Source of the DNA: a virus
DNA: 64,000 nt
Virus record (IMG/VR): IMGVR_UViG_3300005836_000029
Span: 642 to 64,641 of that record
Direction: 5' to 3' (one strand)
Shown: piece by piece, positions 1 through 64,000 of the stretch
How the letters are laid out: every line of letters begins with the position of its first letter
Position numbering within the stretch: position 1 is the stretch's first letter
Position numbers and translations under genes: made by a program
Notes under the pieces: generated by a model
Database searches by the model: none
Seen by the model: only the letters and a program-made list of their open reading frames with translations
What the model was told of the DNA's origin: nothing

Positions 1-1
1 C

Positions 2-2437
2 ACTCTGAATCAGGAGGGTGTCAGCCTGCGGTCCATCGGGGATGAGGCGAAGAGGTCTGGACGGTCCGTGCAGGACTTCACTTCGGACCTCGTGCATTCG
101 AGCGTGGCCTATTCCCGAGCGTTCGGAGTTCCTCTGCAAGAGATCACGCAGATGCAGTCGGAGCTCTTCACGGAGATGGGGCAGAATCTACAGCAGAGCC
201 GCCTTTCGTTCGCTCAGATGACTCGAGCTGCCGGGGAGTCTGGTATCGCCTCGAACAAGTTCTTCTCGATCATCCGGGGCGTTTCAGCGGACTTGAGCCT
301 CTACAACACCCGTCTCGAGGATGCGGTCAAGACCCTCAAGCTCCTCGGGAAGGTGATGAGCCCCCGGAACGCTCAGAAGTTCATGCAGACAGCTACCCAG
401 GCCCTCAAGGGCATGGGTCGTCACGACCTTCTCAAGACCGCTCTGCTCGGTGGGAAGCAAGCGTCGAAGGCTCTGGAACGGGACCTCGACCGCAAAGCCA
501 AGAACATCGGGGACACCATCGCCGAGGCCGGGGGCAAGGCGGGACTTTCTCGTGCGGACCTCCTGTCGAAGCCCGTCGAGGAGTTGATGTCCGGCGTGGG
601 TAAGGAGCAAGCCGGCGCCATTCGGGAGGCCATCTCCGATTTGCGCATGGACACCAAGGCGTCGAAGAAGGGAGTCTTCGGCAAAGCCATGGCCATGCGC
701 AATGTGGGCATGGGGGCCGGTCTCGAGATCATGAAGTCGTCCCTCAACATCGGAGGAACGGGCAAGCTCGTCGATCGAATCGGTGATATCGGCACCCAGA
801 TGATGGCCGAGAACCAGGGCATCAGCATGGAGCAGCTCGCCGGCATGGCCAAGTTCGAAATGGCCATCGACGACGAAAAGGAGACCCTGAAGAAGGGCCT
901 CGAGAACAACGACCCCAAGACCCTCGAAAAGCTCTCCAAGGCCGGAATCAAGGCGACCCAGGAGGGTATCGACGCGGCTGGCACCGATCAGATTTTCGAC
1001 ACCATGGATGCCTCCAAGCAGGAACTCATGAAGGTCGATGCTGGCGTTCAGGACATGGGCAAGGCTCAGGCGAAGCTCACGAGCAGCGTTCTCGACAAAC
1101 TGGGGGCCCTGGTCGACTTCGTGATGAACCAAATCTACGACGTGATGTCCTCGATCTTGGAAGCGATCATGAGCTTCCCCTTCGTCGGGGGCAAGGAGAA
1201 GGAAAAGGTCGGAGCTCTGAAGGCTGCTCGGCAAGCGACCGCTGGTAAGGTGGAGATCACGAAGGTCATCAATGCCGCCGACGTGAACAAGGCCATCGCC
1301 GGGACCTCGATCGTCAAGTCGATGAACAAGGTCCTCGACCAAGCGGCGTCCATGGGCAAAGGTGCCCCCGACAAGACGGCCATGGAGATCGAAGCCCTGA
1401 AGGCCAAGAAGGCTACGGGTGAATCTGCGGCGACTCCTGGAGAAGCCTGGTCCAAGGCCGATGACAAGCATCTCGCCACGCTTGAGAAGCAGGCCGCTGA
1501 GCAGAAGAAGGTCATGGAGACGGCCCAGGGTCTCGTTCGAGACATGGACCGCGTGTTCGACGCCGACCAGTGGGCCGCCGCTATCGAGAAGGGCAGCGGC
1601 AAGGAGATGGCGGATCGATTCAAGGAGATCCAGGCCGAGAACATGAAGCAGGTCGCTCGGGTAGGGGCTCGGGAGTTGTCCCCCTCGGAGATTCTCGACA
1701 AGATGGGGGCGTCCATGGGGGACATCGGCGCTGCCATCAAGGAATTGCCCACCGGAGATGCCACACTAGGTCGAAAGACGGCGGGGCTTTCGGCCGCCGC
1801 TAGCACCTTGAAGGAGGGCGGGTTCTACGACGATGCCAAGGTAGCGGCAGAGTCGAGCCAATCGACAGCCGAGGCCACGCAGGACCTGTCCGATCGCTCG
1901 AAGGGTAATTCCTTGGTGGTCAAGTTCGGGGACTCTTGGCTCCGAAACAAGTACCGGAAGACGATCGAGGAAGCCGTCCTGGATTCGACGCGGACTGCTC
2001 TGTTCGAGTACTACATGTACAAGGACCTCGACCAGTCCGATGTGGCAAAGTATCTCCAGCAGAACAACATGAGCCCTCAAGACTTTGCTAAGAAGGCTCT
2101 CAGCGAGGCAAAGGAGGGCAAAACCGCCAAGGACTGGATGCAGCCCAGCGGTGGAGGGGAGGCCGGTACAGCTACCGGGAACGCAGCGGGAGGTATGGTC
2201 ACAGGGGTCACGGACGGTCTTGCGACAGTCCGAGCGGCAGCCGGCGAGGGATTGGCCTCGGTGGGTCCTGGAGAGCGCATCCTGCCAGCCGGAGCTGGAG
2301 GTGGGGGTCGTGGAGGTGGCGGAGGAAACTACAACATCAACGTGAACGGCGTCGGTGGCAACGACCTGGCCAAGATGATCCATGCGGCGGTCATCGACAC
2401 GGTTGCCGAGTACAAGCGGCGTGAGCGGTACACCTGA
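2..2437 (+). CDS. Tail tape measure protein (5'-truncated; reading frame is open to the window edge)
   Basis: The frame of ORF 68..2437 stays open back to nt 2 (TLNQEGVSLRSIGDEAKRSGRSV). Long Ala/Lys/Gly-rich helical sequence with an amphipathic stretch (LGALVDFVMNQIYDVMSSILEAIMSFPF) and a TMP-type C-terminal motif (NAAGGMV...GEGLASVGPGERILP). Lies directly upstream of baseplate genes. Confidence 0.8.
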   Translation, partial: TLNQEGVSLRSIGDEAKRSGRSVQDFTSDLVHSSVAYSRAFGVPLQEITQMQSELFTEMGQNLQQSRLSFAQMTRAAGESGIASNKFFSIIRGVSADLSLYNTRLEDAVKTLKLLGKVMSPRNAQKFMQTATQALKGMGRHDLLKTALLGGKQASKALERDLDRKAKNIGDTIAEAGGKAGLSRADLLSKPVEELMSGVGKEQAGAIREAISDLRMDTKASKKGVFGKAMAMRNVGMGAGLEIMKSSLNIGGTGKLVDRIGDIGTQMMAENQGISMEQLAGMAKFEMAIDDEKETLKKGLENNDPKTLEKLSKAGIKATQEGIDAAGTDQIFDTMDASKQELMKVDAGVQDMGKAQAKLTSSVLDKLGALVDFVMNQIYDVMSSILEAIMSFPFVGGKEKEKVGALKAARQATAGKVEITKVINAADVNKAIAGTSIVKSMNKVLDQAASMGKGAPDKTAMEIEALKAKKATGESAATPGEAWSKADDKHLATLEKQAAEQKKVMETAQGLVRDMDRVFDADQWAAAIEKGSGKEMADRFKEIQAENMKQVARVGARELSPSEILDKMGASMGDIGAAIKELPTGDATLGRKTAGLSAAASTLKEGGFYDDAKVAAESSQSTAEATQDLSDRSKGNSLVVKFGDSWLRNKYRKTIEEAVLDSTRTALFEYYMYKDLDQSDVAKYLQQNNMSPQDFAKKALSEAKEGKTAKDWMQPSGGGEAGTATGNAAGGMVTGVTDGLATVRAAAGEGLASVGPGERILPAGAGGGGRGGGGGNYNINVNGVGGNDLAKMIHAAVIDTVAEYKRRERYT

Positions 2438-3258
2438 TGGCAAGGATCCCGTCTCCCAACCCTGACTTCTCGCCGATCACGGTTCCAGGGAAACCGGGCT
2501 ACACCCATCCTGTTGATGTTCGGTCGCAGCTCTCTCCCTCACCCGTCGTAATCACGGGAAGTGCCTCAGGAAGTGCCGTTTCGACGACAGCACCGACGAA
2601 CCCGAGGCCCATTCCGATGGCCTTCCAGGTGTCGAGCCCCTTCAGTCGGTTGCGGGCGCTTCTTCCTCATGCCCTGGTTTTGCACGTCAATCCCTCGAGC
2701 ATCCAGGAGAGCAACAACCAGAAGATCGAACGGATCCAGACTCGGGGAGGATTCGTCGAACAGCACTGGGGCCACGAGCTCGTCGAGATTTCTGCCGACG
2801 CTTCGACGGGGGCGTTCATGAACATCCGGACGGGGCTCACGAGCGTCTTGAGGCAGAGGACGATCGCCTGGGACCGCTTCCGAGACCTCCACGATCTGTT
2901 TCGCAACAACGGGGCCGTCTACGATCCCTCGGGGAACCTCGTCCTTCAGGGGAACATCATCCTCATGTACGACCGGGGGACCTATATCGGGGGGTTCCGC
3001 AGCTTCGAATGGGAAGACACCGAGGACAGCCCCTTCGCCTTCAAGTTGAGCTGGTCCTTCAAGATCGAGCACACGATCTACAGCGTCGACAGCTCTGGAT
3101 TCGGAACGGTCGTCCCTGGGGCAACGCCGTCCTTCCAGAACATCAACACGGCGACAACGGCTGGGACGACGGCCAGTGAGGCCAATACAGGTCAGCAACT
3201 GGCGAACTTCGAACCGGCTGCTGTTTTCGCGAACAATCAGAACACAAACCTGAGGTAG
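2437..3258 (+). CDS. Tube-fold baseplate/tail-tube initiator-like protein (gp48/gp54-like)
   Basis: Overlaps the TMP stop (TGATG). Motif LVLHVNPSSIQE...IQTRGGFVEQHWG...ISADASTG...YIGGFRSFEWED...PFAFKLSWSFKI is typical of post-TMP tube-like proteins and is paralogous to the C-terminal part of the next gene. Confidence 0.6.
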   Translation: MARIPSPNPDFSPITVPGKPGYTHPVDVRSQLSPSPVVITGSASGSAVSTTAPTNPRPIPMAFQVSSPFSRLRALLPHALVLHVNPSSIQESNNQKIERIQTRGGFVEQHWGHELVEISADASTGAFMNIRTGLTSVLRQRTIAWDRFRDLHDLFRNNGAVYDPSGNLVLQGNIILMYDRGTYIGGFRSFEWEDTEDSPFAFKLSWSFKIEHTIYSVDSSGFGTVVPGATPSFQNINTATTAGTTASEANTGQQLANFEPAAVFANNQNTNLR

Positions 3259-3262
3259 AAGT

Positions 3263-4996
3263 ATGGCCGCCATTCCGACCAATCGAAGGGGTTCTCCTGG
3301 GTCCCAGGTGTACCAGTCGATCGAAGCGACGGCGGACTACTACTCGCCTTTCACGTACGCCCAGCTCCTGACGTTCTACGACAGCTTCGAGTCGAGCATC
3401 GACCCGGCCTCAGGCTCCTTCCTCGGCGTAACCACGACGGGAACGATCTGGGGGAAGCAGAGCATTCTCTTTGCTGTAGGGATCATTCCTCCTGCGGCTG
3501 CCGTCACGGGGCGACTCCTCGACCGGACTTCCAGCATCATCACGGTGGAAGGTGCCGACGGAATCAGCGGGACGAACGGGAGTACACAGGCACTCGGAAA
3601 CGACAAGCGTGAACGGATCGTGTCCCTTGCGAATAGCTACATCGGAGCCGGTAACAGCACGGATCCGGCCAGGTTCCAGGGCCTACTCGCGTCTGCAAAT
3701 GACGGGGACCTCGTTAAGAGGAACTTCTTCCAGGCTCCCAATTTGAGCACTTGCGGCTTGGCAGTCCGAGGATTTTGGCGGGCTGCCGGGGTGCAAGACT
3801 CGAGCCTGACCGACAAATACAAGATCGGGGCGGCGATCAGTGACACGATCAATATTGGTCGTAAAAATGGGGCTCTCGTCAGTCCCAAACAAATCAAGGA
3901 TGGCAGCTACAGCATCCAGCCCGGAGACATGGTTCTGGTGCAAACCCCGTCCGACGACGGGATCAGCCACCAGCACGTCTACACAGTCACCAGTGTGGAC
4001 GGCAACGGGCACTACACCTCCGTGGATGGGGGCCAGGTCGATTCCCACGGACAGCAGGCCATCGGCCAGTACAGCCGCACGATCAAGGAGAACGCCGACG
4101 GAACCTTGGTGGACAACAACGGCTACGGTCCCCGGAATGTCGTCGCCGTCATCGATGTGAGCAAGTTGCCCTTCGACTTCGACAACGGCGGTACCAAGGC
4201 CGTCTCGGGCGATGCCAGCAACGGCAACTGGAACATCAACGGGGCTCCCAATGCCAAGGCCGCTGCTCAGCAGCAAGCTTCGCAGGCGGGCAGCCCCCTC
4301 TTGGCCACGGCGACGGGGCAGGACCTCACGGCTGCCCAGAAGAACGCGATCCAAGCGACCCAGTTCGCCTTGGGGCAGATGGCAAAGTGCCCGCCCTTGG
4401 CCATGATGGTCAACCCGAGCAGCTTCTCCGTGAAGGGGGAGAAGATCGTCAACGACGGCAACTGGGGCCGCAACGGTCCCATCATCGAATACTGGGGTGA
4501 CCAGCAGGACAAGATCAGTGGCTCCGGAAAGCTCGCCTCCTTCATGGCCATCGACACGTCCAATGCCAACGGACCCGGGCTCACCCGTTGGGCCAGGAAC
4601 TATTCAGCCTCCTGGCAGAACTTCCAGTCGCTCTACCACATCTACCGCAGCAACGGGGCGGTGTTCCTGCCGGATGACACGACTCGCCGCGAGTACCAGA
4701 ACCTGTCTCTGGTCGGGTCCATCTACATCTACTACGACAACGTGATCTACATCGGAAGCTTCGACAGCTTCAACCTCACCGAGAACGACACAGCCCCCTT
4801 CTCGGCGGAGTACAGCTTCGAATTCACGGTCCGAGCATCGTTCCTCCTCGATCGCACGGACGATGCCTTCGACTACGGCGTCCCCCAGATCACGCAAGGG
4901 GCAAGCATCCCGTTCCAGACGCCTCCTCCAGAATCCAGGGTCATCACAACGCAGCCGGTGGCACAACCCCAGGGTGTCCTCCAGGGAGTCTTCTAG
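3263..4996 (+). CDS. Baseplate protein: central CHAP/NlpC-P60-like peptidoglycan hydrolase domain plus C-terminal tube-fold initiator-like domain
   Basis: IVSLANSYIG...STCGLAVRGFW...IQPGDMVLV...HQHVYTV...TSVDGGQ gives a Cys/His papain-like arrangement. The C-terminal LAMMVNPSSF...IIEYWGD...YIGSFDSFNLTE...PFSAEYSFEFTV is paralogous to 2437..3258. Confidence 0.6.
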   Translation: MAAIPTNRRGSPGSQVYQSIEATADYYSPFTYAQLLTFYDSFESSIDPASGSFLGVTTTGTIWGKQSILFAVGIIPPAAAVTGRLLDRTSSIITVEGADGISGTNGSTQALGNDKRERIVSLANSYIGAGNSTDPARFQGLLASANDGDLVKRNFFQAPNLSTCGLAVRGFWRAAGVQDSSLTDKYKIGAAISDTINIGRKNGALVSPKQIKDGSYSIQPGDMVLVQTPSDDGISHQHVYTVTSVDGNGHYTSVDGGQVDSHGQQAIGQYSRTIKENADGTLVDNNGYGPRNVVAVIDVSKLPFDFDNGGTKAVSGDASNGNWNINGAPNAKAAAQQQASQAGSPLLATATGQDLTAAQKNAIQATQFALGQMAKCPPLAMMVNPSSFSVKGEKIVNDGNWGRNGPIIEYWGDQQDKISGSGKLASFMAIDTSNANGPGLTRWARNYSASWQNFQSLYHIYRSNGAVFLPDDTTRREYQNLSLVGSIYIYYDNVIYIGSFDSFNLTENDTAPFSAEYSFEFTVRASFLLDRTDDAFDYGVPQITQGASIPFQTPPPESRVITTQPVAQPQGVLQGVF

Positions 4997-4998
4997 TC

Positions 4999-7900
4999 AT
5001 GCGAGGACCGTTCGAAGGTACGTGGCAGCAAGGTATCCGACCGACCGTCGTTACGGCTCCGGACGCCCTCGTGTACATCAACGGCGACACGGAACTGGTC
5101 GGATGCGCCTCGTGTCACCGGCGTTTCGACATCAACAAGTACATCACTTCGGTCCAAGTCGACCTCCACGTGGATAGCGTTCCGGGGTCCGCTTCGATCA
5201 ACATGTCGATCCCCCGGCACTCGGTCGACGAGTTCTACTTCGACGGGAACCCTCTGATCACCCCCATGATGGAGGTCGAGATTTTCGCCAAGGGGTACTT
5301 CCTCGTCGAGGGTCTGCCCCAGTACTACCCCATTTTTTGGGGTCTTGTGACGGAAGTCAGCGACAGCTACTCGGGGGGCGAGCACAGCTTCAGCATCAAC
5401 TGTGCCGACATCCTCAAGTGGTGGGAGCTCTGCAAGATCAACACGACGCCTGCTTTCACCCAAGGAGCCGGGCAGCTTGGGCGGAGCATTTTTGGCAACG
5501 TGCTCTTCGGATCGAACCCCTACGACATGATCTGGACGCTGGCTCAGCAATCCTTCGGAGATGTCGTCGTCGGTTCGGGGTCCCTCATCAGTCTCACCAA
5601 GGAATCCACCCAGAGGCAGACCTTCAACGTCGCCCTCGGGGACATCATGCTGTACTGGCAGCAGAGGTTCACACGCATCCGATCGAACCTCATGCTGTAC
5701 GGTACGGCAGGGAATGCCGTTCGTGGGGATATCCTCTACCAGACCTACCAGAAGAACGGAGGTGATCGGCGATACAAGGACAGCAAGTCGGTTCCTTTCG
5801 CCTCGCAGGCCGTGCGTCAGGCAAATGGCGGCACGGAGGGGTCACAGATGGTCTTCGACCCGACTGACCCGGCAGTGACAGCCTTCCGGACCCAGTTCAG
5901 CCAAGCCGGGCAAGTGAACTTCTGGTCGTCCGAGTTCCAGACGAAGCTCGAGATCGCCAACGCCTGCAAGGACGCCATCGGCTTCGAGTTCTTCATGGAT
6001 GTGACCGGCGACATCGTATTCAAGCCGCCCTTCTACAACCTCGACGTTCTCTCCAACAAGCCCATCTCTTGGATCCAAGACATCGACATCATCGATTGGG
6101 ACTTCTCCGAGTCCGAGGCCGAGGTCGTCACCCAGCTCCAGCTCTCCGGATCCTTCGGCGGAAACATCGACTACGGCATGCCCGAGGAGTGCACGCCTAC
6201 AACTTCCGTCACGGACTACCACCTCCTTCGCAAGTACGGCTGGAGGACGCAGACTTTCAACTCGGAGTTCTCGTCGAGCCCCGTGCAGATGTTCAACATC
6301 GGGCTCGACATGCTCGACCGCCTCAATTCAAGGCGTTTCCGGGGGTCCGTCAACATCCCCCTGCGGCCCGAGCTGAGGCTAGGATTCCCGGTCTACATCG
6401 CGCCCAAGGATCAAGTTTGGTACGTCTCTGGCATCAGCCACAACATCCAGTTTGGTGGCAGGGCCCAGACGACCCTGACCTTGACCGCCAAGCGGAGCAA
6501 GTTCGTGGCACCGACGGGCATTGGCTCCCTCAAGGTGTCCTACAGCGGTGGAGGTGGGAAGAATCCATCGGGTCCGTTGTCGACGACCTATTCGGCCAAG
6601 CAGCTTGCGGCTGGGGGCCAGTTCCAAATCAAAGTGGGGGATGCTGCTCAGCTTCCCCCCACGAATCAACAGCTCGAGTCAGCAGCCTCTGGGAACAACC
6701 CCTACGAGCCTCTGGTCCTCCGCCACCCGAAGACCGGTCGGCTCCTCGGCTATCCCAACGTGGTACTGGCCTACACCCGGCCGTTCGTCGACCCTGGGGC
6801 TACCAAGGCCGCCTCGGTACAGGGGCGGAAGGATCCGAATGCCGCACGTGTCGTAGCTCAACAACGCAAGAACGTCCAAAATCAAGGGACGGGGGTCATC
6901 AATGCCCAATATTCGACGGAAGCTCACACAGTCCAGAACGAGGACATCCTCCGTCAGAAGTACCTGAACAATCGGCACAGCTACGGCCTGAACTCGGCGG
7001 GGGTGTATGCGTACCTCTTCGAGCAAACGGCCTATATCAAGGAGATGGTCCTCGTACCGACGAAGAACATCAAGATCGACTCGAATGCCACGACCCTTAC
7101 GAAGAGCAATATCAAGTCCGCCACTGGAAGCACGGGGAACTTCCAGCTCGAGGGGGCCACGGCGATGATTCGCCCCGTGAGCGATGAACGAGGGTTCGAG
7201 GTCATCGGCCACTTCCGGTACGGACGAGGGGTTTCCCTGACCGACGGTTCGCTCATTCTCAACAGTTCATCCTCGGACCCGGGAGCCCTGAACAGCAAAG
7301 CCAACGTCAGCTTTCAACTGGCGATGACAGGGGAGCTCACGGGCACCCTTCAGGCGCAGTCCTCTGGGCTGACGACAGCGAGCGGGCAATCGACCAACCC
7401 TGCCAAGACCATCGCCTCCCTTCAGCCGGAGGACCTCCAGACGGGTGCGTCGATCAATCCCGACACCAAGATTCCGGAGTTCAGTACCCCCGACCAGAAC
7501 TTCGTGGATGCGGCTCCTTTGGGGTCTCCCAAGCAGTCGGGGGCGACGAACACAGGGTCCACGGCGGCCGTTGAAGCAGCCCAACTCTCGCATGCCCTGA
7601 CCCTTGCGGAAATGGCCGTGAGGGAAGCCGTTCCCACGCAGGAGGAGTGCGACTGCCTCTTGGGTCGAGCCGACCTTGGTTTCATCAACGTGGGGTACCA
7701 AATCAGTGTCGTTGGGGTTTCGGGCCCCGTGTCAAGTGCATCGAGCCAGGCTGACTTGGCCTCTGCTCAGAAGTCCTTGGCCAACCTGTCGAGCCTTCAG
7801 GATGCCGCCGTTGCATCCGCTACAGCGGGAGCACCTCCCGACAAAGTATCTCTTCTCACCGTCGAGGCCATCACGGCTTTCCAACAGCAGCATCAAGCAG

Positions 7901-8493
7901 AGATCGATGAGGCCGTGGCCATCACGGGGAATGCCCCAACGTCGACGACTACGAGCGGCCCCGTCCAGGATACGGTCCTCAACATGTCCGTGACCCTTGG
8001 AAGGGTCGAGGGATACCTGACGAACCTCTACCAGGCTCTGGATGTGTCCCATCAGCAGTATGAGGCCGGACTCCGTGGGGATGCGTTGAACTTGCCTCAG
8101 AACAACCCCCAGGACATCCGTTTCGCAACGCCGGACGAATTGTCAGACGTCAGCCCGCCCTTCGGTGGGACAGGGAGGTCCCTGGGTGATCCGATCGCAG
8201 CCGCTCAGACGGCCGTCAACGACTTCAACAACGGCGTCGACAACATGGACAAGCTCGGGAAGTCTCTCCAGGCGCCCCAGAAGCGTGCCCAGTTGCAGCA
8301 AGAGATCGCAGACCTTCAGGGTCAAGTCGCGGATCTCACCAGCCAGCTCCAGGCGGCCCAGAGCAGCGTACCTCCGGCAAGCCCGAAGGAGATCAACCAG
8401 CTCAGCAAGCAGCTCGACCAAGTTGCTCAGAGGCTTGCCAAGAAGCAGCAGGACCTCAACGTACTCAACGCCGAATACCCGCCCACGGGATGA
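4999..8493 (+). CDS. Baseplate hub protein (gp27/gpD-like) with long C-terminal extension
   Basis: ITSVQVDLHVDSVPGSASI, IFWGLVTEVSDSYSGG..FSINCAD, FEFFMDVTGDIVFKPPFYN, GSVNIPLRPELRLGFPVYI...WYVSGISHNIQFGG..TTLTL are hub-type motifs. Sits between initiator and spike genes. Confidence 0.75.
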   Translation: MRGPFEGTWQQGIRPTVVTAPDALVYINGDTELVGCASCHRRFDINKYITSVQVDLHVDSVPGSASINMSIPRHSVDEFYFDGNPLITPMMEVEIFAKGYFLVEGLPQYYPIFWGLVTEVSDSYSGGEHSFSINCADILKWWELCKINTTPAFTQGAGQLGRSIFGNVLFGSNPYDMIWTLAQQSFGDVVVGSGSLISLTKESTQRQTFNVALGDIMLYWQQRFTRIRSNLMLYGTAGNAVRGDILYQTYQKNGGDRRYKDSKSVPFASQAVRQANGGTEGSQMVFDPTDPAVTAFRTQFSQAGQVNFWSSEFQTKLEIANACKDAIGFEFFMDVTGDIVFKPPFYNLDVLSNKPISWIQDIDIIDWDFSESEAEVVTQLQLSGSFGGNIDYGMPEECTPTTSVTDYHLLRKYGWRTQTFNSEFSSSPVQMFNIGLDMLDRLNSRRFRGSVNIPLRPELRLGFPVYIAPKDQVWYVSGISHNIQFGGRAQTTLTLTAKRSKFVAPTGIGSLKVSYSGGGGKNPSGPLSTTYSAKQLAAGGQFQIKVGDAAQLPPTNQQLESAASGNNPYEPLVLRHPKTGRLLGYPNVVLAYTRPFVDPGATKAASVQGRKDPNAARVVAQQRKNVQNQGTGVINAQYSTEAHTVQNEDILRQKYLNNRHSYGLNSAGVYAYLFEQTAYIKEMVLVPTKNIKIDSNATTLTKSNIKSATGSTGNFQLEGATAMIRPVSDERGFEVIGHFRYGRGVSLTDGSLILNSSSSDPGALNSKANVSFQLAMTGELTGTLQAQSSGLTTASGQSTNPAKTIASLQPEDLQTGASINPDTKIPEFSTPDQNFVDAAPLGSPKQSGATNTGSTAAVEAAQLSHALTLAEMAVREAVPTQEECDCLLGRADLGFINVGYQISVVGVSGPVSSASSQADLASAQKSLANLSSLQDAAVASATAGAPPDKVSLLTVEAITAFQQQHQAEIDEAVAITGNAPTSTTTSGPVQDTVLNMSVTLGRVEGYLTNLYQALDVSHQQYEAGLRGDALNLPQNNPQDIRFATPDELSDVSPPFGGTGRSLGDPIAAAQTAVNDFNNGVDNMDKLGKSLQAPQKRAQLQQEIADLQGQVADLTSQLQAAQSSVPPASPKEINQLSKQLDQVAQRLAKKQQDLNVLNAEYPPTG

Positions 8494-8496
8494 CCT

Positions 8497-10791
8497 ATGG
8501 TGATGCGCCAGACCCCCAAAAACGTCATCGGTCATGTCCCTGGAAAGCAATTCACGGACACGGGGGAGCCGTTCGGGCTGAAGGTCGCACTGATCACCCG
8601 GGTCGACGAAGTGAACATGAAAGCCGACCTCCGGATCCTCACGGGTGGAGGCGACCGGTTCGAGATCGACCTCACGCAGGGGATGGTGGGCCCCCGGAGT
8701 TTTTGGGGCGGTGTGCCCGAGGTCAATTCTCTGGCCATTGTCGGCTACCGCCGCCTGTCGAAGACCATCTACGATGCCGTGATCTTGGGCTACATCCCGG
8801 TGGGGAATCGCAGCGGGTTGCGATTCGATCCCTTTTCTCCCATCGACCCGAACGAGGTCGCCACGGAAGACCAGGCAGATGTGAGCGAGCTCGTGGGTCC
8901 GACGAGCCGGCTCAAGAGGCTCATGCTCAACCCTGGAGACGTCGGGGGCATGTCCTCTTCGGGGGCAGAGTTCGTCCTCTCCAAGGACGTGAACTTCACC
9001 AACCGGGCGGGGGACTCGATCGAGCTCCGCGATTCGGACCGTACCCTCGAGACCCACGTGGTTCACAAGGTCGAGAGTGAAGCGGGCATCAAGCGTGTGG
9101 CAGGCCCCGTTCGACGTGGAGGGTTTTTCCTGCCGGACGACCTCTTTTCGAACTCTCCCAACCAGCCGACCATCACGACGCAGACGATCAACGGTGCGAC
9201 CACGACGACGGTCACGCCGTCGCAGGAGTTCTCAGAGGCTCCTACGGGGACCTTCGTCACGTCTTCGAACCCCCTTCAGCTCAAGACCGAGACCACGGAT
9301 GGGTACCTTGGAACCGACGAGCTCCAGGGTGTAGGCCCTGGACTGACCGGTGCTCCGACCAAGTTCGCCAACGACCAGGGCCAAGTCTCGGCCATGTTCA
9401 ACCAGTTCGACACGTATCCCCCGGTCACGTATGCCTCGGGACGTCGTGTCTTCTACGCTGGGACAGGACCTTCGGCGAGCCCTGAGGATGCAGACGCAGC
9501 CGTCGATGCCTTCGTCGAGGACCGCATGGAGATGTACCACACCTCCGACTTGAGCCAGGAGGTCCTCGAAGAGATCGACGGGTTCAACCCTTCGCCGAGG
9601 ACGACCTACATCGAGAGGGTCATCGGCACGATCGTTGGGAACGACCTGACGACGAGCCAAGGAATGCGCCAGTACGGGCAGGTGCTCAAGCCGAACATCT
9701 TTCCGGACTTCACGACCGTCCAGCCCGGCAAGTTCACGCTCGAAGCCGCCGAGAGGTCTGCCACGAACCCAGACCTCGATACGGTGACCTCGGCGGGCGC
9801 ATTCATGTTTCGGATTCGCCCTCCCCGAGGAGTTGGGGGAACCGACTTCGTGGCGGCCGTTTCGAAGCAGGGCAAGTTCTTCCTGAATGCCCCCGGGTCT
9901 GGGGTCGAGGGGTACCCTTCTGGAAGCCGAAACATCTCGGGAGAGATCAACCTCATGGGCGCCTTGAAGGCGTACATCGGAGCAAGTGCCCCCGACCGCA
10001 TTTCGGCTCACGTCACGTGCGAAGGAGGCATCCATCTCGATATTGGTCGGGATGCAGACGGCAACGCCATCACGGTGAGGTACCGGTCGGGCGTCAAGAG
10101 CATCTACGAGGGCAACCCCAACTCCAACGACGTGACTGTCGAGGAGAGCATCATTGGGGTCAAGCAGACGACCATCACGGGGGCAGAGATCACGAGCATC
10201 CAGGGCGCCCAGAAAACGGTCGTGAACGGTCTCGTCGGCTTCGAGTGCGACCGCTTCACCGTGAACGGAAGCGGGGGTGTGACCATCAACGGCGGCGAGC
10301 TGAACATGACGGTCACGGGCAAGAGCCAGCTCCAGTACGCCCTGCCCCTGATCTCGACCATCGTCGCGGGTGGCGAGCTGAAGACGGTCATCGCTGGAGG
10401 TTTCATCCAGACGGTACTCGCTGGAGCCATGGTCTATACGGCCGCCGCCGGAGCCGTGACCTTCAACTGTGCCGCCGGAGCCTTCAACATCGTCGTCGGT
10501 ACGGGGGCTATCGCAGCCAGTACCGGTGCCGGAGCGGTTTCTCTTTCGACGGCCTCGGGAGCTTTGTCCCTGGCGGCTGCTGCGGGTGCTGTGGCTATCA
10601 CCTCGGGGCTCGCTCTGACGTTGACGGCCGGAGCAACCTGTGTGATTTTTGCACCAATTCTCTTGCTCGGAGGTCCGACGGCGGTTCTTGGGGTGGCTCG
10701 AGGTATCCCCACGTTCCCGCCTGGAACCCCGACTCTCGACTACATCACGGGGCTTCCGCTCATGGGAGCCGCGACGGTTCTCTCGAACTAG
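8497..10791 (+). CDS. Baseplate central spike (gp5/gpV/VgrG-spike-like): N-terminal OB fold, C-terminal beta-helix
   Basis: N-terminal LKVALITRVDEVNMKADL...GGVPEVNSLAIVGY resembles the gp5 OB fold. C-terminal Gly-periodic repeats (IxGxxxxx, then xxxAGAxxx). No lysozyme domain recognised. Confidence 0.75.
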   Translation: MVMRQTPKNVIGHVPGKQFTDTGEPFGLKVALITRVDEVNMKADLRILTGGGDRFEIDLTQGMVGPRSFWGGVPEVNSLAIVGYRRLSKTIYDAVILGYIPVGNRSGLRFDPFSPIDPNEVATEDQADVSELVGPTSRLKRLMLNPGDVGGMSSSGAEFVLSKDVNFTNRAGDSIELRDSDRTLETHVVHKVESEAGIKRVAGPVRRGGFFLPDDLFSNSPNQPTITTQTINGATTTTVTPSQEFSEAPTGTFVTSSNPLQLKTETTDGYLGTDELQGVGPGLTGAPTKFANDQGQVSAMFNQFDTYPPVTYASGRRVFYAGTGPSASPEDADAAVDAFVEDRMEMYHTSDLSQEVLEEIDGFNPSPRTTYIERVIGTIVGNDLTTSQGMRQYGQVLKPNIFPDFTTVQPGKFTLEAAERSATNPDLDTVTSAGAFMFRIRPPRGVGGTDFVAAVSKQGKFFLNAPGSGVEGYPSGSRNISGEINLMGALKAYIGASAPDRISAHVTCEGGIHLDIGRDADGNAITVRYRSGVKSIYEGNPNSNDVTVEESIIGVKQTTITGAEITSIQGAQKTVVNGLVGFECDRFTVNGSGGVTINGGELNMTVTGKSQLQYALPLISTIVAGGELKTVIAGGFIQTVLAGAMVYTAAAGAVTFNCAAGAFNIVVGTGAIAASTGAGAVSLSTASGALSLAAAAGAVAITSGLALTLTAGATCVIFAPILLLGGPTAVLGVARGIPTFPPGTPTLDYITGLPLMGAATVLSN

Positions 10792-10793
10792 CC

Positions 10794-11363
10794 ATGCCTA
10801 TCACTCCCCCTGGCGTTGCAGGTGTTGTTGCTCCGAGTCTGGCATCTACAGGTGTCATCGGCCTGAACATGGCCCAACTTGCCCTGGGGGTTGGTATTGG
10901 GGTCACGACCTGGACGCAGCAGATCGTCGTCACCTCCGTCGATACAGGAACCCTTGGTGCAGGAGTAGGGGTTCCGATCCCGGTGATCGTGCCCCCGACA
11001 ATCATCGCGAACATGATCACGGGGTTCGCCTCCTTCGCCCTCATTGGCATCATGTCGCCCTTGGTGGCTACAGGCATCGCCAACGGGATCATCCTGGCCT
11101 ATCTCCAGGGGCTCCTCATCACGGCTCACCCGGGCACAGGGGTCGGGGCAGGGGTTGCGAAGTTCATCGCTCCGCCGGCTGCTCCGACCATCATCGCGGG
11201 TCTGGCCTCGGCCGGCATGATCGGGCTCTCGGTCCCCCAGCTTGGAGGCGCCATCGGCATGGGGCTCGACCTCACCTTTTTGGCCATGGTCATGCCGGTC
11301 GCGATCGTGGGCCCGCCCTCGCCGCTTCCTGGAGGCGGAGCTGGCATCGGCAAGATCGTTTGA
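10794..11363 (+). CDS. Hydrophobic Gly-rich 189-aa protein with three internal repeats; candidate spike-tip protein
   Basis: True start is ATG 10794 (MPITPPGV...), 2 nt after the spike stop; the upstream part of track ORF 10017..11363 is an out-of-frame shadow of the spike gene. Three ~60-aa repeats with core LASxGxIGLxxxQLxxGIGxG. Confidence 0.7.
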   Translation: MPITPPGVAGVVAPSLASTGVIGLNMAQLALGVGIGVTTWTQQIVVTSVDTGTLGAGVGVPIPVIVPPTIIANMITGFASFALIGIMSPLVATGIANGIILAYLQGLLITAHPGTGVGAGVAKFIAPPAAPTIIAGLASAGMIGLSVPQLGGAIGMGLDLTFLAMVMPVAIVGPPSPLPGGGAGIGKIV

Positions 11364-11369
11364 TACCCC
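11359..11369 (+). promoter_or_regulatory. Candidate late-promoter-like motif tttgatacccc (copy 1)
   Basis: Identical 11-mer at 26204..26214. Both sit at the start of intergenic gaps upstream of structural genes. Confidence 0.35.
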
Positions 11370-11415
11370 CTACCTCATAGCTAGAGCTCTCTAGCCAGAT
11401 CCAAATGGAGATCCG

Positions 11416-11619
11416 ATGGAAAATCCGTGCTTGGGAAGGGTCGTCGACCTGATCGAGCAGCGCCCCGTTCGCAAGAACTCGAAGGGCGACTTGATCGCGG
11501 GCAACACGCAGCAGTACCTCGACCTTCTGCTGTGCAACGCCAAGGGGGAGGAGAAGCTCGTCCGAGTTCCGGTCGAGGCTGACGTGGTGGACTTCTACGC
11601 CGCCGGCAGTCCGGAGTAA
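11416..11619 (+). CDS. Hypothetical protein (67 aa)
   Basis: ATG preceded by ggag, fills the gap before the 1970-aa gene, typical codon usage. Confidence 0.6.
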   Translation: MENPCLGRVVDLIEQRPVRKNSKGDLIAGNTQQYLDLLLCNAKGEEKLVRVPVEADVVDFYAAGSPE

Positions 11620-11624
11620 TCCTC

Positions 11625-14600
11625 GTGGGCTTTCTCCTCACCGGCTACCTGATGGAGCCACCCCGTGTGGGGCAGTCGAACTCGCCGTTCACGTTCACGC
11701 CCAACACGAAAATCACCAATCAGGGGGCCTTCAACTCGGCTTACCCGACGGACGAATCGGTCGACAGGACCGACTACCTCGTGTTCGTCCGGGTCGATGG
11801 CGACTTGCCCGAAGCCATCTTCTGCTGGACGAAGAACGAGACCCTGAACCGGTTCGGCTACGACGGCAAGAACCAGCGTTTCAGGCCGCTTCCTGGTTCG
11901 GCCATCGAGATCGTTGGAACCGTCACGGCGGATGCCAACATGACCCGGTTGAAGGTTCAGGCACCGATCTCCACCGATTTCACCAGTTTCCCGGTTCGTA
12001 TCTCCATCGGAACCGTCGGTAGCGGCACAACGCTCTCGCTCGTACCCGTAGCCGACGAGGCGTCCTTCACGACGCCCTCCGTGGGTTCGGTGCAGGTCGC
12101 CCTCGACACGGGGACCCTCAACTGGAACGCCACGGACCTGACGACGTACGATGCCCAGACCGTTCGGTTCCAGCGGCAGACCTTCTTCGCCTACAACAAG
12201 TCGACCGGCAATATCGGGGTGGTCGATGACACCCTTCTGTTGAATCCCATCCCGAAGACGGGCCAGTTCCCTCTGGTTCGCATTGGCTTCCACGAGTGGC
12301 TCGTACCCATCGAGAAAGCCAACGACGGGTCCCTTTCGCCAGATCCAGTCTCGGGTACGGTCGAGTGGTCCAAAAAGACAGGGCTCCTCAAGTTCAACTC
12401 AGGAGACGTGAGCACCTACACGGGTCGTGCTGCCTACTACGATGGGGTGGTCTTCAACTTCAGCCTTCAGCTCTCCCCGTTCACACTCGGAACCGTACTC
12501 AGCCCCGGGAACCTGTCTCCGGTGCCCCCCGAGCTCGCCGACACCTTCTTTTTGGTCCCCGGGGTCGTCCAGTTCGCCGACACGACCTTCGTCGATGCCT
12601 TCTCCTTGTTCGGGGAACTAGGGGTCGTCGAGGTTCGACGGTCGGACGGCGCCGTCAAGTTTTCCCTGGCAGACGAGGCCATCTACGGGGCATCTTCGGT
12701 CCAGGCGTACGTCCCCGACTTGTCGATCGAGCGAGGCATGATCCTTCGCCTGCGTCGGACGCCCGTTGACCCGGAGGCAACGGACCCCGACCTGAAGGAT
12801 GTTTCGGCCATTTACGAGTCTCTCGATTCGACCTTGGCCGATCCCATCGTCGGCTTTCCGAAGGTCTTCTTGCCTGCTCTCCCGAGCGAGTCCTATTCCA
12901 TCACGGTCCGGGTAACTCAGGGAACGGGGTCCTTCCTCGGGACGCTTCCTCGGCTGGACGTTCCTTCGCCTCCAGAGGGGCTGGGCTACACCCTCGACTT
13001 CGAGAAGCAGGAACTACTCTACGCCCGGCGGAAGAACAACGTCGTTTTCCCTCAGTCGACGGCCAAGCCCTACGGAACCGTGCAGCTATCGGATCCGATG
13101 GTCCTGCCATCGGAGCTTGTTCTCCAGCTCGAGACGGCACCAGGCAGCGGCCTCTACAACACGCTCACGCTCGATGAGGACGTGACCTTCGACTACAACG
13201 CCGGCCTTGCCACGCTTGTCAATACGGTCGGGGAGATCGTCGCGTCCTCGTCTGCGGGGAAGTTCTCAGGGACGACCTTCACGGATACCTCCCAGAACTT
13301 CAGCGTCGCCGGGGTGGTCCCTGGAGACCTCCTGGTGGTCCTCTCCGGCGCCTCGGAGGGCGTCTACACGATCGGCTCGGTGGGAGCGACGACCCTGACC
13401 ACGGACCTTCCAGGGGTGACGGAGAACCACTTGCAGTATGAGGTTCGGCACGGATTCGAGATTCTCGCCGATCGCTACTTCAAAGACGTGCCTCCCCTGG
13501 ATCCGAACACCAAGGTCCAACGTCTCGTCAGCCTCGGGGCGGCTACGAACTCCCCTCGCCTTTCGATTCCCGTGGACAAGATTGGGGTCTCGGGGTTCCG
13601 GAAGGGCAAGACGTCCTTTCTGACCGTGGTCACGGTCTTGAACGATGGGGCCTTCACCTCGCCTCCGACCGGAACGGTTCAGGTGTCCCTCGATACGGGG
13701 AACTTGAACTTCAGTTCGGGAGACCTGGGAGCAACGGTTTACTGGGCCAAGACCCTCGAGATTGGCACCGAATTCAAAATCCAGCCGAGGCTCGGGTTCG
13801 TCCAGTTCACCGATCGCCTCCTGCAAAACGAGGAAGTCCTCGTCACGTACGCCATCCTCGACGACAACGACAACAAGGTCATCATCCAGGAGCGAGGGAC
13901 ATTCTTGGTCCGAAAGGAACTGACGGACCATCCGGCTACGACGAGCACCATCCACTTCAATCCTTTGGGTCGAGAAGTAGCCTCTTCTCCTGAGGCCAAG
14001 GCATTCCGTGGGGGTCGACCCCAAGTCACGGGTACCCAAGTCCAGTTCAACTACTCGAACTCGTCGGTCACCTTTCTCCCGGACAACCAGAAGCAGACCG
14101 TCTTCCCGCACGGGCAGAACATCGATCCAAGCGAACGGATCTACGTCGACTACTACATCTACGAGGCCATCGGGGGCGAAGACAGCCTGACCGTTGCTCA
14201 GCCCCCGATGTTGGGAGTCGCTATCGCGATCCAAGACGGAGACTCCTTCTTCCAAATCCCGGGGGATCGCACGGGAGAATTCCAGGCCAACTTCCTGCTT
14301 CGGGTCGATCGGACGGAAGTCTACCTACTCGCTGCACCGACCTACGATGCGGGGACGGACACGACCACGGTCAACCTGGCGGCGCCCCAGGTCTTCCGTT
14401 CGGACTTCCAGAACCCGGGCCTGGCGATCACCTCGGGGCCTACTCGGGCGGCACCCTCGTTCCTCCTCCCTTCGTACTTCGTGACGGAGTTGCACACGTA
14501 CGAGACGGTCGCACGTGGCTCGAAGACCATGAAGTTCGTGGGGGACCTGTCGGGGGTCTACATCTCAGGGATCGTTGTCCACTGGACGAACGGGTCCGAT

Positions 14601-17537
14601 GCCTTCGACTTCAACTTGGTTGAGGGGTCGACCTACGACAAGACATCGGACCGGACCACCGTGACGTTCACGTCTGGAGGAGCTCGTCAGTACGATGCGA
14701 CCTCCATCACCCTGAAGCGGTCCTCGAACCCCATCCTGCCGAGTCCTGTGGCCAAGGTTCCTACAAACCGCAGCCCCGATCTCACGTTGCCCTACGTCGT
14801 CTTCCGGCGAGTCGAAGGTGAGGTCGGCGTGGTTCTCCACGAGCCCGACGGCTACAGCATCGACACAAGCGGTCTGGTGACCTTCACCGATCCGCTTCAG
14901 GACAACGAGCAACTGGTCATCTGCTACACCGGGGCCCGCATCATCTCGGATGGTCGATCGTTCCGAGCGTCTTACAGCCACAGCATCATCCCCAACGACT
15001 CGAACGGGATGGCCGGCCAAGTCCTCCTGATGGACTACACGACCTTCTCGCCCGACAGCTTCTACTGGCGGGTCGAGAAAATCTCGACCATCCGGTCGGA
15101 GTTGCGAGCGAAGTACAAGAGCGACGCTCAAGCGAGCATCCCTTCCGCCGGTCCCACCTTGTCGAACCAGGCTGGCTCAAAGCTTCAGAACCAGGGACGT
15201 CCCTCGCTCTTCTTCGACGAGGAGCACCTTGCCAACGAGGATGTCGTCGCTCGGGCGACCCTCAAGTTCTACAACGACGGCATCAACTATCTGGAAGATG
15301 CCCTCCGCAGCATGGATGGCCGGGTCATCGGCGGGCACAACGGCAAGTTCCTGTTCGACGGCAACATCGACAACCCGACTCGCACGAGCCTGTCTCAGGT
15401 CACGAACCAGATCGATGACCAGTTGAAGGTGTCCGATGCTCCGGTCGCCATCACCTTCCCGCCCTTCGCCATCACCTTCCTCGGCACCTACAAGAAGATG
15501 TACCAGGTGTCGAAGTTCAGTCGCTTCTACCCGACGCACAGGTATCTCTACGGCGTCGCTGCCTCTCCGACGGGACTCAAGACCGGCGATACGATCCTCG
15601 ACATCGGCTTCCAGAAGCTTGCGGCTGTCAATGCCGTCTATCGGCGTCAACCGTGGGCCATCGTGACGAGGCAGGCCAACATCGGCGATACCCTCATCTT
15701 CGTGGACACGACCCAGGGGCTCGAGGACCTTCTGAGGCCGGCCTTCAATACGGCCGTCTACGGCCATCGGGTCGGGATCATTCGACAAGACGGCATCGAA
15801 TTGGTCCCTTCCTTTTTTCCGAGCGATGTCGTGGGATCGACGGGGACAACCCTCACGCTGGGGACTCCTCTGGCGACGACGGTCCCGGTGGGATCTACGA
15901 TCTACCAGGTCTTGTACGACCTGGGACCCCCGGCAAATCCGTACACCAAGTTCTATCGCCTCTACTTCGACATCGGGGCCAAGCTCGACGATGGGGTGCT
16001 GACGCACATCGAAGCGTTCCCCCCATTCGATGGGACTATTTCGGGATTCCCCGCTGAATTGACGGTCCAAAGCCCTGCTGGCGGGGAGGTTCTGGACGTG
16101 GATGTGGACCTCTTCAACTCGCTCACGGAACCCTATCGGTTCCCTGCTTTGGATGGCGGGACCCACGACGACGACAACAACCGGACGTTCCCGATCCTGT
16201 CCCCCACGACAGACTCGGAAGGAGGGTCCAACGTGGGCTACGCCTACCTCGAGAAGGCCATCATCGGCAGTCCTTCGGGGACTCTCAGGACGGCGACCAC
16301 CTCTCCGTTCGTGGGCACGGGTGACCTTGACGGCACCAGGACGATCATCACGAACTCGGGGGGCCCTTGGCCGTCACCCGTGCCCAAGGTCTACGACCTC
16401 GTGGAGATCCGTTCGGGAACGAATGCCAACTCGGGTTTCCATTCGATCGTGTCGGTAGGAGCCTCCACGATCACGGTCGGTACAGCGTTCGCCACCGTGG
16501 ACACCGGGTTCACGTTCACGGTGACGGTCTCGAACACCCTCGTGACGGGGACCGGGGCCATTTTCGGGACGACTACCCTGACAGACACCCTCGTCGATTT
16601 CCAGTCTTCGGGGGTAGAGCCAGGTCATACGGTTGTCCTGACGACCGGGCCTTATGCAGGCTACCGCCGGCAGGTGGTTTCGGTGGATTCAGCGACACAG
16701 CTCACCATCACGGCTCTGCCCTCCGGAACCTTCGCGGACTATCGGGTCGATGATCCCCTGGGAACCTACGGAGGAACCGGATCGGTCCTCAACAACGATC
16801 TCCTCCCCGCTCTTCAGGGTGAGCTCCTACGGCTCGATACAGGAACCAGCCCTGCTTCGGAGAGGCAAGGGATCGAGAGCTTCTTCAACCAGTTCTTCAC
16901 GACCATCCTCTCTCGCACCACGGGGCAGACCTTCGCCACGACGCAGTTCCAGGATACGGGTGCGAACTTCACCACGGCGGGAGTGGAAGCGAAGCAGTTC
17001 ATCTACATCCGCAACGGAACGATGGCGGGGGTCTACAAGATCGTGTCGGTCGACTCCTCCACGAGCTTGACCATCAGCGAGACCTTCCCGGGAAGTGCGA
17101 GCGGCATCTCTTACAAGATCGTCTCCTCGCAGGGCTTGAACCTGAAGGCTCTCCAAGACACTTTTGGGGTCCTCCAGAATGTCGACCAGGCGATTTCGGA
17201 CACGAGCGCCTTCTACAGCCTTGTGACGACCTCGGTGACCGTGGTGGGAGATTCGGGTGCCTTTGGTCGAAGGACACTCACATCGGACCTCGACAGTCGG
17301 TCGGCCGAGGTTGCGACTCGCATCGCCAACTTGGCAGACACGGGAGCTGGGGATCCCGTTGTCTTGAGCTCTGTTCTCTCTTCGTCCGGCAAGCTTTACA
17401 ACAAGAGGTACGTATGGATCGACGCAAGGACCAACCTGGAGAAGGGAATCCTCCCGAAGAAGGAACGAGCGGAGAGCGACCGGGAGAAGGCGGTGGCCGA
17501 CATCAACAAGCAGCTCACGAAGCTGCTGACAACGTGA
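11625..17537 (+). CDS. Very large (1970 aa) virion structural protein, baseplate/tail associated
   Basis: Beta-rich Thr/Val/Gly composition. Repeated GxVQVxLDTGxLNx motifs and several copies of a 'DxxxNFxxxGVxxGDxxxxxSG..GxYxIxSV...LT' module. C-terminal helical segment. Confidence 0.7.
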   Translation: MGFLLTGYLMEPPRVGQSNSPFTFTPNTKITNQGAFNSAYPTDESVDRTDYLVFVRVDGDLPEAIFCWTKNETLNRFGYDGKNQRFRPLPGSAIEIVGTVTADANMTRLKVQAPISTDFTSFPVRISIGTVGSGTTLSLVPVADEASFTTPSVGSVQVALDTGTLNWNATDLTTYDAQTVRFQRQTFFAYNKSTGNIGVVDDTLLLNPIPKTGQFPLVRIGFHEWLVPIEKANDGSLSPDPVSGTVEWSKKTGLLKFNSGDVSTYTGRAAYYDGVVFNFSLQLSPFTLGTVLSPGNLSPVPPELADTFFLVPGVVQFADTTFVDAFSLFGELGVVEVRRSDGAVKFSLADEAIYGASSVQAYVPDLSIERGMILRLRRTPVDPEATDPDLKDVSAIYESLDSTLADPIVGFPKVFLPALPSESYSITVRVTQGTGSFLGTLPRLDVPSPPEGLGYTLDFEKQELLYARRKNNVVFPQSTAKPYGTVQLSDPMVLPSELVLQLETAPGSGLYNTLTLDEDVTFDYNAGLATLVNTVGEIVASSSAGKFSGTTFTDTSQNFSVAGVVPGDLLVVLSGASEGVYTIGSVGATTLTTDLPGVTENHLQYEVRHGFEILADRYFKDVPPLDPNTKVQRLVSLGAATNSPRLSIPVDKIGVSGFRKGKTSFLTVVTVLNDGAFTSPPTGTVQVSLDTGNLNFSSGDLGATVYWAKTLEIGTEFKIQPRLGFVQFTDRLLQNEEVLVTYAILDDNDNKVIIQERGTFLVRKELTDHPATTSTIHFNPLGREVASSPEAKAFRGGRPQVTGTQVQFNYSNSSVTFLPDNQKQTVFPHGQNIDPSERIYVDYYIYEAIGGEDSLTVAQPPMLGVAIAIQDGDSFFQIPGDRTGEFQANFLLRVDRTEVYLLAAPTYDAGTDTTTVNLAAPQVFRSDFQNPGLAITSGPTRAAPSFLLPSYFVTELHTYETVARGSKTMKFVGDLSGVYISGIVVHWTNGSDAFDFNLVEGSTYDKTSDRTTVTFTSGGARQYDATSITLKRSSNPILPSPVAKVPTNRSPDLTLPYVVFRRVEGEVGVVLHEPDGYSIDTSGLVTFTDPLQDNEQLVICYTGARIISDGRSFRASYSHSIIPNDSNGMAGQVLLMDYTTFSPDSFYWRVEKISTIRSELRAKYKSDAQASIPSAGPTLSNQAGSKLQNQGRPSLFFDEEHLANEDVVARATLKFYNDGINYLEDALRSMDGRVIGGHNGKFLFDGNIDNPTRTSLSQVTNQIDDQLKVSDAPVAITFPPFAITFLGTYKKMYQVSKFSRFYPTHRYLYGVAASPTGLKTGDTILDIGFQKLAAVNAVYRRQPWAIVTRQANIGDTLIFVDTTQGLEDLLRPAFNTAVYGHRVGIIRQDGIELVPSFFPSDVVGSTGTTLTLGTPLATTVPVGSTIYQVLYDLGPPANPYTKFYRLYFDIGAKLDDGVLTHIEAFPPFDGTISGFPAELTVQSPAGGEVLDVDVDLFNSLTEPYRFPALDGGTHDDDNNRTFPILSPTTDSEGGSNVGYAYLEKAIIGSPSGTLRTATTSPFVGTGDLDGTRTIITNSGGPWPSPVPKVYDLVEIRSGTNANSGFHSIVSVGASTITVGTAFATVDTGFTFTVTVSNTLVTGTGAIFGTTTLTDTLVDFQSSGVEPGHTVVLTTGPYAGYRRQVVSVDSATQLTITALPSGTFADYRVDDPLGTYGGTGSVLNNDLLPALQGELLRLDTGTSPASERQGIESFFNQFFTTILSRTTGQTFATTQFQDTGANFTTAGVEAKQFIYIRNGTMAGVYKIVSVDSSTSLTISETFPGSASGISYKIVSSQGLNLKALQDTFGVLQNVDQAISDTSAFYSLVTTSVTVVGDSGAFGRRTLTSDLDSRSAEVATRIANLADTGAGDPVVLSSVLSSSGKLYNKRYVWIDARTNLEKGILPKKERAESDREKAVADINKQLTKLLTT

Positions 17538-17680
17538 AGCCCAAGCCCGAGTGGCGGTACCGCAACAGGTTCCCCATTCAGGACCGGATGGCTGAGATCA
17601 TCGGCCTCACGCTCGAAGTATCGGACAAGGAACTGGTCCGCCTTCGTCGCAAGCTGGAACGTCTCCGGCTAGGAAGCTGA
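17534..17680 (+). CDS. Hypothetical small basic protein (48 aa, MKPKPEWRYRN...)
   Basis: GTG start overlaps the upstream stop (GTGA); fills the gap before 17691. The 5' part of track ORF 17414..17680 overlaps the large gene out of frame. Confidence 0.5.
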   Translation: MKPKPEWRYRNRFPIQDRMAEIIGLTLEVSDKELVRLRRKLERLRLGS

Positions 17681-17690
17681 GAGAAGAACC

Positions 17691-19964
17691 GTGGCCGACT
17701 GGAAGTCATTTCAGATCCCGATCCCGCTCACGCAGGTCGTCGATCCGATCAAGAGCCTGCTCGAGACCCTGATGATCTTCTTGGAGATCCTCAAGGCCAT
17801 CCTCGAGACCATCAAGATTTTCTTGCTCGACCTCTTGAACCCGATCAAGGCCCTCGTGGAGGCGCTCATCGGGCTGCTCATCGAGCTGATTCAAGCCCTG
17901 TTGGCCTCCGGTTGCTACATCTACTTCGACATCCCAGACCCCGTGAACGACCCCGACTTCTCTCGGGTCGCAGGCGGGTATCCGGCCTTCCTCGAACGGT
18001 TCGAGGGGTCCCTGTACGACACCAAGGATTTCAACCGCCCGCAGCCGAACGACTTGACGACGAGTGGGTTCATTCTCTTCGTCCTCGATGCGGCAAACAT
18101 CATCGAGCTGATCTTGGCCGTGCAGGCCATCATGCGGCTCTTCGGCAAGGCGTGGAAGTCGCCTCGGTATGCCGCCCCGGCCAATGTCAAGGCGATCCCG
18201 GTCGGCACCTCGGGGGATCCCATCTTGGCGGTGACCTCCCTTTTCACGAAGGGACCCATCGAAAAGATCGAACTACAGTGGGACCTGCCTTCGGTCGTCG
18301 AGTCTCCTGACCCCGGCTTCTCGGATGCCGTCACGAAGTTGGCCGGCGAGTTCATTCCCCCCAACTTCCTGATCGAGAAGTCGGTCGACATTCTCCCGAC
18401 CTCCCAGAAGATCGACATCGCAGACCTGGGTACGACGGATTCCGTTGGGCTTGTCCAGGTCGATGTACCGACGAAGTTGGACAAAGCTCTCGCTAGCTCC
18501 TTCGCAAAGGTTCAGGGTACAACGGTCTTCGCAACGCAGCCGTTGAGGGACAACCAGCAGGAACCTGTCATCAAGTTCCAGAAGTACATGAAGGCCGATA
18601 CAACGGCCGGCATCCTGGGAGCTCTGACGGGTACCTTCCGGTTCATCGACGATGATGTCGAGGTCGGGCACGTCTACTACTACCGTATCCGAGCCTACTC
18701 CGGGGACCTCAACCTCGACACGACCAACTTCACCATCGGTGGCCTGCCGACGAGCTACAATGCGCTGACGAGCGGCACCAAGAACAACTCCCAAATCCGC
18801 TTCTTCGAGTGGCCCTCCAGTGGCGATGAAGTAGTGATGGGGAAGCCGTCGGCGGTCGTTCGAGCGACGGTTCCTCCCGACCTTGGGGACTTCGATGTCC
18901 TCGAGAACCTGCGCCGCCTCTTCTTGGTGGCGTTGTCCCTCGACTTCCACATCCCGTTTCCGAGGGACAAGAACGGGGCGGCGGTGGTGTCGGTAGGACC
19001 CCCTGTGATTCCCTTGCAGTTCGATGCGACTGGAAATCCCGTAGCGCCGACGCCTCCGAGTGCTGTCGGCAAGGGGTCCCTGACCAATCAGGCATCCAGG
19101 CTTGCAGGGTTTCAGAGCAGCCTCCTTGTCGGCAAGCTCGCGGGTCTGGACGCTCCGGGCGATGCCTTCAGTGACCCCGGACTGGCAGACCTCACGGTCA
19201 TGCCCTGGCAGCGGTTCAACGTCAGGAACACGGCAGCAAGGCTCGCCAATGGGGTCGCTTCGGCGATGCTCAGTCTCAACGGTGGCGAAGTCACGACCTT
19301 TCAGAACTACATGCAGGGGAACCCTCCACGTGGACCCGTCTCGACACAATTCCAGAATGTGCCAGGGAACCCACCCCTCTCGACACTGAGTGGCATTTGT
19401 TTCGCGTTCACGACTCCTGAGGACCCCAAGGTCACTCCCAACACGAACCAGACGCTCACGACGTTCCTGGCTGCCTACGACGACACCAAGCTTCGGCAGA
19501 ACGTCCTGACGGTCGTGACCTTCCTCAAGAACTTCACCTTGGGTGGCGTTCCCCCGGACTGGATCTCGGTCTCGCCTCTCCGCGACCTCATCCCGTGGGC
19601 GATGGCCTTGCTCTACGACATCGTGGCCAAGATCCAGGCGTTGCTCGACGCCTTCCAGGGATTTTTGGACGAGATCGTCAAGTTCATCGACAACCTGGAG
19701 CGCAAGATCGACGCCATGGAGACCTTCGTCCAGTTCCTGATTGACATCCTCGACTTCATCGAGGACCTGAACTTCGGGGTCTTCGTGTTGGCCGCCAACA
19801 ATCTCAGCGGGGATGTGTCGACCTGGGTGACGACGATCGACGAGGCAACCGGGTCTCCTCCGCCGAGCGGACCAGGAGGGTACACGGCAGGCATCTGCAT
19901 CGCCTACGCGCTCTTCAGCCCGGGAGCCTTGGTCACGGCTCTACAGACGATCTTCGGCGGATAA
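17691..19964 (+). CDS. Baseplate-region protein with terminal hydrophobic/amphipathic helical regions and a central FN3-like domain
   Basis: N-terminus LLETLMIFLEILKAILETIKIFLLDLL...; central IELQWDLP...HVYYYRIRAYS (FN3 signature); C-terminus LLYDIVAKIQALL...FVQFLIDILDFI...ALVTALQTIFGG. Confidence 0.65.
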   Translation: MADWKSFQIPIPLTQVVDPIKSLLETLMIFLEILKAILETIKIFLLDLLNPIKALVEALIGLLIELIQALLASGCYIYFDIPDPVNDPDFSRVAGGYPAFLERFEGSLYDTKDFNRPQPNDLTTSGFILFVLDAANIIELILAVQAIMRLFGKAWKSPRYAAPANVKAIPVGTSGDPILAVTSLFTKGPIEKIELQWDLPSVVESPDPGFSDAVTKLAGEFIPPNFLIEKSVDILPTSQKIDIADLGTTDSVGLVQVDVPTKLDKALASSFAKVQGTTVFATQPLRDNQQEPVIKFQKYMKADTTAGILGALTGTFRFIDDDVEVGHVYYYRIRAYSGDLNLDTTNFTIGGLPTSYNALTSGTKNNSQIRFFEWPSSGDEVVMGKPSAVVRATVPPDLGDFDVLENLRRLFLVALSLDFHIPFPRDKNGAAVVSVGPPVIPLQFDATGNPVAPTPPSAVGKGSLTNQASRLAGFQSSLLVGKLAGLDAPGDAFSDPGLADLTVMPWQRFNVRNTAARLANGVASAMLSLNGGEVTTFQNYMQGNPPRGPVSTQFQNVPGNPPLSTLSGICFAFTTPEDPKVTPNTNQTLTTFLAAYDDTKLRQNVLTVVTFLKNFTLGGVPPDWISVSPLRDLIPWAMALLYDIVAKIQALLDAFQGFLDEIVKFIDNLERKIDAMETFVQFLIDILDFIEDLNFGVFVLAANNLSGDVSTWVTTIDEATGSPPPSGPGGYTAGICIAYALFSPGALVTALQTIFGG

Positions 19965-19994
19965 AGCACTTGGGCCCCGTGAGAAGAGGAAGCC

Positions 19995-20807
19995 ATGGCC
20001 TACGATTGGCTCGGGACATTCAACAAAAGCCAGCTCGATCGGTTCTTGGCCTTCGCTCGTTCGCAGGTGCCCCTGATCGACGCTAGGATCAACCACCTCT
20101 CCGCTGAGATGGCACGGATCGGGTCCATCGCCTTCATCTACAACCAGGGGGTGCCCTCCAGCTTCTCAGTCGATCCGGCCTCCTACCTCGGCAAGCTCAT
20201 CGCCGTGTACGAGGTCATGGGGGGAGACCCGTTCAAAGACCTTCGTGTGCGGGCAAAGACCGACCCGGTTTTCGCTGTCCGGTCGACGGAGTTCAATCCC
20301 GTCCAGTACATGTCGAACGGGGAGGTCATCGGGGCCAAGGGCCTGGCGGATGCTGCGACCGCCGAGATGATGCGGAAGGCCAAGACCTGGCTGAGCGAGA
20401 CGCTCCGGTATCGATTCGGCCGGTTGGAGCGCAAGATCCGGAGGGCGATGGACTACGCCGACTCCCTCCAGAATGAGATCGATGTCCTCGAAACGATCAA
20501 GTCGACGGTCGAGACGGCGGACTCCTTCGAGCAGCTCGCCGCTCAGATGTCCACGCTCATCAGCGACCCCAACTACCGGGCGATCTACGACGACCTCGGC
20601 AAGGACCCATTTGGTCTCACGACCTACGCTCCGTTCAGCTCCTACGATGTCGTCAACTCCTCCGACCCGAACATCCCTGTTCGATCCTCGGATACGGCCC
20701 AGAGGCAGAACACTGGGTTCGTAGGGCCTGAAGAGGTTGGCGAAGAGACGACCACGACCCTTGCTGCCGAACAAGCTGCCGAAGAAGCTGCGGGGACGAC
20801 GGTATGA
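19995..20807 (+). CDS. Hypothetical protein (270 aa, helical), tail/baseplate region
   Basis: ATG with upstream gaggaag; stop overlaps the next start (ATGA). Confidence 0.6.
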   Translation: MAYDWLGTFNKSQLDRFLAFARSQVPLIDARINHLSAEMARIGSIAFIYNQGVPSSFSVDPASYLGKLIAVYEVMGGDPFKDLRVRAKTDPVFAVRSTEFNPVQYMSNGEVIGAKGLADAATAEMMRKAKTWLSETLRYRFGRLERKIRRAMDYADSLQNEIDVLETIKSTVETADSFEQLAAQMSTLISDPNYRAIYDDLGKDPFGLTTYAPFSSYDVVNSSDPNIPVRSSDTAQRQNTGFVGPEEVGEETTTTLAAEQAAEEAAGTTV

Positions 20808-21943
20808 GTTTCGACCGCAAGATCGACTTCGTGTGCCCGCACCTGGTCGTCGAAGAGGCTCTGTTCCTCAACCAGGACCGTGTGACAGTCCGACCCTTGC
20901 GTCCTATCGCTTCGGCCAATTCCGTCCATGTTCGTGTGGACAGTGCGATCGAAATCCCATCGCAGGGTATCTACTTGCCGGCCATCGGCTTTGTCAGCAA
21001 GCAAGGGTCGTTCAACATCCGGTCAGGCGTCAACGATACGCTCACCTTGAAGGTGAACGACGGAGCGGAGCAGACCGTCCAGATCGAACACGGGGAGAAG
21101 CTCTCAGCACGTGAGATCGCTCGCCGTCTGAATGAGGTCGCTGCCGACGTCTTGTTCGACTTGTCGCCCTCGGGCCGGCTGCGAGTACAGACGCAACGCA
21201 AGGGCCGGGATGCCACCCTCATGGTGCGTCCGACGGCGATGGCGACGACTCTTGGATTCCCAACCAACCGGCAATGGCGAGGGACTTCGCCCTATCCCGG
21301 ATGGTCGCTGGTCGCCGACACCAAAACTCTGCTCGATCGACCGACCCGTCTCATCATCTTCGACCGTCCCCTTCGCGGCTTTCTCGAGTACGTCGAATTG
21401 ACCTACACCACTGTCCGGCAAGAATGCCGGCGGTGCGGAGGACTGGGCGTCGAGAACGACTGGCGCTACGGAGCCCACGGAGAACTGTTCGAAGTCCGGG
21501 ATGAAGCCCTCCTTCTCCAAGAGATCCAGAAGATCATCTACACCTTCCAGGGGTCCAATTCGTTCCACATCTGGTACGGCACTCAGATCCTGGAGACATC
21601 GGGCAAGAAGCTGAGCTCCTCCGGCATCGTGCAGACCTTCATCATCAACGACATCCGGGAAGCCTTCCGCCGCTGGCAGAACATCAAGAAACAGCAGGAG
21701 GAGGCTCTCGGGCAGGTCGTTTCCGACGGCGAGTACCCCTTCCGCCTGCTGGAGACCAAGGTAACCCCTAGCACTCAGGACCCGACGGTCGTGTTCGTTT
21801 CTGTGACGCTTCAGAGCCGATCCCAGAAGCCCATCACCATCGAGCGTGGAGTCCAGATCCCGTTGCCGGCCGACATTCTCGGGGCATCGACGCAAGATGG
21901 CGTGATCGGTCAGTCCCTCAGCAACTTCGTGCTCACTGGGTAA
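20804..21943 (+). CDS. Baseplate wedge/sheath-initiator gp25-like protein with N-terminal extension and CxxC zinc knuckle
   Basis: C-terminal DEALLLQEIQKIIYTFQGSNSFHIWYGTQI...DPTVVFVSVTLQS resembles gp25/GPW. ECRRCGGLG knuckle. Immediately precedes the baseplate-J-like gene. Confidence 0.7.
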   Translation: MSFDRKIDFVCPHLVVEEALFLNQDRVTVRPLRPIASANSVHVRVDSAIEIPSQGIYLPAIGFVSKQGSFNIRSGVNDTLTLKVNDGAEQTVQIEHGEKLSAREIARRLNEVAADVLFDLSPSGRLRVQTQRKGRDATLMVRPTAMATTLGFPTNRQWRGTSPYPGWSLVADTKTLLDRPTRLIIFDRPLRGFLEYVELTYTTVRQECRRCGGLGVENDWRYGAHGELFEVRDEALLLQEIQKIIYTFQGSNSFHIWYGTQILETSGKKLSSSGIVQTFIINDIREAFRRWQNIKKQQEEALGQVVSDGEYPFRLLETKVTPSTQDPTVVFVSVTLQSRSQKPITIERGVQIPLPADILGASTQDGVIGQSLSNFVLTG

Positions 21944-21945
21944 GC

Positions 21946-24900
21946 ATGGCTACAGCACCTAAGATCAACCTCCGAGACGGCAGTGGCACGACGCAGGAGC
22001 TCGTCTTCACGACGAACCAAGAGTTCATCGTGGTCGATGGGGTCGTGGATACCAATACCGTCGCCATGCAAGTCTCCGTCAACGACGCTCCCTTCACGTC
22101 CGACCCTACGTTGATCGAGCTCGACGGGATCAACTTCACCTTCCCCAATCCGGCCTCGTACCCTGACGGATACCCGCTCGAACTAGGGGTCGATACGATT
22201 CGGTTCAGGGCGATCGACATCGTGGGGTCCGTCAGTGCCATCAGCACGGTCACGGTTACCCGCATCGCCACCCTTACCACGAGCCTGGACCTCATCCCTA
22301 CCGGGATCAAGGTGCGCCGACTTCGGAATGCGGTCGACATCCTTGCCGCCAAGGAGCCGACAGGCGATCAGGTGTTCGGCTTCGAGTTCCGTGGCTTCAA
22401 CATCTACGCCTCGACTTCCCCTGCGGGCACCACCGGATACTTCAGGGTCAACGAGAGCCCTGTTACCGAGCAGTCCACAGTCTACGACGAGGACCTCCTC
22501 GACGTGGACTCGAGCCAGGTCATTTTCACTCCGGATGATGGGACGACAGTCATCCGAGTCCGGCTCTCGGAGGAGAACGAATTCGGAACCGAAATCGGTA
22601 CGATCCTGGATCGTCGTACGAGTCTCGGGACTGCTTCAGGCGAGCTCAAGTTCGCTCAGACCCTTCAGAGCCGCACGCTGACCCAGTACTACTTCTTCCG
22701 GCACAATCGGCTCGGGGGTCTGGGGATCCTCAACTCGGACCAGTGGACGGACGTACCGGATACGGACCCGCTCTACTACGTCGTGACGGCGGTCTACTTC
22801 GACACGGTGACGAACAGCGAGTTCGAGACCCCTTACTCGCAAGAGGTCCTTGGTCTGCCTTTCGTCATCGATACGGCCATCAGGGATTTGCCTGGGCGCA
22901 CCCAGCTACAAGTCGTCCTCGACTTCGTGGATGCCATCCAGAGGATCAACCAGGAGGTCACTCTGATTCCTGGTTCGACGACCCGGGACATCAGCATCGA
23001 CCCGTTCTCCTCCGAAGCAGAACGCATCTGGTTCATCGTCGACTTCGTTCACCGGTCTCAGAGCTTCCTCACGCTCCTCCAGATCGACGATGCCAACGGG
23101 GACGGGGTGAGCGACCCTGTTGCGGGTTCGTCGTACAAGCAGGCGCTCAAGGCGGCCCTCGGCTTCCAGTCCGACTCGGCTGTCCAGACCCTGATCAACA
23201 CCCAGTTCGACAAGCTCGCAGGGAACTTCCAACGGACCCGCTTGCCGGGTCGTCCTGCTACCGGCCAAGTCGTCTTCTACACGACGACAAGGCCCACGCG
23301 AGACATCGTGATCGCCTCGGGCACTATCGTGTCCTCGAATGTCGACGCCACCAACGGCTTGCCCGCAGCCCGATTCGTGGTCGGAGGTACGTTCGTCCTC
23401 TCGGCAGCGAATGCGGCAGCCTTCTTCAACTTCAACACCCAGCGCTACGAGATCACCGTAGACATCGTAGCCCAGAACGTAGGAGCCGCTGGCAACCGCT
23501 CGGCCGGCTCCATCAAGAACGTGGTGACCCCGGTCGGAGGACTTCTGGTCACGAACACCGAGGCGACCGTCTTCGGCACCGACCAGGAGTCGAATACGGA
23601 CCTGGCAACGCGAGCCGAACTGGGTTTCGTCTCCGTGGACACAGGGACCGAAGGAGGCTACGCAGCAACCGCCGCAGCTCAGGTCGGCGTCATCAAGTCC
23701 AAGATCGTCAAGAGCGGGGACACGCTCATGATGCGGGACTACGACGAGGTGCGGCACAAGCACATCGGCGGCAAGGTCGACGTCTGGGTCCAGGGTCTCC
23801 GGGAACGTACGGTGAGCGAACGCTTCTCCTTCACGTTCAGCGTAGCCCGGGATATCCGTTGCCAGATCATCGACGTCGTGAACTTGGTCTTCCGGGTTCT
23901 CGACCCGCAGGTGACCCCGGACACCCCCATCGTCGAGATCCTCGACAACATGGCTCAAGGACTGGGCGTTCGGAATGCCACCAAGGGTCAAGACTACGAC
24001 CTCACGGGCGTGACGATCCTCGACTTCGAGACGTTCCAGCTCAGTACGGCCGTTTCCCAGCCCGTCACGGCCTTCGATGATGTCATCATCGCCGACTTCA
24101 GGTTCAGGGCGATCAACCTTTTCACGTTCACCTTCCAACCGGTGAGGCGTGTGACCTCTGTCTCGGGAGAGGTGTCAGGAGCCCTCGACCCTCTTCTCGG
24201 CTACCAGCTCTACAAGACCGATGACCCCCTCCTCGAAGGGGAGAGCACCATCGCCAAGAACTATCTCGTCATCAACCAGATCGGGGGCATCCCCAGCGGA
24301 GCCTCCCTCACGATCAACGACGAGCGCCACACGATGATCGGATTCTTCGAGGAGCCCCTCAAGAACATCGGGGTGAACACTGCCACGTTGAGGGTCTTCA
24401 ACGTGGACAGGACGATCGAGTACGACGGCCCCGGCACGGTCGATCCCGACTTCGAGATCATCGAGGGAACGGCCACCACCCCGGCAAAATTCCTCCGAAC
24501 GTCCACCTCGTTGATTCTGAGCGGCCAGGTGGTCTCCGTCGACTACGACCACGACGAGAACTTCACGGTCACCTACGTGATCAACGACCTTCTCCAGCAG
24601 CTCCAGCGGACCATCAACTCGAAGAGGCACATCACGGCCGATGTCCTCGTCAAGCAGGCGATCCTCAACTCGGTTGAGCTCGAGACGACGGTCCAGCTCA
24701 AGCGAGGGGCCACGAAAGACACGACCGATCCGGCCGTTCGGAGCTCGGTCAGCCTCGAACTGAACCAGAAGATCATCGGCCAGGGGTCGGCTCAGTCGGA
24801 CCTCATCAACGCGATCGATTCGACGACTGGGGTCGACTTCCAAGTCATCCCCCTGGCTCGAATGGGCTACGCCGACGGAAGCTTGAAGCTCAGGGAAACG

Positions 24901-25389
24901 GTCCTTCCTTCTTCGGCTCGGACGTCGAGTCTCGACATCGGCGGCAACCAGGTGTTCATCCTGACGAACTCCTTGAAATACCCCACGACGGATGGAGGCG
25001 GCCTCACCACGGAACACCGGGGAGTGTTTCAGGATGACGAAGCCCTGACGCTCTCCACCTTGGTCTCCAACGTCGGGCAGAATGCGAACCAGGCGTACAT
25101 CATTGGATCGGATGGGGCGATCATCACGGGCTACAGTGATGACGCCACCCTCATCGCCGATGGTTTCACCGACCCGACCGACATCGAGGCCGAGCGTGTG
25201 AAGCGTACAGGCAACCATGTCCTCGTGAGCCTCTCAGGAGCAGGATCGCCTCCGGATGCGCCTGAGAACCACAGCTACGCCGCGAGCTACGTCATCCGAA
25301 ACGACAAGGGTCCCCACGACATCACGGCCTCCGAGGTGGAGTTCATCGACCTCGGGAACTTCACCTTGACCTTCAGGGAGGCGACCTAG
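21946..25389 (+). CDS. Baseplate wedge protein (baseplate J / gp6-like) with N-terminal Ig/FN3-like additions
   Basis: FDKLAGNFQRTRLPGRPATGQVVF, DIVAQNVGAAGNRSAGSI, FGTDQESNTDLATRA, GTEGGYAATA, GGKVDVWVQG are baseplate-J-type motifs. Confidence 0.85.
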   Translation: MATAPKINLRDGSGTTQELVFTTNQEFIVVDGVVDTNTVAMQVSVNDAPFTSDPTLIELDGINFTFPNPASYPDGYPLELGVDTIRFRAIDIVGSVSAISTVTVTRIATLTTSLDLIPTGIKVRRLRNAVDILAAKEPTGDQVFGFEFRGFNIYASTSPAGTTGYFRVNESPVTEQSTVYDEDLLDVDSSQVIFTPDDGTTVIRVRLSEENEFGTEIGTILDRRTSLGTASGELKFAQTLQSRTLTQYYFFRHNRLGGLGILNSDQWTDVPDTDPLYYVVTAVYFDTVTNSEFETPYSQEVLGLPFVIDTAIRDLPGRTQLQVVLDFVDAIQRINQEVTLIPGSTTRDISIDPFSSEAERIWFIVDFVHRSQSFLTLLQIDDANGDGVSDPVAGSSYKQALKAALGFQSDSAVQTLINTQFDKLAGNFQRTRLPGRPATGQVVFYTTTRPTRDIVIASGTIVSSNVDATNGLPAARFVVGGTFVLSAANAAAFFNFNTQRYEITVDIVAQNVGAAGNRSAGSIKNVVTPVGGLLVTNTEATVFGTDQESNTDLATRAELGFVSVDTGTEGGYAATAAAQVGVIKSKIVKSGDTLMMRDYDEVRHKHIGGKVDVWVQGLRERTVSERFSFTFSVARDIRCQIIDVVNLVFRVLDPQVTPDTPIVEILDNMAQGLGVRNATKGQDYDLTGVTILDFETFQLSTAVSQPVTAFDDVIIADFRFRAINLFTFTFQPVRRVTSVSGEVSGALDPLLGYQLYKTDDPLLEGESTIAKNYLVINQIGGIPSGASLTINDERHTMIGFFEEPLKNIGVNTATLRVFNVDRTIEYDGPGTVDPDFEIIEGTATTPAKFLRTSTSLILSGQVVSVDYDHDENFTVTYVINDLLQQLQRTINSKRHITADVLVKQAILNSVELETTVQLKRGATKDTTDPAVRSSVSLELNQKIIGQGSAQSDLINAIDSTTGVDFQVIPLARMGYADGSLKLRETVLPSSARTSSLDIGGNQVFILTNSLKYPTTDGGGLTTEHRGVFQDDEALTLSTLVSNVGQNANQAYIIGSDGAIITGYSDDATLIADGFTDPTDIEAERVKRTGNHVLVSLSGAGSPPDAPENHSYAASYVIRNDKGPHDITASEVEFIDLGNFTLTFREAT

Positions 25390-26198
25390 TGCCTAGGTTC
25401 ACGCTCGATCCCTCACGGGTCAATTTTTCGATCTACCGTCGGGGCAAGGAGTACAACCTCCGGGTCCTTCAGCGGGCTCAGAGCATCTTCTCGAACCTCC
25501 TGAACCTCCTGCCGTCGAACTACATCTCGGCCGTCCAGGGACCGAACTACACCCTCGAGTTGAAGGCCGTTGCGGTCGAGCTCGCCAAGATCGAGCTTGC
25601 CCTGGAGGACATCGACCTCGACCTCGACTACAGGTACACGCGGACGGAGTTCCTCTACAGCATCATCGGCTACCTCGTCTTCCTGAACGGGCGGCTCCCG
25701 GCCTTGGAGTTCGATGACGCCGAATTCCGGAAGTTCTTGCTGAACCTCATCCGGATCTATTTCCAGGGGTCGGTCCCGCAGTCGATCAAGGACGCCACGG
25801 CCCTGTTCATCTCGGATGACTTCGAGGTCCTCGAGAACTTTCTCCTGACGCGAACGGGTGGCAGCGGGCTCGACATCTCGGACGAGTTCGGGTTCCAGAT
25901 CACGATCGAGACGGGCGGCGTGTTCCCCCCGAACATTTTCGACCTCGAGTCGAGCCTCCGGGTCATCCTCGACGTCATTCGACCGGCGCACACCCTGTTT
26001 CGGATTCGGTACGTTTTCCGAGACAACTACAACCCGAACGAACCGAGCGGCCAGATCATCGACGCCATGCGGTGGCGTCTCGCGAACTACTACTACGAGG
26101 ACTACCGCTCGTACTGGCTGGGGATCAGGGATCGGGACCGCCTTGGCCGCAAGGAGAGCCAAGCGGTCGTGGACGAGGACCACAGCTCGGACTTCTGA
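25389..26198 (+). CDS. Baseplate wedge subunit (gp7 / tail protein I-like)
   Basis: NLLPSNY...FRKFLLNLIRIYFQGSVPQSIK...LDVIRPAHTLF. Follows baseplate J with a 1-nt overlap. Confidence 0.7.
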   Translation: MPRFTLDPSRVNFSIYRRGKEYNLRVLQRAQSIFSNLLNLLPSNYISAVQGPNYTLELKAVAVELAKIELALEDIDLDLDYRYTRTEFLYSIIGYLVFLNGRLPALEFDDAEFRKFLLNLIRIYFQGSVPQSIKDATALFISDDFEVLENFLLTRTGGSGLDISDEFGFQITIETGGVFPPNIFDLESSLRVILDVIRPAHTLFRIRYVFRDNYNPNEPSGQIIDAMRWRLANYYYEDYRSYWLGIRDRDRLGRKESQAVVDEDHSSDF

Positions 26199-26203
26199 CT
26201 TCC

Positions 26204-26214
26204 TTTGATACCCC
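26204..26214 (+). promoter_or_regulatory. Candidate late-promoter-like motif tttgatacccc (copy 2)
   Basis: Identical to 11359..11369; about 20 nt upstream of ATG 26234 and its gaggag SD. Confidence 0.35.
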
Positions 26215-26233
26215 GTTTCCAGAGGAGAACCTC

Positions 26234-26746
26234 ATGTCGGAGAGCTACCGTGTCCGCGCCTTCTGCACGATCCGTCACGAAGTCGCGTACGACTACGACG
26301 AGAAGCGAGGGATCTACCTCCGTCGCCTAGAATCTGAGGAGACGGTCGGCAACCTGATCCTGGATGGCGGGCTGGTAGCGATCCACACGTACATCTACGG
26401 GACGACGACGCAGAGGACCTCGGCGGGGCTCGGGACGGGGTTCAACTACATCGCCCTGTCGAACGACCCGAGCTCCCCGGCGGCGGGGGACACAGCCCTG
26501 GCTGGGGAGCTCTCGGGCAACGGCCTGGACCGAACGCAGGGGGCGGTGACCTTGCCGACGGGCTCCGGCACCGTGACGACGATCTTCAACCAGTTCACCT
26601 TCACCGGTGGCTCTCAAGGAGTGCAGAAGACGGCCCTCTTCGACGCGGCCAGCATCGGCTTGATGGCCCACGAGATCCTCTTCACGGCACGGCTCCTGAC
26701 CACGAACGACACGCTGTCCATGACCTTCCAGATCACCGCCACGTGA
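26234..26746 (+). CDS. Tail-collar / fibre-attachment domain protein
   Basis: True start is ATG 26234 after SD gaggag. VGNLILDGGL...YIALSNDPSSPAAGDTALAGEL...KTALFD...TNDTLSMTFQIT resembles phage tail-collar fibre N-terminal domains. Paralogous to 37287..37943. Confidence 0.6.
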   Translation: MSESYRVRAFCTIRHEVAYDYDEKRGIYLRRLESEETVGNLILDGGLVAIHTYIYGTTTQRTSAGLGTGFNYIALSNDPSSPAAGDTALAGELSGNGLDRTQGAVTLPTGSGTVTTIFNQFTFTGGSQGVQKTALFDAASIGLMAHEILFTARLLTTNDTLSMTFQITAT

Positions 26747-26754
26747 GGTAGCCG

Positions 26755-27942
26755 GTGGGCTTCGCAACGATCCAAATCACTCAGGGAGCCAACGTCGGCG
26801 GCAGCGGCGAATCCGTGATCGGTTTCGACCGAACGACGGCGATCACCCTGACGGACGATGGGGGCCCCGGCGCAACCACTTGGCTCTGGGAGGTCATCGC
26901 CTTTCCGGCTCCCGACGCCTCTGCTCCGACCGTCACCAATGACACGACGCAGGTCGGCACCATCACCCCCGCACCGTCCCTGACGGACGGCGTGTACCTC
27001 GTCCGTCTCACGAGGGATGACCCCGTGGATGGGGTCTCGACGATGGTTCGGTTCTTCGCCGTCGAGGACGAGGATGCCCTGAGCTTTCCCTCGGCGGGCA
27101 TGAACCGGAACATCTCCAACGTGGGGGGCTCTACGGACGCCCAGGAAGCCGGATGGTTCGGCTCCACCATCGGGGGCACCAACGTCTTCCTCGATGCGAT
27201 CTTGCGCCTCCGGAAGCGCAGGGAAGGCCGATATCAAGGAAGGAACACGGCCTTCACCCATTCCTCAGGGTCTCCGGTCGCGACCAACTACACGTACGCC
27301 GTTGACGACCCCCACCAGACGATCACGATGACGGGGGCCGGAACCTACACGGCCGACCTCGTTGCCGCAGGAGCGGAAGAGGGGGCTGTTTTCCGTTTCA
27401 AGGTCATCTTCAACGCTGGGGCCGGCAACTTCATCCTCCGGGACGATGGGAGCACGGTCCGTTTCACGATCTCGGCGCCCCCTGCCGGAACGGTGACCTA
27501 CGACGTCGAAGCCTACTTCGACGGAACGAACTGGCTGCTGTCCGACTTCATGCTCCTCGACCTCTACGGAGTCGTTCGATCGCAGGAGTTCTTGGGGGTC
27601 GCAGGAGTCCAGAGCAACTCGACCGACACGTTCGCCAGGATCGGGACCCTTCAAGTCGATCCATCCGGGTTCCCTGCCAGCCAGGAGATCACCTGGGAGG
27701 CTACCTTCGACACGACGGACGGTGGCAACGCAGCCGAGGTTCGTCTCTACAACGTGACCGATGTCGGAGTCGTCTCCGGATCGACCTTCTCAACGACCTC
27801 AACGACGGCCGACACGCAGAGCGCAGTCGTTACCCTTCCTGGCAGCCTGAAGGACTACGAGATTCAGCTCCGGCTGACGACCACTGACCTGGCGCAACGT
27901 GCGACCTGTACACGGGCCCGACTGACCATCCGATGGGGTTGA
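26755..27942 (+). CDS. Virion structural / fibre-associated protein (Ig-like N-terminus, beta-sandwich C-terminus)
   Basis: Paralogue of 34827..35987; both end in a domain like AEVRLYNVT..VVSGSTFSTTS...YEIQLRL...ATCxxARLTIxW. Confidence 0.6.
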   Translation: MGFATIQITQGANVGGSGESVIGFDRTTAITLTDDGGPGATTWLWEVIAFPAPDASAPTVTNDTTQVGTITPAPSLTDGVYLVRLTRDDPVDGVSTMVRFFAVEDEDALSFPSAGMNRNISNVGGSTDAQEAGWFGSTIGGTNVFLDAILRLRKRREGRYQGRNTAFTHSSGSPVATNYTYAVDDPHQTITMTGAGTYTADLVAAGAEEGAVFRFKVIFNAGAGNFILRDDGSTVRFTISAPPAGTVTYDVEAYFDGTNWLLSDFMLLDLYGVVRSQEFLGVAGVQSNSTDTFARIGTLQVDPSGFPASQEITWEATFDTTDGGNAAEVRLYNVTDVGVVSGSTFSTTSTTADTQSAVVTLPGSLKDYEIQLRLTTTDLAQRATCTRARLTIRWG

Positions 27943-27950
27943 GGTAGGAC

Positions 27951-28913
27951 ATGGCATTCACGTTTACGAAGAGTACTCCTGCAACCGGTGCCGTGGCCTG
28001 GTACGAATTCAAGGAGCAGCTCAAGTCCTCCGGCTGGACGGTCGAATCCTCGTCTGACGGGACGACCTACAACTCGTCCGGAGACCAAATCTCGAGCGGC
28101 AGCTCGGGAGCCAACGGATTCGCGAACACCAATGCTTGGGTTCGTTTGCGAAGCCCTGTCGGAGCAGGTGGGGCAGAGTTCGTCATCCAGCGTGGGACCG
28201 GCAACACCGTGTGGCGCCTGAAGTACAGCATGACCGCTGGTTTCACGGGAGGTTCGCCAGGAGCGACGCAAGTTCCTTCGGCCACGGATGAGGTTCTGCT
28301 CTGGGGGACAGGGACGGATGCCTCCCCGTCCTTCGGCACGTTGATGACCACCGACAACACCTATCGTTGGAATGTCGGGGCCGACGGGGCTGCTCCCTAC
28401 GGGTTCTGGGCCGGAGCCTTTCCGAACGGAGGAGGTAATCCCACGACGGGATTCGTCTACGACCCCCTCACGGCTACGGAGGCAACCGACGGCCATACCT
28501 ACGCCATCTATGTGTCTGGTAGCAGCCCGTTCGCCTCTAGTGGGGCTCTCAGCACGGAATCCTTCGGAGCGACCTCGAACTACCTCTGGTCCTCGGTTCC
28601 GAAGGTCTCGCCAACCGGATCGGACTGGACGTTCTTTTCAGCAATGTGCCTCTTCGTTCAAACTGGAGCTCAGCTCGTCATCCCCACGAACACCCCGGTG
28701 AATCCGATCACCTCGAACGACCAGATGTTCCCCATCGTTCTGGCACGCCGGTCGGCCCTCGCGACTCCAGGGTACAAGGGTGCCACAACCATCATGAGGT
28801 GGCAGTCTCCGGATCGGACTACGGGGGATACCCTTACGGTCTCGTCGACACGTGATCGAATCATCTACAGGAACGTCTCGCTCCCGTGGGATGGCTCGGT
28901 GCCGACCGTATGA
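27951..28913 (+). CDS. Putative virion structural / fibre protein (320 aa)
   Basis: SD-like ggtagga upstream. Gly/Ser/Thr/Trp-rich beta composition within the tail cluster. Confidence 0.55.
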   Translation: MAFTFTKSTPATGAVAWYEFKEQLKSSGWTVESSSDGTTYNSSGDQISSGSSGANGFANTNAWVRLRSPVGAGGAEFVIQRGTGNTVWRLKYSMTAGFTGGSPGATQVPSATDEVLLWGTGTDASPSFGTLMTTDNTYRWNVGADGAAPYGFWAGAFPNGGGNPTTGFVYDPLTATEATDGHTYAIYVSGSSPFASSGALSTESFGATSNYLWSSVPKVSPTGSDWTFFSAMCLFVQTGAQLVIPTNTPVNPITSNDQMFPIVLARRSALATPGYKGATTIMRWQSPDRTTGDTLTVSSTRDRIIYRNVSLPWDGSVPTV

Positions 28914-29200
28914 CGGACTTCAACGGCGACTTTCTCCTCTCTAGCCTTCCTGCGACACAGGGAACTCCGGACGCACATGGCGCCCAAGGAACCCAAATCT
29001 TCGCTGGGGAAGGCGGACTGGTGACGAAGTACTTCCGCATGCGAGGGGTCGACAATGGCACCTCGACCTACACAACGTGGACAGCAACTGGGTCTCCGGA
29101 CCCGAACGGAGCTCAAGCAACCGCAGGCAATACGACGCCGACCCTTGTGGGAACGATCGTCGCAGCAAGCGGAATCGTGCTATCTGCTTGGGAATCGTGA
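28910..29200 (+). CDS. Hypothetical small structural protein (96 aa, MTDFNGDF...)
   Basis: ATG overlaps the upstream stop (ATGA). Thr/Gly-rich. Confidence 0.55.
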   Translation: MTDFNGDFLLSSLPATQGTPDAHGAQGTQIFAGEGGLVTKYFRMRGVDNGTSTYTTWTATGSPDPNGAQATAGNTTPTLVGTIVAASGIVLSAWES

Positions 29201-29207
29201 GATGTAG

Positions 29208-32200
29208 ATGGGCTACGGACGAGGTGAATACGGACAGGCAGGATTTGGTGGCTCGTCGTTTGAAACTGGCGGCCCCGTCCTTGTCTCCTCGGACCCCCTA
29301 AACGGGGCGACAGGGGTCTCTCCGACCGCGACCGTCAGCTTCCATCTCCAGTCTCCAGCGGGGCTCGATGAATTCAGCCTCGACGTCAACATCGACGGGC
29401 TTCAGGCCATTGTCGGTGGCGTCTTCCGGCCTGGCTACTCTGGGACGATCGTCCAAGACCCTGAAACCGACATGGTTGTCACCATCTCGGGGCATCCTGG
29501 GATCGGCGGTGGCGCTACGCCAGTCGATATCTCGATCCTCGACTTGGCGGGCAATCCCGCGACCCCGAGTTTCAGCTTCACGACATCGGACCTCGTAACG
29601 TCTGCGCAGTCGATCCTCATCACAGAGGCCCTGTTTATCGGGAGTGACCATCCCATTCAGGTCACCGAGACCATCACCATTTCGACGGTGGTCTTGACGG
29701 GAGGTTTCCAGGCTTTTGTCCTCGACGGCTCGACCCTTGAGGTCATTCTGGGCCCTACGGAGGTCCATTTCGACCAGTTCTTCGATCTGGATCGGCATCG
29801 CCTTCGTCCTTTGCCGGAAGGTCATGGGGTCCCAGCAGCCATCCTGAGTGTGGACCCGACGTTCGATGTGTACCAATCGGGGTCCTCGATCTTCGCCCTC
29901 CCTCTCGAGGATGCCTTCGTCTCAGGGTATTCAGGAGGTCTAGGGAGCTTGGCTGAGGGCGTCTCCAACATCCTCGACCTCAACGATACGGCGACCATCG
30001 ACCCTTCAAGTGTCGGGGACTTCATCGAGATCGTCAACGGGGAGAACGTCGGGAGATACCAGATCATCGCGGTCGAGACCTCGTACCTCGGTCCTCTTCC
30101 CGACCGTCGACCCCGCATCTACGTCGACCGACTTCTCGTTCTGAAGGACGTCAACAACGGCCATGTGGATGGCCTGGCCACGATCGTGAGCTCTACGGCT
30201 ACGACGGTCACGTGCCAGATGGCTTCCCATCCGATGGTGACCCCCATGGATGGGCTTCAGGAGGTGGTTTTCGTCTTCAACGAGGCCACCGGGCAATCCA
30301 TCACCTTGAACGAGATCCTGTCGGCGTACACCCCGGTGACGATCGACGCCTACGACACTTTCACGGTGACAACCAATCCCTCCTACTTCGAGGGGACGGT
30401 TGGGGATACCTTGAGGGTGCGAGGGAGGATCGACCCGAAGGTCCAGTGGCGCCACACAAGCGGCATCAAGTCCTACACGTGCAAGACGACGAAGTTCACC
30501 CTCGGGGAGAGCTACTTCTACTCTGCTCGCTTGTTCTCGAAGGACTCCCACGGAGCCTACAACTTCGAGGTGTACTTCACGGCGGAACCTCCGCACGGTC
30601 ACGAGAACCGGCCCAGGCTCATTCAGGCGACCTTCTTGCCCGAGGATGGGACCGTGCTGGTCTTGTTCGACCAGCCCATGCGCATCGACGATGCCAACCT
30701 GGGCAACATCGAGGACTACACGATTTCCGGGCCGACGGCGGTTCAGGTCAAGAAAGTCCTTGCTGTCAACCCCACGACGATCGCCCTCATCACCTCGGGT
30801 CTTGGGTCGGGAGACTACATCCTGACGGTCTCGACGAGCACGCCGAAGGACATCGCTGGGAACCCCATCGACCCGCTTTTCAACGCGGTCATTTTCACAG
30901 CGGCTGAGCCGGAGACGACGAGGAGCATCTTCACGGACAAGGGTCCGATCGCGAAGCCTCCCCTCACGCTCCAGACGGGGACGGGAGCCAGCTTCCAGAC
31001 CTACAACGAGGTCACACTTCCCGGGTCTTCGTTGAACGCGAGCCACATCGGGCTGTACGTCAGGCTCAGTGGCGGGATCTTGAACGGAGGAACGTTCCGG
31101 ATCTCTTCGGTCCTTGCAGCGACACGTGCTCGGCTGGCGAACGCCAGCTTCACGCTTCCTGACCCCAACAGCGGAACCCTGGACTGGGAACTCTTCGATC
31201 CGAGGCATGGACAGATCGCGGACGACCCCTTGGATGTCGTTGTCCGTATCAACGGGTCCCCGGTTGTTCCGGAAGCCGTTGTCGGTCTACTTGGCCAGGT
31301 CGTCTTGGATGCGGCCCCCATCGAGACGGACGACGTGAAGGTCGACTACTCGTGGGTCTGCAACCCCACGGTCGAACTTCGCCGCCTGAACAGCAAGGAG
31401 TTCCGGCTCAATGCGTGGAACCGCGATGCCGGGTACATCCACGACAAGAGCCAGCACAAGTACCGGTACAACAACGTCCTCATTCGGCCCGACGACTATG
31501 ATCCGGTGGTCCCCAGCGCCATCCTCGACCAGCCGACGCTTCGGGAGCTTCACTACCGGGCCTACGAACGAGCGTACACGCCGGTCCTCAACGATCCGTC
31601 GTTGCTTCTCCTGAACAGCCCGATCCACCGAATCGCCTACCCGCCGTCTCAGCGAACTCTTTCCGAGGAATTCGTGGCCTACGAAGGCATCGGACTCCCT
31701 GAAAGCTTGACGACGGATCCTTGGGTTCGTCGCGGGTCTGGCACGGCGGTCTCTTCCTCCGGGCACTTGATCGTGACCGATGCCTCTCCGGGACCCTATC
31801 CGGCCGGGCAGCCGATCTTCTGGACCCGTCCGATCGATCTGACCTTCCCGCATGTCTTCGCGCTCTCGTGGAGGTTCATGCTGGACTCTACGGTGCCCGA
31901 CGGGATCTTCACGGGAATCGCCGCTGGGTTCTCCGACGAGAAGGTCGTGCTCGTTGTCGGATACCTGGACGACGGGGGTACCAAGAAGATCGGCTTCCTG
32001 AAGCGTGGGTACGGGGACAACCCGTCCTCTCTGGCTGCCTGGACTGGGGGCATCGACCTGTCCGATGTCCCCACGGGACTGCCGGCTGAGATCGACTGGG
32101 ACATCCTGCATAGCTACCGGGTCTTCCAGGACATGACCGGTACCATCAAGGTCTTCATCGACGGGGACATCGTTGAGCTCCTGAGGATCACGCCCGATGA

Positions 32201-34817
32201 GCTGCCCTACCTGGAAGAACTGCAAGGTCCCTTCGATCAGATCCAGGGAGCCTTCTTCGGCTCCCTGAGCCGGCCAGCCCAGAACAGCTCGACCTGGGAC
32301 TTCGTGCGGTACCTCATTCAGCCGACGAGTCCGGTGCAGTCCTCTGCGTCCAGCTTCGCAAGCTACGAGGCTAGTGTCCCTCCGGAGCAAGATGCGAAAC
32401 CTTGGACACCGGTTGGCTTCCACGGAACGGAGACCATCCAGTCGTCGGACCTTTTGCTCCTCGATTCCACGAGTGCGACCGATGCGACGACGGCATCCGC
32501 CGTGGGCTTGGTCGGGGGAGATTACAAGGGTTTCGTCCGCTTCGAGCCCCTCCTCACGAGCGTGAGCGAATTCGTTTTCGACGTCCAGGTTCAACTCCTG
32601 ACGTTCACTCACGGGGTCTCGCAGTACGGCCTTACCTTCGCCGTGGATGATGGTAACCGCCTCATGCAGGTCGCCTTCATCACGGACCTCATTGGACCCC
32701 TTGGTCTGATTGCTCGTTTCAGCTACGGCGGCCGATCCCTCCCTGAGAACTTCGCCCCGTTCTACTGGCAGACGGTGGGAACGCAGACCGAAGAGATGGT
32801 AGGGCGGTACCTCCGCATCACGGACAGTTCCCTGGCGGATGGTCGTGTTTACTTCCTCGACGACACGAGTCCCGTCAACCAACTCGGTCGAGTCGTCAGC
32901 TACCTCTACGACTACATCTTCGAGTTCCGTTGCCGAGTGTTGTCCTACACGGTCGATGGCGTGGGCTTCGCCGGGGTGTTCATGCAAGCGTACGACTCAG
33001 CTCGTACCGTGGGAGTCCTCTTCGAGGATATCGCAGGCACCCGCTACGTGACCTTCCACTCGGATGGAACGACACTGGGACCCCTTGCGCAGTTTGCCTT
33101 CGACTGGGGGGACGGGAATTTCCACACGTACCGGGCTGTCAAGAGCACCACGGGCGATCTCATCTCGCTCTTCATCGACGGGACGTTCATCGGGTCGTTC
33201 CCCTACAGCTCCTTCCTGGCTCCAGCACCTGACCCCATCGGGCAGGTCAGCTTCGGATCTTCGACGCCGGCTAGCTCGAGTGCCATGTCGGTGGTCGAGT
33301 GGGCTTACGCCAATGCCTGGCGTGTTCGGACGGGCGAGTACAAGCGCTTCGTGGGCCTCTGGAAAGGCGTCGGCGGAGACAGCTTCCTCGACTACCACCT
33401 GCCCCTGAAGACTTCAGGAAGGAACGCCAGCGCCGTCGGAAATGCCCTCGGGGACGCCAACGCCAGCTTCCTCGCCGATGGGGTCGTGGCTGGGGACTAC
33501 ATCGTGATCGATGCCGGAGCGAATGCGGGGGTCTACCCCATCGCCTCCGTAGGGTCTCCGACGGCCCTCACCCTCGGAAGTCCTTGGCCGGAGCAGCCCA
33601 CCACGGTCGACTACCGCATCCTGAAGGAAACTGACTGGAGCGTGATGCACAAGTACCGGCTCCACCGGACCGCTACGGGGGAAGTTGCTCTGCTCCTGGA
33701 TACCGACACGACCCCCTTGTTCGAGGTTGGCTACAACTCGCTCGACCTCCCGGAAAGTGGCGTCGGTATCATCCGGACGCTCGCTGACGGCTTGCCCGCA
33801 TTCGCCTTCGGATCGTTCGATCCAGAGAACCTCGAGCAATCCTTGTGGGACTTCGTGCGCTACGGCATGACCACGAGCGTGACCAACCTCCGGATCGCTC
33901 CTCATCACCAGGTCATCAACCAGTGGAACGTGATGGAGTCCCCGGAAAGGCTCTTCACGCTTCTTCCCCACGAACTCACGGACTACAAGAGCAGCTCGAC
34001 GGGACATGTTCCCAAGAAGGACCCCGACTTCTTGGAGGACCCCGGCCTCACGGCCTTCACCCTGCTCAATCAGAGCACGCCGCTCTACCCCCGGACCCAG
34101 ACCTTCGAGGTTCGGGCGCCCTACCCGGTGCAAGAGTTCATCGCCTCCCTGAACCAGCCCCAGGACGTCCTGAACAACGACGGGAACTTCACGACGAACG
34201 ACGGGACCGTCCAATACCGCCTCGTCGTACCCGACGACGTGCTCTACAGCTCTCTCGACGTGATCGAGCAGACGACGGGGACGGACGAACTCCTGGCGCC
34301 CTTCGATGACGAATGCCAGCCGAACTTTGGAGGCGTCCAGTACCAGAAAGAGGTCTGCCTCACCTACGACGGCTCGGTCCTTCCCGAAAACGACACCACG
34401 GCCCCGACTCCTTGGCAGCTCGTGAGCGATACCCCGGGCAGCGTCATGACCTCGGTGTCGGCGGGGATCCTGACCTACTCCACGTTCGGCTCGAAGACGG
34501 TCTACCGGAACAACACGCCCTTGCCGGATCACCCGAGCCTCATCAACGAGGTCCGGTTCAAGCTCAAGCTCACGAACGATGCGTCCGGAGGCACAGGGCC
34601 GACGCAGGTCATGTTCGGCTTCTCGGCTCCGGGGATGACCGCAGCTCTGACCTTCGTGACGACGCCCCTTGGCGAGAGGCTTGTGCTCATCCTCGACCTG
34701 AACAACGGCAACGTCTTGGGTTCAGCCTCCTTCGATTTCAACGACGGGAACTTCCACACCTACCGGATCGTTCGGGACCCTGGGCTGGCCGTCGTTCAGG
34801 TATTCATTGACTCCTAG
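29208..34817 (+). CDS. Very large (1869 aa) tail/baseplate appendage protein with Ig-like domains and four lectin-like (ConA/LamG-like) repeats
   Basis: VLVSSDPLNGATGVSPTATVSF and VLVLFDQPM...YTISG are bacterial Ig-like patterns. Four repeats begin (F/Y)xGxxLPE...PW and end DWxxxHxYRV/I...FIDG. Confidence 0.65.
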   Translation: MGYGRGEYGQAGFGGSSFETGGPVLVSSDPLNGATGVSPTATVSFHLQSPAGLDEFSLDVNIDGLQAIVGGVFRPGYSGTIVQDPETDMVVTISGHPGIGGGATPVDISILDLAGNPATPSFSFTTSDLVTSAQSILITEALFIGSDHPIQVTETITISTVVLTGGFQAFVLDGSTLEVILGPTEVHFDQFFDLDRHRLRPLPEGHGVPAAILSVDPTFDVYQSGSSIFALPLEDAFVSGYSGGLGSLAEGVSNILDLNDTATIDPSSVGDFIEIVNGENVGRYQIIAVETSYLGPLPDRRPRIYVDRLLVLKDVNNGHVDGLATIVSSTATTVTCQMASHPMVTPMDGLQEVVFVFNEATGQSITLNEILSAYTPVTIDAYDTFTVTTNPSYFEGTVGDTLRVRGRIDPKVQWRHTSGIKSYTCKTTKFTLGESYFYSARLFSKDSHGAYNFEVYFTAEPPHGHENRPRLIQATFLPEDGTVLVLFDQPMRIDDANLGNIEDYTISGPTAVQVKKVLAVNPTTIALITSGLGSGDYILTVSTSTPKDIAGNPIDPLFNAVIFTAAEPETTRSIFTDKGPIAKPPLTLQTGTGASFQTYNEVTLPGSSLNASHIGLYVRLSGGILNGGTFRISSVLAATRARLANASFTLPDPNSGTLDWELFDPRHGQIADDPLDVVVRINGSPVVPEAVVGLLGQVVLDAAPIETDDVKVDYSWVCNPTVELRRLNSKEFRLNAWNRDAGYIHDKSQHKYRYNNVLIRPDDYDPVVPSAILDQPTLRELHYRAYERAYTPVLNDPSLLLLNSPIHRIAYPPSQRTLSEEFVAYEGIGLPESLTTDPWVRRGSGTAVSSSGHLIVTDASPGPYPAGQPIFWTRPIDLTFPHVFALSWRFMLDSTVPDGIFTGIAAGFSDEKVVLVVGYLDDGGTKKIGFLKRGYGDNPSSLAAWTGGIDLSDVPTGLPAEIDWDILHSYRVFQDMTGTIKVFIDGDIVELLRITPDELPYLEELQGPFDQIQGAFFGSLSRPAQNSSTWDFVRYLIQPTSPVQSSASSFASYEASVPPEQDAKPWTPVGFHGTETIQSSDLLLLDSTSATDATTASAVGLVGGDYKGFVRFEPLLTSVSEFVFDVQVQLLTFTHGVSQYGLTFAVDDGNRLMQVAFITDLIGPLGLIARFSYGGRSLPENFAPFYWQTVGTQTEEMVGRYLRITDSSLADGRVYFLDDTSPVNQLGRVVSYLYDYIFEFRCRVLSYTVDGVGFAGVFMQAYDSARTVGVLFEDIAGTRYVTFHSDGTTLGPLAQFAFDWGDGNFHTYRAVKSTTGDLISLFIDGTFIGSFPYSSFLAPAPDPIGQVSFGSSTPASSSAMSVVEWAYANAWRVRTGEYKRFVGLWKGVGGDSFLDYHLPLKTSGRNASAVGNALGDANASFLADGVVAGDYIVIDAGANAGVYPIASVGSPTALTLGSPWPEQPTTVDYRILKETDWSVMHKYRLHRTATGEVALLLDTDTTPLFEVGYNSLDLPESGVGIIRTLADGLPAFAFGSFDPENLEQSLWDFVRYGMTTSVTNLRIAPHHQVINQWNVMESPERLFTLLPHELTDYKSSSTGHVPKKDPDFLEDPGLTAFTLLNQSTPLYPRTQTFEVRAPYPVQEFIASLNQPQDVLNNDGNFTTNDGTVQYRLVVPDDVLYSSLDVIEQTTGTDELLAPFDDECQPNFGGVQYQKEVCLTYDGSVLPENDTTAPTPWQLVSDTPGSVMTSVSAGILTYSTFGSKTVYRNNTPLPDHPSLINEVRFKLKLTNDASGGTGPTQVMFGFSAPGMTAALTFVTTPLGERLVLILDLNNGNVLGSASFDFNDGNFHTYRIVRDPGLAVVQVFIDS

Positions 34818-34826
34818 AGGTAAGCG

Positions 34827-35987
34827 ATGCCTGCCGTCACTGCGCTCATCCAATTTGGCCAAGGTCTCCTCGGTACTGCCGGAGAGGCATACGAAGGGGA
34901 TCTGGTCAGCGGTACGGTCAATGTCCAGAACGATGACAACACCAACATCGCCTCTTGGCGCTTCACGCTGTTGGATGTGCCCCCGGATAGCGCCCTGGCT
35001 ACTGGAGTCCTCGCTTCAGCCGATGACAACACGCCTACGACAAGTTTTGTCCCCGATGTCTTCGGGTCTTACCGTGTCATGCTGGAGGTATTCGACACGG
35101 CGGGTCTCGTCGGTACGACCGATAAGGACATCCGCAACTTTGGGGTCCGGAATGCGAGGGGCATCATCATCCCTTCGTACCAGAAGCTTCCGGATCCACT
35201 TCCTGTGCAAGGGTCTGGTCTCCCTGGCCAGAAGCCCGATGAACAGAACTACGCGGGGCAAACGAGGGGTTGGACTGGCGATCGAACGGATGGCCAGATG
35301 GAGGAGTTCTTCCTCACCTACGACGACCTGAAGATCAAGACGGTCTCGTCTACGCCCTTCACGGCGGCGGCTTCCGGAGAAGAGCCCCTCTACCGGGTCA
35401 CTGTTGCTGGCGCTTCGGTATTCAACCTGCCGTCTGGCGCTCGTGTCGGTCAGCAGTTCAGGGTCATGCCAGCAGGAGGCGCCGCCACCATCACCGTGAA
35501 CCCTCCTGGGGGCCACTCCATCGAGGGCGCCTCCTCGATGGACTTGCTCACGGGTGCATCGGCTACGTTCGTCTATCTTGGGGGTACCTCCTGGACGCTC
35601 CTGGGGCTCAAGCAACTCGTAAATGACCTCGTGATTGCTGCGGGTATCTTCAGTACAGACCAGACTGGATTTCAGACGATCGGGGCGATTCAGATCGATA
35701 GCGCGAGCTTCCCGAATACTGAGGGAGTCACGTGGAGGGCCATCATCGAGACCACGAACGCCACGGACTCTGCCGAGATCCGCCTCTTCAACGTGACGAC
35801 TTCTTCGGTCGTAGCTTCGTCTACTTTCAGCACGACGAGCCTCACGCCTGTCCAAGTTGGGGGAAGTATCAGCCTAACCTCAGGTGTGAACCTCTACGAG
35901 GCTCAACTCCGTCTGACTGGCACAGGATCTCCGGATCAGGCGACCTGCAAGAATGCCAGGTTGACCGTCAACTGGTTCCAACCGTGA
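34827..35987 (+). CDS. Virion structural / fibre-associated protein, paralogue of 26755..27942
   Basis: Shared N-terminal WxFTLLDVPPDS / WLWEVIAFPAPDA segment and shared C-terminal beta-sandwich ending QATCKNARLTVNW. Confidence 0.6.
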   Translation: MPAVTALIQFGQGLLGTAGEAYEGDLVSGTVNVQNDDNTNIASWRFTLLDVPPDSALATGVLASADDNTPTTSFVPDVFGSYRVMLEVFDTAGLVGTTDKDIRNFGVRNARGIIIPSYQKLPDPLPVQGSGLPGQKPDEQNYAGQTRGWTGDRTDGQMEEFFLTYDDLKIKTVSSTPFTAAASGEEPLYRVTVAGASVFNLPSGARVGQQFRVMPAGGAATITVNPPGGHSIEGASSMDLLTGASATFVYLGGTSWTLLGLKQLVNDLVIAAGIFSTDQTGFQTIGAIQIDSASFPNTEGVTWRAIIETTNATDSAEIRLFNVTTSSVVASSTFSTTSLTPVQVGGSISLTSGVNLYEAQLRLTGTGSPDQATCKNARLTVNWFQP

Positions 35988-35998
35988 GGAGCGTGTAA

Positions 35999-37240
35999 GT
36001 GTCCGGCGGCTTCGGCGGCGGTTCTTGGGGCGGTGGTGCCTTCGGCGGAAGTTCTGCCGGGGGTCCGGCTCCGTTCACGGGAACCGAGACCGTCACCTTC
36101 AGCGAGTCTCTGACCGTCGACCTGCCCCTTCTGCTCGTCGGAGCGGTCGCCCTCAGCCCGACACTGGTCCTGGTCACATTTTCGCATGACATCGACCCCC
36201 TATTCTCGACGAACTTCAACGCGTCGAACTACAACATCTCGCCGCCCCTGGCGGTCGTAGGAGTCGTTCCGAGTCCTTCTCCGAATGCCGTTTTTGTCAG
36301 CACAGCTCCCCAAGACAACTTTGGGTATCTGCTGACGGTCACGACGGCGAAGGCGGCCACGGGGGACTTCCTCGAACCTCCCAACCAGATTGCGGGGTTT
36401 GTAGGATTCCCGGTCATCCCGAACTTCTTCGCGACGGGTCAGGCGAAGCGGAAGGTCGTCCTGATCTTCTCCACGAACATGCTGATCAACGCAGCTCTCG
36501 TGGACGCGGCAAGCTACACGATTACGGACCTGAACGGAGGCGCCATCCCCGTTTCCTCGGTGGATGTCGTTCCCGATGGCTCTCGAGTGACGCTCAACCT
36601 CGGAGCTGATCTTACGCCTGGCGGGTACTACAGCGTCCAGGTCGATGCGGCGGTCGTGAGCTCCCTTGGGGGGTACTCGCTCAACCCGAATACCGACCTC
36701 TTCCAGTGGGCAGCGATGGAGGGCATCCTCCTCAGGGGGCCCCTCACCATCCCCTTTTCTCGGTTCAGCGGGGAGGTCACGACGGGGCTGTTGGGGCAGC
36801 CTGCGGGTCAGGTATTTTTCAGTCCGGCGCTTCTTCAGCCAGCCTCGCCGTCGATCATCGAGATCGACGAGGTGGCGTTGTGCACCAAGAGCTACGACTC
36901 GTACGAATTTCCGCAGCTTGTTGACCCCCCGCCCCTGTACACGTTCAGGCCAGGAGCTCCTTCGACGGTCCTGGGAGGGACTTCTTCCCTCTGGGCGCCG
37001 GCAGAACGGCTGGGCCTGGCACGGGTCAATCTCACGGACAGCCACACGGACACCCTGCCGACGGCTACGGATGGTCCCTGCGATGCGACCTTGGTCGAGC
37101 CGATCGACATCACCCGGGCCGGATTCTTGAACGATGCCCGCTGGCACCTGTACGACGGGACCGCCACGACCTTCATCGCGGCGGACAACCTGACCCCGAT
37201 CGGACCCGGGCCTACGGTGAACATCAATCTCGAGCCGTAG
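35999..37240 (+). CDS. Virion structural protein with two Ig-like domains; related to the N-terminus of 29208..34817
   Basis: N-terminal GGFGGGSWGGGAFGG (cf. GYGRGEYGQAGFGG). VLVTFSHDID...NYNISP and VVLIFSTNML...SYTITD are Ig-like patterns. Confidence 0.6.
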   Translation: MSGGFGGGSWGGGAFGGSSAGGPAPFTGTETVTFSESLTVDLPLLLVGAVALSPTLVLVTFSHDIDPLFSTNFNASNYNISPPLAVVGVVPSPSPNAVFVSTAPQDNFGYLLTVTTAKAATGDFLEPPNQIAGFVGFPVIPNFFATGQAKRKVVLIFSTNMLINAALVDAASYTITDLNGGAIPVSSVDVVPDGSRVTLNLGADLTPGGYYSVQVDAAVVSSLGGYSLNPNTDLFQWAAMEGILLRGPLTIPFSRFSGEVTTGLLGQPAGQVFFSPALLQPASPSIIEIDEVALCTKSYDSYEFPQLVDPPPLYTFRPGAPSTVLGGTSSLWAPAERLGLARVNLTDSHTDTLPTATDGPCDATLVEPIDITRAGFLNDARWHLYDGTATTFIAADNLTPIGPGPTVNINLEP

Positions 37241-37248
37241 TCCTGGCA

Positions 37249-37260
37249 GTTTCTCTTATG
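37249..37260 (+). promoter_or_regulatory. Candidate late-promoter-like motif gtttctcttat(g)
   Basis: Identical 11-mer gtttctcttat at 49015..49025. Both are intergenic, about 27-33 nt upstream of a start codon. Confidence 0.4.
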
Positions 37261-37286
37261 CGGCCCCTCCTCTGAACCCAGAGGAG

Positions 37287-37943
37287 ATGAACATGAAGCA
37301 AAGGGAGCGACTGCCGTCGCCCTCATCCGCCCTTTCGGTGGCCTTCGCCTGCCGCCCCGCCGACAAGTTCGACGAGAAGGGCTACTACATCCGAGGCGAC
37401 GTCTTCATCCGCCTCCGAGACGCCAAGACCAAGCAGGTCCACGAGGAGCATGAGCTCCGGAACTTGGTGGTCCTCGACGCCAGCATCCTGATCGCTCGGC
37501 TGATGAAGGACAACGCCGAGCCTCCGAAGGGCATTTTTGCTCTTGCGGTCGGAACGGGAGACACGGGCTGGGACCTGATGAGCCCGCCAGCCCCGACGAA
37601 CACGCAGCGGGCCCTCTACTCCGAGATCACTCGGAAGACGTTCTCGAACACGCAGTTCATCGACAGTCTGAGTGTGCCAGTCGCCTACCCGACGAAGGTC
37701 GTGGACTTCACGACGGTTTACACGGAGTCCGAAGCCGTCGGACCCCTTGTCGAGATGGGTCTCATCGGGGGGAACATCTCCACGAACCTTTCGATCACCA
37801 ACCCGGTGAGCCCTCCGAACGGAATCTACGACCCCACGGTCGACCTCACGATGTTCGAGACGCTGGTCAACTACCTGACCTTCCCAGTGATCAACAAGCC
37901 CGCAACTTCCACGATGGAAATCGTGTGGCGGTTGACGTTCTGA
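37287..37943 (+). CDS. Tail-collar / fibre-attachment domain protein (start may be ATG 37293)
   Basis: RNLVVLDASILIARLM...FALAVGTGD...ALYSEITRK...VVDFTTVYTESEAVGPLVEMGL...YLTFPVINK...IVWRLTF. SD gaggag at 37281..37286. Confidence 0.65.
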   Translation: MNMKQRERLPSPSSALSVAFACRPADKFDEKGYYIRGDVFIRLRDAKTKQVHEEHELRNLVVLDASILIARLMKDNAEPPKGIFALAVGTGDTGWDLMSPPAPTNTQRALYSEITRKTFSNTQFIDSLSVPVAYPTKVVDFTTVYTESEAVGPLVEMGLIGGNISTNLSITNPVSPPNGIYDPTVDLTMFETLVNYLTFPVINKPATSTMEIVWRLTF

Positions 37944-37953
37944 GGGACGCGGT

Positions 37954-40572
37954 ATGACAACGAAGAACCTCGGACCTGGCATCAGCGGCTACCTCGACCC
38001 TACGTACCGGGCCTGGGAAACGACGGTCTATCAGGCAGGAAAGCCGGTCCTCGACAAGGAGCTGAACCTCATCCAGGACTCGGCTCAGGAGGCCGTTCAG
38101 AAGCTTCGGCAGCGGGCGATGCCGTCGGGGTGGTTGTCGAAGGACTTCCTCGCGACGTCCGCAGCTACGTCCCCCATCTTCACGGCGAGTGCCATCGCCA
38201 ACGAGCTGAACACACCGCAGCCTCTCCTGGCACACGTCAACGGCTGGCTCGTCGTCGTCTGGAACACGGGTTCCAACACGGTGAACCTGCTCGACCTCGG
38301 GGCTGGACCGGCAGGAGCTGGGACCAAGCGGTTCGACCTCGTGATCCTGGAAGTCTGGCGGAAGCTTCTGTCCCCTTCGCCCTCGACGGACGGCAAGAGT
38401 GGCTCGGGGCGCATCTGGTATTCGGGGAACGTCAGGATTGCTCCTGCCGACGACCTGACCCTGAACTTCGCCGACGACATCCTGGACGGGAGCCTCGGCT
38501 CGGAGTCGACGAAGCGGGTGCAGATCCAGTACCGCCTTCGGGTGATCCAAGGGGTCGACATCCTGGCATTTCCTCTGGCCATGGATGATCCGACGGTCGT
38601 GGCGAACTCGGTTCCGGCAAGCGCAGCCGCTCCTGATGGCGTCGTGACCCTTTTCCCCTACACGAACGCTACGGATCTCGGCGACCCAGGACTTTGGGTT
38701 GCTGGAGACGGCAACCCGGCGAACACCTTGGGGACCGTCGACGGGTACATGTATGCCCTGCCGCTCATGGCGGTGGTTCGACGCAACACCTCGGCCTTCG
38801 ACCGCAACACCAACCACAACGGAGGTGTCGCCAGCCCCGGGCCTAGTGATCGGCCAGACGGCTTGTTTTACGACATCATCGCGGACAAGGACATCATCGA
38901 CCTCCGAACCGGGGTCGCAGAACCTGGGTGGGACTACCAGGATGTCCTCGCGAAGAACTTCCACTTCCTGCTCGACAACACGCTTCAGACCGAGACGACT
39001 CAGACAGCCATCGGCGGTGGGGTGACAGGAGTCACCCATCTGTGGGCGGACGAGATCGGCATCACCAACGCCCACGGCGGGGATGGTACGACCACCGGAG
39101 ACACGCCTGGGGCGATGTTCATCGGCGAGTTCGATGCAATTCGGCGTCGTTTCTCGGACCGTGTGGTCCACGAGACGATCGTGGTGAAGTACACGCCAGC
39201 AGATGGTTCAGGAGGCGGACCGAACTGGGCCAACGGGGACGTGATCACCATCGATCCCACGGCTCTTCCGGTCTACGGCTACTCGGCCTTCAACTGGGCC
39301 TCGTATGCGCCGGCCGACGTCATGATCTACTCTGTCGTGAAGGCCGAGTTCATCGCTCAGGCTGGGTCGACGGCCAGTCAGGATGCTGATCAAGGGGTTT
39401 TCACGGTCTCCGGTCTCGGGGCCATTCCCATGACGAGCGTCACCTTCACGATCGACACGGTTCCAGGCGGCATCACGACCGAAGAGTTGTATCTCCGGTT
39501 GGAGATCGTCTACCCGACGGGCGTAGGGCTGACGAAGACTCCGGTCGCGGACTTTGGGTCCGCAAGTCTGTCCATCAACAACCCGGGGCAGATGCCGGCC
39601 GGGGCTCCTGTCCTCTTCGAGGCAGTCAACGGCTTCGCCATCGAGGCGCCTCATCGTGAAGCCACGATCACGTACAACACCGTGACCCAGACGTTCACGC
39701 AGTTGGCCGACTTCTCGGGAAACGACTACGTACGCATGCCCGAAAGGGTCCTCTCGGTTTCGTCGATCTTGATCAATGCCGTCGCCTACGGGGGAACCAT
39801 TACGATCTCGGCGGATGGCTACACGGTCACCTTGGACCCCGGGGCCATCTCCTTTGGGGACACGATCGACGTGGACTACAAGGCCCTCCGCCCGTTCCCC
39901 CAAAACGACGAGCAGGTCACCGTTTACTACGATACCAGGGCTCCTCAGACCCTCAAGGACGGGCTTCTGGGGTCGAGCCAGACTTTCATCCCGAGGTACA
40001 TCTGTCCCTTCCTGTACTCGCTCAGCGTGGGAAGTGGCTCGCAGGACACTGCCTACCCCTACGAGTCGCAGTACGTTCAGATGCCCGGCATCTATCCTTC
40101 GTCAGGAGGAACCTTCTCCGGCGAACACGAGTTTTCGGCAGGGGGTGGCATGACGCTATCCACCACGGGATTTCAGACAGGTTTCTTGAAGTTGGAGACC
40201 AAAATTCCCCTCACTCCGGACCCTCAATCCTTCTCGTTGACTCGAGTTCCTGGGGATATCGATGCTGAGGGGAGGGCCTATTTCAAAACCGTTCCTGCCG
40301 GGTACATTCCCAATGCTTGGGCCGAGCCCCTTCGGGATGCCAAGCGTCATCGGTGTGTCATCCCGATCCTGTGCGAACTTCCTGGGGACACCTTGTTCGG
40401 GAAGAGGGGCGAGATGGTGATGGTCGTTCTGGAGACCTACCTCGCTCCGGATATTTCAGGCGGAGCTTCGGAACTGAACACTGTGCTCTTTCTGAGTTCC
40501 CTCACGAGCAACATCACTTCAGCGAGCATCTATCGCCTCAAGGGTAACCTTCTGAACAGCAGGTCGTTGTAA
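37954..40572 (+). CDS. Baseplate-peripheral / fibre-proximal structural protein (872 aa), paralogue of 44378..48757
   Basis: YQAGKPVLDKELNLIQD...WNTGSN...RFDLVILEVWR...ESTKRVQIQYRLRV...GDPGLWVAGDGNPANTLGTVDGYMYALP...RPDGLF mirrors the same blocks in the 1459-aa gene. Confidence 0.65.
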   Translation: MTTKNLGPGISGYLDPTYRAWETTVYQAGKPVLDKELNLIQDSAQEAVQKLRQRAMPSGWLSKDFLATSAATSPIFTASAIANELNTPQPLLAHVNGWLVVVWNTGSNTVNLLDLGAGPAGAGTKRFDLVILEVWRKLLSPSPSTDGKSGSGRIWYSGNVRIAPADDLTLNFADDILDGSLGSESTKRVQIQYRLRVIQGVDILAFPLAMDDPTVVANSVPASAAAPDGVVTLFPYTNATDLGDPGLWVAGDGNPANTLGTVDGYMYALPLMAVVRRNTSAFDRNTNHNGGVASPGPSDRPDGLFYDIIADKDIIDLRTGVAEPGWDYQDVLAKNFHFLLDNTLQTETTQTAIGGGVTGVTHLWADEIGITNAHGGDGTTTGDTPGAMFIGEFDAIRRRFSDRVVHETIVVKYTPADGSGGGPNWANGDVITIDPTALPVYGYSAFNWASYAPADVMIYSVVKAEFIAQAGSTASQDADQGVFTVSGLGAIPMTSVTFTIDTVPGGITTEELYLRLEIVYPTGVGLTKTPVADFGSASLSINNPGQMPAGAPVLFEAVNGFAIEAPHREATITYNTVTQTFTQLADFSGNDYVRMPERVLSVSSILINAVAYGGTITISADGYTVTLDPGAISFGDTIDVDYKALRPFPQNDEQVTVYYDTRAPQTLKDGLLGSSQTFIPRYICPFLYSLSVGSGSQDTAYPYESQYVQMPGIYPSSGGTFSGEHEFSAGGGMTLSTTGFQTGFLKLETKIPLTPDPQSFSLTRVPGDIDAEGRAYFKTVPAGYIPNAWAEPLRDAKRHRCVIPILCELPGDTLFGKRGEMVMVVLETYLAPDISGGASELNTVLFLSSLTSNITSASIYRLKGNLLNSRSL

Positions 40573-42269
40573 TGCCCTCCAGCAAAGAACCCTTCAGCGC
40601 AGTAGCACCCTCGCAGCCCCCCTTCTCTTCTGGTTCGGGGAGTGCTGGATTCGCTCGGTCGGCGGATCTCCTCTACAGTGGGGGACCCGATTGGGCCGAC
40701 GCTACCCCCAATCCTCCGACGACGGTCGAAGACCAGCTCGACAAGATCATCACGGATCTCGCGACGGGAAGCGGGGCCGGCAAGATTCAATACAACGGAA
40801 GCGGCAACGACTTCGCGGATACCTCGAACCTTGCGGCTGGGGACTTGCAGACGGTCCTCGATACCTTGGTGTCGACCTTGGGATCGATCACGGATACCAC
40901 TTCAGGTGCCGACAGGATCGGGGTGGGGAACATCTTCAACCCCTCGATCACCATCCCTCAGGGAAGGCTGATCAACACTCTCGGTTACTTGTCTGAGGGT
41001 CAGTACCTACAGTACACCGATACCGGGGTTCAGTTCCTGAACGGCGACCCCCTTTTGGATAGCGACCTCGACTCCACGATCAACGACATCGTGAACCACC
41101 TCAGCTCTGAGGCGCTCAACAACAGCGGGGCTCACATCGTCGGGACCTACGACCGGACCTCCTGGATCGACGGAACGACCAATCCGGCCACGGATATTTT
41201 CTCGGCCCTCGACAAGATCATCAGCGACCTCGCCAGCAGCACCGTCAACGCTTCGGGTGCCCACAAGCTCAGGATCGATGCGCGACCGACATGGCTCGAT
41301 ACCATTAGCAACCCTGCGAGTGACCTCGCCAGCGCCGTCGACAAGATCATCACGGACTTGTCCAGCACGGCAACTGGCATCACGGACGGTGCCTCCAAGA
41401 TCGGTGCTGCGGCCGTCGGAAGCTTCTCCTCGGGAACCCTGAGGTCCCAGCTCAATGCTCTCGACACCGGGTGGGGGAAGCTCAACCGGGCGAACAGTTG
41501 GTCGGCTATCCAGACGTTCACGACGACGAGCAACTTCAACGTCTCGACACCCGATACCTCGAGCAACCTCGCCTCCGTCGCCACTCCGACCAACCGGGCT
41601 CTCCTCTACGAGTTCCGGCATACATCGACGGCCTACGGGCGCCTCTACGCACGCCGCGAGAACGGTGCCACAACGGACGGCTACGGCCTCGAGTACGTCT
41701 TCAATGCCGTATGGGGAGGCAGCTCCTGGTCTGCCGATGACACCTCGCTTCCGAGCCATATCTACGAGTTTGGCTACGACGACGGGTCCGAATCGGGGTT
41801 CGACACTTACGCGGCCATCAACCTGCGTCGGCGGGATGCCGGTGCGGGTACCTGGACAAGCTGGCAAGCCCCCCGATTGCGGATCCTGCCGGAAAACCCG
41901 GCTCCCACGGCTGCTGTCAACGGCAACACGCTGTCCTGCAAGAACATCAACAAAGCCTGGGGGCATATCAGCCTTGACGGGGCTGGAAACGCAACCCTGG
42001 ATGATGGTTTCGGGGTCAGCAGCACGGTCTCGGTCACGTCTGGGGCTTCAGGGTATGTCACGGTCACTTTCACAGTGAGTCTTGTGGGAGGCTACGTGGT
42101 TGTTGGAGCCGACAACCGTAACTCGACCACCCTTCGACACGTGAAGCCGGCCAACCAAGTGACGGGCAGCTTCAGGCTCCATTACTACGACGCGACGGGT
42201 ACCATCCTCGACCCGTCCACCACGTCCGGGGTCATCGCCTTCATCGTCATGGGAGTTCAGACGACCTAA
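40572..42269 (+). CDS. Tail fibre protein with repeated WxDxTxNP...LDKIITDL...GAxKIG segments and a C-terminal tip domain
   Basis: At least three copies of the ~35-40 aa repeat. C-terminal KAWGHISLDG...YVTVTFTVSL..GYVVVG resembles fibre tip / gp53-like beta domains. Confidence 0.65.
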   Translation: MPSSKEPFSAVAPSQPPFSSGSGSAGFARSADLLYSGGPDWADATPNPPTTVEDQLDKIITDLATGSGAGKIQYNGSGNDFADTSNLAAGDLQTVLDTLVSTLGSITDTTSGADRIGVGNIFNPSITIPQGRLINTLGYLSEGQYLQYTDTGVQFLNGDPLLDSDLDSTINDIVNHLSSEALNNSGAHIVGTYDRTSWIDGTTNPATDIFSALDKIISDLASSTVNASGAHKLRIDARPTWLDTISNPASDLASAVDKIITDLSSTATGITDGASKIGAAAVGSFSSGTLRSQLNALDTGWGKLNRANSWSAIQTFTTTSNFNVSTPDTSSNLASVATPTNRALLYEFRHTSTAYGRLYARRENGATTDGYGLEYVFNAVWGGSSWSADDTSLPSHIYEFGYDDGSESGFDTYAAINLRRRDAGAGTWTSWQAPRLRILPENPAPTAAVNGNTLSCKNINKAWGHISLDGAGNATLDDGFGVSSTVSVTSGASGYVTVTFTVSLVGGYVVVGADNRNSTTLRHVKPANQVTGSFRLHYYDATGTILDPSTTSGVIAFIVMGVQTT

Positions 42270-42898
42270 TGCCTTCTACCTACTACCTATTCGACGTTGC
42301 AAGCTCGAACATCTCTCAAGCGGATGTGAAGGAAACGGCCGCGAATGCAAGTATCGTGGCCTTCCAGGGCTACTTTCCGGTTCGCATTCCGAGCAACATC
42401 GTCCTGAACGGGTTCCCTCCCGCCACCTTTTCGAGCCTGATCAGCTCGAAAATCCAAGCGCTGATCAGCTACTACGGGGCCTTCGTCGGCGTCGAATACG
42501 ACGACATGATCGACAACCCGTCGATCGACATGGCTGCCACGACTGGAGTTCAAGTCGGAAGTCGGGGCAGTGTCCTGTTGCAGGTCAACGGTGTCGTCAC
42601 CACGACCATGGCCAATCTGTCCGGGACCCCCTCTGAGGTGGTATTCACCTGGGAGGTCTACAGGGTCAACTACTCCGACCCGAAGGACGGGACCCTTTCG
42701 AAGACGCTACAAGAAGAATCCGCTTTCGACTTCACTGTCGAGCTCAGTTTCGACAACGGATCGACCTTCAACACGGTCACCGATGGAGTGCTTTTCAGCA
42801 TCCCGGTACCCTCACAGGGAAGCCAGTTCATCGCCCGATTCACCAATGACAACTCGGGTATTCCCGAGTACCTTGGGTTCTGGACGTTGCTCTACTGA
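42269..42898 (+). CDS. Hypothetical structural protein (209 aa), possibly fibre-associated
   Basis: ATG overlaps the upstream stop (TAATG). Beta-rich. Confidence 0.55.
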   Translation: MPSTYYLFDVASSNISQADVKETAANASIVAFQGYFPVRIPSNIVLNGFPPATFSSLISSKIQALISYYGAFVGVEYDDMIDNPSIDMAATTGVQVGSRGSVLLQVNGVVTTTMANLSGTPSEVVFTWEVYRVNYSDPKDGTLSKTLQEESAFDFTVELSFDNGSTFNTVTDGVLFSIPVPSQGSQFIARFTNDNSGIPEYLGFWTLLY

Positions 42899-42919
42899 CT
42901 CAAACGGTAAGGTTGAACA

Positions 42920-44317
42920 ATGGCTGCACACGTCGTAGGTGGTGGACCCCTTCCCCCGTCCCTGGTGTCTGCTTCGCACGTCAACGATCCGGTGGATGCC
43001 CATCATGCTTCGGCTATCGGAACAGCCGGAAGTAATGCCTGGCTCGATGGAACCCTGAATCCAGCATCGGACGTCCAGACGACGCTCGACAAGATCATCG
43101 ACGATCTTGTGGCTTCCAGCTTGAGTTCGGGCTCTCACAAGATCGGATCGGCCGTCTTGGTGACTCCGGGTGGAGCCGGAGCAAGTGATACGCCAGCCGG
43201 TTCTATCCACTATCAACTTGAATCGCTCAAGGACGCCGCCACCATCGGAGCTGGAGCTCGACCCAACTGGTTCAATGGGACGACCAATCCAGTAAACGAT
43301 GTTGCCACGTCCATCTCCAAGATCATCGGCGATCTGGCCGCCCTCACGGGTTCGGACGTCATCGGATCTGCGGCTCTTCCTGCTTGGTTCGATGCGACCC
43401 AAATCGGGTCGGGGTCGATCTTCGATCAGCTCGTCAACTTCGTCACCCACTTGAGCAGTCAGACCGTTTCGACCAGCGGTGGCGACAAGATCGGGGTTGC
43501 TGCTCGAGGGGCCTGGTTCGGAGGGTTTGTCACGAACCCTGCCACGACGGTCTACGGTGCTCTCGACAAGATCATCACGGACCTGACCGACGATACGGGT
43601 GCCAGCCACATCGGCATCGATGCTCGGAGCGACTGGCATGCCACCAGTGGTGTGACCAACCCTGGTCCCGTCGATGTTCGTACGGCCATCGACAAGATCA
43701 TCACGGACCTCAAGAGCGACGTGAACCCCGACGGTGCGGGCCTCATCGGAGCCAAGGACAACGGCAACAACCTGGCGGATGGAACGGTCCGATCACAGCT
43801 CGACCAACTGGACACGAACAAGGGGGGAAAGTTCGAGACCAACCTCTGGCAGGGCGACAATACCTGGGATACCGGGTACAACTACATCTTCAAGTCGGAC
43901 ATCAACGAGCAGTGGTCGACATCCGTCACGACCCGGAGCATGTACCGAACCTTGAGTGTCGTCGGTACGGCCGGCCCGACGGACATCTGGGTGGACCCGT
44001 CCGGGTCGATCAACAACGGTCAGGTGGTCACGGCGCTGGTGACCATCACCTCGGTCCGGAGTCCTGCGATCAGCGCTGATCAGAACGGTCACTTCGCCCA
44101 CTACTTGTGCCTGTGGTCCCGGGACCTCTCGGGTACGGGTATGGAGTTTCAGCTCCTCAAGACGGACTCGATCGGTACGGGCTCGCCCAACCTGGAGGTC
44201 CTGTTGACCATCGGAGCCAACTCCACGACTCCCAAACTGATGGCAACGGGTGCCAACGCCTCTGTGAACAAGGTCGCACACGTGATCGTCAGGAGGACGC
44301 GCCACCCCAGCGGCTGA
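42920..44317 (+). CDS. Second tail fibre protein, same repeat family as 40572..42269 with a different C-terminal domain
   Basis: About five copies of W..xTNP...ALDKIITDL...G..IG. N-terminal HVNDPVDAHHASAIG resembles His-containing fibre motifs. Confidence 0.65.
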   Translation: MAAHVVGGGPLPPSLVSASHVNDPVDAHHASAIGTAGSNAWLDGTLNPASDVQTTLDKIIDDLVASSLSSGSHKIGSAVLVTPGGAGASDTPAGSIHYQLESLKDAATIGAGARPNWFNGTTNPVNDVATSISKIIGDLAALTGSDVIGSAALPAWFDATQIGSGSIFDQLVNFVTHLSSQTVSTSGGDKIGVAARGAWFGGFVTNPATTVYGALDKIITDLTDDTGASHIGIDARSDWHATSGVTNPGPVDVRTAIDKIITDLKSDVNPDGAGLIGAKDNGNNLADGTVRSQLDQLDTNKGGKFETNLWQGDNTWDTGYNYIFKSDINEQWSTSVTTRSMYRTLSVVGTAGPTDIWVDPSGSINNGQVVTALVTITSVRSPAISADQNGHFAHYLCLWSRDLSGTGMEFQLLKTDSIGTGSPNLEVLLTIGANSTTPKLMATGANASVNKVAHVIVRRTRHPSG

Positions 44318-44377
44318 TAGGGACTCCTGTCAGCCGCCTGTGGCTCGTTTACTAATGAAGATGGAGATGAACTAGAC

Positions 44378-47300
44378 ATGAGCAGCAGCTTCGGTTCCGG
44401 CGCCTCCCGGGTTTTGAACCCCGATCAAGGAGCACTCGTCCAGGTTGTCTGGCAGCAGGGAAAGCCCCCGCTCGACTCCGAGCTGAACCTGATGCAGCAG
44501 CTCGACGACGACTGGCGCCGCATCATGGTCCTGCGTGGGGTTCCCTCCGGGTTCCTTGGGAACGCGACCAACAACCAAGAGAGCTTCCTCACCGATCTCG
44601 ACTGGTCGAACTGGTTCAAGTTCGGTCAGCAGAGGTCCGGTGCCAAGAGGTCCATCGAATGGGCCGTGGTCAACGGCTGGCTCGTGCCTGTGACGGGAAC
44701 CCTGACGGGCTTCCCTCCTGGTTCCCCGAACGACACGGACACCTGGAACCGCATCACGCTGGACCCTCCGCCGGCCAACTCTGGCGATACTCGTATCGAC
44801 TTCGTGTTCCTCGAAGTTTGGCTGGCTCGAACGCCTCCGAACCCTTCGGCGACGAACAAGCCGAGCGCCAGCGGACTCTACCGGTACGGCAACGTGGAAG
44901 GGGGCTACTCCTTCCTCTCGGATGACCTGCAAGATCCGGCCATCGGGTTCGAGACGACGCAGCGGATCCAGCTTCAGTACCGCGTCCGGGTGGTCTCGGG
45001 GCTCATCGGTCTGGCGAGCTACCCCGACGGCTTCGACCCGACCATCGTGAAGGCGAGGGGTGCAGCGACGACGAACACCTCCTACGTCTTCACGAACATG
45101 CGGAACGAACTAGGAGACCCGGGTCTCTGGAGGGCTGGGGACGGCACCCAGAACGCTCTGGGAACGGTCGACGGCTACACCTACGCCGTTCCCATCTGTG
45201 CGGTCTTTCGGCGCAATTCCGTCGCCTGGAACGGAGACCCCAGCCAGAACCTCAACGGCAGCTTCAACCGTAACCCGACGGCCATCGACCGTACCGGGTA
45301 CAAGACCTTCTCGACGACCCCCACGTTGGCGGCAGACATCACTTCGACCGCCGTGTCGTTGACGCTCACTTCGGTCTCGAACATCCCGCTGCCCCTGACC
45401 CCCGCAACGGCCGTCTACATCCAGATCGGCGACGAGATTCTCACCTACAGCGTCATCACGGGTACGACGATGACGATCACCTCGCGTGGGGCCCTCGGCA
45501 GCAAGGCCGAGAGTCACAAGGCAGGGGATGAGGTCAGGGTGCTCTCGGGGCGTCCCGACGGCCTCTTCGCAGACCAGATTGCCAAGACGGACATCCTGGA
45601 TCTCCGCCACGCCATCAACCCCAACGGGTTCGACTACGACACCCTGCTCCAGGCGAACCTCAACAAGCTTCTTCGAGGGGAGCTGAGGGCAAACTGGAAG
45701 CGTGCCGGAGGCGGCCCCCAGGGTTCGTTCGTCTTCTACCAGGACAAGATCAGCAGTTCTCCGGCGAGCTTGGGGGTGACCAAGCTCGATGCACCGGACA
45801 ACATCCGCTTGGTCTTCTCGGATGCGGCGATGATCCAGCCCATCGAGATGATCCTCACGCCGCCGGTTGGCGTTGGACCGACGCAAACCATCGCCACGAC
45901 GTGGGGGCTGAGCCTCTCGGCGACGGACAACTCTGTCTTGGCCGGCAGCTTCCAAGCGGGAGATGTCCTTTCGATCCCCATCGCTCAATTCAAGAACGGA
46001 ATCGCCGGTTCGGACGGGGACCAGATCCGGTTCATCGGGTCCGACGACGTGACTGGAACCCCCAATGTGGTGGTTCTCATGCGTGTGGACGGGGACTCCT
46101 TCTTCCTCTACGAGGGCGTCCACTACAGCGTGACGGCTGCTCCGACTCCGACGACCGACCTGCAAATCACCCTGCTGTCCTCGGCGGTGACCCCCTGGCC
46201 GACCACGAGGCGCCTCTACGTCACGGTTCACGTGCTTTACGGTCCGGGGCGTGGGATGAGCCGGCGTCCGGATGCGGTTCACAGCGTGTCCTTCCTCAGC
46301 TCGGGGGCGGACATCATGACTCAGCTCTCCGGTATCCCTGCGGACAACATCCCTCAAAGGGTCGGGTGGGCACCCCTGTGGACGAAGTTCCGGAGCCTGA
46401 GCCCGGCAGCGATGGAGGATCTTCCGGGGCTCACCCATCTCTTGCCGGTGACGGCCGAGTCCTACGTCGATCCGGGAAGCAAGACGGTCATCCTCACGCC
46501 CTTTCGTCGCCTCGACATGCCTGACGTCACGCGGACGCTCAACGGCGCCAGCGTGAACGTCAACCAACCCTCGGTCGTTTCGTCGACCACCGGGTCTTCG
46601 GTTGGGAGCCAAGTCCTCACGGACGGGTCCCAGAACTTCACGACTGCGGGTGTCGTCGCCGGCAACGTGGTCGTGATCAGCTCGGCGACCGATCCTTCAG
46701 CGGCTGGGGCTTACATCGTCCAGACGGTCGGCACCACCACGCTCAACGTCGATCGCAACATCCCGACTTCGGCCGCAGTGACCTACTCGATCCATGTCGC
46801 CCAGGGGCTCATGCCCTTGAACGACATCCAGGGCGTCGCGAAGTGGACGACCACGGATCCCCTGAACCTCTTCCGTGGGACAACCTACGGCGATGCGGCC
46901 AGGAAGAACATCTTCATCCCGGTCCCCCGTCAGCTCGTACCTGGTTGGGGTGAGGTCCGGGTGCCGATCCTCCACACGGATACGGCGACCTTCGACGAAG
47001 GGATCAACTTCCTGGTCCTCTCGAAGAAGGGTGGCCTGCCGAAGCCAAACCCGGAACGGAACTACGTGCCGTACTCCAACGGCTCGCTCACCTACGCCCC
47101 GTTCTCGACGGCCGACCTCAACACGCTCACGCCTGCGACCTACAACACGGCCTTCACCTTCGGCGGCAACAGCTTTGCCGGCATGAGGTTCTTCACGGAT
47201 ACGCGGGGATTCGGTCGGACCGGGCTCGAGTTGCCGCCCTTCTACGGAATCGCGAGGCTGTTTGCCGTGTATGAGGCGGCAGACTACAAGCTGAACGGTT

Positions 47301-48757
47301 CGTCCTATAACTCGGTCACCCGGGTGTTCCAGGCGGGAGGAGCTACGAATCTGCTTCGGCAGAACTTCGACGGCCCCGCTTTCTGGATCGAGATCGACGA
47401 AGACGGGGACAGCACGTTCATCCTCAACTCGGAGGTCATCGACATCGCCCGGAGCCCGAACGTCATCTCGAGCTTCGCCACCGGGGACTACGTGATCGAA
47501 GCGAACATCTTCGGCTTCGACCGAGGCAGTTTCGCTGTGGATCAAGGGTTCCGCTTGGTCTTGACCCGTGAGGTCTGGCCGCTCGACCCCTCGCAGGCCG
47601 GCAGCGCAACTCCTTCGGACAACTACGGGACAGGAGCCGATGCCGACGTCGCAAGTCCGACACTCGTCGTCCCTGGTCCTGCTCTGTCCTCCGACGAAGT
47701 TGCGATCAACTACAGCCGCACGCCCTACCAAGGAGACGCCTGGGGCAGTCAGACGAACTACCAGGACATCGGCTACACGCCGGGACCCCTTCTCTCGGGA
47801 ACGGCATCGCAAATCGCCAACACGGTCCTGAACGAGCAGGCCCTCACCCGGCCGAACCAGAAGGTGCTGGAGGTGCTCAGCTCGATCGCCTTCACGACGA
47901 CCTTGGGCACGGGACGCGTTGCTGGCGATGTCAACGAGGCATTCCCGATGGACTTCCGGAACATCGGGTACGAGGACCCGTCGTTTTACCCGCCCGCCAC
48001 GGGTATCGACCCTCGTCCTCCCATCAAGCTCGGGGCCCTCATGCCGGGCGAAGGCTCGATGATGACCCTTGGGACGGAGTACCACGGGTGTACGGAACGG
48101 CTTCCCATGGGAGCGCTCTACCGGGACAAGGACTTCCGAGGAGGACTCGTCGGAGGATTCGGCGATCCCGGCTTCGCCATCAACGCCATCGGACCCTTCC
48201 TCATGGTCAAGAACCGTACGACGGGGACCATCGGGGGCGGTGTCGGCGAGGCTCATTCCCTGGAACAGATCCAGATCCCGGTCCACACCGTTTCGATCGC
48301 TTCGGGTCAGCCCGGAGAACTCGTGGTGCACGTGGACGGCGAGCAAGGGAACTACAGCTTGCTCACGAACTTCCGGACGCACCGGGGAGGGTCGGCCTTC
48401 TCCGCAAATTCCCCGAGGCCCGGCGGCGAGATCCACACCAACGTCTTGGTGACGGGGCCTCACCAGGGGGGAGCTCGATCGCTGGGATGCCTCGCCATGC
48501 TGGTGCGGAACACCGTCACAAGCATCGGATCTACGGAGGTGTCGGCCGGCGGCGAGTTGATGCTGCTCATCGTGACGACAGTCACGCAGCTCACGCCCTC
48601 CGGAGCCCTGGCTGTGCTTCTGATCGGTACGAACGGGACCGCCGAAGGGTTCTCTGCGGCGGATCTCTACCGCTGCGAAGGGCGCCCCCTGCTGAAGGAC
48701 AACGTGCGGCCCGACATCGACCCCTCGACGATCGTTCTGTCCCCCAAGATCACCTGA
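44378..48757 (+). CDS. Large baseplate-peripheral / fibre-proximal structural protein (1459 aa), paralogue of 37954..40572
   Basis: WQQGKPPLDSELNLMQQ, RIDFVFLEVW, ETTQRIQLQYRVRV, GDPGLWRAGDG..NALGTVDGYTYAVP, RPDGLFADQI. Internal insert of a spike-like beta module (TLAADITSTAVSLTL...IQIGDEILTY). Confidence 0.65.
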   Translation: MSSSFGSGASRVLNPDQGALVQVVWQQGKPPLDSELNLMQQLDDDWRRIMVLRGVPSGFLGNATNNQESFLTDLDWSNWFKFGQQRSGAKRSIEWAVVNGWLVPVTGTLTGFPPGSPNDTDTWNRITLDPPPANSGDTRIDFVFLEVWLARTPPNPSATNKPSASGLYRYGNVEGGYSFLSDDLQDPAIGFETTQRIQLQYRVRVVSGLIGLASYPDGFDPTIVKARGAATTNTSYVFTNMRNELGDPGLWRAGDGTQNALGTVDGYTYAVPICAVFRRNSVAWNGDPSQNLNGSFNRNPTAIDRTGYKTFSTTPTLAADITSTAVSLTLTSVSNIPLPLTPATAVYIQIGDEILTYSVITGTTMTITSRGALGSKAESHKAGDEVRVLSGRPDGLFADQIAKTDILDLRHAINPNGFDYDTLLQANLNKLLRGELRANWKRAGGGPQGSFVFYQDKISSSPASLGVTKLDAPDNIRLVFSDAAMIQPIEMILTPPVGVGPTQTIATTWGLSLSATDNSVLAGSFQAGDVLSIPIAQFKNGIAGSDGDQIRFIGSDDVTGTPNVVVLMRVDGDSFFLYEGVHYSVTAAPTPTTDLQITLLSSAVTPWPTTRRLYVTVHVLYGPGRGMSRRPDAVHSVSFLSSGADIMTQLSGIPADNIPQRVGWAPLWTKFRSLSPAAMEDLPGLTHLLPVTAESYVDPGSKTVILTPFRRLDMPDVTRTLNGASVNVNQPSVVSSTTGSSVGSQVLTDGSQNFTTAGVVAGNVVVISSATDPSAAGAYIVQTVGTTTLNVDRNIPTSAAVTYSIHVAQGLMPLNDIQGVAKWTTTDPLNLFRGTTYGDAARKNIFIPVPRQLVPGWGEVRVPILHTDTATFDEGINFLVLSKKGGLPKPNPERNYVPYSNGSLTYAPFSTADLNTLTPATYNTAFTFGGNSFAGMRFFTDTRGFGRTGLELPPFYGIARLFAVYEAADYKLNGSSYNSVTRVFQAGGATNLLRQNFDGPAFWIEIDEDGDSTFILNSEVIDIARSPNVISSFATGDYVIEANIFGFDRGSFAVDQGFRLVLTREVWPLDPSQAGSATPSDNYGTGADADVASPTLVVPGPALSSDEVAINYSRTPYQGDAWGSQTNYQDIGYTPGPLLSGTASQIANTVLNEQALTRPNQKVLEVLSSIAFTTTLGTGRVAGDVNEAFPMDFRNIGYEDPSFYPPATGIDPRPPIKLGALMPGEGSMMTLGTEYHGCTERLPMGALYRDKDFRGGLVGGFGDPGFAINAIGPFLMVKNRTTGTIGGGVGEAHSLEQIQIPVHTVSIASGQPGELVVHVDGEQGNYSLLTNFRTHRGGSAFSANSPRPGGEIHTNVLVTGPHQGGARSLGCLAMLVRNTVTSIGSTEVSAGGELMLLIVTTVTQLTPSGALAVLLIGTNGTAEGFSAADLYRCEGRPLLKDNVRPDIDPSTIVLSPKIT

Positions 48758-48760
48758 GCC

Positions 48761-49009
48761 ATGGCAATCCGACACGTGAGCATCAAGGACTTCTCACCCG
48801 AACAACGCCGCGCATTTGGTGAGGCAAGGATTCGAGAGCTTCGACGAAGCCTTGCCTTGCCCCTCACCGACGAAGCTCGGAAGAAGATCGAAGATCAAAT
48901 CGCCTCGGCGATCTCGATGATGCAGGCTCCCGGGACCCCGAGCCAAGGAACCCCGAGCCAAGATCATCAGGTTGTTTTGCGAGAGAACCTGACGATCAAG
49001 CAGCGCTAG
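48761..49009 (+). CDS. Hypothetical small charged helical protein (82 aa), possible fibre assembly chaperone
   Basis: ATG 3 nt after the upstream stop. Charged helical sequence. Confidence 0.55.
   Translation: MAIRHVSIKDFSPEQRRAFGEARIRELRRSLALPLTDEARKKIEDQIASAISMMQAPGTPSQGTPSQDHQVVLRENLTIKQR
48932..48961 (+). repeat. Two tandem 15-bp units (gggaccccgagccaa / ggaaccccgagccaa) encoding GTPSQ GTPSQ
   Basis: Read directly from the sequence; one mismatch between the units. Confidence 0.8.
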
Positions 49010-49014
49010 TCAGG

Positions 49015-49026
49015 GTTTCTCTTATT
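49015..49026 (+). promoter_or_regulatory. Candidate late-promoter-like motif gtttctcttat(t) upstream of the holin-like gene
   Basis: Same 11-mer as 37249..37259. Confidence 0.4.
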
Positions 49027-49031
49027 GGAGT

Positions 49032-49047
49032 GGCCTCTTAGGAGGCC
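49032..49047 (+). promoter_or_regulatory. RNA hairpin (ggcctc-ttag-gaggcc) sequestering the SD of the holin-like gene
   Basis: Perfect 6-bp GC-rich stem. The SD aggagg (49040..49045) lies in the loop and 3' arm; ATG at 49053. Confidence 0.55.
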
Positions 49048-49052
49048 CTTCA

Positions 49053-49556
49053 ATGGACGAGGTTGTCAGCCAACTCCTCACCTATCAAACCTGCATCCTG
49101 ATGCTCGCAGTGACCATCGGGACCTGGTTCATCCGCAAATCGGTGGAGACGTTGGCTCCGGCCGTGAAGAAGGCGGCCGACGAGATGGCTCCGGCTCCGA
49201 CGTACGTCACCCACCTGGCTGCCTGGTGGAACGAAGTCGGGCTGCATCTCATCCCGGTGCTTCTCGGTGTCGCCCTCGTCTTCGGGGTCAAGGAACTGAC
49301 GCCCATGAAGCTCACATCCACGGGAGGGGTCACTCTCTACGGTGGCATCTGTGGCTGGTTCTCGTCGACGGGCTACAAGATTTTCCGCCGGACCCTCAAG
49401 ACCAAGACGGGGGTCGAGCTCCCGAACGTGGAAGGTGATGATCCCGCCTCGGTGAAGCCTGTGGTCGAGGACAAGAAGGCCCCCGAGCCGCCTGCTCCCG
49501 AACCCCCGAAGGACGTGCCGCCTGCCACGGAGCCCCCGAAGGATCCGCCCGCGTGA
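49053..49556 (+). CDS. Holin-like membrane protein (about 3 TM segments, Pro/Glu/Lys-rich C-terminal tail)
   Basis: Hydrophobic segments CILMLAVTIGTWFI, LHLIPVLLGVALVFGV, GGVTLYGGICGWFS. Charged C-terminal tail. First gene after the tail cluster. Confidence 0.6.
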   Translation: MDEVVSQLLTYQTCILMLAVTIGTWFIRKSVETLAPAVKKAADEMAPAPTYVTHLAAWWNEVGLHLIPVLLGVALVFGVKELTPMKLTSTGGVTLYGGICGWFSSTGYKIFRRTLKTKTGVELPNVEGDDPASVKPVVEDKKAPEPPAPEPPKDVPPATEPPKDPPA

Positions 49557-50080
49557 GCGACGAGCAGCCTACCTTCTGGCAGTCCGCCTGGGACTGGATC
49601 AAGCGGGTGGTGAGGGCGATTGCCGCACCCCTGCCGGCGATTCTCCTCGTTGTTGGAGCGATCCTTCTCATCGCTCTCGGCGTGAAGAACGTCCAGATCG
49701 GGGGGTTGCTCGCGAAGCTCTTCGGCAAGGAGAACAAGGACGGCTCGAAGGCCATCGATGTGGCCAACAGCATCCCCGACGGCCGGGTCGACAAGGACGG
49801 CAACCTCATCCCGATCGGAACGCCAGACTCTCAAGGGGTCACTCAGGCGAAGGTCGTCCCGATTCAGGATTCTGGGCTCTTCGATGACCCGAGCGTGGTC
49901 AAGGTCGTGCCCCCTGGACAGACCGAGCCCGTCGTGGTGAAGCTCCCGGACGGTGTGAAGGCTAAGGACGTGGACAAAGTGATCATCGTGAAGCCGGAGG
50001 TCTACGCGGTCACGGTGAAGGACAGCTCGAAGGTGAGCTCGAAGGACGTGGACGACCTTCTCGCCAAATACGGGAGTTGA
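49553..50080 (+). CDS. Single-pass membrane protein (i-spanin-like topology)
   Basis: N-terminal TM IAAPLPAILLVVGAILLIALGV followed by a hydrophilic beta-rich domain. Start overlaps the holin stop (GTGA). Confidence 0.5.
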   Translation: MSDEQPTFWQSAWDWIKRVVRAIAAPLPAILLVVGAILLIALGVKNVQIGGLLAKLFGKENKDGSKAIDVANSIPDGRVDKDGNLIPIGTPDSQGVTQAKVVPIQDSGLFDDPSVVKVVPPGQTEPVVVKLPDGVKAKDVDKVIIVKPEVYAVTVKDSSKVSSKDVDDLLAKYGS

Positions 50081-50081
50081 C

Positions 50082-51239
50082 GTGAAGACGCACGAACGAG
50101 TTGCCGCTCGCTACCGCCTTCTGCTCGCCATGAGCCTCGAAGAGGCGAAGGCTGTCCTCGGGTTTCCCCCTGGTTCGAGCCCGAGCGAGAACGAGGTCGA
50201 GAAGGCCCGGCGGCAGAAGGCCATCGAGAACCATCCGGACCGAGGCGGAGACCCGGACAAGATGGTCGAGGTCAACGTCGCCGCAGACGTCCTCGTGGGC
50301 AAACAACGGCCGACAGGAAGCCCGAGGCCCTACTCGAGGCCCGAGCCCCAAGGCACGCCGCCTCCCCCCGGAGGATGGTCGTACGAGCCCCCTCCGAAGC
50401 AGAAGGATGTCGAGGTCACCTTCGAGGAGGCCAAGAGCAAGGCGGGCATCCCGAGTGGCGTCAATTGGTGGTTCGTCACCGAGTCCCACAGCAGCGGCTA
50501 CAGCGGGGACGAGTCCACACGACGGGCAACAGGCTACGTCGTCGTCGGAGAAACCGAGAACGCCTGGGTCTTCGTGACCGTCGAGCACTTCTTCTCGGCG
50601 TACTACTACGTGGGGGGCGGACCGAAGTACGACACCTACCACATGGAGGTCATGAAGCTCCCGAAGCGGGGGAAGCCGGAGCCGGCCTTCCTCTACGGCG
50701 GCGTCATGAAGGCGTGGAAGAACTTCGAGTTCCTCGAGAAGAAGTTCAACTCGAAGATCAAGCCTCTGCCCGAGAGCTGGGTCTTCAGCGAGCGTTTCCC
50801 CTCATCCGGGTCCAGCACGACCATCAAGAAGCTCCTCGCCGACAAGGGCCTGCTTAGCGAGGAGCAGGCGGCGACCATCAAGACCTCGGTCGAGATGGAG
50901 CTCGAGACCTCGCTGGGCGAGAAGCCTGGGTTCGTTCCCGAGCCGACTGCACCCGGCCGTGAGCCCCGGGACTGGTACAAGATCACGCTCTGGATCAACG
51001 GTCGACCCCTCGTGCTTTCGCCCCAGGACACGAGGAAGTTCTTCACGGTCACGAACTACGGGGCCACCAGCAAGATCCTCACCGTGGTGTTCGGGACCTA
51101 CTGGCGTCACGGGGGCAAGAAGACCCTGACTCGGCTGCGGAAGGGCAAAGAGCTCCTCACCTTGATGGGCGAGAAGCTTGGGGACCTGCCGCCCGGAGCC
51201 AAGGATGCTCTCCTCGCAACCGCCGCTCGGCTCAAGTGA
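50082..51239 (+). CDS. J-domain (DnaJ-type) protein with unknown C-terminal domains
   Basis: SLEEAKAVLG...EVEKARRQKAIENHPDRGGDPDKMVEVNVAADVL is a J-domain with an intact HPD motif (50232..50240). Confidence 0.85.
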   Translation: MKTHERVAARYRLLLAMSLEEAKAVLGFPPGSSPSENEVEKARRQKAIENHPDRGGDPDKMVEVNVAADVLVGKQRPTGSPRPYSRPEPQGTPPPPGGWSYEPPPKQKDVEVTFEEAKSKAGIPSGVNWWFVTESHSSGYSGDESTRRATGYVVVGETENAWVFVTVEHFFSAYYYVGGGPKYDTYHMEVMKLPKRGKPEPAFLYGGVMKAWKNFEFLEKKFNSKIKPLPESWVFSERFPSSGSSTTIKKLLADKGLLSEEQAATIKTSVEMELETSLGEKPGFVPEPTAPGREPRDWYKITLWINGRPLVLSPQDTRKFFTVTNYGATSKILTVVFGTYWRHGGKKTLTRLRKGKELLTLMGEKLGDLPPGAKDALLATAARLK

Positions 51240-51856
51240 TGCGCTGGACCCTGATCTTCGGCCTGCCCCTTTTCCTCTGGGCCTCTTCGAGCTTGGCCGA
51301 GGAATGCAAAGGAACCTGCGTCCCCAAAGGGGACATGGCCAAGATCACGGAGATCCTGAAGGAGAAGAAGTGCCTTCAGACGACCAAGCCGACCTTCGAG
51401 CTTGACCCGATCAACATCGTCGTCGACAAGGACGGCCGGGTCTTCTACTCAGGAGCGGCACCGAACCCCTACACGCTTCGGATGAAGTGGTGCAACTACG
51501 AGGCGGAGGCACAGGGGAAGGTGAACCTCGTCGCAGCCATGCGAGAGCCCTCGATGTGGGGGTTCCGATTCAGGCCCAAGGCGTACATCAGCCTCTTGCC
51601 CTTCGAGGCTTTCAACGTTGCCTCCGAGAAGGAGACCCTCTCCTTCGGGGATTCCTGGGATGCCGGGGCCATGGTCGATTTCTTCCACTACGACTGGGCC
51701 AACCTGAACGTCGCCGTCGGGTTCCGGAGCTTCGGGGGTGGCCTCGGAGCCGACCTCACCCAGAATTTCGGCATCTATGCCGGGTACGCCACTACGTGGG
51801 GAACGTGGCACCACAACCTGAACCTTGGAGTCTGGTTCTCGTTCTGGAATCCGTGA
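51236..51856 (+). CDS. Secreted protein with signal peptide and C-terminal amphipathic beta-strands (outer-membrane protein candidate)
   Basis: Signal peptide MRWTLIFGLPLFLWASSSLA-EE with no lipobox. Four Cys. About six alternating-pattern strands ending NLNLGVWFSFWNP. Confidence 0.55.
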   Translation: MMRWTLIFGLPLFLWASSSLAEECKGTCVPKGDMAKITEILKEKKCLQTTKPTFELDPINIVVDKDGRVFYSGAAPNPYTLRMKWCNYEAEAQGKVNLVAAMREPSMWGFRFRPKAYISLLPFEAFNVASEKETLSFGDSWDAGAMVDFFHYDWANLNVAVGFRSFGGGLGADLTQNFGIYAGYATTWGTWHHNLNLGVWFSFWNP

Positions 51857-51875
51857 GCCGACGCCTGCGAAGAAT

Positions 51876-51881
51876 GGTGTA
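51876..51881 (+). promoter_or_regulatory. GGTGTA motif (candidate early/middle promoter element) upstream of the SNF2 gene
   Basis: gaagaatggtgtaagct lies 11 nt before ATG 51893, which has no SD. The motif recurs before other replication-module genes. Confidence 0.35.
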
Positions 51882-51892
51882 AGCTGGGCGGC

Positions 51893-53677
51893 ATGCCGAC
51901 CCGTAAGCCTCTGTCTGAGGCCCAAAAGAAGACCTACGCCAAGTTGAAGGAGGTCCGTGCTTCGACCACGGTCTCCCTCAAACCTACACCGCTTCTACGG
52001 AATCGGATCGTAGGTCTCGACGGAGAGGAACAGGACTTCGCCCTTCGCTACTATCAGGTCCAGGGCGTATTCCACATGCTCGCCTTGAACCGGATGGTCC
52101 TGGGCGACGACACGGGTCTGGGCAAGACCCTCGAGTCGATTGCGGCGCTCTGTTACCTGTGGGCCAAGGAACCCAACAACAGGGTCATCGTAGTTGCCCC
52201 GAAGAGCGCCATCCGGCAGTGGGCCTCCGAGATTCAGCGATTCTCTACAGGCTTGAAGGTCTTCCTGGCGAACGACGGGGTAGCCTTGAAAGGCGAATCG
52301 CCTGTCGATGGTCGGCGTAGGGTCTATGAGGCGTGGCTCAAGACACCTGCCTCGGAGCGGCCGGTCCTCATCTTGAACTACGCCTTGCTCGTTCGAGACT
52401 GGCATCACGGGGGATTCCAGCCGCCGAAGAAGGGCGGCAAGCTTTCGAAGGAGCCCGTAAGGCCAGGACTGCTCGACGGGATTATGCAGAGGGTCGGCCC
52501 GCAAGACCTCGTGGTCATCTTCGACGAGGCCACGGCCTTCAAGACACAGCGGACCAAGACGTGGGAGGTCGCCCAGTTTCTCTCGGCTATGTCTCGGCGG
52601 GTCTACGGGCTTACGGCGACCCTCCTCAAGAACCACCTGATGGAGGGGTACTGCATCTACAAGGTGGTCAAGCCCGACCTTTTCGGGACCAAGACGAAGT
52701 TCCTCGAAGACTACTGCGTCGTCCAGCATCAGATCGTCGGGCGCAAGCGCATCCCCATCGTGGTCAACTACAGGAACCTGGACGACTTCCGGGAGGTGAT
52801 CGACCCCTTCTTTCTGGGCAGGAAGAAGCACATGGTTGCAAAGGAGCTCCCGACCCTGACGACACGCGAGGTGTCCTTCGAGCTCAGTCCGGCGGAGGAT
52901 GCAAAGTACGCCGAGGCTCTCAGCGGCGTCCTGGAACTAGGCGACGGCGAGGTCCGTGAGTTCGAAGAAACCAGGGCCCTCACGAGCTTGATCTACTGCC
53001 AGCAGGTCGTGAACTCCCTCGCGATGCTTCGCTTCAAGGAGGGCTCCGAGGTCAGTTCTTTCTCCGTCGACCTCGAGACTCTGGAGCGCAAGACCCACAA
53101 GATCGAGGCTCTCAGCACGAAGGAACAGGCTCTCGTCGACCTCCTCACCGGGGAGCTCGATGGCGAGAAGGTCATCGTCTACACCCGCTTCGAGAGTATC
53201 GTCGGGCGTCTCCGGGAGATCCTGAGCCGTGAAGGGATCCTCAGTGTCCGCATCACGGGCAAGGAGAACGACAAGGCTCGGGCGGAGGCCCAGGCGGCCT
53301 TCCAAGACCTCAAAGGAGAGACCAAGGTCATCTTCATCACGGCCGCCGGAAGCGAAGCCATCAACCTTCAGGCAGCGATGGCGATGGTCTTCTTCGACGC
53401 CCCGTGGTCGTACGGGGAGCTCCTTCAGCTTCTCGGTCGCATGATCCGGATCGGGTCGCCGAACGAGCGGGTCCTCGCCTTCCATCTCCTTGCCGAGCGC
53501 CCTGGCGTCCGCAAGGACCGCAAGACCATCGACCATCACGTGCTCACGCTTCTGCGTCGGAAGAAGGGCTTGATCGACAAGGTGCTCGGGGAGGCCGCCC
53601 TCGGGGCGCTCAAGTTCGAAAAGGCGCCCACGAAGCTCCAGGACCTCGTGAAATTGATGCAGTCGGAAGCGGTGTAG
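51893..53677 (+). CDS. SNF2/SWI2-family (SF2) helicase-like ATPase
   Basis: LGDDTGLGKT (motif I), VVAPKSAIRQWASEI (Ia), VIFDEAT (II), GLTATLLKNHL (III), KVIVYTRF (IV), AGSEAINLQAA (V), QLLGRMIRIG (VI). Confidence 0.9.
   Translation: MPTRKPLSEAQKKTYAKLKEVRASTTVSLKPTPLLRNRIVGLDGEEQDFALRYYQVQGVFHMLALNRMVLGDDTGLGKTLESIAALCYLWAKEPNNRVIVVAPKSAIRQWASEIQRFSTGLKVFLANDGVALKGESPVDGRRRVYEAWLKTPASERPVLILNYALLVRDWHHGGFQPPKKGGKLSKEPVRPGLLDGIMQRVGPQDLVVIFDEATAFKTQRTKTWEVAQFLSAMSRRVYGLTATLLKNHLMEGYCIYKVVKPDLFGTKTKFLEDYCVVQHQIVGRKRIPIVVNYRNLDDFREVIDPFFLGRKKHMVAKELPTLTTREVSFELSPAEDAKYAEALSGVLELGDGEVREFEETRALTSLIYCQQVVNSLAMLRFKEGSEVSSFSVDLETLERKTHKIEALSTKEQALVDLLTGELDGEKVIVYTRFESIVGRLREILSREGILSVRITGKENDKARAEAQAAFQDLKGETKVIFITAAGSEAINLQAAMAMVFFDAPWSYGELLQLLGRMIRIGSPNERVLAFHLLAERPGVRKDRKTIDHHVLTLLRRKKGLIDKVLGEAALGALKFEKAPTKLQDLVKLMQSEAV
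53666..53677 (+). promoter_or_regulatory. gaagcggtgtag motif (identical to 61280..61291)
   Basis: Exact 12-nt match between two gene-upstream positions. This copy overlaps the SNF2 stop codon. Confidence 0.35.
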
Positions 53678-53686
53678 GAGGGGGAT

Positions 53687-54544
53687 GTGAGCGAACCTCC
53701 GATCTGCGCCAAATGCGGCAAAGCGCCCGTCGAGGGCTGCGAGGGCCGTGGCTACGTGCCCATCGGAGACGACGACAACACCGTCCAGACGTGTGTCAAC
53801 ATCTACCGGAAGCAGCTCGCCGCCCACCTGGGCCCCGAGTTCCAGGGCGTTCCGCACACGAGCAAGACGCCCCTGATCAAGCTCAATCCGTCCGGAGGGC
53901 CGCCTCTGGTCGATCTCACGAGCAAGAACCTCATGATCCACTGCACGTGGGCAGGGTTCAAGCCGCACCTGAAGTACGCTCTAGCCGTGAAGGGGCTCAA
54001 CTTCTACTGGCGGATCATCACGGACGAGCGCATCCGCAACGTGTTCGTCGGCTCCGAGTCCTACAAGGCCAGGTCGCTCAAGGATCGGGAGGCCGTCAGC
54101 ACCTACAACAATCTCTCGCAGTTCGCGGGTGCCGACTGGGAACTCGTCATCATCAAGCTCGGCTACCTCGGCTACCAAAATCGGGCAGCAGCCGGGGCCT
54201 TGAAGGAGGTCTTGCTTCATCGGGCCTCCCTCAACAAGGCCACATGGATTCTCCAAGATTCGAGCAAGAGCCGGGAGTGGATCCATTCCCGGAACGATGA
54301 CGTGGAGGAGTACATCCGCGAGTACTACCGCGACATCCAAATCGAAGCGGCGCCGACGGATTACGAGGACCCCGAGCCCGAAGAGGAGGATGTCGGAATC
54401 GTCGTCGACGACGACGAGCCCCCGAGTGACCCGGAGAAGTACATCGTCGAAGAAGAACCCGCTGAGACCGTTCCGACGCAGGAAGAAGGGCTACACATGC
54501 CGTGGGATGATGCAACCCCGAGCCGAAAAAAGAGGCGGTGGTGA
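53687..54544 (+). CDS. Degenerate DnaC/DnaI-like helicase loader with N-terminal Cys cluster
   Basis: CAKC...C...C zinc-binding N-terminus. ELVIIKLGYLG and ALKEVLLHRASLNKATWIL align with DnaC/IstB LLIIDDLG and LFEIINxRY..KPTII. Located directly before the DnaB-like gene. Walker motifs are not intact. Confidence 0.5.
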   Translation: MSEPPICAKCGKAPVEGCEGRGYVPIGDDDNTVQTCVNIYRKQLAAHLGPEFQGVPHTSKTPLIKLNPSGGPPLVDLTSKNLMIHCTWAGFKPHLKYALAVKGLNFYWRIITDERIRNVFVGSESYKARSLKDREAVSTYNNLSQFAGADWELVIIKLGYLGYQNRAAAGALKEVLLHRASLNKATWILQDSSKSREWIHSRNDDVEEYIREYYRDIQIEAAPTDYEDPEPEEEDVGIVVDDDEPPSDPEKYIVEEEPAETVPTQEEGLHMPWDDATPSRKKRRW

Positions 54545-56019
54545 GGCGCCTTCTCCGAAACGTCATCGATTTCCAGGACGGCAAGGCTTCCAAGGAGGCC
54601 ATGAACGTCAACTACCAGCGTCTTCAGGCGTCGACGATCGAATGGTCTCAGCCCGTCGACGAGCGGATCTTCAAGTTCATCCGGGAGTTCTTCAACAACA
54701 ACTTCGAGCTCCCGACGGCTCGAACGATCGAGGACTTCTTCACCCGCTCCGACGACATCGAGGTCACGGAGCGGCTCAAGGACATCCAGGCTGCCGAGAC
54801 CTACGTCCACAAGAACTACGCCCACCTTCTCGGTCAGCTCCTCGACGACCAGAACCGCATCAAGATGCGGGCTATCCTCAAGGACGCCGAAGAGATCGTA
54901 ACCAAGGGTCGGATCATCCAGGAGGGCCGGGAGAAGATCAAGCTCCAGGGGGTCAAGGATGCCCTCATCTACGTCAGCCGGAATGCCCACGGCCTCATGC
55001 CCGTGGAAGTCCATGCTCGGACGAACGGCGACCTTCGGGAAGACACGAACGAGGCGTGGCAGGAGTACCAGATTGCCAAGAGAGAACGCGGCAATGTCTG
55101 GGGAGCCTTCGTCGGGATCAACGAGATCGACAAGGTGTGCCACGGCTGCAAGCGTGGGGAACTATGGATCCACGCTGCGTTTGTCGGCGAGCTGAAGACG
55201 ACGTTCGCCCTCAACTGGTGCTACAACCTCGTCACTCGGTACCGCACGAACGTCTTCTACGTCTCGCTGGAGGTTCCGTACACGCAGATCCGCCGCAACA
55301 TCTACGCCATCCATTCGGCGAACAAGAAGTGGGCTGCCCAAGGAAAGAAGCCCCTCGACTACCGGCAGATCCGTGACGGGGAACTGACCCCCGAAGAGGA
55401 ACCCTTCTACCAAGAGGTCCTCGACGACTTCCACAACAACCCCGAGTACTGCCGCTTCGAGGTCTGGGCCCCCGAGCACGATGTCACCATTGACGACATC
55501 CGGGTCCAAGCCGAGATGGCCCACAAGCAGATGGACGTGGGGTTCATCGTCATCGACCACGGGGGCCTCGTGGAGCCGACGAAGAAGAACAAGGACTTCA
55601 CGATCGAGCTCAACTCGGTGCTCCGAGCTGCCAAGAAGACGCTCGCCTTGCACTTCAACGGGGGCGAAGGCGTGCCGGTGCTCATGCTCTTCCAGCTCAA
55701 TCGCCAGGGCAAGGACGAGGCCGACAAGAACGAGGGACGCTACAAGATCAAAGCCCTCTCCTACGCAAACGAAGCCGAGAAGAGCGCCGACTACATCACG
55801 ACGACGTACTTGAACGACGGCCATCGTGAGGCTGGGACCACGCTCTTCTGCAATCTCAAGAACCGCGACAACCCCTTGTTCAACACCTTCACGGCGACCG
55901 TCGACTTCAAGTGCCGGCGCATCCTGAACTTCGACCCCACCATCAGTCGTGTGGCGGGCATGCGCATCGATACGCCCGAAGGCACCGAGGCTCTGCTCCA
56001 GGGCTTGGATAACGTCTGA
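54538..56019 (+). CDS. dnaB: DnaB-like (SF4) replicative DNA helicase
   Basis: INEIDKVCHGCKRGELWIHAAFVGELKTTFALN, VFYVSLEV, FIVIDHGGLV, VLMLFQLNRQG, ANEAEKSADYI, LKNRD correspond to SF4 motifs H1-H4. Confidence 0.85.
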   Translation: MVRRLLRNVIDFQDGKASKEAMNVNYQRLQASTIEWSQPVDERIFKFIREFFNNNFELPTARTIEDFFTRSDDIEVTERLKDIQAAETYVHKNYAHLLGQLLDDQNRIKMRAILKDAEEIVTKGRIIQEGREKIKLQGVKDALIYVSRNAHGLMPVEVHARTNGDLREDTNEAWQEYQIAKRERGNVWGAFVGINEIDKVCHGCKRGELWIHAAFVGELKTTFALNWCYNLVTRYRTNVFYVSLEVPYTQIRRNIYAIHSANKKWAAQGKKPLDYRQIRDGELTPEEEPFYQEVLDDFHNNPEYCRFEVWAPEHDVTIDDIRVQAEMAHKQMDVGFIVIDHGGLVEPTKKNKDFTIELNSVLRAAKKTLALHFNGGEGVPVLMLFQLNRQGKDEADKNEGRYKIKALSYANEAEKSADYITTTYLNDGHREAGTTLFCNLKNRDNPLFNTFTATVDFKCRRILNFDPTISRVAGMRIDTPEGTEALLQGLDNV

Positions 56020-56681
56020 TGGCCGACAACATCAAGAAGGCGCAGTCCGAGAGCGTCCTCGAGCAGACTCGACGGGCGTGGGTGCGGACTCGCATCGAGC
56101 AGATCCACCGAATCGTTTCTGCTCACGATGTCCTTCAACGGCGAGGGGGCATTGACTTCAAGAGCACTTCGGGGCGTGAAGAGCAGTTCTCCTGTCCCTT
56201 CCACGGGAAGGACACCAAGCCGTCGGCTCGCATCTACCCCGAGAGCGCCAGGAGCCCGAGTCATGCTTGGTGCTTCGTCTGCCAGGAACGCTGGGACGCC
56301 ATCGCTCTCTGGCGGAAGTTCAACGGAGACGGGGACGACGTACCCTTCACGCGGACCCTCACCCAGATGGAACAGGCGTACGGCATCACCAAGCCGGCCA
56401 TGCCGCAAGAGCTCTGGGGAGCTGGAGAGGAGTCCGCCGTCTCCCCCGACCTCCTCGCCTTCGATTCCCTCTACGATGTCTGCGAGAACCGCCTGAAGTT
56501 TGCCCGGCCGATCTACTACAAGCTTGGTGACATGACGGGATACCTCGCGGCAAGCTGCATCCTCGACAAGATGAGGCACCGGGTCGACAAGAGGCAGGTG
56601 AGCCCCGAGAAGGGCTCCGAGGTCCTCAGGCAGCTCTTGGGTAAAATTGGGGGGAAAGTCCAGGCATGTCCCGACGCGTGA
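56019..56681 (+). CDS. Stand-alone CHC2 zinc-finger protein (primase zinc-binding domain without a TOPRIM core)
   Basis: FSCPFHGKDTKPSARIY...AWCFVCQERWDAIAL is the DnaG N-terminal CHC2 motif. At 220 aa the protein is too short to hold a TOPRIM catalytic core. Confidence 0.8.
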   Translation: MADNIKKAQSESVLEQTRRAWVRTRIEQIHRIVSAHDVLQRRGGIDFKSTSGREEQFSCPFHGKDTKPSARIYPESARSPSHAWCFVCQERWDAIALWRKFNGDGDDVPFTRTLTQMEQAYGITKPAMPQELWGAGEESAVSPDLLAFDSLYDVCENRLKFARPIYYKLGDMTGYLAASCILDKMRHRVDKRQVSPEKGSEVLRQLLGKIGGKVQACPDA

Positions 56682-57097
56682 AGCTCCCTACCTTGGAAAT
56701 GGGGGAGGTCACCTTGCTGGTCATGTGGGAAAAGGGGGGCAAATGGGAGGCAACCATCGAGCCCCTCCGAGGGACACGGGTGGGGGACCAAATCAGCATC
56801 ATCGCTCAGGGGGCTCTCACCCATGCCCTCCACGGCCTCTCACGGCCTCTTGTCGACGCCTTGGGGATTCCTCCAGCCGGAGCCCTCAGGAAGTTGCCCG
56901 AAGCCACCAAACAGTGCTCCAAGCGCCGCAATTGCCCGTTCTACCAGAAGGCCCACTGTCACACAGGAGCGAAGCAGATTTCCTGGTGCTTCGTGCCCGG
57001 CGGATTTTCGGATGAGGCCGGAGTAGCCGCTGCATCGCAAGTCATCGCCGAATGGCGCCAGGGGGTGTATGTCGTCGTGGTCAAGGAGGACTCTTAA
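56666..57097 (+). CDS. Hypothetical protein with Cys cluster (143 aa)
   Basis: CSKRRNCPFY...HC...WCF. Overlaps the upstream gene by 16 nt, and its stop overlaps the polymerase ATG. Confidence 0.55.
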   Translation: MSRRVKLPTLEMGEVTLLVMWEKGGKWEATIEPLRGTRVGDQISIIAQGALTHALHGLSRPLVDALGIPPAGALRKLPEATKQCSKRRNCPFYQKAHCHTGAKQISWCFVPGGFSDEAGVAAASQVIAEWRQGVYVVVVKEDS

Positions 57098-59994
57098 TGC
57101 CGTCGCCTGAAGAGGAGGAGACCAACTGGGAAGAGGAATTGCTCAACAACATCCCAGTTGCGACTCCTACGCCGGAGCCTGCCAGTGCCGCTCCGACTCC
57201 GACTCCAGCCCGAGCACGACCGGCCATCTTCGACGACGATGACGCCGAAGATCCCGCTTCGTATTTGTCCTCGTCGGGCCTCCAGACGCAAACCCAGGTC
57301 GACGCCAACAATCGGAACCTCTTCAAGCCGTGGATGCAGTTCCACAAGTTCACCCTCGTCAAGACCGTCGACGAGGTGAAGAAGATCGTCGACGAGGCGC
57401 TTTTGCACGGTCGCTGCGCCCTCGACCTCGAGACGGAGGGCTTCGACAACCGCATCGACTACGACGCCGACGGGAAGCCCTCTACGAAGCACAAGATCGT
57501 CGGCTTCTGCATCGGATTGAAGGGGGCGGGCTACTACATCCCGGTTCGACACTCGTTCGACCGAACGTATGGCCAGGCCGACCCCAACGTCCCGGTTCAA
57601 GGCGTCGAGGCGGAGATCCGACGACTTTGCCTCGCATCCCAGCCCATCTTGACGGAAGAGGGCCTGGCCGAGGACCCCTACGCTTCGATGAAGTGGGAGG
57701 TCCCTCCCAGGATCATCCTGTACTTCTGGAATGCGCTGTTCGATCAGGAGTTTCTCTACCCGATCACGGGCATCGACTTCTGGCATCCCGCGAGCTTCGA
57801 GGACGGAATGCTCGCGGCCTACACGACCTACACGGACGACGCCATCGGTCTCAAGGCCAAGGCGTTCGAGAAGCTATCCATTGCCGACCCCGATGTGAAG
57901 GACGGTGAAGGAAAACCGGTCGTCTACAACTACGAGATGATCGAGTTCGAGGAGCTCTTCCCCCCGAACATCAAGCGGGCGGATCGGAAGATCGCCGACG
58001 TGTATCCAGAGGAAGGCTCGGACATCGTTCGCTACGGCTGCTCGGATGGCATCTGCACCGAGCTCCTGTGCGAGACGAAGAAGGTCCAGTGGGAGTTCGC
58101 CAAGGAACCCGCCAGCTACACCTACAAGGAGGTCGTCAGCGACCCTACCAAGAAGCACAGCTTCACCTACAAACTCGAGCGCCAGACGGCCCAAGCTGTG
58201 CGTGTCCTGGAGCGGTCCCGGGCAAAAATCGACAAGGACGAGCTGAAACTGCTCCTCGACGAAGCTCAGAACGAGCTCGAGTCCTACGAGGAGAAAATCA
58301 AGAAGATCGCAGCCTCCAAGGGTTTTCACGGGTTCAACCCCGGCTCGCCGGAGCAGCTCTCCACCTTCCTCTTCGAGAAACAGGGTCTCGACATCAACCC
58401 GAAGCCGAAGAAGAACGAGGCAAGCGGGCAGTACAAGACGGACGCTGCGACTCTCGAGCAGATGTACGAGGCCAACCCTGACATCGAGGTGCTCGACTGG
58501 GTGGTGAAGTACCGGCAGATCGACAAGATCATCGGCACGTACCTCACGAACCTCATCGCGAACTGCGACGAGAACGAGTGCCTTCGGTTCAAGTTCCTCC
58601 AGACGGGAGCTGCCACCGGACGCTTCACGGCGCCCTCGGGGGAGGTGGAGCACGGCTTCAGTGGCATCCCCATCCAGGGCATCCCCGCCAGGAGCGACCC
58701 GAAGAAGCCGAAGGTCGCCCACTCGCTTCGCCGGATGTTCGTAGCTCGTCCCGGCTACACCCTCGTGAAGATCGACTACGCCGGGCAGGAACTACGCATC
58801 GTCACGAACCTCTCGAGGGAGCCCCTCTGGCTGAACGAGTTCAAGGCCGCAGCAGCTCAAGGCAAAGAGGCGGATCTTCACACGCTCACGGCCCAAGCCT
58901 TCTTCGGCCCGCACATCACGAAGGCCAACAAGGTCGAACGGAACATGGGCAAGATCGCGAACTTCTCGCTCATCTACGGCGGCGGGGTGCAAGCGATTCA
59001 GCGGGCGACGAAGTGCGACAAGGTGGAGGCATCCCGACGCAAAGCGAACTTCGACAAGAGCGTCCCGACCTTCGCCAAGTGGGTGGCGAAACAGCATGCG
59101 GACGTGAAGAGGGACCTTGGAGTCTCGACGGCCTTCCAGCGCTTCATTGCGATTCCGGATGCCAACATCAAGCCCGGCCAGGTCATCCGTGGCCAGGCGA
59201 TCGATGAGCAGGAGGCCCGTCGGATTCGAGCCGGTTGCGAGAGGAAGAGTACGAACTACCCGATCCAGGGGAGTGGTGCCGACATCCTCAAGATCAGCCT
59301 GGTGAAGCTCGCGAAGGACCTCGGGAGGAGGGGCTGGCTCAGGAACGGGGGCGACGACAGCGTACGCATGATCATGACGGTCCACGACGAGATCGTCTTC
59401 GAGATCCGGCATGAGCGCCTGACGACCGCCCTGCCCGAGATCATCCGCATCATGGAATCTCCGAGCGCCCTCTGTCACTGGGAAATCCCGCTCGTCGTCG
59501 AGCCCCTCATCGGCCTGAACTGGGAGGCCAAGTACGACTGGCTCGAGATCATGCACGGCGAGGCTCCGGTGCCGGACTGGCTCGTCGACTTCGTGAAGCC
59601 GGGCGTCGATGTGGCCGTGCACACCCCGGAGCCCTCAGCTCCAGCCGCAACGGCTCCTGCCCAAACTCCGACGGCCTCCCCAGCTCCTTCGAAATCTGCG
59701 AAACCTTCGAGTTTGACGCCGAGCGTCAAAGCTGCAAAGGTCGCCACCTTCCTCCTGCCGAAGGACTTCCTCACGAGGGAGTCGATTCGCCTCGTGATGA
59801 TGGCCATTTCCGGGTCTGTTCCCATCGGAGACCAGCCCCGTGAAGGGGTCGTTCGGCTCCAGGTCAAGGACCAGCAGGGCAACGTTCTGATCGACCCTAA
59901 GCTCGGGATCCATGTCTTTCCCGAGCGGTTTTCTCGGGAACTGCACGATCGGAACCTCGGAGGCAACGGCTGGGAGATCGAGGAAAATACCTAA
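57097..59994 (+). CDS. polA: Family A DNA polymerase with 3'-5' exonuclease, no 5'-3' exonuclease domain
   Basis: Start ATG 57097 after SD aaggagg. ExoI ALDLETEG, ExoII FWNALFD, ExoIII YGCSD; motif A KIDYAGQELR, motif B RNMGKIANFSLIYG, NYPIQGSGAD, motif C MTVHDEIVFE. Confidence 0.92.
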   Translation: MPSPEEEETNWEEELLNNIPVATPTPEPASAAPTPTPARARPAIFDDDDAEDPASYLSSSGLQTQTQVDANNRNLFKPWMQFHKFTLVKTVDEVKKIVDEALLHGRCALDLETEGFDNRIDYDADGKPSTKHKIVGFCIGLKGAGYYIPVRHSFDRTYGQADPNVPVQGVEAEIRRLCLASQPILTEEGLAEDPYASMKWEVPPRIILYFWNALFDQEFLYPITGIDFWHPASFEDGMLAAYTTYTDDAIGLKAKAFEKLSIADPDVKDGEGKPVVYNYEMIEFEELFPPNIKRADRKIADVYPEEGSDIVRYGCSDGICTELLCETKKVQWEFAKEPASYTYKEVVSDPTKKHSFTYKLERQTAQAVRVLERSRAKIDKDELKLLLDEAQNELESYEEKIKKIAASKGFHGFNPGSPEQLSTFLFEKQGLDINPKPKKNEASGQYKTDAATLEQMYEANPDIEVLDWVVKYRQIDKIIGTYLTNLIANCDENECLRFKFLQTGAATGRFTAPSGEVEHGFSGIPIQGIPARSDPKKPKVAHSLRRMFVARPGYTLVKIDYAGQELRIVTNLSREPLWLNEFKAAAAQGKEADLHTLTAQAFFGPHITKANKVERNMGKIANFSLIYGGGVQAIQRATKCDKVEASRRKANFDKSVPTFAKWVAKQHADVKRDLGVSTAFQRFIAIPDANIKPGQVIRGQAIDEQEARRIRAGCERKSTNYPIQGSGADILKISLVKLAKDLGRRGWLRNGGDDSVRMIMTVHDEIVFEIRHERLTTALPEIIRIMESPSALCHWEIPLVVEPLIGLNWEAKYDWLEIMHGEAPVPDWLVDFVKPGVDVAVHTPEPSAPAATAPAQTPTASPAPSKSAKPSSLTPSVKAAKVATFLLPKDFLTRESIRLVMMAISGSVPIGDQPREGVVRLQVKDQQGNVLIDPKLGIHVFPERFSRELHDRNLGGNGWEIEENT

Positions 59995-60019
59995 TCTTCC
60001 TATGGAAAGGCTCTAGTAC

Positions 60020-60601
60020 GTGGCCGAGAAGCACGACTTCCTGTCGGTCTGCAACGATCATGGGGTTCCGGTTCGGGACTTCGAGGCGCAGTTCTGCTTC
60101 CGCTGCCTTCAACCGGAATGTACGCGAAGTCTGAGCGGCAAGAGCCGTTTCGAGAGGCGGGTCGATACCTGGGAGGACCAGTTCTTCAACCACGTCCCCC
60201 GGATGTCCGAGGCCGACCCCCGGTTCGTGCAGCTTCGAGCGAAGAAATTCATCGAGATCGAGCGAGGCCCCGTCCCGGAAATCGGGCGGGCCGTTCGAGC
60301 TTGGATCGACCCCCGGGATCTTGACGCGGCACCCGAAAGCCCGCACTCTACGGAGGATTCTCCCCCGGTCCCTCCTGCTGAGGTTGCCGAAGAAGAGTCC
60401 TCCACCCTGACGGAGACCCCACTTTCCCAGTCCCCTCCACCCCCCGTGCTCATGAACACGCCGTTCCGACAAGGGCAGATGCTACGAGGCTCGAAGCCAG
60501 CGGCACCCCCTCGGGACCCCTGGGCAGCCAAACCCAAAGAACCGGAGATTCCGAAGGTTCGGCCAGGGGCCAAGATCAAACTCGGCGGCTCTGGTGTATA
60601 G
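60020..60601 (+). CDS. Hypothetical protein, N-terminal Cys/His cluster and Pro-rich disordered C-terminus
   Basis: CNDH...FCFRCLQPEC, then a low-complexity P/E/S tail. Confidence 0.6.
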   Translation: MAEKHDFLSVCNDHGVPVRDFEAQFCFRCLQPECTRSLSGKSRFERRVDTWEDQFFNHVPRMSEADPRFVQLRAKKFIEIERGPVPEIGRAVRAWIDPRDLDAAPESPHSTEDSPPVPPAEVAEEESSTLTETPLSQSPPPPVLMNTPFRQGQMLRGSKPAAPPRDPWAAKPKEPEIPKVRPGAKIKLGGSGV

Positions 60602-60634
60602 AGGGGTACCGGACCTCAACAAGGACGACTCAGC

Positions 60635-60817
60635 ATGAAATGGGATTTCATCATCGGAACGGACGGCAAGGTGGTCACGGAAGTGATCGATCGCGAGGAT
60701 TCCGTCTGCTCCGAGATCAAGAGGGTCACGAACGCCGTGGGCCGCGAACTCTCCGACGAACACATCGGTCCCGAGTGTGATCGGGTCGAGGAGATCCAGG
60801 GCGGCGGCGGGTCCTGA
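60635..60817 (+). CDS. DUF2997-family small protein
   Basis: FIIGTDGKVVTEV......CSEI...NAVG matches the remembered DUF2997 pattern (FxIxxDGxVxxEVxGxxGxxC...ALG). Adjacent to DUF1257 and Ycf46-like genes. Confidence 0.65.
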   Translation: MKWDFIIGTDGKVVTEVIDREDSVCSEIKRVTNAVGRELSDEHIGPECDRVEEIQGGGGS

Positions 60818-60857
60818 TCTCGAAGCAAGAACCACCGAAAGGAAAAGGACCACCACC

Positions 60858-61196
60858 ATGAGTCACCGTGTGACCACACAAACCGAGATCAAGGACCAGG
60901 CCCTGGCCATCCAGGCCCTCAAGGCCGCCAAGATGGACTTCACCCAGAGCGGGTCGACCATCCGCATCACGAGCGGCCCGATCGCAGGCGCCAGCATCAA
61001 CCTCACCACCGGCGACGTCGAAGGGGACACCGACCAGGGGCATCGCCGGAGCGACAACAGCCTCGGCCTCCTGAAGCGCCACTACGCCGAAGCGAAGATC
61101 CAGCAGGAGTGCCGGATCCAGGGCATCACGATCGAGTCCCGCACCGTCGAGAAGGACGGCCGGATTCGGCTGCGCTGCCAGGGTCACTTCGCCTGA
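60858..61196 (+). CDS. ycf35: DUF1257 (Ycf35-like) protein
   Basis: True start ATG 60858 after aaagga. MSHRVTTQTEIKDQALAIQAL and HYAEAKIQQECRIQGITIE..VEKDGRIRL match the DUF1257 N- and C-terminal patterns. Confidence 0.7.
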   Translation: MSHRVTTQTEIKDQALAIQALKAAKMDFTQSGSTIRITSGPIAGASINLTTGDVEGDTDQGHRRSDNSLGLLKRHYAEAKIQQECRIQGITIESRTVEKDGRIRLRCQGHFA

Positions 61197-61220
61197 TCAC
61201 GCTGCCGACCCCGGCGGAAA

Positions 61221-61262
61221 TGAGGAAGGCCCACTTCGGAAGAAGGGGCCTTCTTCACTTTC
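61221..61262 (+). terminator. Intrinsic terminator-like hairpin after the DUF1257 gene
   Basis: tgaggaaggccc (61221..61232) pairs with gggccttcttca (61246..61257): 12 bp with one G-U. The loop contains cttcgg, and a short ctttt tract follows. Confidence 0.7.
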
Positions 61263-61279
61263 ATCCCTAAGTTCTCGAC

Positions 61280-61291
61280 GAAGCGGTGTAG
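61280..61291 (+). promoter_or_regulatory. gaagcggtgtag motif upstream of the Ycf46-like AAA+ gene
   Basis: Intergenic, immediately after the terminator, 13 nt before ATG 61305. Identical to 53666..53677. Confidence 0.4.
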
Positions 61292-61304
61292 AAGGTACTT
61301 GATC

Positions 61305-62903
61305 ATGGCCCAGTTGAATCCCGACCTGTACTTCCACCTGAAGAGCCTCTCTCGCCTCATCTACTACGTGACCGAGGAAGAGGATCGCGCCATCATGAAG
61401 TTGGCCGAGGTTCTCAAGCCGCACGCCGACGACAACCGGGTCCACGTGTTCAACGCCGCCTTTGGGCTTCAGCCCATCCAAGCGGTCGTGGATGACTGGC
61501 GTCGGCGAACCCATGCGGAGAGCACGACGGCTACCGACATCCATCGGGCGCTCATCCAAATCTACAAGGAGGAGCCCCTCAACAAGAAGAACTTCTACAT
61601 CATCACGGACCCCGAGCGGTGGCTCGTCGACACGCATGTCCAGCGGCGGGTCCTCAACATCATCCACCAGGTTCACGCGGACGAGAACAACGTCAAGATC
61701 CTGTTCTTCATCTCGAACCGGCTGTCCATCCCGCCGAAGCTCCAGCGGTACATCGAGGTCATCTACGACCGTGGGCTCAGCGAAGAGGAGTACGACGAGG
61801 AGGTCGACAAGATCGCCAAGAAGCTCCAGACCCAGGCGCCGAAGGGGTCCATCCGCTTCTTCAAGGGTCTCACGTCGTTCGAGGTCGATGCTGCCATCGC
61901 CCAGTCGGTGGTCAAGACCCGCAAGGACAAGAACCCTGCCGACCAGCGTCGGATCGACCCCAAGTTCATCGCGGACTACAAGCGCCGGCAGCTCCACAAG
62001 ACGGACCTCTTGACCTACGTCGACGTCTCGGCCTTCGGCTTCGAGCAGATCGGCGGAGTGAAGCGGTTCAAGCAGTGGGCCGAAGCCACGAAGGCGTGCT
62101 GGACCGACGAGGGGCAGAAGTTCGGTCTCGAGCCCCCGAAGGGTGTCCTGGCGGTCGGCGTCTGGGGCTGTGGCAAGAGTCTCTCCGTCAAGGCGCTCGG
62201 CAACGCCTGGCGTTTGCCGGTCGTCAGCCTCGAGATGGGGCGGCTGCGGTCTTCCGGGGTCGGCGAGTCCGAGGCCAACGTCTACCGGGCGATCAACCTG
62301 ATCGAGTCGGTGGCCCCCTGCATCGTCTGGATCGACGAAGCCGAGAAGAGCTTGGCCGGCAACCAGAGCTCGGCACACTCGGATGCCGGGACCACGGCCC
62401 GGACCATCGGCATCCTCTCGACCTGGCTCCAGGAAACGAAGTCCCAGGTCTGCCTGGCGATGACGGCGAACAGCCTGAAGACGCTGCCGGTCGAGTTCGT
62501 CAACCGCATCGAGGAACGCTTCTTCTTCGACTTGCCGAACGAGGACGAGCGGATCGAGATCCTCAAGATCCACCTCACCAAGAAGAACCAGGACCCGACG
62601 AAGTTCCAGCTCGCCGAGCTGGCCGAAGCCGCCAAGAACATGGTCGGTCGTGAGATCGAACAAGCGATCCGGTCGGCCCTTCGGGATTCCTTCATGGCCA
62701 ACAAGGATGGCCTGGACCAGGCGATTCTCCTTGCCGAGATGCAGCGCAAGCCTCGCATCTTCAAAACCATGGTCGACGAGCTTCGAGAGGTCCTCGAGTG
62801 GGTCGGGTTCGACCCCGACCTCAACGAGGGCATCCGGGCGAAGTTCGCTTCGGACAAGAGGAGCGAGACCTTCCGGGAGTTCAAGGTAGCTGGCAAGGAA
62901 TGA
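61305..62903 (+). CDS. ycf46: Ycf46-like AAA+ ATPase (degenerate N-terminal AAA domain plus active C-terminal AAA domain)
   Basis: LIYYVTEEEDR, YIITDPERWL, SIPPKLQRYIEV (N-domain); QIGGVKRFKQW, PPKGVLAVGVWGCGKS (Walker A), IVWIDEAEK (Walker B), TANSLKTLPVEF, FFFDLPNEDERIEILKIHL, GREIEQAI, KTMVDELREVLEW. Confidence 0.85.
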   Translation: MAQLNPDLYFHLKSLSRLIYYVTEEEDRAIMKLAEVLKPHADDNRVHVFNAAFGLQPIQAVVDDWRRRTHAESTTATDIHRALIQIYKEEPLNKKNFYIITDPERWLVDTHVQRRVLNIIHQVHADENNVKILFFISNRLSIPPKLQRYIEVIYDRGLSEEEYDEEVDKIAKKLQTQAPKGSIRFFKGLTSFEVDAAIAQSVVKTRKDKNPADQRRIDPKFIADYKRRQLHKTDLLTYVDVSAFGFEQIGGVKRFKQWAEATKACWTDEGQKFGLEPPKGVLAVGVWGCGKSLSVKALGNAWRLPVVSLEMGRLRSSGVGESEANVYRAINLIESVAPCIVWIDEAEKSLAGNQSSAHSDAGTTARTIGILSTWLQETKSQVCLAMTANSLKTLPVEFVNRIEERFFFDLPNEDERIEILKIHLTKKNQDPTKFQLAELAEAAKNMVGREIEQAIRSALRDSFMANKDGLDQAILLAEMQRKPRIFKTMVDELREVLEWVGFDPDLNEGIRAKFASDKRSETFREFKVAGKE

Positions 62904-62906
62904 GGA

Positions 62907-63131
62907 ATGAGCCTCTTTCAGAGCACCAAGGAGTCCCAGGAGGACTCCGGCCTGCCGGACTTCGAGGCATCGGACTTCGACGCTGAGGAGTGGGCTGAGA
63001 CCTTCGAGACGGCCGCCTCGATCGGGGATGTCCTCGAACGCATGCTCGACCGTCCGATGACGACGACGATCGAGGACGGGTCGGAGTTCACGACGACCTT
63101 CGGGCTCTCGCTCAGCGTCTTCGTGAGCTAG
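62907..63131 (+). CDS. Hypothetical acidic protein (74 aa)
   Basis: ATG preceded by gagga. Asp/Glu-rich. Confidence 0.55.
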   Translation: MSLFQSTKESQEDSGLPDFEASDFDAEEWAETFETAASIGDVLERMLDRPMTTTIEDGSEFTTTFGLSLSVFVS

Positions 63132-63140
63132 GCTAGAGCC

Positions 63141-64000
63141 ATGCCCGACGACGACTGGGACGAGCACGACGAGATCGACTTGGTGACCGCCGAAGGCTAC
63201 ATGCTGGAGGCGGGGCAGGACCCTGACGCTGCTCGAACAGCTCTCGAGCAGCGGATCCGCCCGCAGGTCCTTTCCGATGCTCGACCCGAAGCCGACTGGC
63301 TTCGGGATGCCAGGGCCCTCCTCAACGGGAACAAGGCCATCCGAGACTTCGTTCGGGAAGCGAGGTCAGGGGGCATGGCCGTCGATGCCGCGATCGACGG
63401 GCTCAGCATCCGGCTCAACGAGCAGTGGGGCGGCGATCGTGCTGCCGAGGCGTTCGAGGTCGCTACGTACCTCTGGGACGAACAAGACCAGCTCGGCGAT
63501 GGCATCTACCTTGTTTCCCGTGAAACAGGTCGGGTTGCCGTTCGGCTGACCGAGAACGACATCTACCAGCCGAAGCCCGTTCCCCGTGAGGACGGAAGCT
63601 TGGCGACCCCGCTTCCTCGCATCCGGCCGGACATCGAGGCGGGTATCGCCTGCTGGTTCCACGACGAGTCCAGGGAGGACCGGATCGTTGCAACCCTGGC
63701 CGCTCGGGCCCATCAGACGCAGCTCCTTCGAGAGGACGGGGATCCTCGCCTCCTGGTAGCCACCAGGGAGGGTCGGCGGCACATGGTCGAATCCTTGGGC
63801 AAGTTCGACCCCAAAGTCCTTCTACGGGCCGCCGGGGGCACCTCAGGGGCCTTCCTTCAGCGCTTCGAGCTCCGGGCGGAAGACCCTGAGGAAACGGAGG
63901 GCCTCCAGCTCATCGATGGGGGAGCCTACTCCCAGACCACGATGAACATCCAGGACCAGACGACGGTCAACCTCCACCACAACCGGGCGGCCAGTATCCA
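63141..64000 (+). CDS. Hypothetical protein, 3'-truncated by the window edge (MPDDDWDEHDEID...)
   Basis: Not in the ORF track because it has no stop. By manual translation the frame is open from ATG 63141 to the end of the window, with normal codon usage. Confidence 0.7.
   Translation, partial: MPDDDWDEHDEIDLVTAEGYMLEAGQDPDAARTALEQRIRPQVLSDARPEADWLRDARALLNGNKAIRDFVREARSGGMAVDAAIDGLSIRLNEQWGGDRAAEAFEVATYLWDEQDQLGDGIYLVSRETGRVAVRLTENDIYQPKPVPREDGSLATPLPRIRPDIEAGIACWFHDESREDRIVATLAARAHQTQLLREDGDPRLLVATREGRRHMVESLGKFDPKVLLRAAGGTSGAFLQRFELRAEDPEETEGLQLIDGGAYSQTTMNIQDQTTVNLHHNRAASI

What the first reader, a model, noticed from the sequence alone, without database searches (positions are those of the whole stretch)
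10794..11363. Candidate non-PAAR spike-tip protein: single chain with three-fold internal repeat
Seen: directly after the spike gene is a 189-aa, almost uncharged protein with three ~60-aa repeats (VAPSLASTGVIGLNMAQLALGVGIGV / MITGFASFALIGIMSPLVATGIANGI / IIAGLASAGMIGLSVPQLGGAIGMGL), each followed by a beta-strand and a GxGxG motif. It has no PAAR motif and no Cys/His zinc site. Known: PAAR and gp5.4 tips are monomers with pseudo-three-fold symmetry that cap trimeric spikes. Inference: an independent, helix-containing and membrane-active solution to the same problem.
Basis: partly seen in the sequence, partly recalled or inferred. Interest (0 to 1): 0.7.

Follow-up and report, generated by a model that had tools for sequence, protein, structure and literature searches.

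The report
Greasy three-repeat protein after phage spike
In an uncultivated huge phage, the gene right after the tail's membrane-piercing spike encodes a small, almost charge-free protein built from three copies of one unit; its predicted closed three-fold fold matches no solved structure, and it is probably, but not demonstrably, a new non-PAAR cap for the spike.

Summary
Window 10794-11363 (+) encodes a 189-aa protein with 2 Asp, 2 Lys, 1 His and no Cys. It has three ~62-aa repeats (pairwise z 5-6 against shuffles), each ending in a Gly-rich hairpin.

It starts 2 nt after the stop of a 764-aa gene. I confirm that gene as a central spike: OB-fold plus beta-helix, with structural hits to P2 gpV, pyocin, VgrG and PVC spikes.

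The family is large (483 clusters at 50% identity), nearly always 185-200 aa, and has no Pfam or PHROG match and no literature. In 117 of 118 testable IMG/VR loci it lies next to the spike gene. Contigs reach 529 kb.

AlphaFold2 gives (helix-helix-strand-strand)x3 at pLDDT 94. Foldseek and VIA-align find no matching fold. My own covariation analysis recovers the same contact types between repeats 1-2, 2-3 and 3-1, which indicates a closed pseudo-threefold domain.

Five near-complete relatives have no PAAR, PAAR-like or gp5.4 gene. None of 70 spikes has a C-terminal HxH apex motif.

Physical capping of the spike and membrane activity remain untested. Rate covariation with the spike gave no signal, and one divergent genome keeps the gene beside the downstream giant gene without a spike.

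This scan reported the same family twice before on other DNA (e1-370501, e1-5410403).

The parts
10794..11363 (+). Three-repeat, nearly uncharged 189-aa protein ('tip189', P0001); stop codon included
   Evidence: There are 80 homologues of ~190 aa and 483 clusters at 50% identity. The AF2 model has pLDDT 93.9 and pTM 0.85.
10794..10979 (+). Repeat 1 (aa 1-62): helix 5-18, helix 24-42, hairpin 45-53/57-59, conserved VDTGTLGxGxG
10980..11165 (+). Repeat 2 (aa 63-124): helix 70-80, helix 88-104, hairpin 107-112/118-125, conserved HPxVGVGAGVAK
11166..11360 (+). Repeat 3 (aa 125-189): helix 130-139, helix 146-163, hairpin 166-172/179-188, conserved IVGPPSxxPGAGxGxGKI
8497..10791 (+). Central spike protein (764 aa): N-terminal OB-fold, middle domains, C-terminal triple-beta-helix-type repeats
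   Evidence: The family profile gives weak hits to the T4 gp5 beta-helix (E 0.06-0.5, 9 of the 10 listed PDB hits). Seven of 32 homologues hit DUF2345, the VgrG C-terminal domain. Foldseek top hits are AlgoCIS, P2 gpV, R2 pyocin, phi92, VgrG, PVC, AFP and Mu gp45 spikes, mostly at probability 0.9-1.0.
10384..10698 (+). Distal part of the spike (aa 630-734), a 105-residue run with no charged residue; the 60-aa hydropathy maximum is 1.65
   Evidence: The last 190 aa have GRAVY 0.97 against -0.31 for the rest of the protein.
10627..10788 (+). Conserved Pro-rich C-terminal tail of the spike (aa 711-764; LGVxRGxPxxPPGxPSLD[YW]ITGLPL); no HxH; candidate docking element
   Evidence: Mean distance is 0.81 against 1.12 for the beta-helix segment. 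The monomer model has pLDDT below 50 here.
4999..8493 (+). 1164-aa protein upstream of the spike, conserved in synteny (probable hub); its residues 301-600 co-vary in rate with the spike N-terminus
11625..17537 (+). 1970-aa giant protein that follows tip189 in every locus where the downstream region is present, including the divergent L036
   Evidence: A weak tail-fibre PHROG hit covers aa 1773-1869.
17691..19964 (+). 757-aa protein with very hydrophobic termini. It is the only other greasy protein in the module and could shield the greasy needle (speculative).
   Evidence: synteny

Best explanation
tip189 is most likely a virion protein that sits on the three-fold axis of the central spike complex. 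One chain would fold into a closed pseudo-trimer that caps the distal end of the trimeric spike. This is the role that PAAR/gp5.4 proteins play in T4, phiKZ and T6SS, done here with an unrelated alpha/beta fold.

Shown:
- The fold has three repeats. A central three-helix bundle (second helix of each repeat, Gly-zipper positions) is wrapped by the three first helices. The three Gly-rich hairpins close into a six-stranded barrel.
- The hairpin end is the most conserved face.
- The gene is tightly linked to the spike gene (2-nt spacer here) and is single-copy.
- The clade has no PAAR, PAAR-like or gp5.4 gene, and its spikes have no HxH apex.

Inferred:
- The conserved hairpin/barrel end docks on the spike terminus, possibly clasped by the three conserved Pro-rich spike tails.
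- The charge-free cap and the charge-free last ~105 residues of each spike chain form a greasy needle. It would be shielded inside the baseplate until firing. After sheath contraction it would partition into the host membrane, helping penetration and/or clearing the tube mouth.
For: - Repeats and composition.
- AF2 model: pLDDT 93.9, pTM 0.85, (H-H-E-E)x3.
- Independent DCA on 253 sequences (Neff 235) gives the same contact types for repeats 1->2, 2->3 and 3->1. Strand b(n) to strand a(n+1): G59-T110 z 10.5, G120-V169 z 6.1, V45-K187 z 5.0. Helix a(n) to helix b(n+1): V8-A102 z 9.8, N73-T161 z 7.3, G32-L137 z 4.8. Core helices: V33-I95 z 9.5, V33-I154 z 4.5. On-axis triad: D50-H112, D50-I171, H112-I171.
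- Spike identity.
- Adjacency in 117 of 118 testable loci, mostly 2-20 nt apart. All 8 'spike-only' loci are truncated less than 300 nt after the spike.
- Single copy of both genes in five records of 416-529 kb.
- No PF05488, PF13665 or T4 gp5.4 match in those records and no PF05488 match in the window's own record.
- 0 of 70 spikes have HxH in the last 120 aa. PMC12407873 states that spikes without HxH are expected to carry a tip.
- Among 24 module proteins, only the spike's distal end, tip189 and the termini of p757 are strongly hydrophobic.
- Hairpins and turns are the most conserved elements (conservation 0.57 against 0.41-0.46 for helices).
- Precedent for a non-PAAR tip: RB43 orf205w (PMC12407873).
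Against: - There is no direct evidence of a spike-tip contact. No complex model could be built.
- Rate covariation between tip189 and every spike segment is flat (partial r at most 0.13; -0.04 with the C-terminal tail). The same test does detect hub-spike coupling at 0.43.
- The spike ends in a conserved ~45-aa non-beta-helix tail that might itself form the apex.
- In one divergent genome (L036) the gene sits beside the homologue of the downstream giant protein, with no spike homologue in 78 kb. That record is only 47% complete.
- A protein this hydrophobic could simply insert into the host membrane.
- Presence in virions is unknown, because no member of the clade is cultured.
Confidence: 0.5

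Rival explanations
1. It is an on-axis or baseplate component bound to another trimeric partner, not the spike tip. One option is a cap or assembly partner of the 1970-aa giant protein encoded immediately downstream. Another is a plug inside the hub or tube lumen.
For: The giant gene follows tip189 in every locus where the downstream region is present. It also does so in the divergent L036, where no spike is nearby. The highest partial rate correlation of tip189, although small, is with the giant protein's first 300 aa (0.16). A pseudo-threefold monomer fits any three-fold axis.
Against: The giant protein has no comparably hydrophobic region (60-aa hydropathy maximum 0.87, against 1.65 for the spike end). 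In 117 loci the gene is coupled to the spike stop. Fibre chaperones are normally soluble and encoded after the fibre gene. The L036 record is 47% complete, so its spike may simply be off-contig.
Confidence: 0.2
2. It is an ejected membrane-active cargo rather than a structural cap. It would be carried in or on the spike complex, then refold in the host inner or outer membrane through its glycine-zipper helices to form a pore or channel for DNA passage or depolarisation.
For: The sequence has an extreme hydropathy (GRAVY 1.18) and GxxxG-type spacing in the second helix of each repeat (G32/G36, G93/G97, G151/G155; read directly from the sequence). The strongest structural look-alikes, though weak, are membrane transporters (Z at most 4.7). 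Its location beside the spike resembles that of T6SS spike-loaded effectors.
Against: The helices are short (10-19 aa) and broken by conserved Pro and Gly. The covariation signal supports one compact globular alpha/beta fold. Some family members carry up to 34 charged residues at surface positions, so the fold is not obligately in a membrane. This reading is not exclusive of the cap role.
Confidence: 0.15
3. It is a non-virion host-membrane protein made late in infection, for example a superinfection-exclusion, lysis-timing or assembly-anchor factor, that merely lies in the baseplate operon.
For: Hydrophobicity is comparable to that of integral membrane proteins. There are no virion data.
Against: There is no signal peptide. 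K/R residues are almost absent, so there is no positive-inside pattern. The gene is strictly single-copy and syntenic inside the baseplate module across genomes of up to 529 kb. Length is conserved at 185-200 aa and the three-fold globular fold includes a beta-barrel.
Confidence: 0.1

Closest known systems
PAAR-repeat spike-tip proteins (Pfam PF05488; T4 gp5.4, phiKZ gp163.1, T6SS PAAR)
   Same: A small single-chain protein with three internal repeats and pseudo-threefold symmetry. Its gene follows or lies near the spike gene, as gene 5.4 does in T4. A monomeric tip on a trimeric beta-helix is the established arrangement (PMC12407873, PMC13250141). The clade lacks any PAAR gene, so the role is vacant.
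   Different: There is no sequence or profile similarity. The predicted fold is alpha/beta with six helices rather than an all-beta cone. There is no PAAR motif, no Cys/His zinc site and almost no charge. The protein is twice the size of gp5.4. Binding to the spike has not been shown.
RB43 orf205w, putative large non-PAAR spike tip (Mattenberger et al. 2025 preprint, PMC12407873)
   Same: It is encoded directly after a gp5-type spike in a phage without gene 5.4, and is proposed to replace PAAR. It is a precedent that non-PAAR tips exist.
   Different: It is not homologous (hhalign probability 0.3%). It is 690 aa, polar and mostly helical, with no three-fold repeat.
Integral apex domains of P2 gpV / phi92 gp138 / Mu gp45 spikes (HxH iron site)
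   Same: They do the same job of sharpening the spike end. The window's spike resembles these proteins structurally in its OB-fold/beta-helix part.
   Different: None of 70 spikes of this clade has HxH in the last 120 residues. The candidate tip is a separate gene.
Glycine-zipper membrane-active proteins (e.g. T6SS effectors Tse4/Ssp6; recalled from background knowledge, not tested)
   Same: Gly/Ala-rich, nearly uncharged helices with GxxxG spacing, and a link to a contractile-injection spike.
   Different: There was no Pfam match to any family, glycine-zipper families included. tip189 has a conserved beta-barrel and a compact three-repeat fold.

Membership tests
PAAR-repeat proteins (PF05488) | Match to the PAAR_motif profile / presence of PAAR motifs | tested here: not met
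   hmmscan against Pfam-A at E <= 0.01 gave no family. No PAAR string is present in the sequence.
PAAR-repeat proteins (PF05488) | All-beta conical fold | tested here: not met
   The AF2 model has six helices covering about half of the chain. Foldseek PDB and VIA-align wide list no PAAR chain. For the fold comparison alone that absence is inconclusive.
PAAR-repeat proteins (PF05488) | Single chain with pseudo-threefold symmetry | tested here: met
   There are three repeats. Covariation contacts are cyclic across 1->2, 2->3 and 3->1.
PAAR-repeat proteins (PF05488) | Zn site formed by His/Cys near the apex | tested here: not met
   The window protein has 0 Cys and 1 His. Family medians are 1 Cys and 1 His, and no Cys is among the 40 most conserved positions.
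PAAR-repeat proteins (PF05488) | Binds 1:3 to the blunt end of the spike beta-helix | not testable with these tools
   No multimer prediction is available. Rate covariation gave no signal.
Spike-tip proteins as a functional class | Encoded with a spike that lacks an HxH apex, in a genome with no other tip gene | tested here: met
   0 of 70 spikes have HxH. There is no PF05488, PF13665 or gp5.4 match in 5 near-complete relatives. Adjacency holds in 117 of 118 loci.
RB43 orf205w-like tips | Sequence/profile homology to orf205w | tested here: not met
   hhalign probability 0.3%
Central spike proteins (gp5/gpV/VgrG type), for the upstream gene | N-terminal OB-fold plus C-terminal trimeric beta-helix | tested here: met
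   Profile hits to the gp5 beta-helix. DUF2345 hits in 7 of 32 homologues. Foldseek hits to P2 gpV, pyocin, phi92, VgrG, PVC, AFP and Mu spikes, mostly at probability 0.9-1.0, although E is only 2e-3 to 0.1 and the model's pLDDT is 66.
Ordinary polytopic inner-membrane proteins | TM helices of about 20 aa with positively charged cytoplasmic loops | tested here: inconclusive
   Predicted helices are 10-19 aa. There are only 2 Lys and no Arg. Polar family members exist. No dedicated topology predictor was available.

The most novel reading that the evidence does not exclude
A previously undescribed protein fold, a single-chain pseudo-trimer of three helix-helix-hairpin units, is the spike-tip protein of a whole clade of 0.4-0.5 Mb phages. 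Together with a charge-free beta-helix it forms a lipophilic needle. That needle would penetrate or dissolve into the host membrane by partitioning, rather than by the rigid metal-stabilised point used by PAAR and gpV-type tips.
Probability: 0.35. Interest if true: 0.8.

Novelty: new variant of a known kind. Interest (0 to 1): 0.6.

Why it matters
Every contractile injection machine studied so far sharpens its spike in one of two ways. Either it carries a PAAR-type cap, or the spike has a built-in iron-binding apex. RB43 is the only proposed exception.

A large clade of huge environmental phages has neither. Instead it keeps a strictly conserved, unannotated, nearly charge-free three-repeat protein next to a spike whose distal end is itself charge-free.

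If this protein is the tip, it would be a second, structurally independent solution to matching a monomer to a trimeric needle. It would also suggest a different physical mode of membrane entry. And it would give structural biologists a small, well-predicted target (189 aa, pLDDT 94) to test by co-expression with the spike fragment.

The family also deserves a database entry, as it has no Pfam or PHROG model.

Tried and rejected
- Pfam and PHROGs scans of tip189 gave nothing.
- A profile search of PDB sequences with the family alignment gave nothing at E <= 10.
- Foldseek against PDB and BFVD gave no hit at E <= 1e-3. The only lead was the unnamed 207-aa BFVD entry A0A8S5RUZ0 (probability 0.8, TM 0.35).
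- VIA-align against 48,161 chains gave a best Z of 4.7, to helical transporters, which is uninformative.
- tblastn of tip189 against 50,697 phage records gave no match. The low-complexity filter may contribute to that.
- Searches for fused (longer) or single-repeat (shorter) forms found none. The two short hits lie on ~1-kb contigs and are fragments.
- Evolutionary rate covariation of tip189 against 13 segments of hub, spike and giant protein over 70 non-redundant genomes found no specific partner (partial r -0.26 to 0.16). The first attempts failed because the window's tip ORF was taken with an upstream in-frame extension.
- The first DCA run was dominated by gap artefacts and was discarded.
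- RB43 orf205w was tested as a possible homologue and rejected.
- A degenerate-pattern scan of 185,579 species genomes for the VDTGTLGxGxG motif gave 31 matches, none of which encodes a family member. No bacterial or prophage copies were found this way. The 303-aa Myxococcota look-alike cluster from the ESM Atlas could not be retrieved.
- Tunturiibacter phage Tunturi_5 is the only cultured phage matching the hub (23% identity). It has a different tail-tip module and no tip189.
- The coordinates of the AF2 model could not be inspected, so its symmetry was assessed through covariation instead.

Full report
**1. The observation**

Window 10794-11363 (+) is an intact ORF of 189 codons.
- The upstream in-frame extension to 10017 listed by the ORF finder overlaps the spike gene and is not used. 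Homologues all begin MP(I/L/V)T, and M1 and P2 are at least 90% conserved.
- The protein has 33 Gly, 25 Ala, 23 Ile, 21 Val and 19 Pro, but only 2 Asp, 2 Lys and 1 His, with no Glu, Arg or Cys. GRAVY is 1.18.
- The three segments aa 1-62, 63-124 and 125-189 align pairwise with z = 5.0-6.1 over composition-preserving shuffles, and 0 of 300 shuffles reach the observed score.
- Each segment ends in a Gly-rich motif.

**2. The upstream gene is a central spike**

The 764-aa protein (8497-10791) has no Pfam or PHROG hit on its own. Three lines of evidence still identify it.
- A profile of 32 homologues hits, weakly but almost exclusively, the T4 gp5 beta-helix in the PDB (E 0.06-0.5).
- Seven of 32 homologues hit DUF2345, the VgrG C-terminal helix.
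- The AF2 monomer model (pLDDT 66) retrieves AlgoCIS, P2 gpV, R2 pyocin, phi92 gp138, VgrG, PVC, AFP, phi812 and Mu gp45 spikes, mostly at Foldseek probability 0.9-1.0.

Its distal part is unusual.
- Residues 630-734 contain no charged residue, and the 60-aa hydropathy maximum is 1.65.
- The chain then ends in a conserved Pro-rich tail, LGVxRGxPxxPPGxPSLD[YW]ITGLPL, rather than a blunt beta-helix.
- None of 70 non-redundant spikes of the clade has an HxH motif in the last 120 residues. According to PMC12407873, spikes with a C-terminal HxH have a built-in iron apex, and spikes without it are expected to carry a separate tip protein.

**3. The family and its context**

- A word-indexed search found 80 homologues, nearly all 187-195 aa.
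- An exhaustive HMMER search over 1.84 billion cluster representatives found 483 clusters at E <= 1e-3 and 270 at E <= 1e-10. Among the 150 listed, almost all are full-length matches of 185-200 aa.
- No fused or single-repeat forms were found.
- ESM-Atlas neighbours are three unnamed, more than 93% viral clusters.
- The window's record is a 66-kb fragment of a virus (CheckV completeness 14%). Relatives lie on IMG/VR contigs of up to 529 kb, several with terminal repeats and 100% estimated completeness. This is therefore a clade of huge phages.
- The gene order 273 aa - 577 aa - 1164 aa - spike - tip189 - 1970 aa - 757 aa is conserved.
- 126 IMG/VR loci were fetched with either the tip or the spike as bait; some contigs appear in both sets. 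Of these, 117 have both genes, mostly 2-20 nt apart. All 8 spike-only loci end less than 300 nt after the spike.
- About 15 loci carry a 0.4-1.2 kb insert between the two genes. In the two examined it encodes basic ORFs; those in L023 carry an HNH-like motif, judged by eye.
- In five records of 416-529 kb, spike and tip189 are each single-copy and adjacent.
- Those five records have no match to PAAR (PF05488), PAAR-like (PF13665) or T4 gp5.4.

The one exception is L036, an AT-richer contig of 78 kb from a genome estimated 47% complete.
- There tip189 follows unrelated genes (an amidase, an fn3-rich protein and two unknowns).
- It is still followed by a homologue of the giant protein (E 2e-5, colinear).
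- No spike or hub homologue is detectable in that record. Its Baseplate_J gene lies 38 kb away.

**4. Structure**

AlphaFold2 with 75 sequences gives pLDDT 93.9 and pTM 0.85. The topology is (helix a - helix b - strand a - strand b) three times. I could not inspect the coordinates, so I tested the architecture independently with mean-field DCA on 253 nearly gap-free family sequences (Neff 235). The top couplings are inter-repeat and cyclic.
- Strand b of repeat n pairs with strand a of repeat n+1: G59-T110 (z 10.5), V58-I109, G120-V169 (6.1), A122-M167, V45-K187 (5.0), L54-G180.
- Helix a of repeat n packs on helix b of repeat n+1: V8-A102 (9.8), N73-T161 (7.3), F78-A153, G32-L137 (4.8).
- The three b helices contact each other: V33-I95 (9.5), G32/V33-I154 (4.5).
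- Equivalent residues D50, H112 and I171 couple pairwise, as expected for positions on a pseudo-threefold axis.

Contacts of the same kind appear for 1->2, 2->3 and 3->1, so the domain is closed, not an open solenoid. It has a six-stranded barrel at one end and a 3+3 helical bundle at the other.

Foldseek (PDB, BFVD) and VIA-align over 48,161 chains find no convincing match; the best Z is 4.7, to transporter helices.

The hairpins and their GxGxG turns are the most conserved part (0.57 against 0.41-0.46 for helices). This points to the barrel end as the functional face.

The family as a whole is very poor in charge (median 7 charged residues). A few members carry up to 34, located at recurring positions that are presumably surface-exposed. 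The fold therefore behaves like a globular domain whose surface is usually greasy, not like an obligate transmembrane protein.

**5. Function**

Arguments for a spike-tip cap:
- The gene position parallels T4 gene 5.4.
- The spacer to the spike stop is 2 nt, with no evident Shine-Dalgarno sequence. This suggests translational coupling and would favour immediate assembly of a protein too greasy to stay soluble alone.
- A one-chain pseudo-trimer matches a trimeric axis.
- The tip role is otherwise vacant in these genomes, and there is no HxH apex.
- Composition matches. Of 24 proteins in the structural module, only the spike's distal end, tip189 and the termini of the 757-aa protein are strongly hydrophobic.

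Arguments against, or missing evidence:
- No complex could be modelled.
- Rate covariation over 70 genomes shows no specific coupling of tip189 to any spike segment. The same analysis does recover hub-spike coupling (0.43).
- The spike's own conserved tail could form the apex.
- L036 shows that the link to the downstream giant gene can outlast the link to the spike.

I therefore put the cap model at about 0.5. The alternatives are another three-fold partner (0.2), an ejected pore-former (0.15, not exclusive of the cap role) and a non-virion membrane protein (0.1). 'Membrane-active' is an inference from composition only.

**6. Comparison and novelty**

The protein works, if at all, like PAAR/gp5.4, but it fails the sequence, fold and zinc-site criteria of that family. 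It shares only the pseudo-threefold single-chain design.

It is unrelated to RB43 orf205w, the one published candidate for a non-PAAR tip (hhalign probability 0.3%; PMC12407873).

No paper found in five full-text searches describes the family.

Within this scan the same family has already been reported twice on other DNA, with the same reading (e1-370501 and e1-5410403). It is therefore not new to the project.
- the covariation evidence for a closed three-fold architecture;
- the HxH census of the spikes;
- the gp5.4 and PAAR-like searches;
- the hydropathy census of the module;
- the negative rate-covariation result;
- the L036 exception.

Noticed in passing
L023:9032-10011 and L003:9244-9985 (between the spike and tip189 homologues): About 15 of 117 relatives carry a 0.4-1.2 kb insert between the spike and tip genes. 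In L023 it encodes two basic ORFs with an HNH-endonuclease-like motif (..CPIT..PF..G.GK..SLDR..P.LGYVPGN..). This looks like homing-endonuclease insertion, reminiscent of segC between T4 genes 5.1 and 5.3. The motif was judged by eye, not by a profile search.
   Followed up: partly
window 17691-19964 (+): The 757-aa protein has very hydrophobic N- and C-terminal regions (60-aa hydropathy maximum 1.48 at residue 22; a 39-aa uncharged run at residue 719). Apart from the spike end and tip189 it is the only greasy protein in the module. It could shield the greasy needle, as the gp174 pin ring surrounds the phiKZ spike. This is speculative.
   Followed up: partly
window 4999-8493 and 8497-10791: Rate-covariation analysis shows specific coupling of hub residues 301-600 with spike residues 1-200 (partial r 0.43). 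Hub residues 601-900 couple with spike residues 401-710 (0.35-0.46). This suggests that the middle of the 1164-aa protein contacts the spike shaft.
   Followed up: partly
window 11416-11619 (+): A 67-aa ORF lies between tip189 and the giant gene. It has recognisable homologues in only 5 of about 125 related loci (e.g. L026, 63% identity). In most relatives the giant gene starts within about 20 nt of the tip189 stop.
   Followed up: partly
L048 (PP885688.1, Tunturiibacter phage Tunturi_5) 11962-14613: This is the only cultured phage with a detectable relative of the 1164-aa hub-like protein (23% identity over 43%). It is a 309-kb phage of an Acidobacteriota host from tundra soil. That gives a weak hint about the host range of the wider group. 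It has no tip189.
   Followed up: partly
tip189 residues D50, H112 (window 10941-10943, 11127-11129): A nearly invariant Asp and a widely conserved His occupy equivalent positions in repeats 1 and 2. They co-vary with each other and with I171 of repeat 3, which places a polar pair on the pseudo-threefold axis of an otherwise apolar protein. It might be an ion or partner-binding site.
   Followed up: no
L131 (G006:C1:22000-41000) and L036: In the divergent 78-kb record the sheath-initiator and Baseplate_J genes lie 38 kb away from the tip189-giant gene pair. The baseplate genes are therefore split into at least two clusters in that lineage.
   Followed up: partly

Follow-up and report, generated by a model that had tools for sequence, protein, structure and literature searches.

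ycf35 and ycf46, conserved genes of plastids and cyanobacteria, have to our knowledge been without a known function for decades. No paper on the function of DUF2997 or DUF1257 was found in the literature searched, nor any description of a Ycf46-type ATPase, DUF1257 and DUF2997 together as a system. Related arrangements are described in cyanobacteria. In S. elongatus, ycf46, followed by Synpcc7942_0418, belongs to an operon of three genes that responds to stress: it is induced by severe oxidative stress and light-dark shifts and needs (p)ppGpp (PMC13683863). This operon matches the arrangement at an Anabaena locus (small upstream gene / ATPase / DUF1257) and the ATPase-DUF1257 pair present in dozens of cyanobacterial loci. 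Cyanobacterial DUF2997 lies elsewhere, with a second copy of DUF1257 (ycf35) and fed7 (PMC4284462). The phage locus described here carries relatives of all three families side by side, and the best explanation, to which we give a probability of about 0.6, is that these genes specify one conserved machine, a Ycf46-type motor with a DUF1257-DUF2997 cofactor/client pair.

The three-gene locus and its setting

The window (the whole stretch of DNA analysed, 64,000 nt) represents about 14% of a very large phage. Parts of it are present in five public wetland DNA sequencing runs, and no RNA runs containing it are listed among public sequencing runs. Three open frames in the same orientation (+) were confirmed, with the following features in and around them:

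60020–60601, + strand: Cys-rich neighbour, 193 aa, with C-x14-C-x2-C-x4-C, a Pro-rich linker and a conserved C-terminal PGAKIKLGG tail
60593–60599, + strand: GGTGTA box, candidate phage promoter or start-site element, about 35 nt 5′ of the DUF2997-like gene
60635–60817, + strand: DUF2997-like gene, 60 aa, divergent
60858–61196, + strand: DUF1257/Ycf35-like gene, 112 aa counted from ATG (the GTG frame as listed begins at 60777)
61222–61256, + strand: terminator-like hairpin between the DUF1257-like and ATPase genes, 15 bp, GC-rich, T-poor tail, fold z-score -3.7
61285–61291, + strand: GGTGTA box, 14 nt 5′ of the ATPase start codon
61305–62903, + strand: Ycf46-type AAA+ ATPase gene, 532 aa counted from ATG (the TTG frame as listed begins at 61299)
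63141–64000, + strand: orphan neighbour, 418 aa, extending beyond the window end and complete in orthologous locus L001

The DUF1257-like and ATPase genes are separated by 108 nt on the same strand. Directly 5′ of the trio are genes for a SNF2 helicase, a DnaB-like helicase, a primase zinc-finger candidate (a weak, sub-threshold match; E 2e-4, 21.5 bits vs a cut-off of 24.9) and a family A DNA polymerase, so that the placement beside the replisome in the sequence-only reading of this DNA was correct. The native phage-like codon usage noted there was also recovered (GC3 0.80–0.90 in the trio vs 0.75–0.86 in the other long genes of the window).

The Cys-rich gene is directly 5′ of the trio in every orthologous locus checked. 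Among the loci compared it was found in 45 belonging to one phage clade and on two other viral contigs, and was absent from the cellular and cultured-phage loci. The 418-aa orphan gene is directly 3′ of the trio in 42 loci, all from the phage clade. Pfam and PHROGs gave no match for these two proteins or for a 74-aa neighbour, and an Atlas search with the 418-aa protein gave no usable match. As both flanking genes are equally syntenic in the clade, clade synteny alone cannot fix the borders of the module. All-against-all clustering of neighbours revealed no partner family, other than the three core genes, that the phage clade has in common with other carriers.

The trio had also been credited with its own candidate promoter motifs. 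No sigma-70-like promoter was found by scanning, but the GGTGTA box, a candidate promoter or start-site element, does precede both the DUF2997-like and the ATPase genes, in the window as in orthologous loci: it is present 5′ of the DUF2997-like gene in L007, L089 and L090, and each of the six loci compared (the window, L005, L006, L007, L089 and L090) has it 9–24 nt 5′ of the ATPase start. The SNF2, orf285 and polymerase genes of the window are likewise preceded by it. GGTGTA occurs 20 times in the window against 7.3 expected, an excess that is partly a minus-strand codon effect, and CGGTGTA is not enriched (5 found, 3.5 expected); conserved position alone was relied on, not the excess. An equivalently placed hairpin has a clear T-run in L005, L089 and L090 but lacks one in L007; the hairpin of the window was not called by a strict terminator scan. 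The module appears to form two transcription units, one for the small genes and a second for the ATPase gene, each following a GGTGTA box and with the hairpin between them.

Family assignment of the three proteins

Only the ATPase passes Pfam unaided (AAA, E 7e-20); it also matches phrog_8638 (E 1.5e-85). Its likeness to Ycf46, proposed earlier, extends along the whole protein. The best five matches in a Swiss-Prot fold search are plastid Ycf46 (E 1e-36 to 2e-40, TM 0.66–0.76), spanning ATPase residues 2–519, with Cdc48 next (E 1e-22 to 1e-23), and tblastn against cyanobacterial genomes aligned residues 18–499 at about 30% identity (E 1e-57 to 1e-66). Two terminal motifs, defined in the present analysis and having no published definition, link the proteins further: YYVTEEEDR at the N-terminus (cyanobacterial YLVTSEEER; Y-x-V-T-x-E-E-x-R) and IRAKFAS at the C-terminus (cyanobacterial RARPAA; R-A-R-x-A-S/A). 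The best PDB matches by sequence are of Cdc48/p97 type (1e-33).

The N-half of the ATPase (about residues 1–215) is a degenerate AAA-like domain without a P-loop, and the C-half is a classic AAA domain, predicted to be active. The intact Walker motifs reported from the sequence are present and general to the clade, with Walker A (GVWGCGKS), Walker B (VWIDEAEK) and sensor 1 (MTANS, including the sensor-1 Asn) kept in 40/40 members. Inteins are found in two orthologues, one within the P-loop, the other at the Walker B strand, which fits a functional ATPase under selection.

Pore loop 1 of the clade ATPase is SSGVG, with Gly where p97 D2 has Trp. After sensor 1, EFVN--RIEE replaces the EFLRKGRFDE of most other relatives compared, a two-residue deletion in which the first of two arginines is lost and the second kept. 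Neither the aromatic-hydrophobic-Gly pore loop 1 nor the two post-sensor-1 arginines of processive classic-clade AAA+ unfoldases such as p97 D2, FtsH, Vps4 and the proteasomal ATPases are therefore seen, making the term ‘unfoldase’, used in the sequence-only reading, doubtful for this clade; some distant viral relatives retain a KWVG or KYVG pore loop. These changes could mean weak or altered ATPase activity. With the pore-loop aromatic and one arginine lost, the clade motor would be likelier to remodel or pull apart a target complex than to thread whole polypeptides and, as a natural variant, could reveal which motor features the system needs.

Both small proteins fall below Pfam thresholds, so that the family names first given to them stand as homology, established by profile-profile comparison and synteny and, for DUF1257, also by fold; the ATPase assignment stands by Pfam. 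The DUF1257-like protein of the window scores 19.0–19.3 bits (E 1.4e-3) against a Pfam cut-off of 22.2, with its orthologues in L005 and L007 at exactly 22.2 and 21.4 bits, respectively. Aligned by hhalign to a reference set of 13 proteins, each matching Pfam DUF1257 at E ≤ 0.01 (best 3e-45), it gave 97.6% probability (E 3e-12) over 103 columns, i.e. full length. Foldseek searches with the predicted fold (pLDDT 83) returned DUF1257 and Ycf35 models as best matches (TM 0.72–0.78). In 22 orthologues the N-terminal Met-Ser is invariant and the following His is replaced once, by Arg; all 13 cellular or phage DUF1257 members compared begin with MSH, which has been described as a signature of Ycf35 (PMC13060386).

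The DUF2997-like protein of the window has no Pfam match even at E 10. Its best orthologue reaches E 1e-4 (22.4 bits vs a cut-off of 24.1), and Pfam DUF2997 matches 1/35 subfamily members. However, hhalign comparison with Pfam-checked members (a reference alignment in which 14/15 match Pfam DUF2997 at E ≤ 0.01) gave 92% (E 6e-7), rising to 95% (E 4e-8) with a wider alignment, and the profile finds 82 representative clusters. The protein retains the DG...C...G pattern and carries in addition a clade-specific TGP-E/D-CD motif. By these comparisons the 60-aa protein is a divergent DUF2997 subfamily, not a Pfam-level member.

Linkage, inheritance and possible roles

Small genes were counted as linked when on the same strand as the ATPase gene and within 6 kb, and they were always on the ATPase strand. 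Both are near the ATPase gene in 37/38 phage-clade loci and 17/42 distant viral loci, and the trio was also found in cultured phages of Rhizobium, Rhodobacter and Pseudomonas, as well as across several bacterial phyla; co-occurrence in phages, a test set beforehand, was thus confirmed. No small partner was identified with our own models or Pfam in 19 of the 42 distant viral loci, or in the Mycobacterium Corndog-type phage locus examined, indicating that the ATPase can occur without the small genes nearby or that the models missed them. Among 80 cellular loci (57 cyanobacterial), 71 have at least one small gene and 67 have DUF1257, which is directly downstream of the ATPase gene in cyanobacteria; 59 carry DUF1257 alone and eight carry both. 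The description of the trio as a conserved cyanobacterial neighbourhood is therefore accurate for the ATPase and DUF1257, which are usual, but not for DUF2997, which is usually not beside the ATPase.

The small genes lie upstream of the ATPase gene here and downstream in most other lineages, and this difference in order indicates that linkage has been maintained despite rearrangement. Single-chain DUF1257-DUF2997 fusions beside the ATPase gene, identified in three Clostridia genomes and one viral contig, argue for mutual binding of the two small proteins. That the trio travels together through very different phages, reordered and even fused, argues that its members are parts of one machine. 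Within the phage clade the ATPases form one branch (support 100), and the module is directly after the polymerase gene, inside the helicase-primase-polymerase cluster, in 44/45 loci; the module is vertically inherited, as a co-inherited set. A recently captured, decaying host fragment was ruled out by the monophyletic tree, the native codon usage and the intact motifs.

In the proposed machine the motor would be an AAA+ ATPase with the layout of a two-ring AAA protein, presumably hexameric, with a nucleotide-blind N-half and an ATP-hydrolysing C-half. The DUF1257-like and DUF2997-like proteins would bind each other, and the pair, in putative contact with the ATPase, would serve as its dedicated cofactor (adaptor or regulator) or possibly its client. 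The set has been handed down vertically within the replication gene cluster of this very large phage. Prediction of a three-chain complex (the ATPase and both small proteins, own alignments) gave a score of 0.01, which is evidence neither way.

The S. elongatus ycf46 operon, stress-induced and (p)ppGpp-dependent, is regulated oppositely to ribosomal genes (PMC13683863). The phage ATPase has the full-length Ycf46 architecture and the DUF1257 partner is common to both, so a phage Ycf46 stress module might drive or block a growth-arrested, resource-sparing state of the host during phage replication. However, the cyanobacterial data are transcriptional correlations without a mechanism, and the clade ATPase shares no more than about 30% identity with cyanobacterial Ycf46 and has altered motor motifs; we regard such a host-takeover switch as unlikely.

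It is also rather improbable that the motor and its small partners remodel or load RecA/DnaB-type hexameric rings and act on the phage DnaB-like helicase. The near-constant position of the module after the polymerase gene would fit this role, as would the GGTGTA box that the module shares with the SNF2 and polymerase genes and the weak contact of the DnaB-like helicase of the window with the Pfam KaiC model. Ycf46 is cited as KaiC-interacting (PMC13683863), and KaiC is a ring of the same superfamily. Against this, the modules of cultured phages adjoin lysis or nucleotide-metabolism genes, not helicases. A broader version, in which the Ycf46-type ATPase and a DUF1257-DUF2997 heterodimer would be a dedicated loader, unloader or resetter of RecA/DnaB-superfamily rings (KaiC in cyanobacteria, the replicative helicase in the very large phages), is a long shot. 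If true, it would account for the reported KaiC link and for the fixed place of the module between the genes for polymerase and helicase, and the orphans ycf35 and ycf46 would acquire a function.

PADLOC IetA models match the ATPase (E 3e-16), as does an NCBIfam anti-phage ATPase model (3.5e-14), which could suggest a defence or counter-defence device, for instance a phage-borne system with an IetA-like ATPase. However, the IetA matches cover the generic AAA domain only (residues 270–484), the NCBIfam IteA score is 52.7 bits against a family cut-off of 510, an IetS-type protease gene is not adjacent to the ATPase gene and the small proteins match no defence model. The gene is moreover vertically inherited in a replication cluster, not part of a variable island, and a role of this kind is very improbable. 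Assignment to a PADLOC defence system was rejected, the matches (IetA, TRIP13) being at generic AAA level only. The whole region is syntenic within the clade, neighbours included, as would be expected of three unrelated genes merely syntenic in one phage lineage, but this is scarcely credible given that the same families recur together, in changed order, in unrelated phages and several bacterial phyla, that two of them occur fused and that Pfam matches at E ≤ 0.01 for 14/15 DUF2997 and 13/13 DUF1257 neighbours counter an artefact of our own models.

Comparison with known systems

The proposed machine of one motor and a small-protein pair resembles cyanobacterial and plastid Ycf46 (e.g. Synpcc7942_0417; red-algal and diatom ycf46 products) in the full-length architecture of the ATPase (about 30% identity, residues 18–499), the VT-x-EE-x-R N-terminal and RAR-x-AS C-terminal motifs and the adjacent DUF1257 gene. 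The phage ATPase differs in its position in a phage replication cluster, in its pore loop (SSGVG vs GSMVG in cyanobacteria) and in the two-residue deletion that eliminates the first post-sensor-1 arginine. Compared with cyanobacterial ycf46 loci, the small genes are upstream, DUF2997 is present and there is no CopG-like regulator gene.

The products of cyanobacterial duf2997-ycf35-fed7 (PF06868, PF11211) include homologues of both phage small proteins, with the Met-Ser-His start and the invariant DUF2997 Cys in common. Unlike PF06868 and PF11211 members, both phage proteins are below Pfam thresholds, and no ferredoxin gene is nearby. The phage DUF2997 protein lacks the G-x-x-G glycines that precede the Cys in PF11211 and has gained a second Cys, in TGP-E/D-CD.

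Two-ring AAA+ proteins with an inactive first ring (p97/Cdc48/VAT, NVL/Rix7, Pex1/Pex6) align with both halves of the ATPase, structure matches to NVL, Rix7, Pex1/6, p97 and VAT having Z 21–24 over 457–477 residues. The phage ATPase, in contrast, has no separate N-domain, no first-ring P-loop and no aromatic pore residue. Its small dedicated partners could plausibly be cofactors like those of two-ring AAA+ proteins, although the DUF1257-like fold differs from such cofactors in having no solved relative (Foldseek against solved structures, nothing at E ≤ 0.001).

Cultured-phage ATPases (phrog_8638; Rhizobium RHph_I4, the Rhodobacter RcKickapoo group, the Pseudomonas PaMx31/SM1 group and Mycobacterium Corndog gp96) are 25–29% identical to that of the window. 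Gene order in the cultured phages is ATPase, a 212–230-aa protein, DUF1257 and DUF2997, and these genes are not in a replication cluster. The trio corresponds to genes 084, 086 and 087 of RHph_I4 and to genes 63, 66 and 67 of RcKickapoo. DUF2997 and DUF1257 are both Pfam-detectable in RHph_I4, as is DUF2997 in RcKickapoo, where the DUF1257-like gene has no Pfam match and was assigned by tblastn (28% identity, E 2e-5) and position only. These ATPases keep both post-sensor-1 arginines and have F (RcKickapoo), Y (Corndog) or L (RHph_I4) at the pore position. Because cultured Rhizobium, Rhodobacter and Pseudomonas phages carry the set, its function can be tested by routine phage genetics and biochemistry, with no recourse to slow-growing algae, which offers a route to the role of the orphan ycf46- and ycf35-related genes.

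Genomic setting and the two small proteins

The window covers the greater part of a 66.4-kb IMG/VR contig estimated by CheckV to be 14% complete, and contigs of 370–530 kb carry close relatives of its genes; it is therefore a piece of a very large phage (61% G+C). Three open, co-oriented frames were confirmed where the sequence-only reading had placed them:

60635–60817, + strand: DUF2997-like protein, 60 aa
60858–61196, + strand: DUF1257/Ycf35-like protein, 112 aa, Met-Ser-His start
61305–62903, + strand: AAA protein, 532 aa

Immediately 5′ of this trio are genes for an SNF2 helicase, a DnaB-like helicase and a family A DNA polymerase, so that the proposed location beside the replisome stands; one upstream protein has a weak, sub-threshold primase zinc-finger match. 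GC3 of the trio genes (0.80–0.90) matches or slightly exceeds that of the window's other long genes, in agreement with the native codon usage claimed. The polymerase (+ strand) more likely starts at ATG 57097 (MPSPEEEE...) than at 57052.

Assignment of the small proteins to DUF1257 and DUF2997 was supported by profile comparison (for DUF1257 also by fold), although neither protein reaches its Pfam threshold in direct searches. The 112-aa protein scores 19 bits against Pfam DUF1257, just below the cut-off of 22.2. It belongs to the DUF1257/Ycf35 family because an alignment of 22 orthologues matches 13 Pfam-checked DUF1257 members (97.6%, E 3e-12), the top fold matches of its model (pLDDT 83) are DUF1257 and Ycf35 models, and it begins with Met-Ser-His, as essentially all Ycf35 proteins are reported to do (PMC13060386). 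In Rhodobacter phage RcKickapoo, the annotated start of gene 66 (DUF1257-like; L002:5973–6371) is apparently six codons too far downstream, as Ile-Ser-His just upstream would fit the family start given a non-ATG start codon. The 60-aa protein had no match in a Pfam search, but comparison of its family profile with Pfam-checked DUF2997 gives 92–95%, and it represents a divergent DUF2997 subfamily (82 representative clusters in a full-library profile search, almost none recognised by Pfam). In this subfamily the invariant Cys is retained, the two preceding glycines have been lost and a second Cys has been gained within a TGP-E/D-CD motif.

Candidate regulatory sequences

GGTGTA boxes, often preceded by GAAG, lie 9–35 nt before five replication-cluster start codons in the window:

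51876, + strand: SNF2 helicase
53671, + strand: orf285
57064, + strand: polymerase (between candidate starts 57052 and 57097)
60593, + strand: DUF2997
61285, + strand: ATPase

At all six loci compared (window, L005, L006, L007, L089, L090) the box is found 9–24 nt 5′ of the ATPase start codon, and in four of the six it also precedes the DUF2997 gene. It may serve as a class-specific phage promoter or start-site motif. Candidate promoter motifs had been noted for the trio; a GGTGTA box does precede its DUF2997 and ATPase genes, but a promoter scan found no sigma-70-like site. A 15-bp GC-rich hairpin (61222–61256) separates the DUF1257 and ATPase genes, with hairpins at the same position in four orthologous loci and clear T-runs after three (L005, L089, L090). 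The trio may thus be expressed as two units, each driven by a phage promoter and both regulated together with the replication genes. The hairpin's 3′ arm (61249–61258) can alternatively pair with the GGTGTA box and GAAGG ribosome-binding site (61286–61295) of the ATPase gene, which might mask the ATPase start in read-through transcripts but not in those initiated at the box.

Distribution and inheritance of the module

All frames of 80 viral and 80 cellular loci encoding ATPase relatives were searched with models for both small-protein families, for which neighbours of the ATPase had been checked against Pfam beforehand. The viral loci were divided into this phage clade (the very large phages to which the window belongs) and more distant contigs.

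Small genes at ATPase loci (both; DUF1257 only; DUF2997 only; neither)
This phage clade, n = 38: 37; 1; 0; 0
More distant viral contigs, n = 42: 17; 5; 1; 19
Cellular loci, n = 80: 8; 59; 4; 9

Co-occurrence in phages extends to cultured carriers: Rhizobium phage RHph_I4 (both DUF names already in its annotation), the Rhodobacter RcKickapoo group and the Pseudomonas PaMx31/SM1 group. All listed small-gene matches in distant viral loci are on the ATPase strand. The trio recurs in phages as a conserved neighbourhood, but cyanobacterial loci, which make up most of the 59 with DUF1257 only, mostly lack DUF2997 and have the DUF1257 gene directly 3′ of the ATPase. Gene order varies by lineage, the small genes being upstream in the window's clade and downstream in most others. 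Apart from the three core genes, all-against-all clustering of the neighbouring genes revealed no partner family common to the clade and the other carriers. DUF1257 and DUF2997 form a single polypeptide in three Clostridia genomes and one viral contig, and such natural fusions are classic evidence that the two proteins bind each other.

Cyanobacteria have two DUF1257 paralogues (L018:4992–5760 and L018:9593–10069, Spirulina sp.; L025:9617–9964), both ≤5 kb from the ATPase in Spirulina. The one directly after ycf46 is highly conserved and starts MSHFSTLRTKITD; the other adjoins DUF2997 and is presumably ycf35 proper.

A recently captured, decaying host fragment was rejected, as all 40 clade members lie on a single branch (support 100) in a tree of 163 ATPases, codon usage is native and synteny (SNF2 helicase, polymerase, Cys-rich protein, trio, ~400-aa orphan) is kept at 58–78% ATPase identity. 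The window trio is a derived variant carried by this clade.

The Cys-rich protein, a 193-aa orphan (60020–60601, + strand) always between the polymerase and DUF2997 genes in the clade, has an invariant C-x14-C-x2-C-x4-C and a Pro-rich linker and ends in a conserved DPW...PGAKIKLGG tail; it might act as a replication factor or as a fourth part of the module. A very acidic 74-aa frame (62907–63131; GC3 0.91) between the ATPase gene and the 418-aa orphan gene has a counterpart in the nearest relative (L089) but in no other clade member examined. A weak J-domain-like protein (50082–51239; Pfam DnaJ E 7e-4, sub-cut-off) is encoded ~10 kb upstream of the module and, in relatives, a ClpX-like ATPase ~9 kb downstream (L089:18881–20149; L090:20025–21275); the clade therefore has several chaperone-type genes.

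The ATPase and comparison with known systems

The ATPase matches Pfam AAA (E 7e-20) and phrog_8638 (E 1.5e-85), a family also found in cultured phages. By sequence its best solved relatives are Cdc48/p97-type proteins, aligned through the D2 ring (1e-33). The Ycf46-like identity first proposed was borne out by its confident model (pLDDT 86.7), for which the best Swiss-Prot fold matches are five plastid Ycf46 proteins over the whole length (E 1e-36 to 2e-40; TM 0.66–0.76), with Cdc48 well behind. Against solved chains, 457–477 residues align (Z 21–24), both halves matching the two-ring AAA proteins NVL, Rix7, Pex1/Pex6, p97 and VAT; the N-terminal half is therefore a degenerate AAA-like domain, with an acidic VTEEEDR segment at the P-loop position.

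Walker A and B are intact in the phage clade, as had been read from the window, and so is sensor 1. Pore loop 1 is SSGVG, with Gly at the position of the p97 D2 Trp; the corresponding residue is Met in cyanobacterial Ycf46 and still Trp or Tyr in some distant viral relatives. A two-residue deletion in the conserved region after sensor 1 leaves one arginine rather than two. Because of these two changes the earlier label of (processive) unfoldase was not adopted, and a remodelling or switching ATPase seems more likely. Inteins interrupt two orthologues (P0066, P0112), each at a different catalytic site: in one, an HNH-containing intein of ~285 aa splits the P-loop between GVWG and CGKS; in the other, a mini-intein of ~155 aa sits at the Cys preceding the Walker B strand. 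A 2-kb match (L131:6001–8049) may contain a third.

Overall, the observations of the sequence-only reading were confirmed and its interpretation was partly supported: the three genes form a genuine, conserved module of undescribed mechanism and putative function. Our literature search found no paper treating the ATPase, DUF1257 and DUF2997 as one system, or discussing phage copies. In S. elongatus, ycf46 sits in a three-gene operon (0416–0418) induced by severe oxidative stress and dependent on RpaB and (p)ppGpp, its ATPase being described as KaiC-interacting (PMC13683863). A duf2997-ycf35-fed7 cluster has been listed (PMC4284462), and freshwater red algae have lost ycf35 and ycf46 together (PMC5940233).
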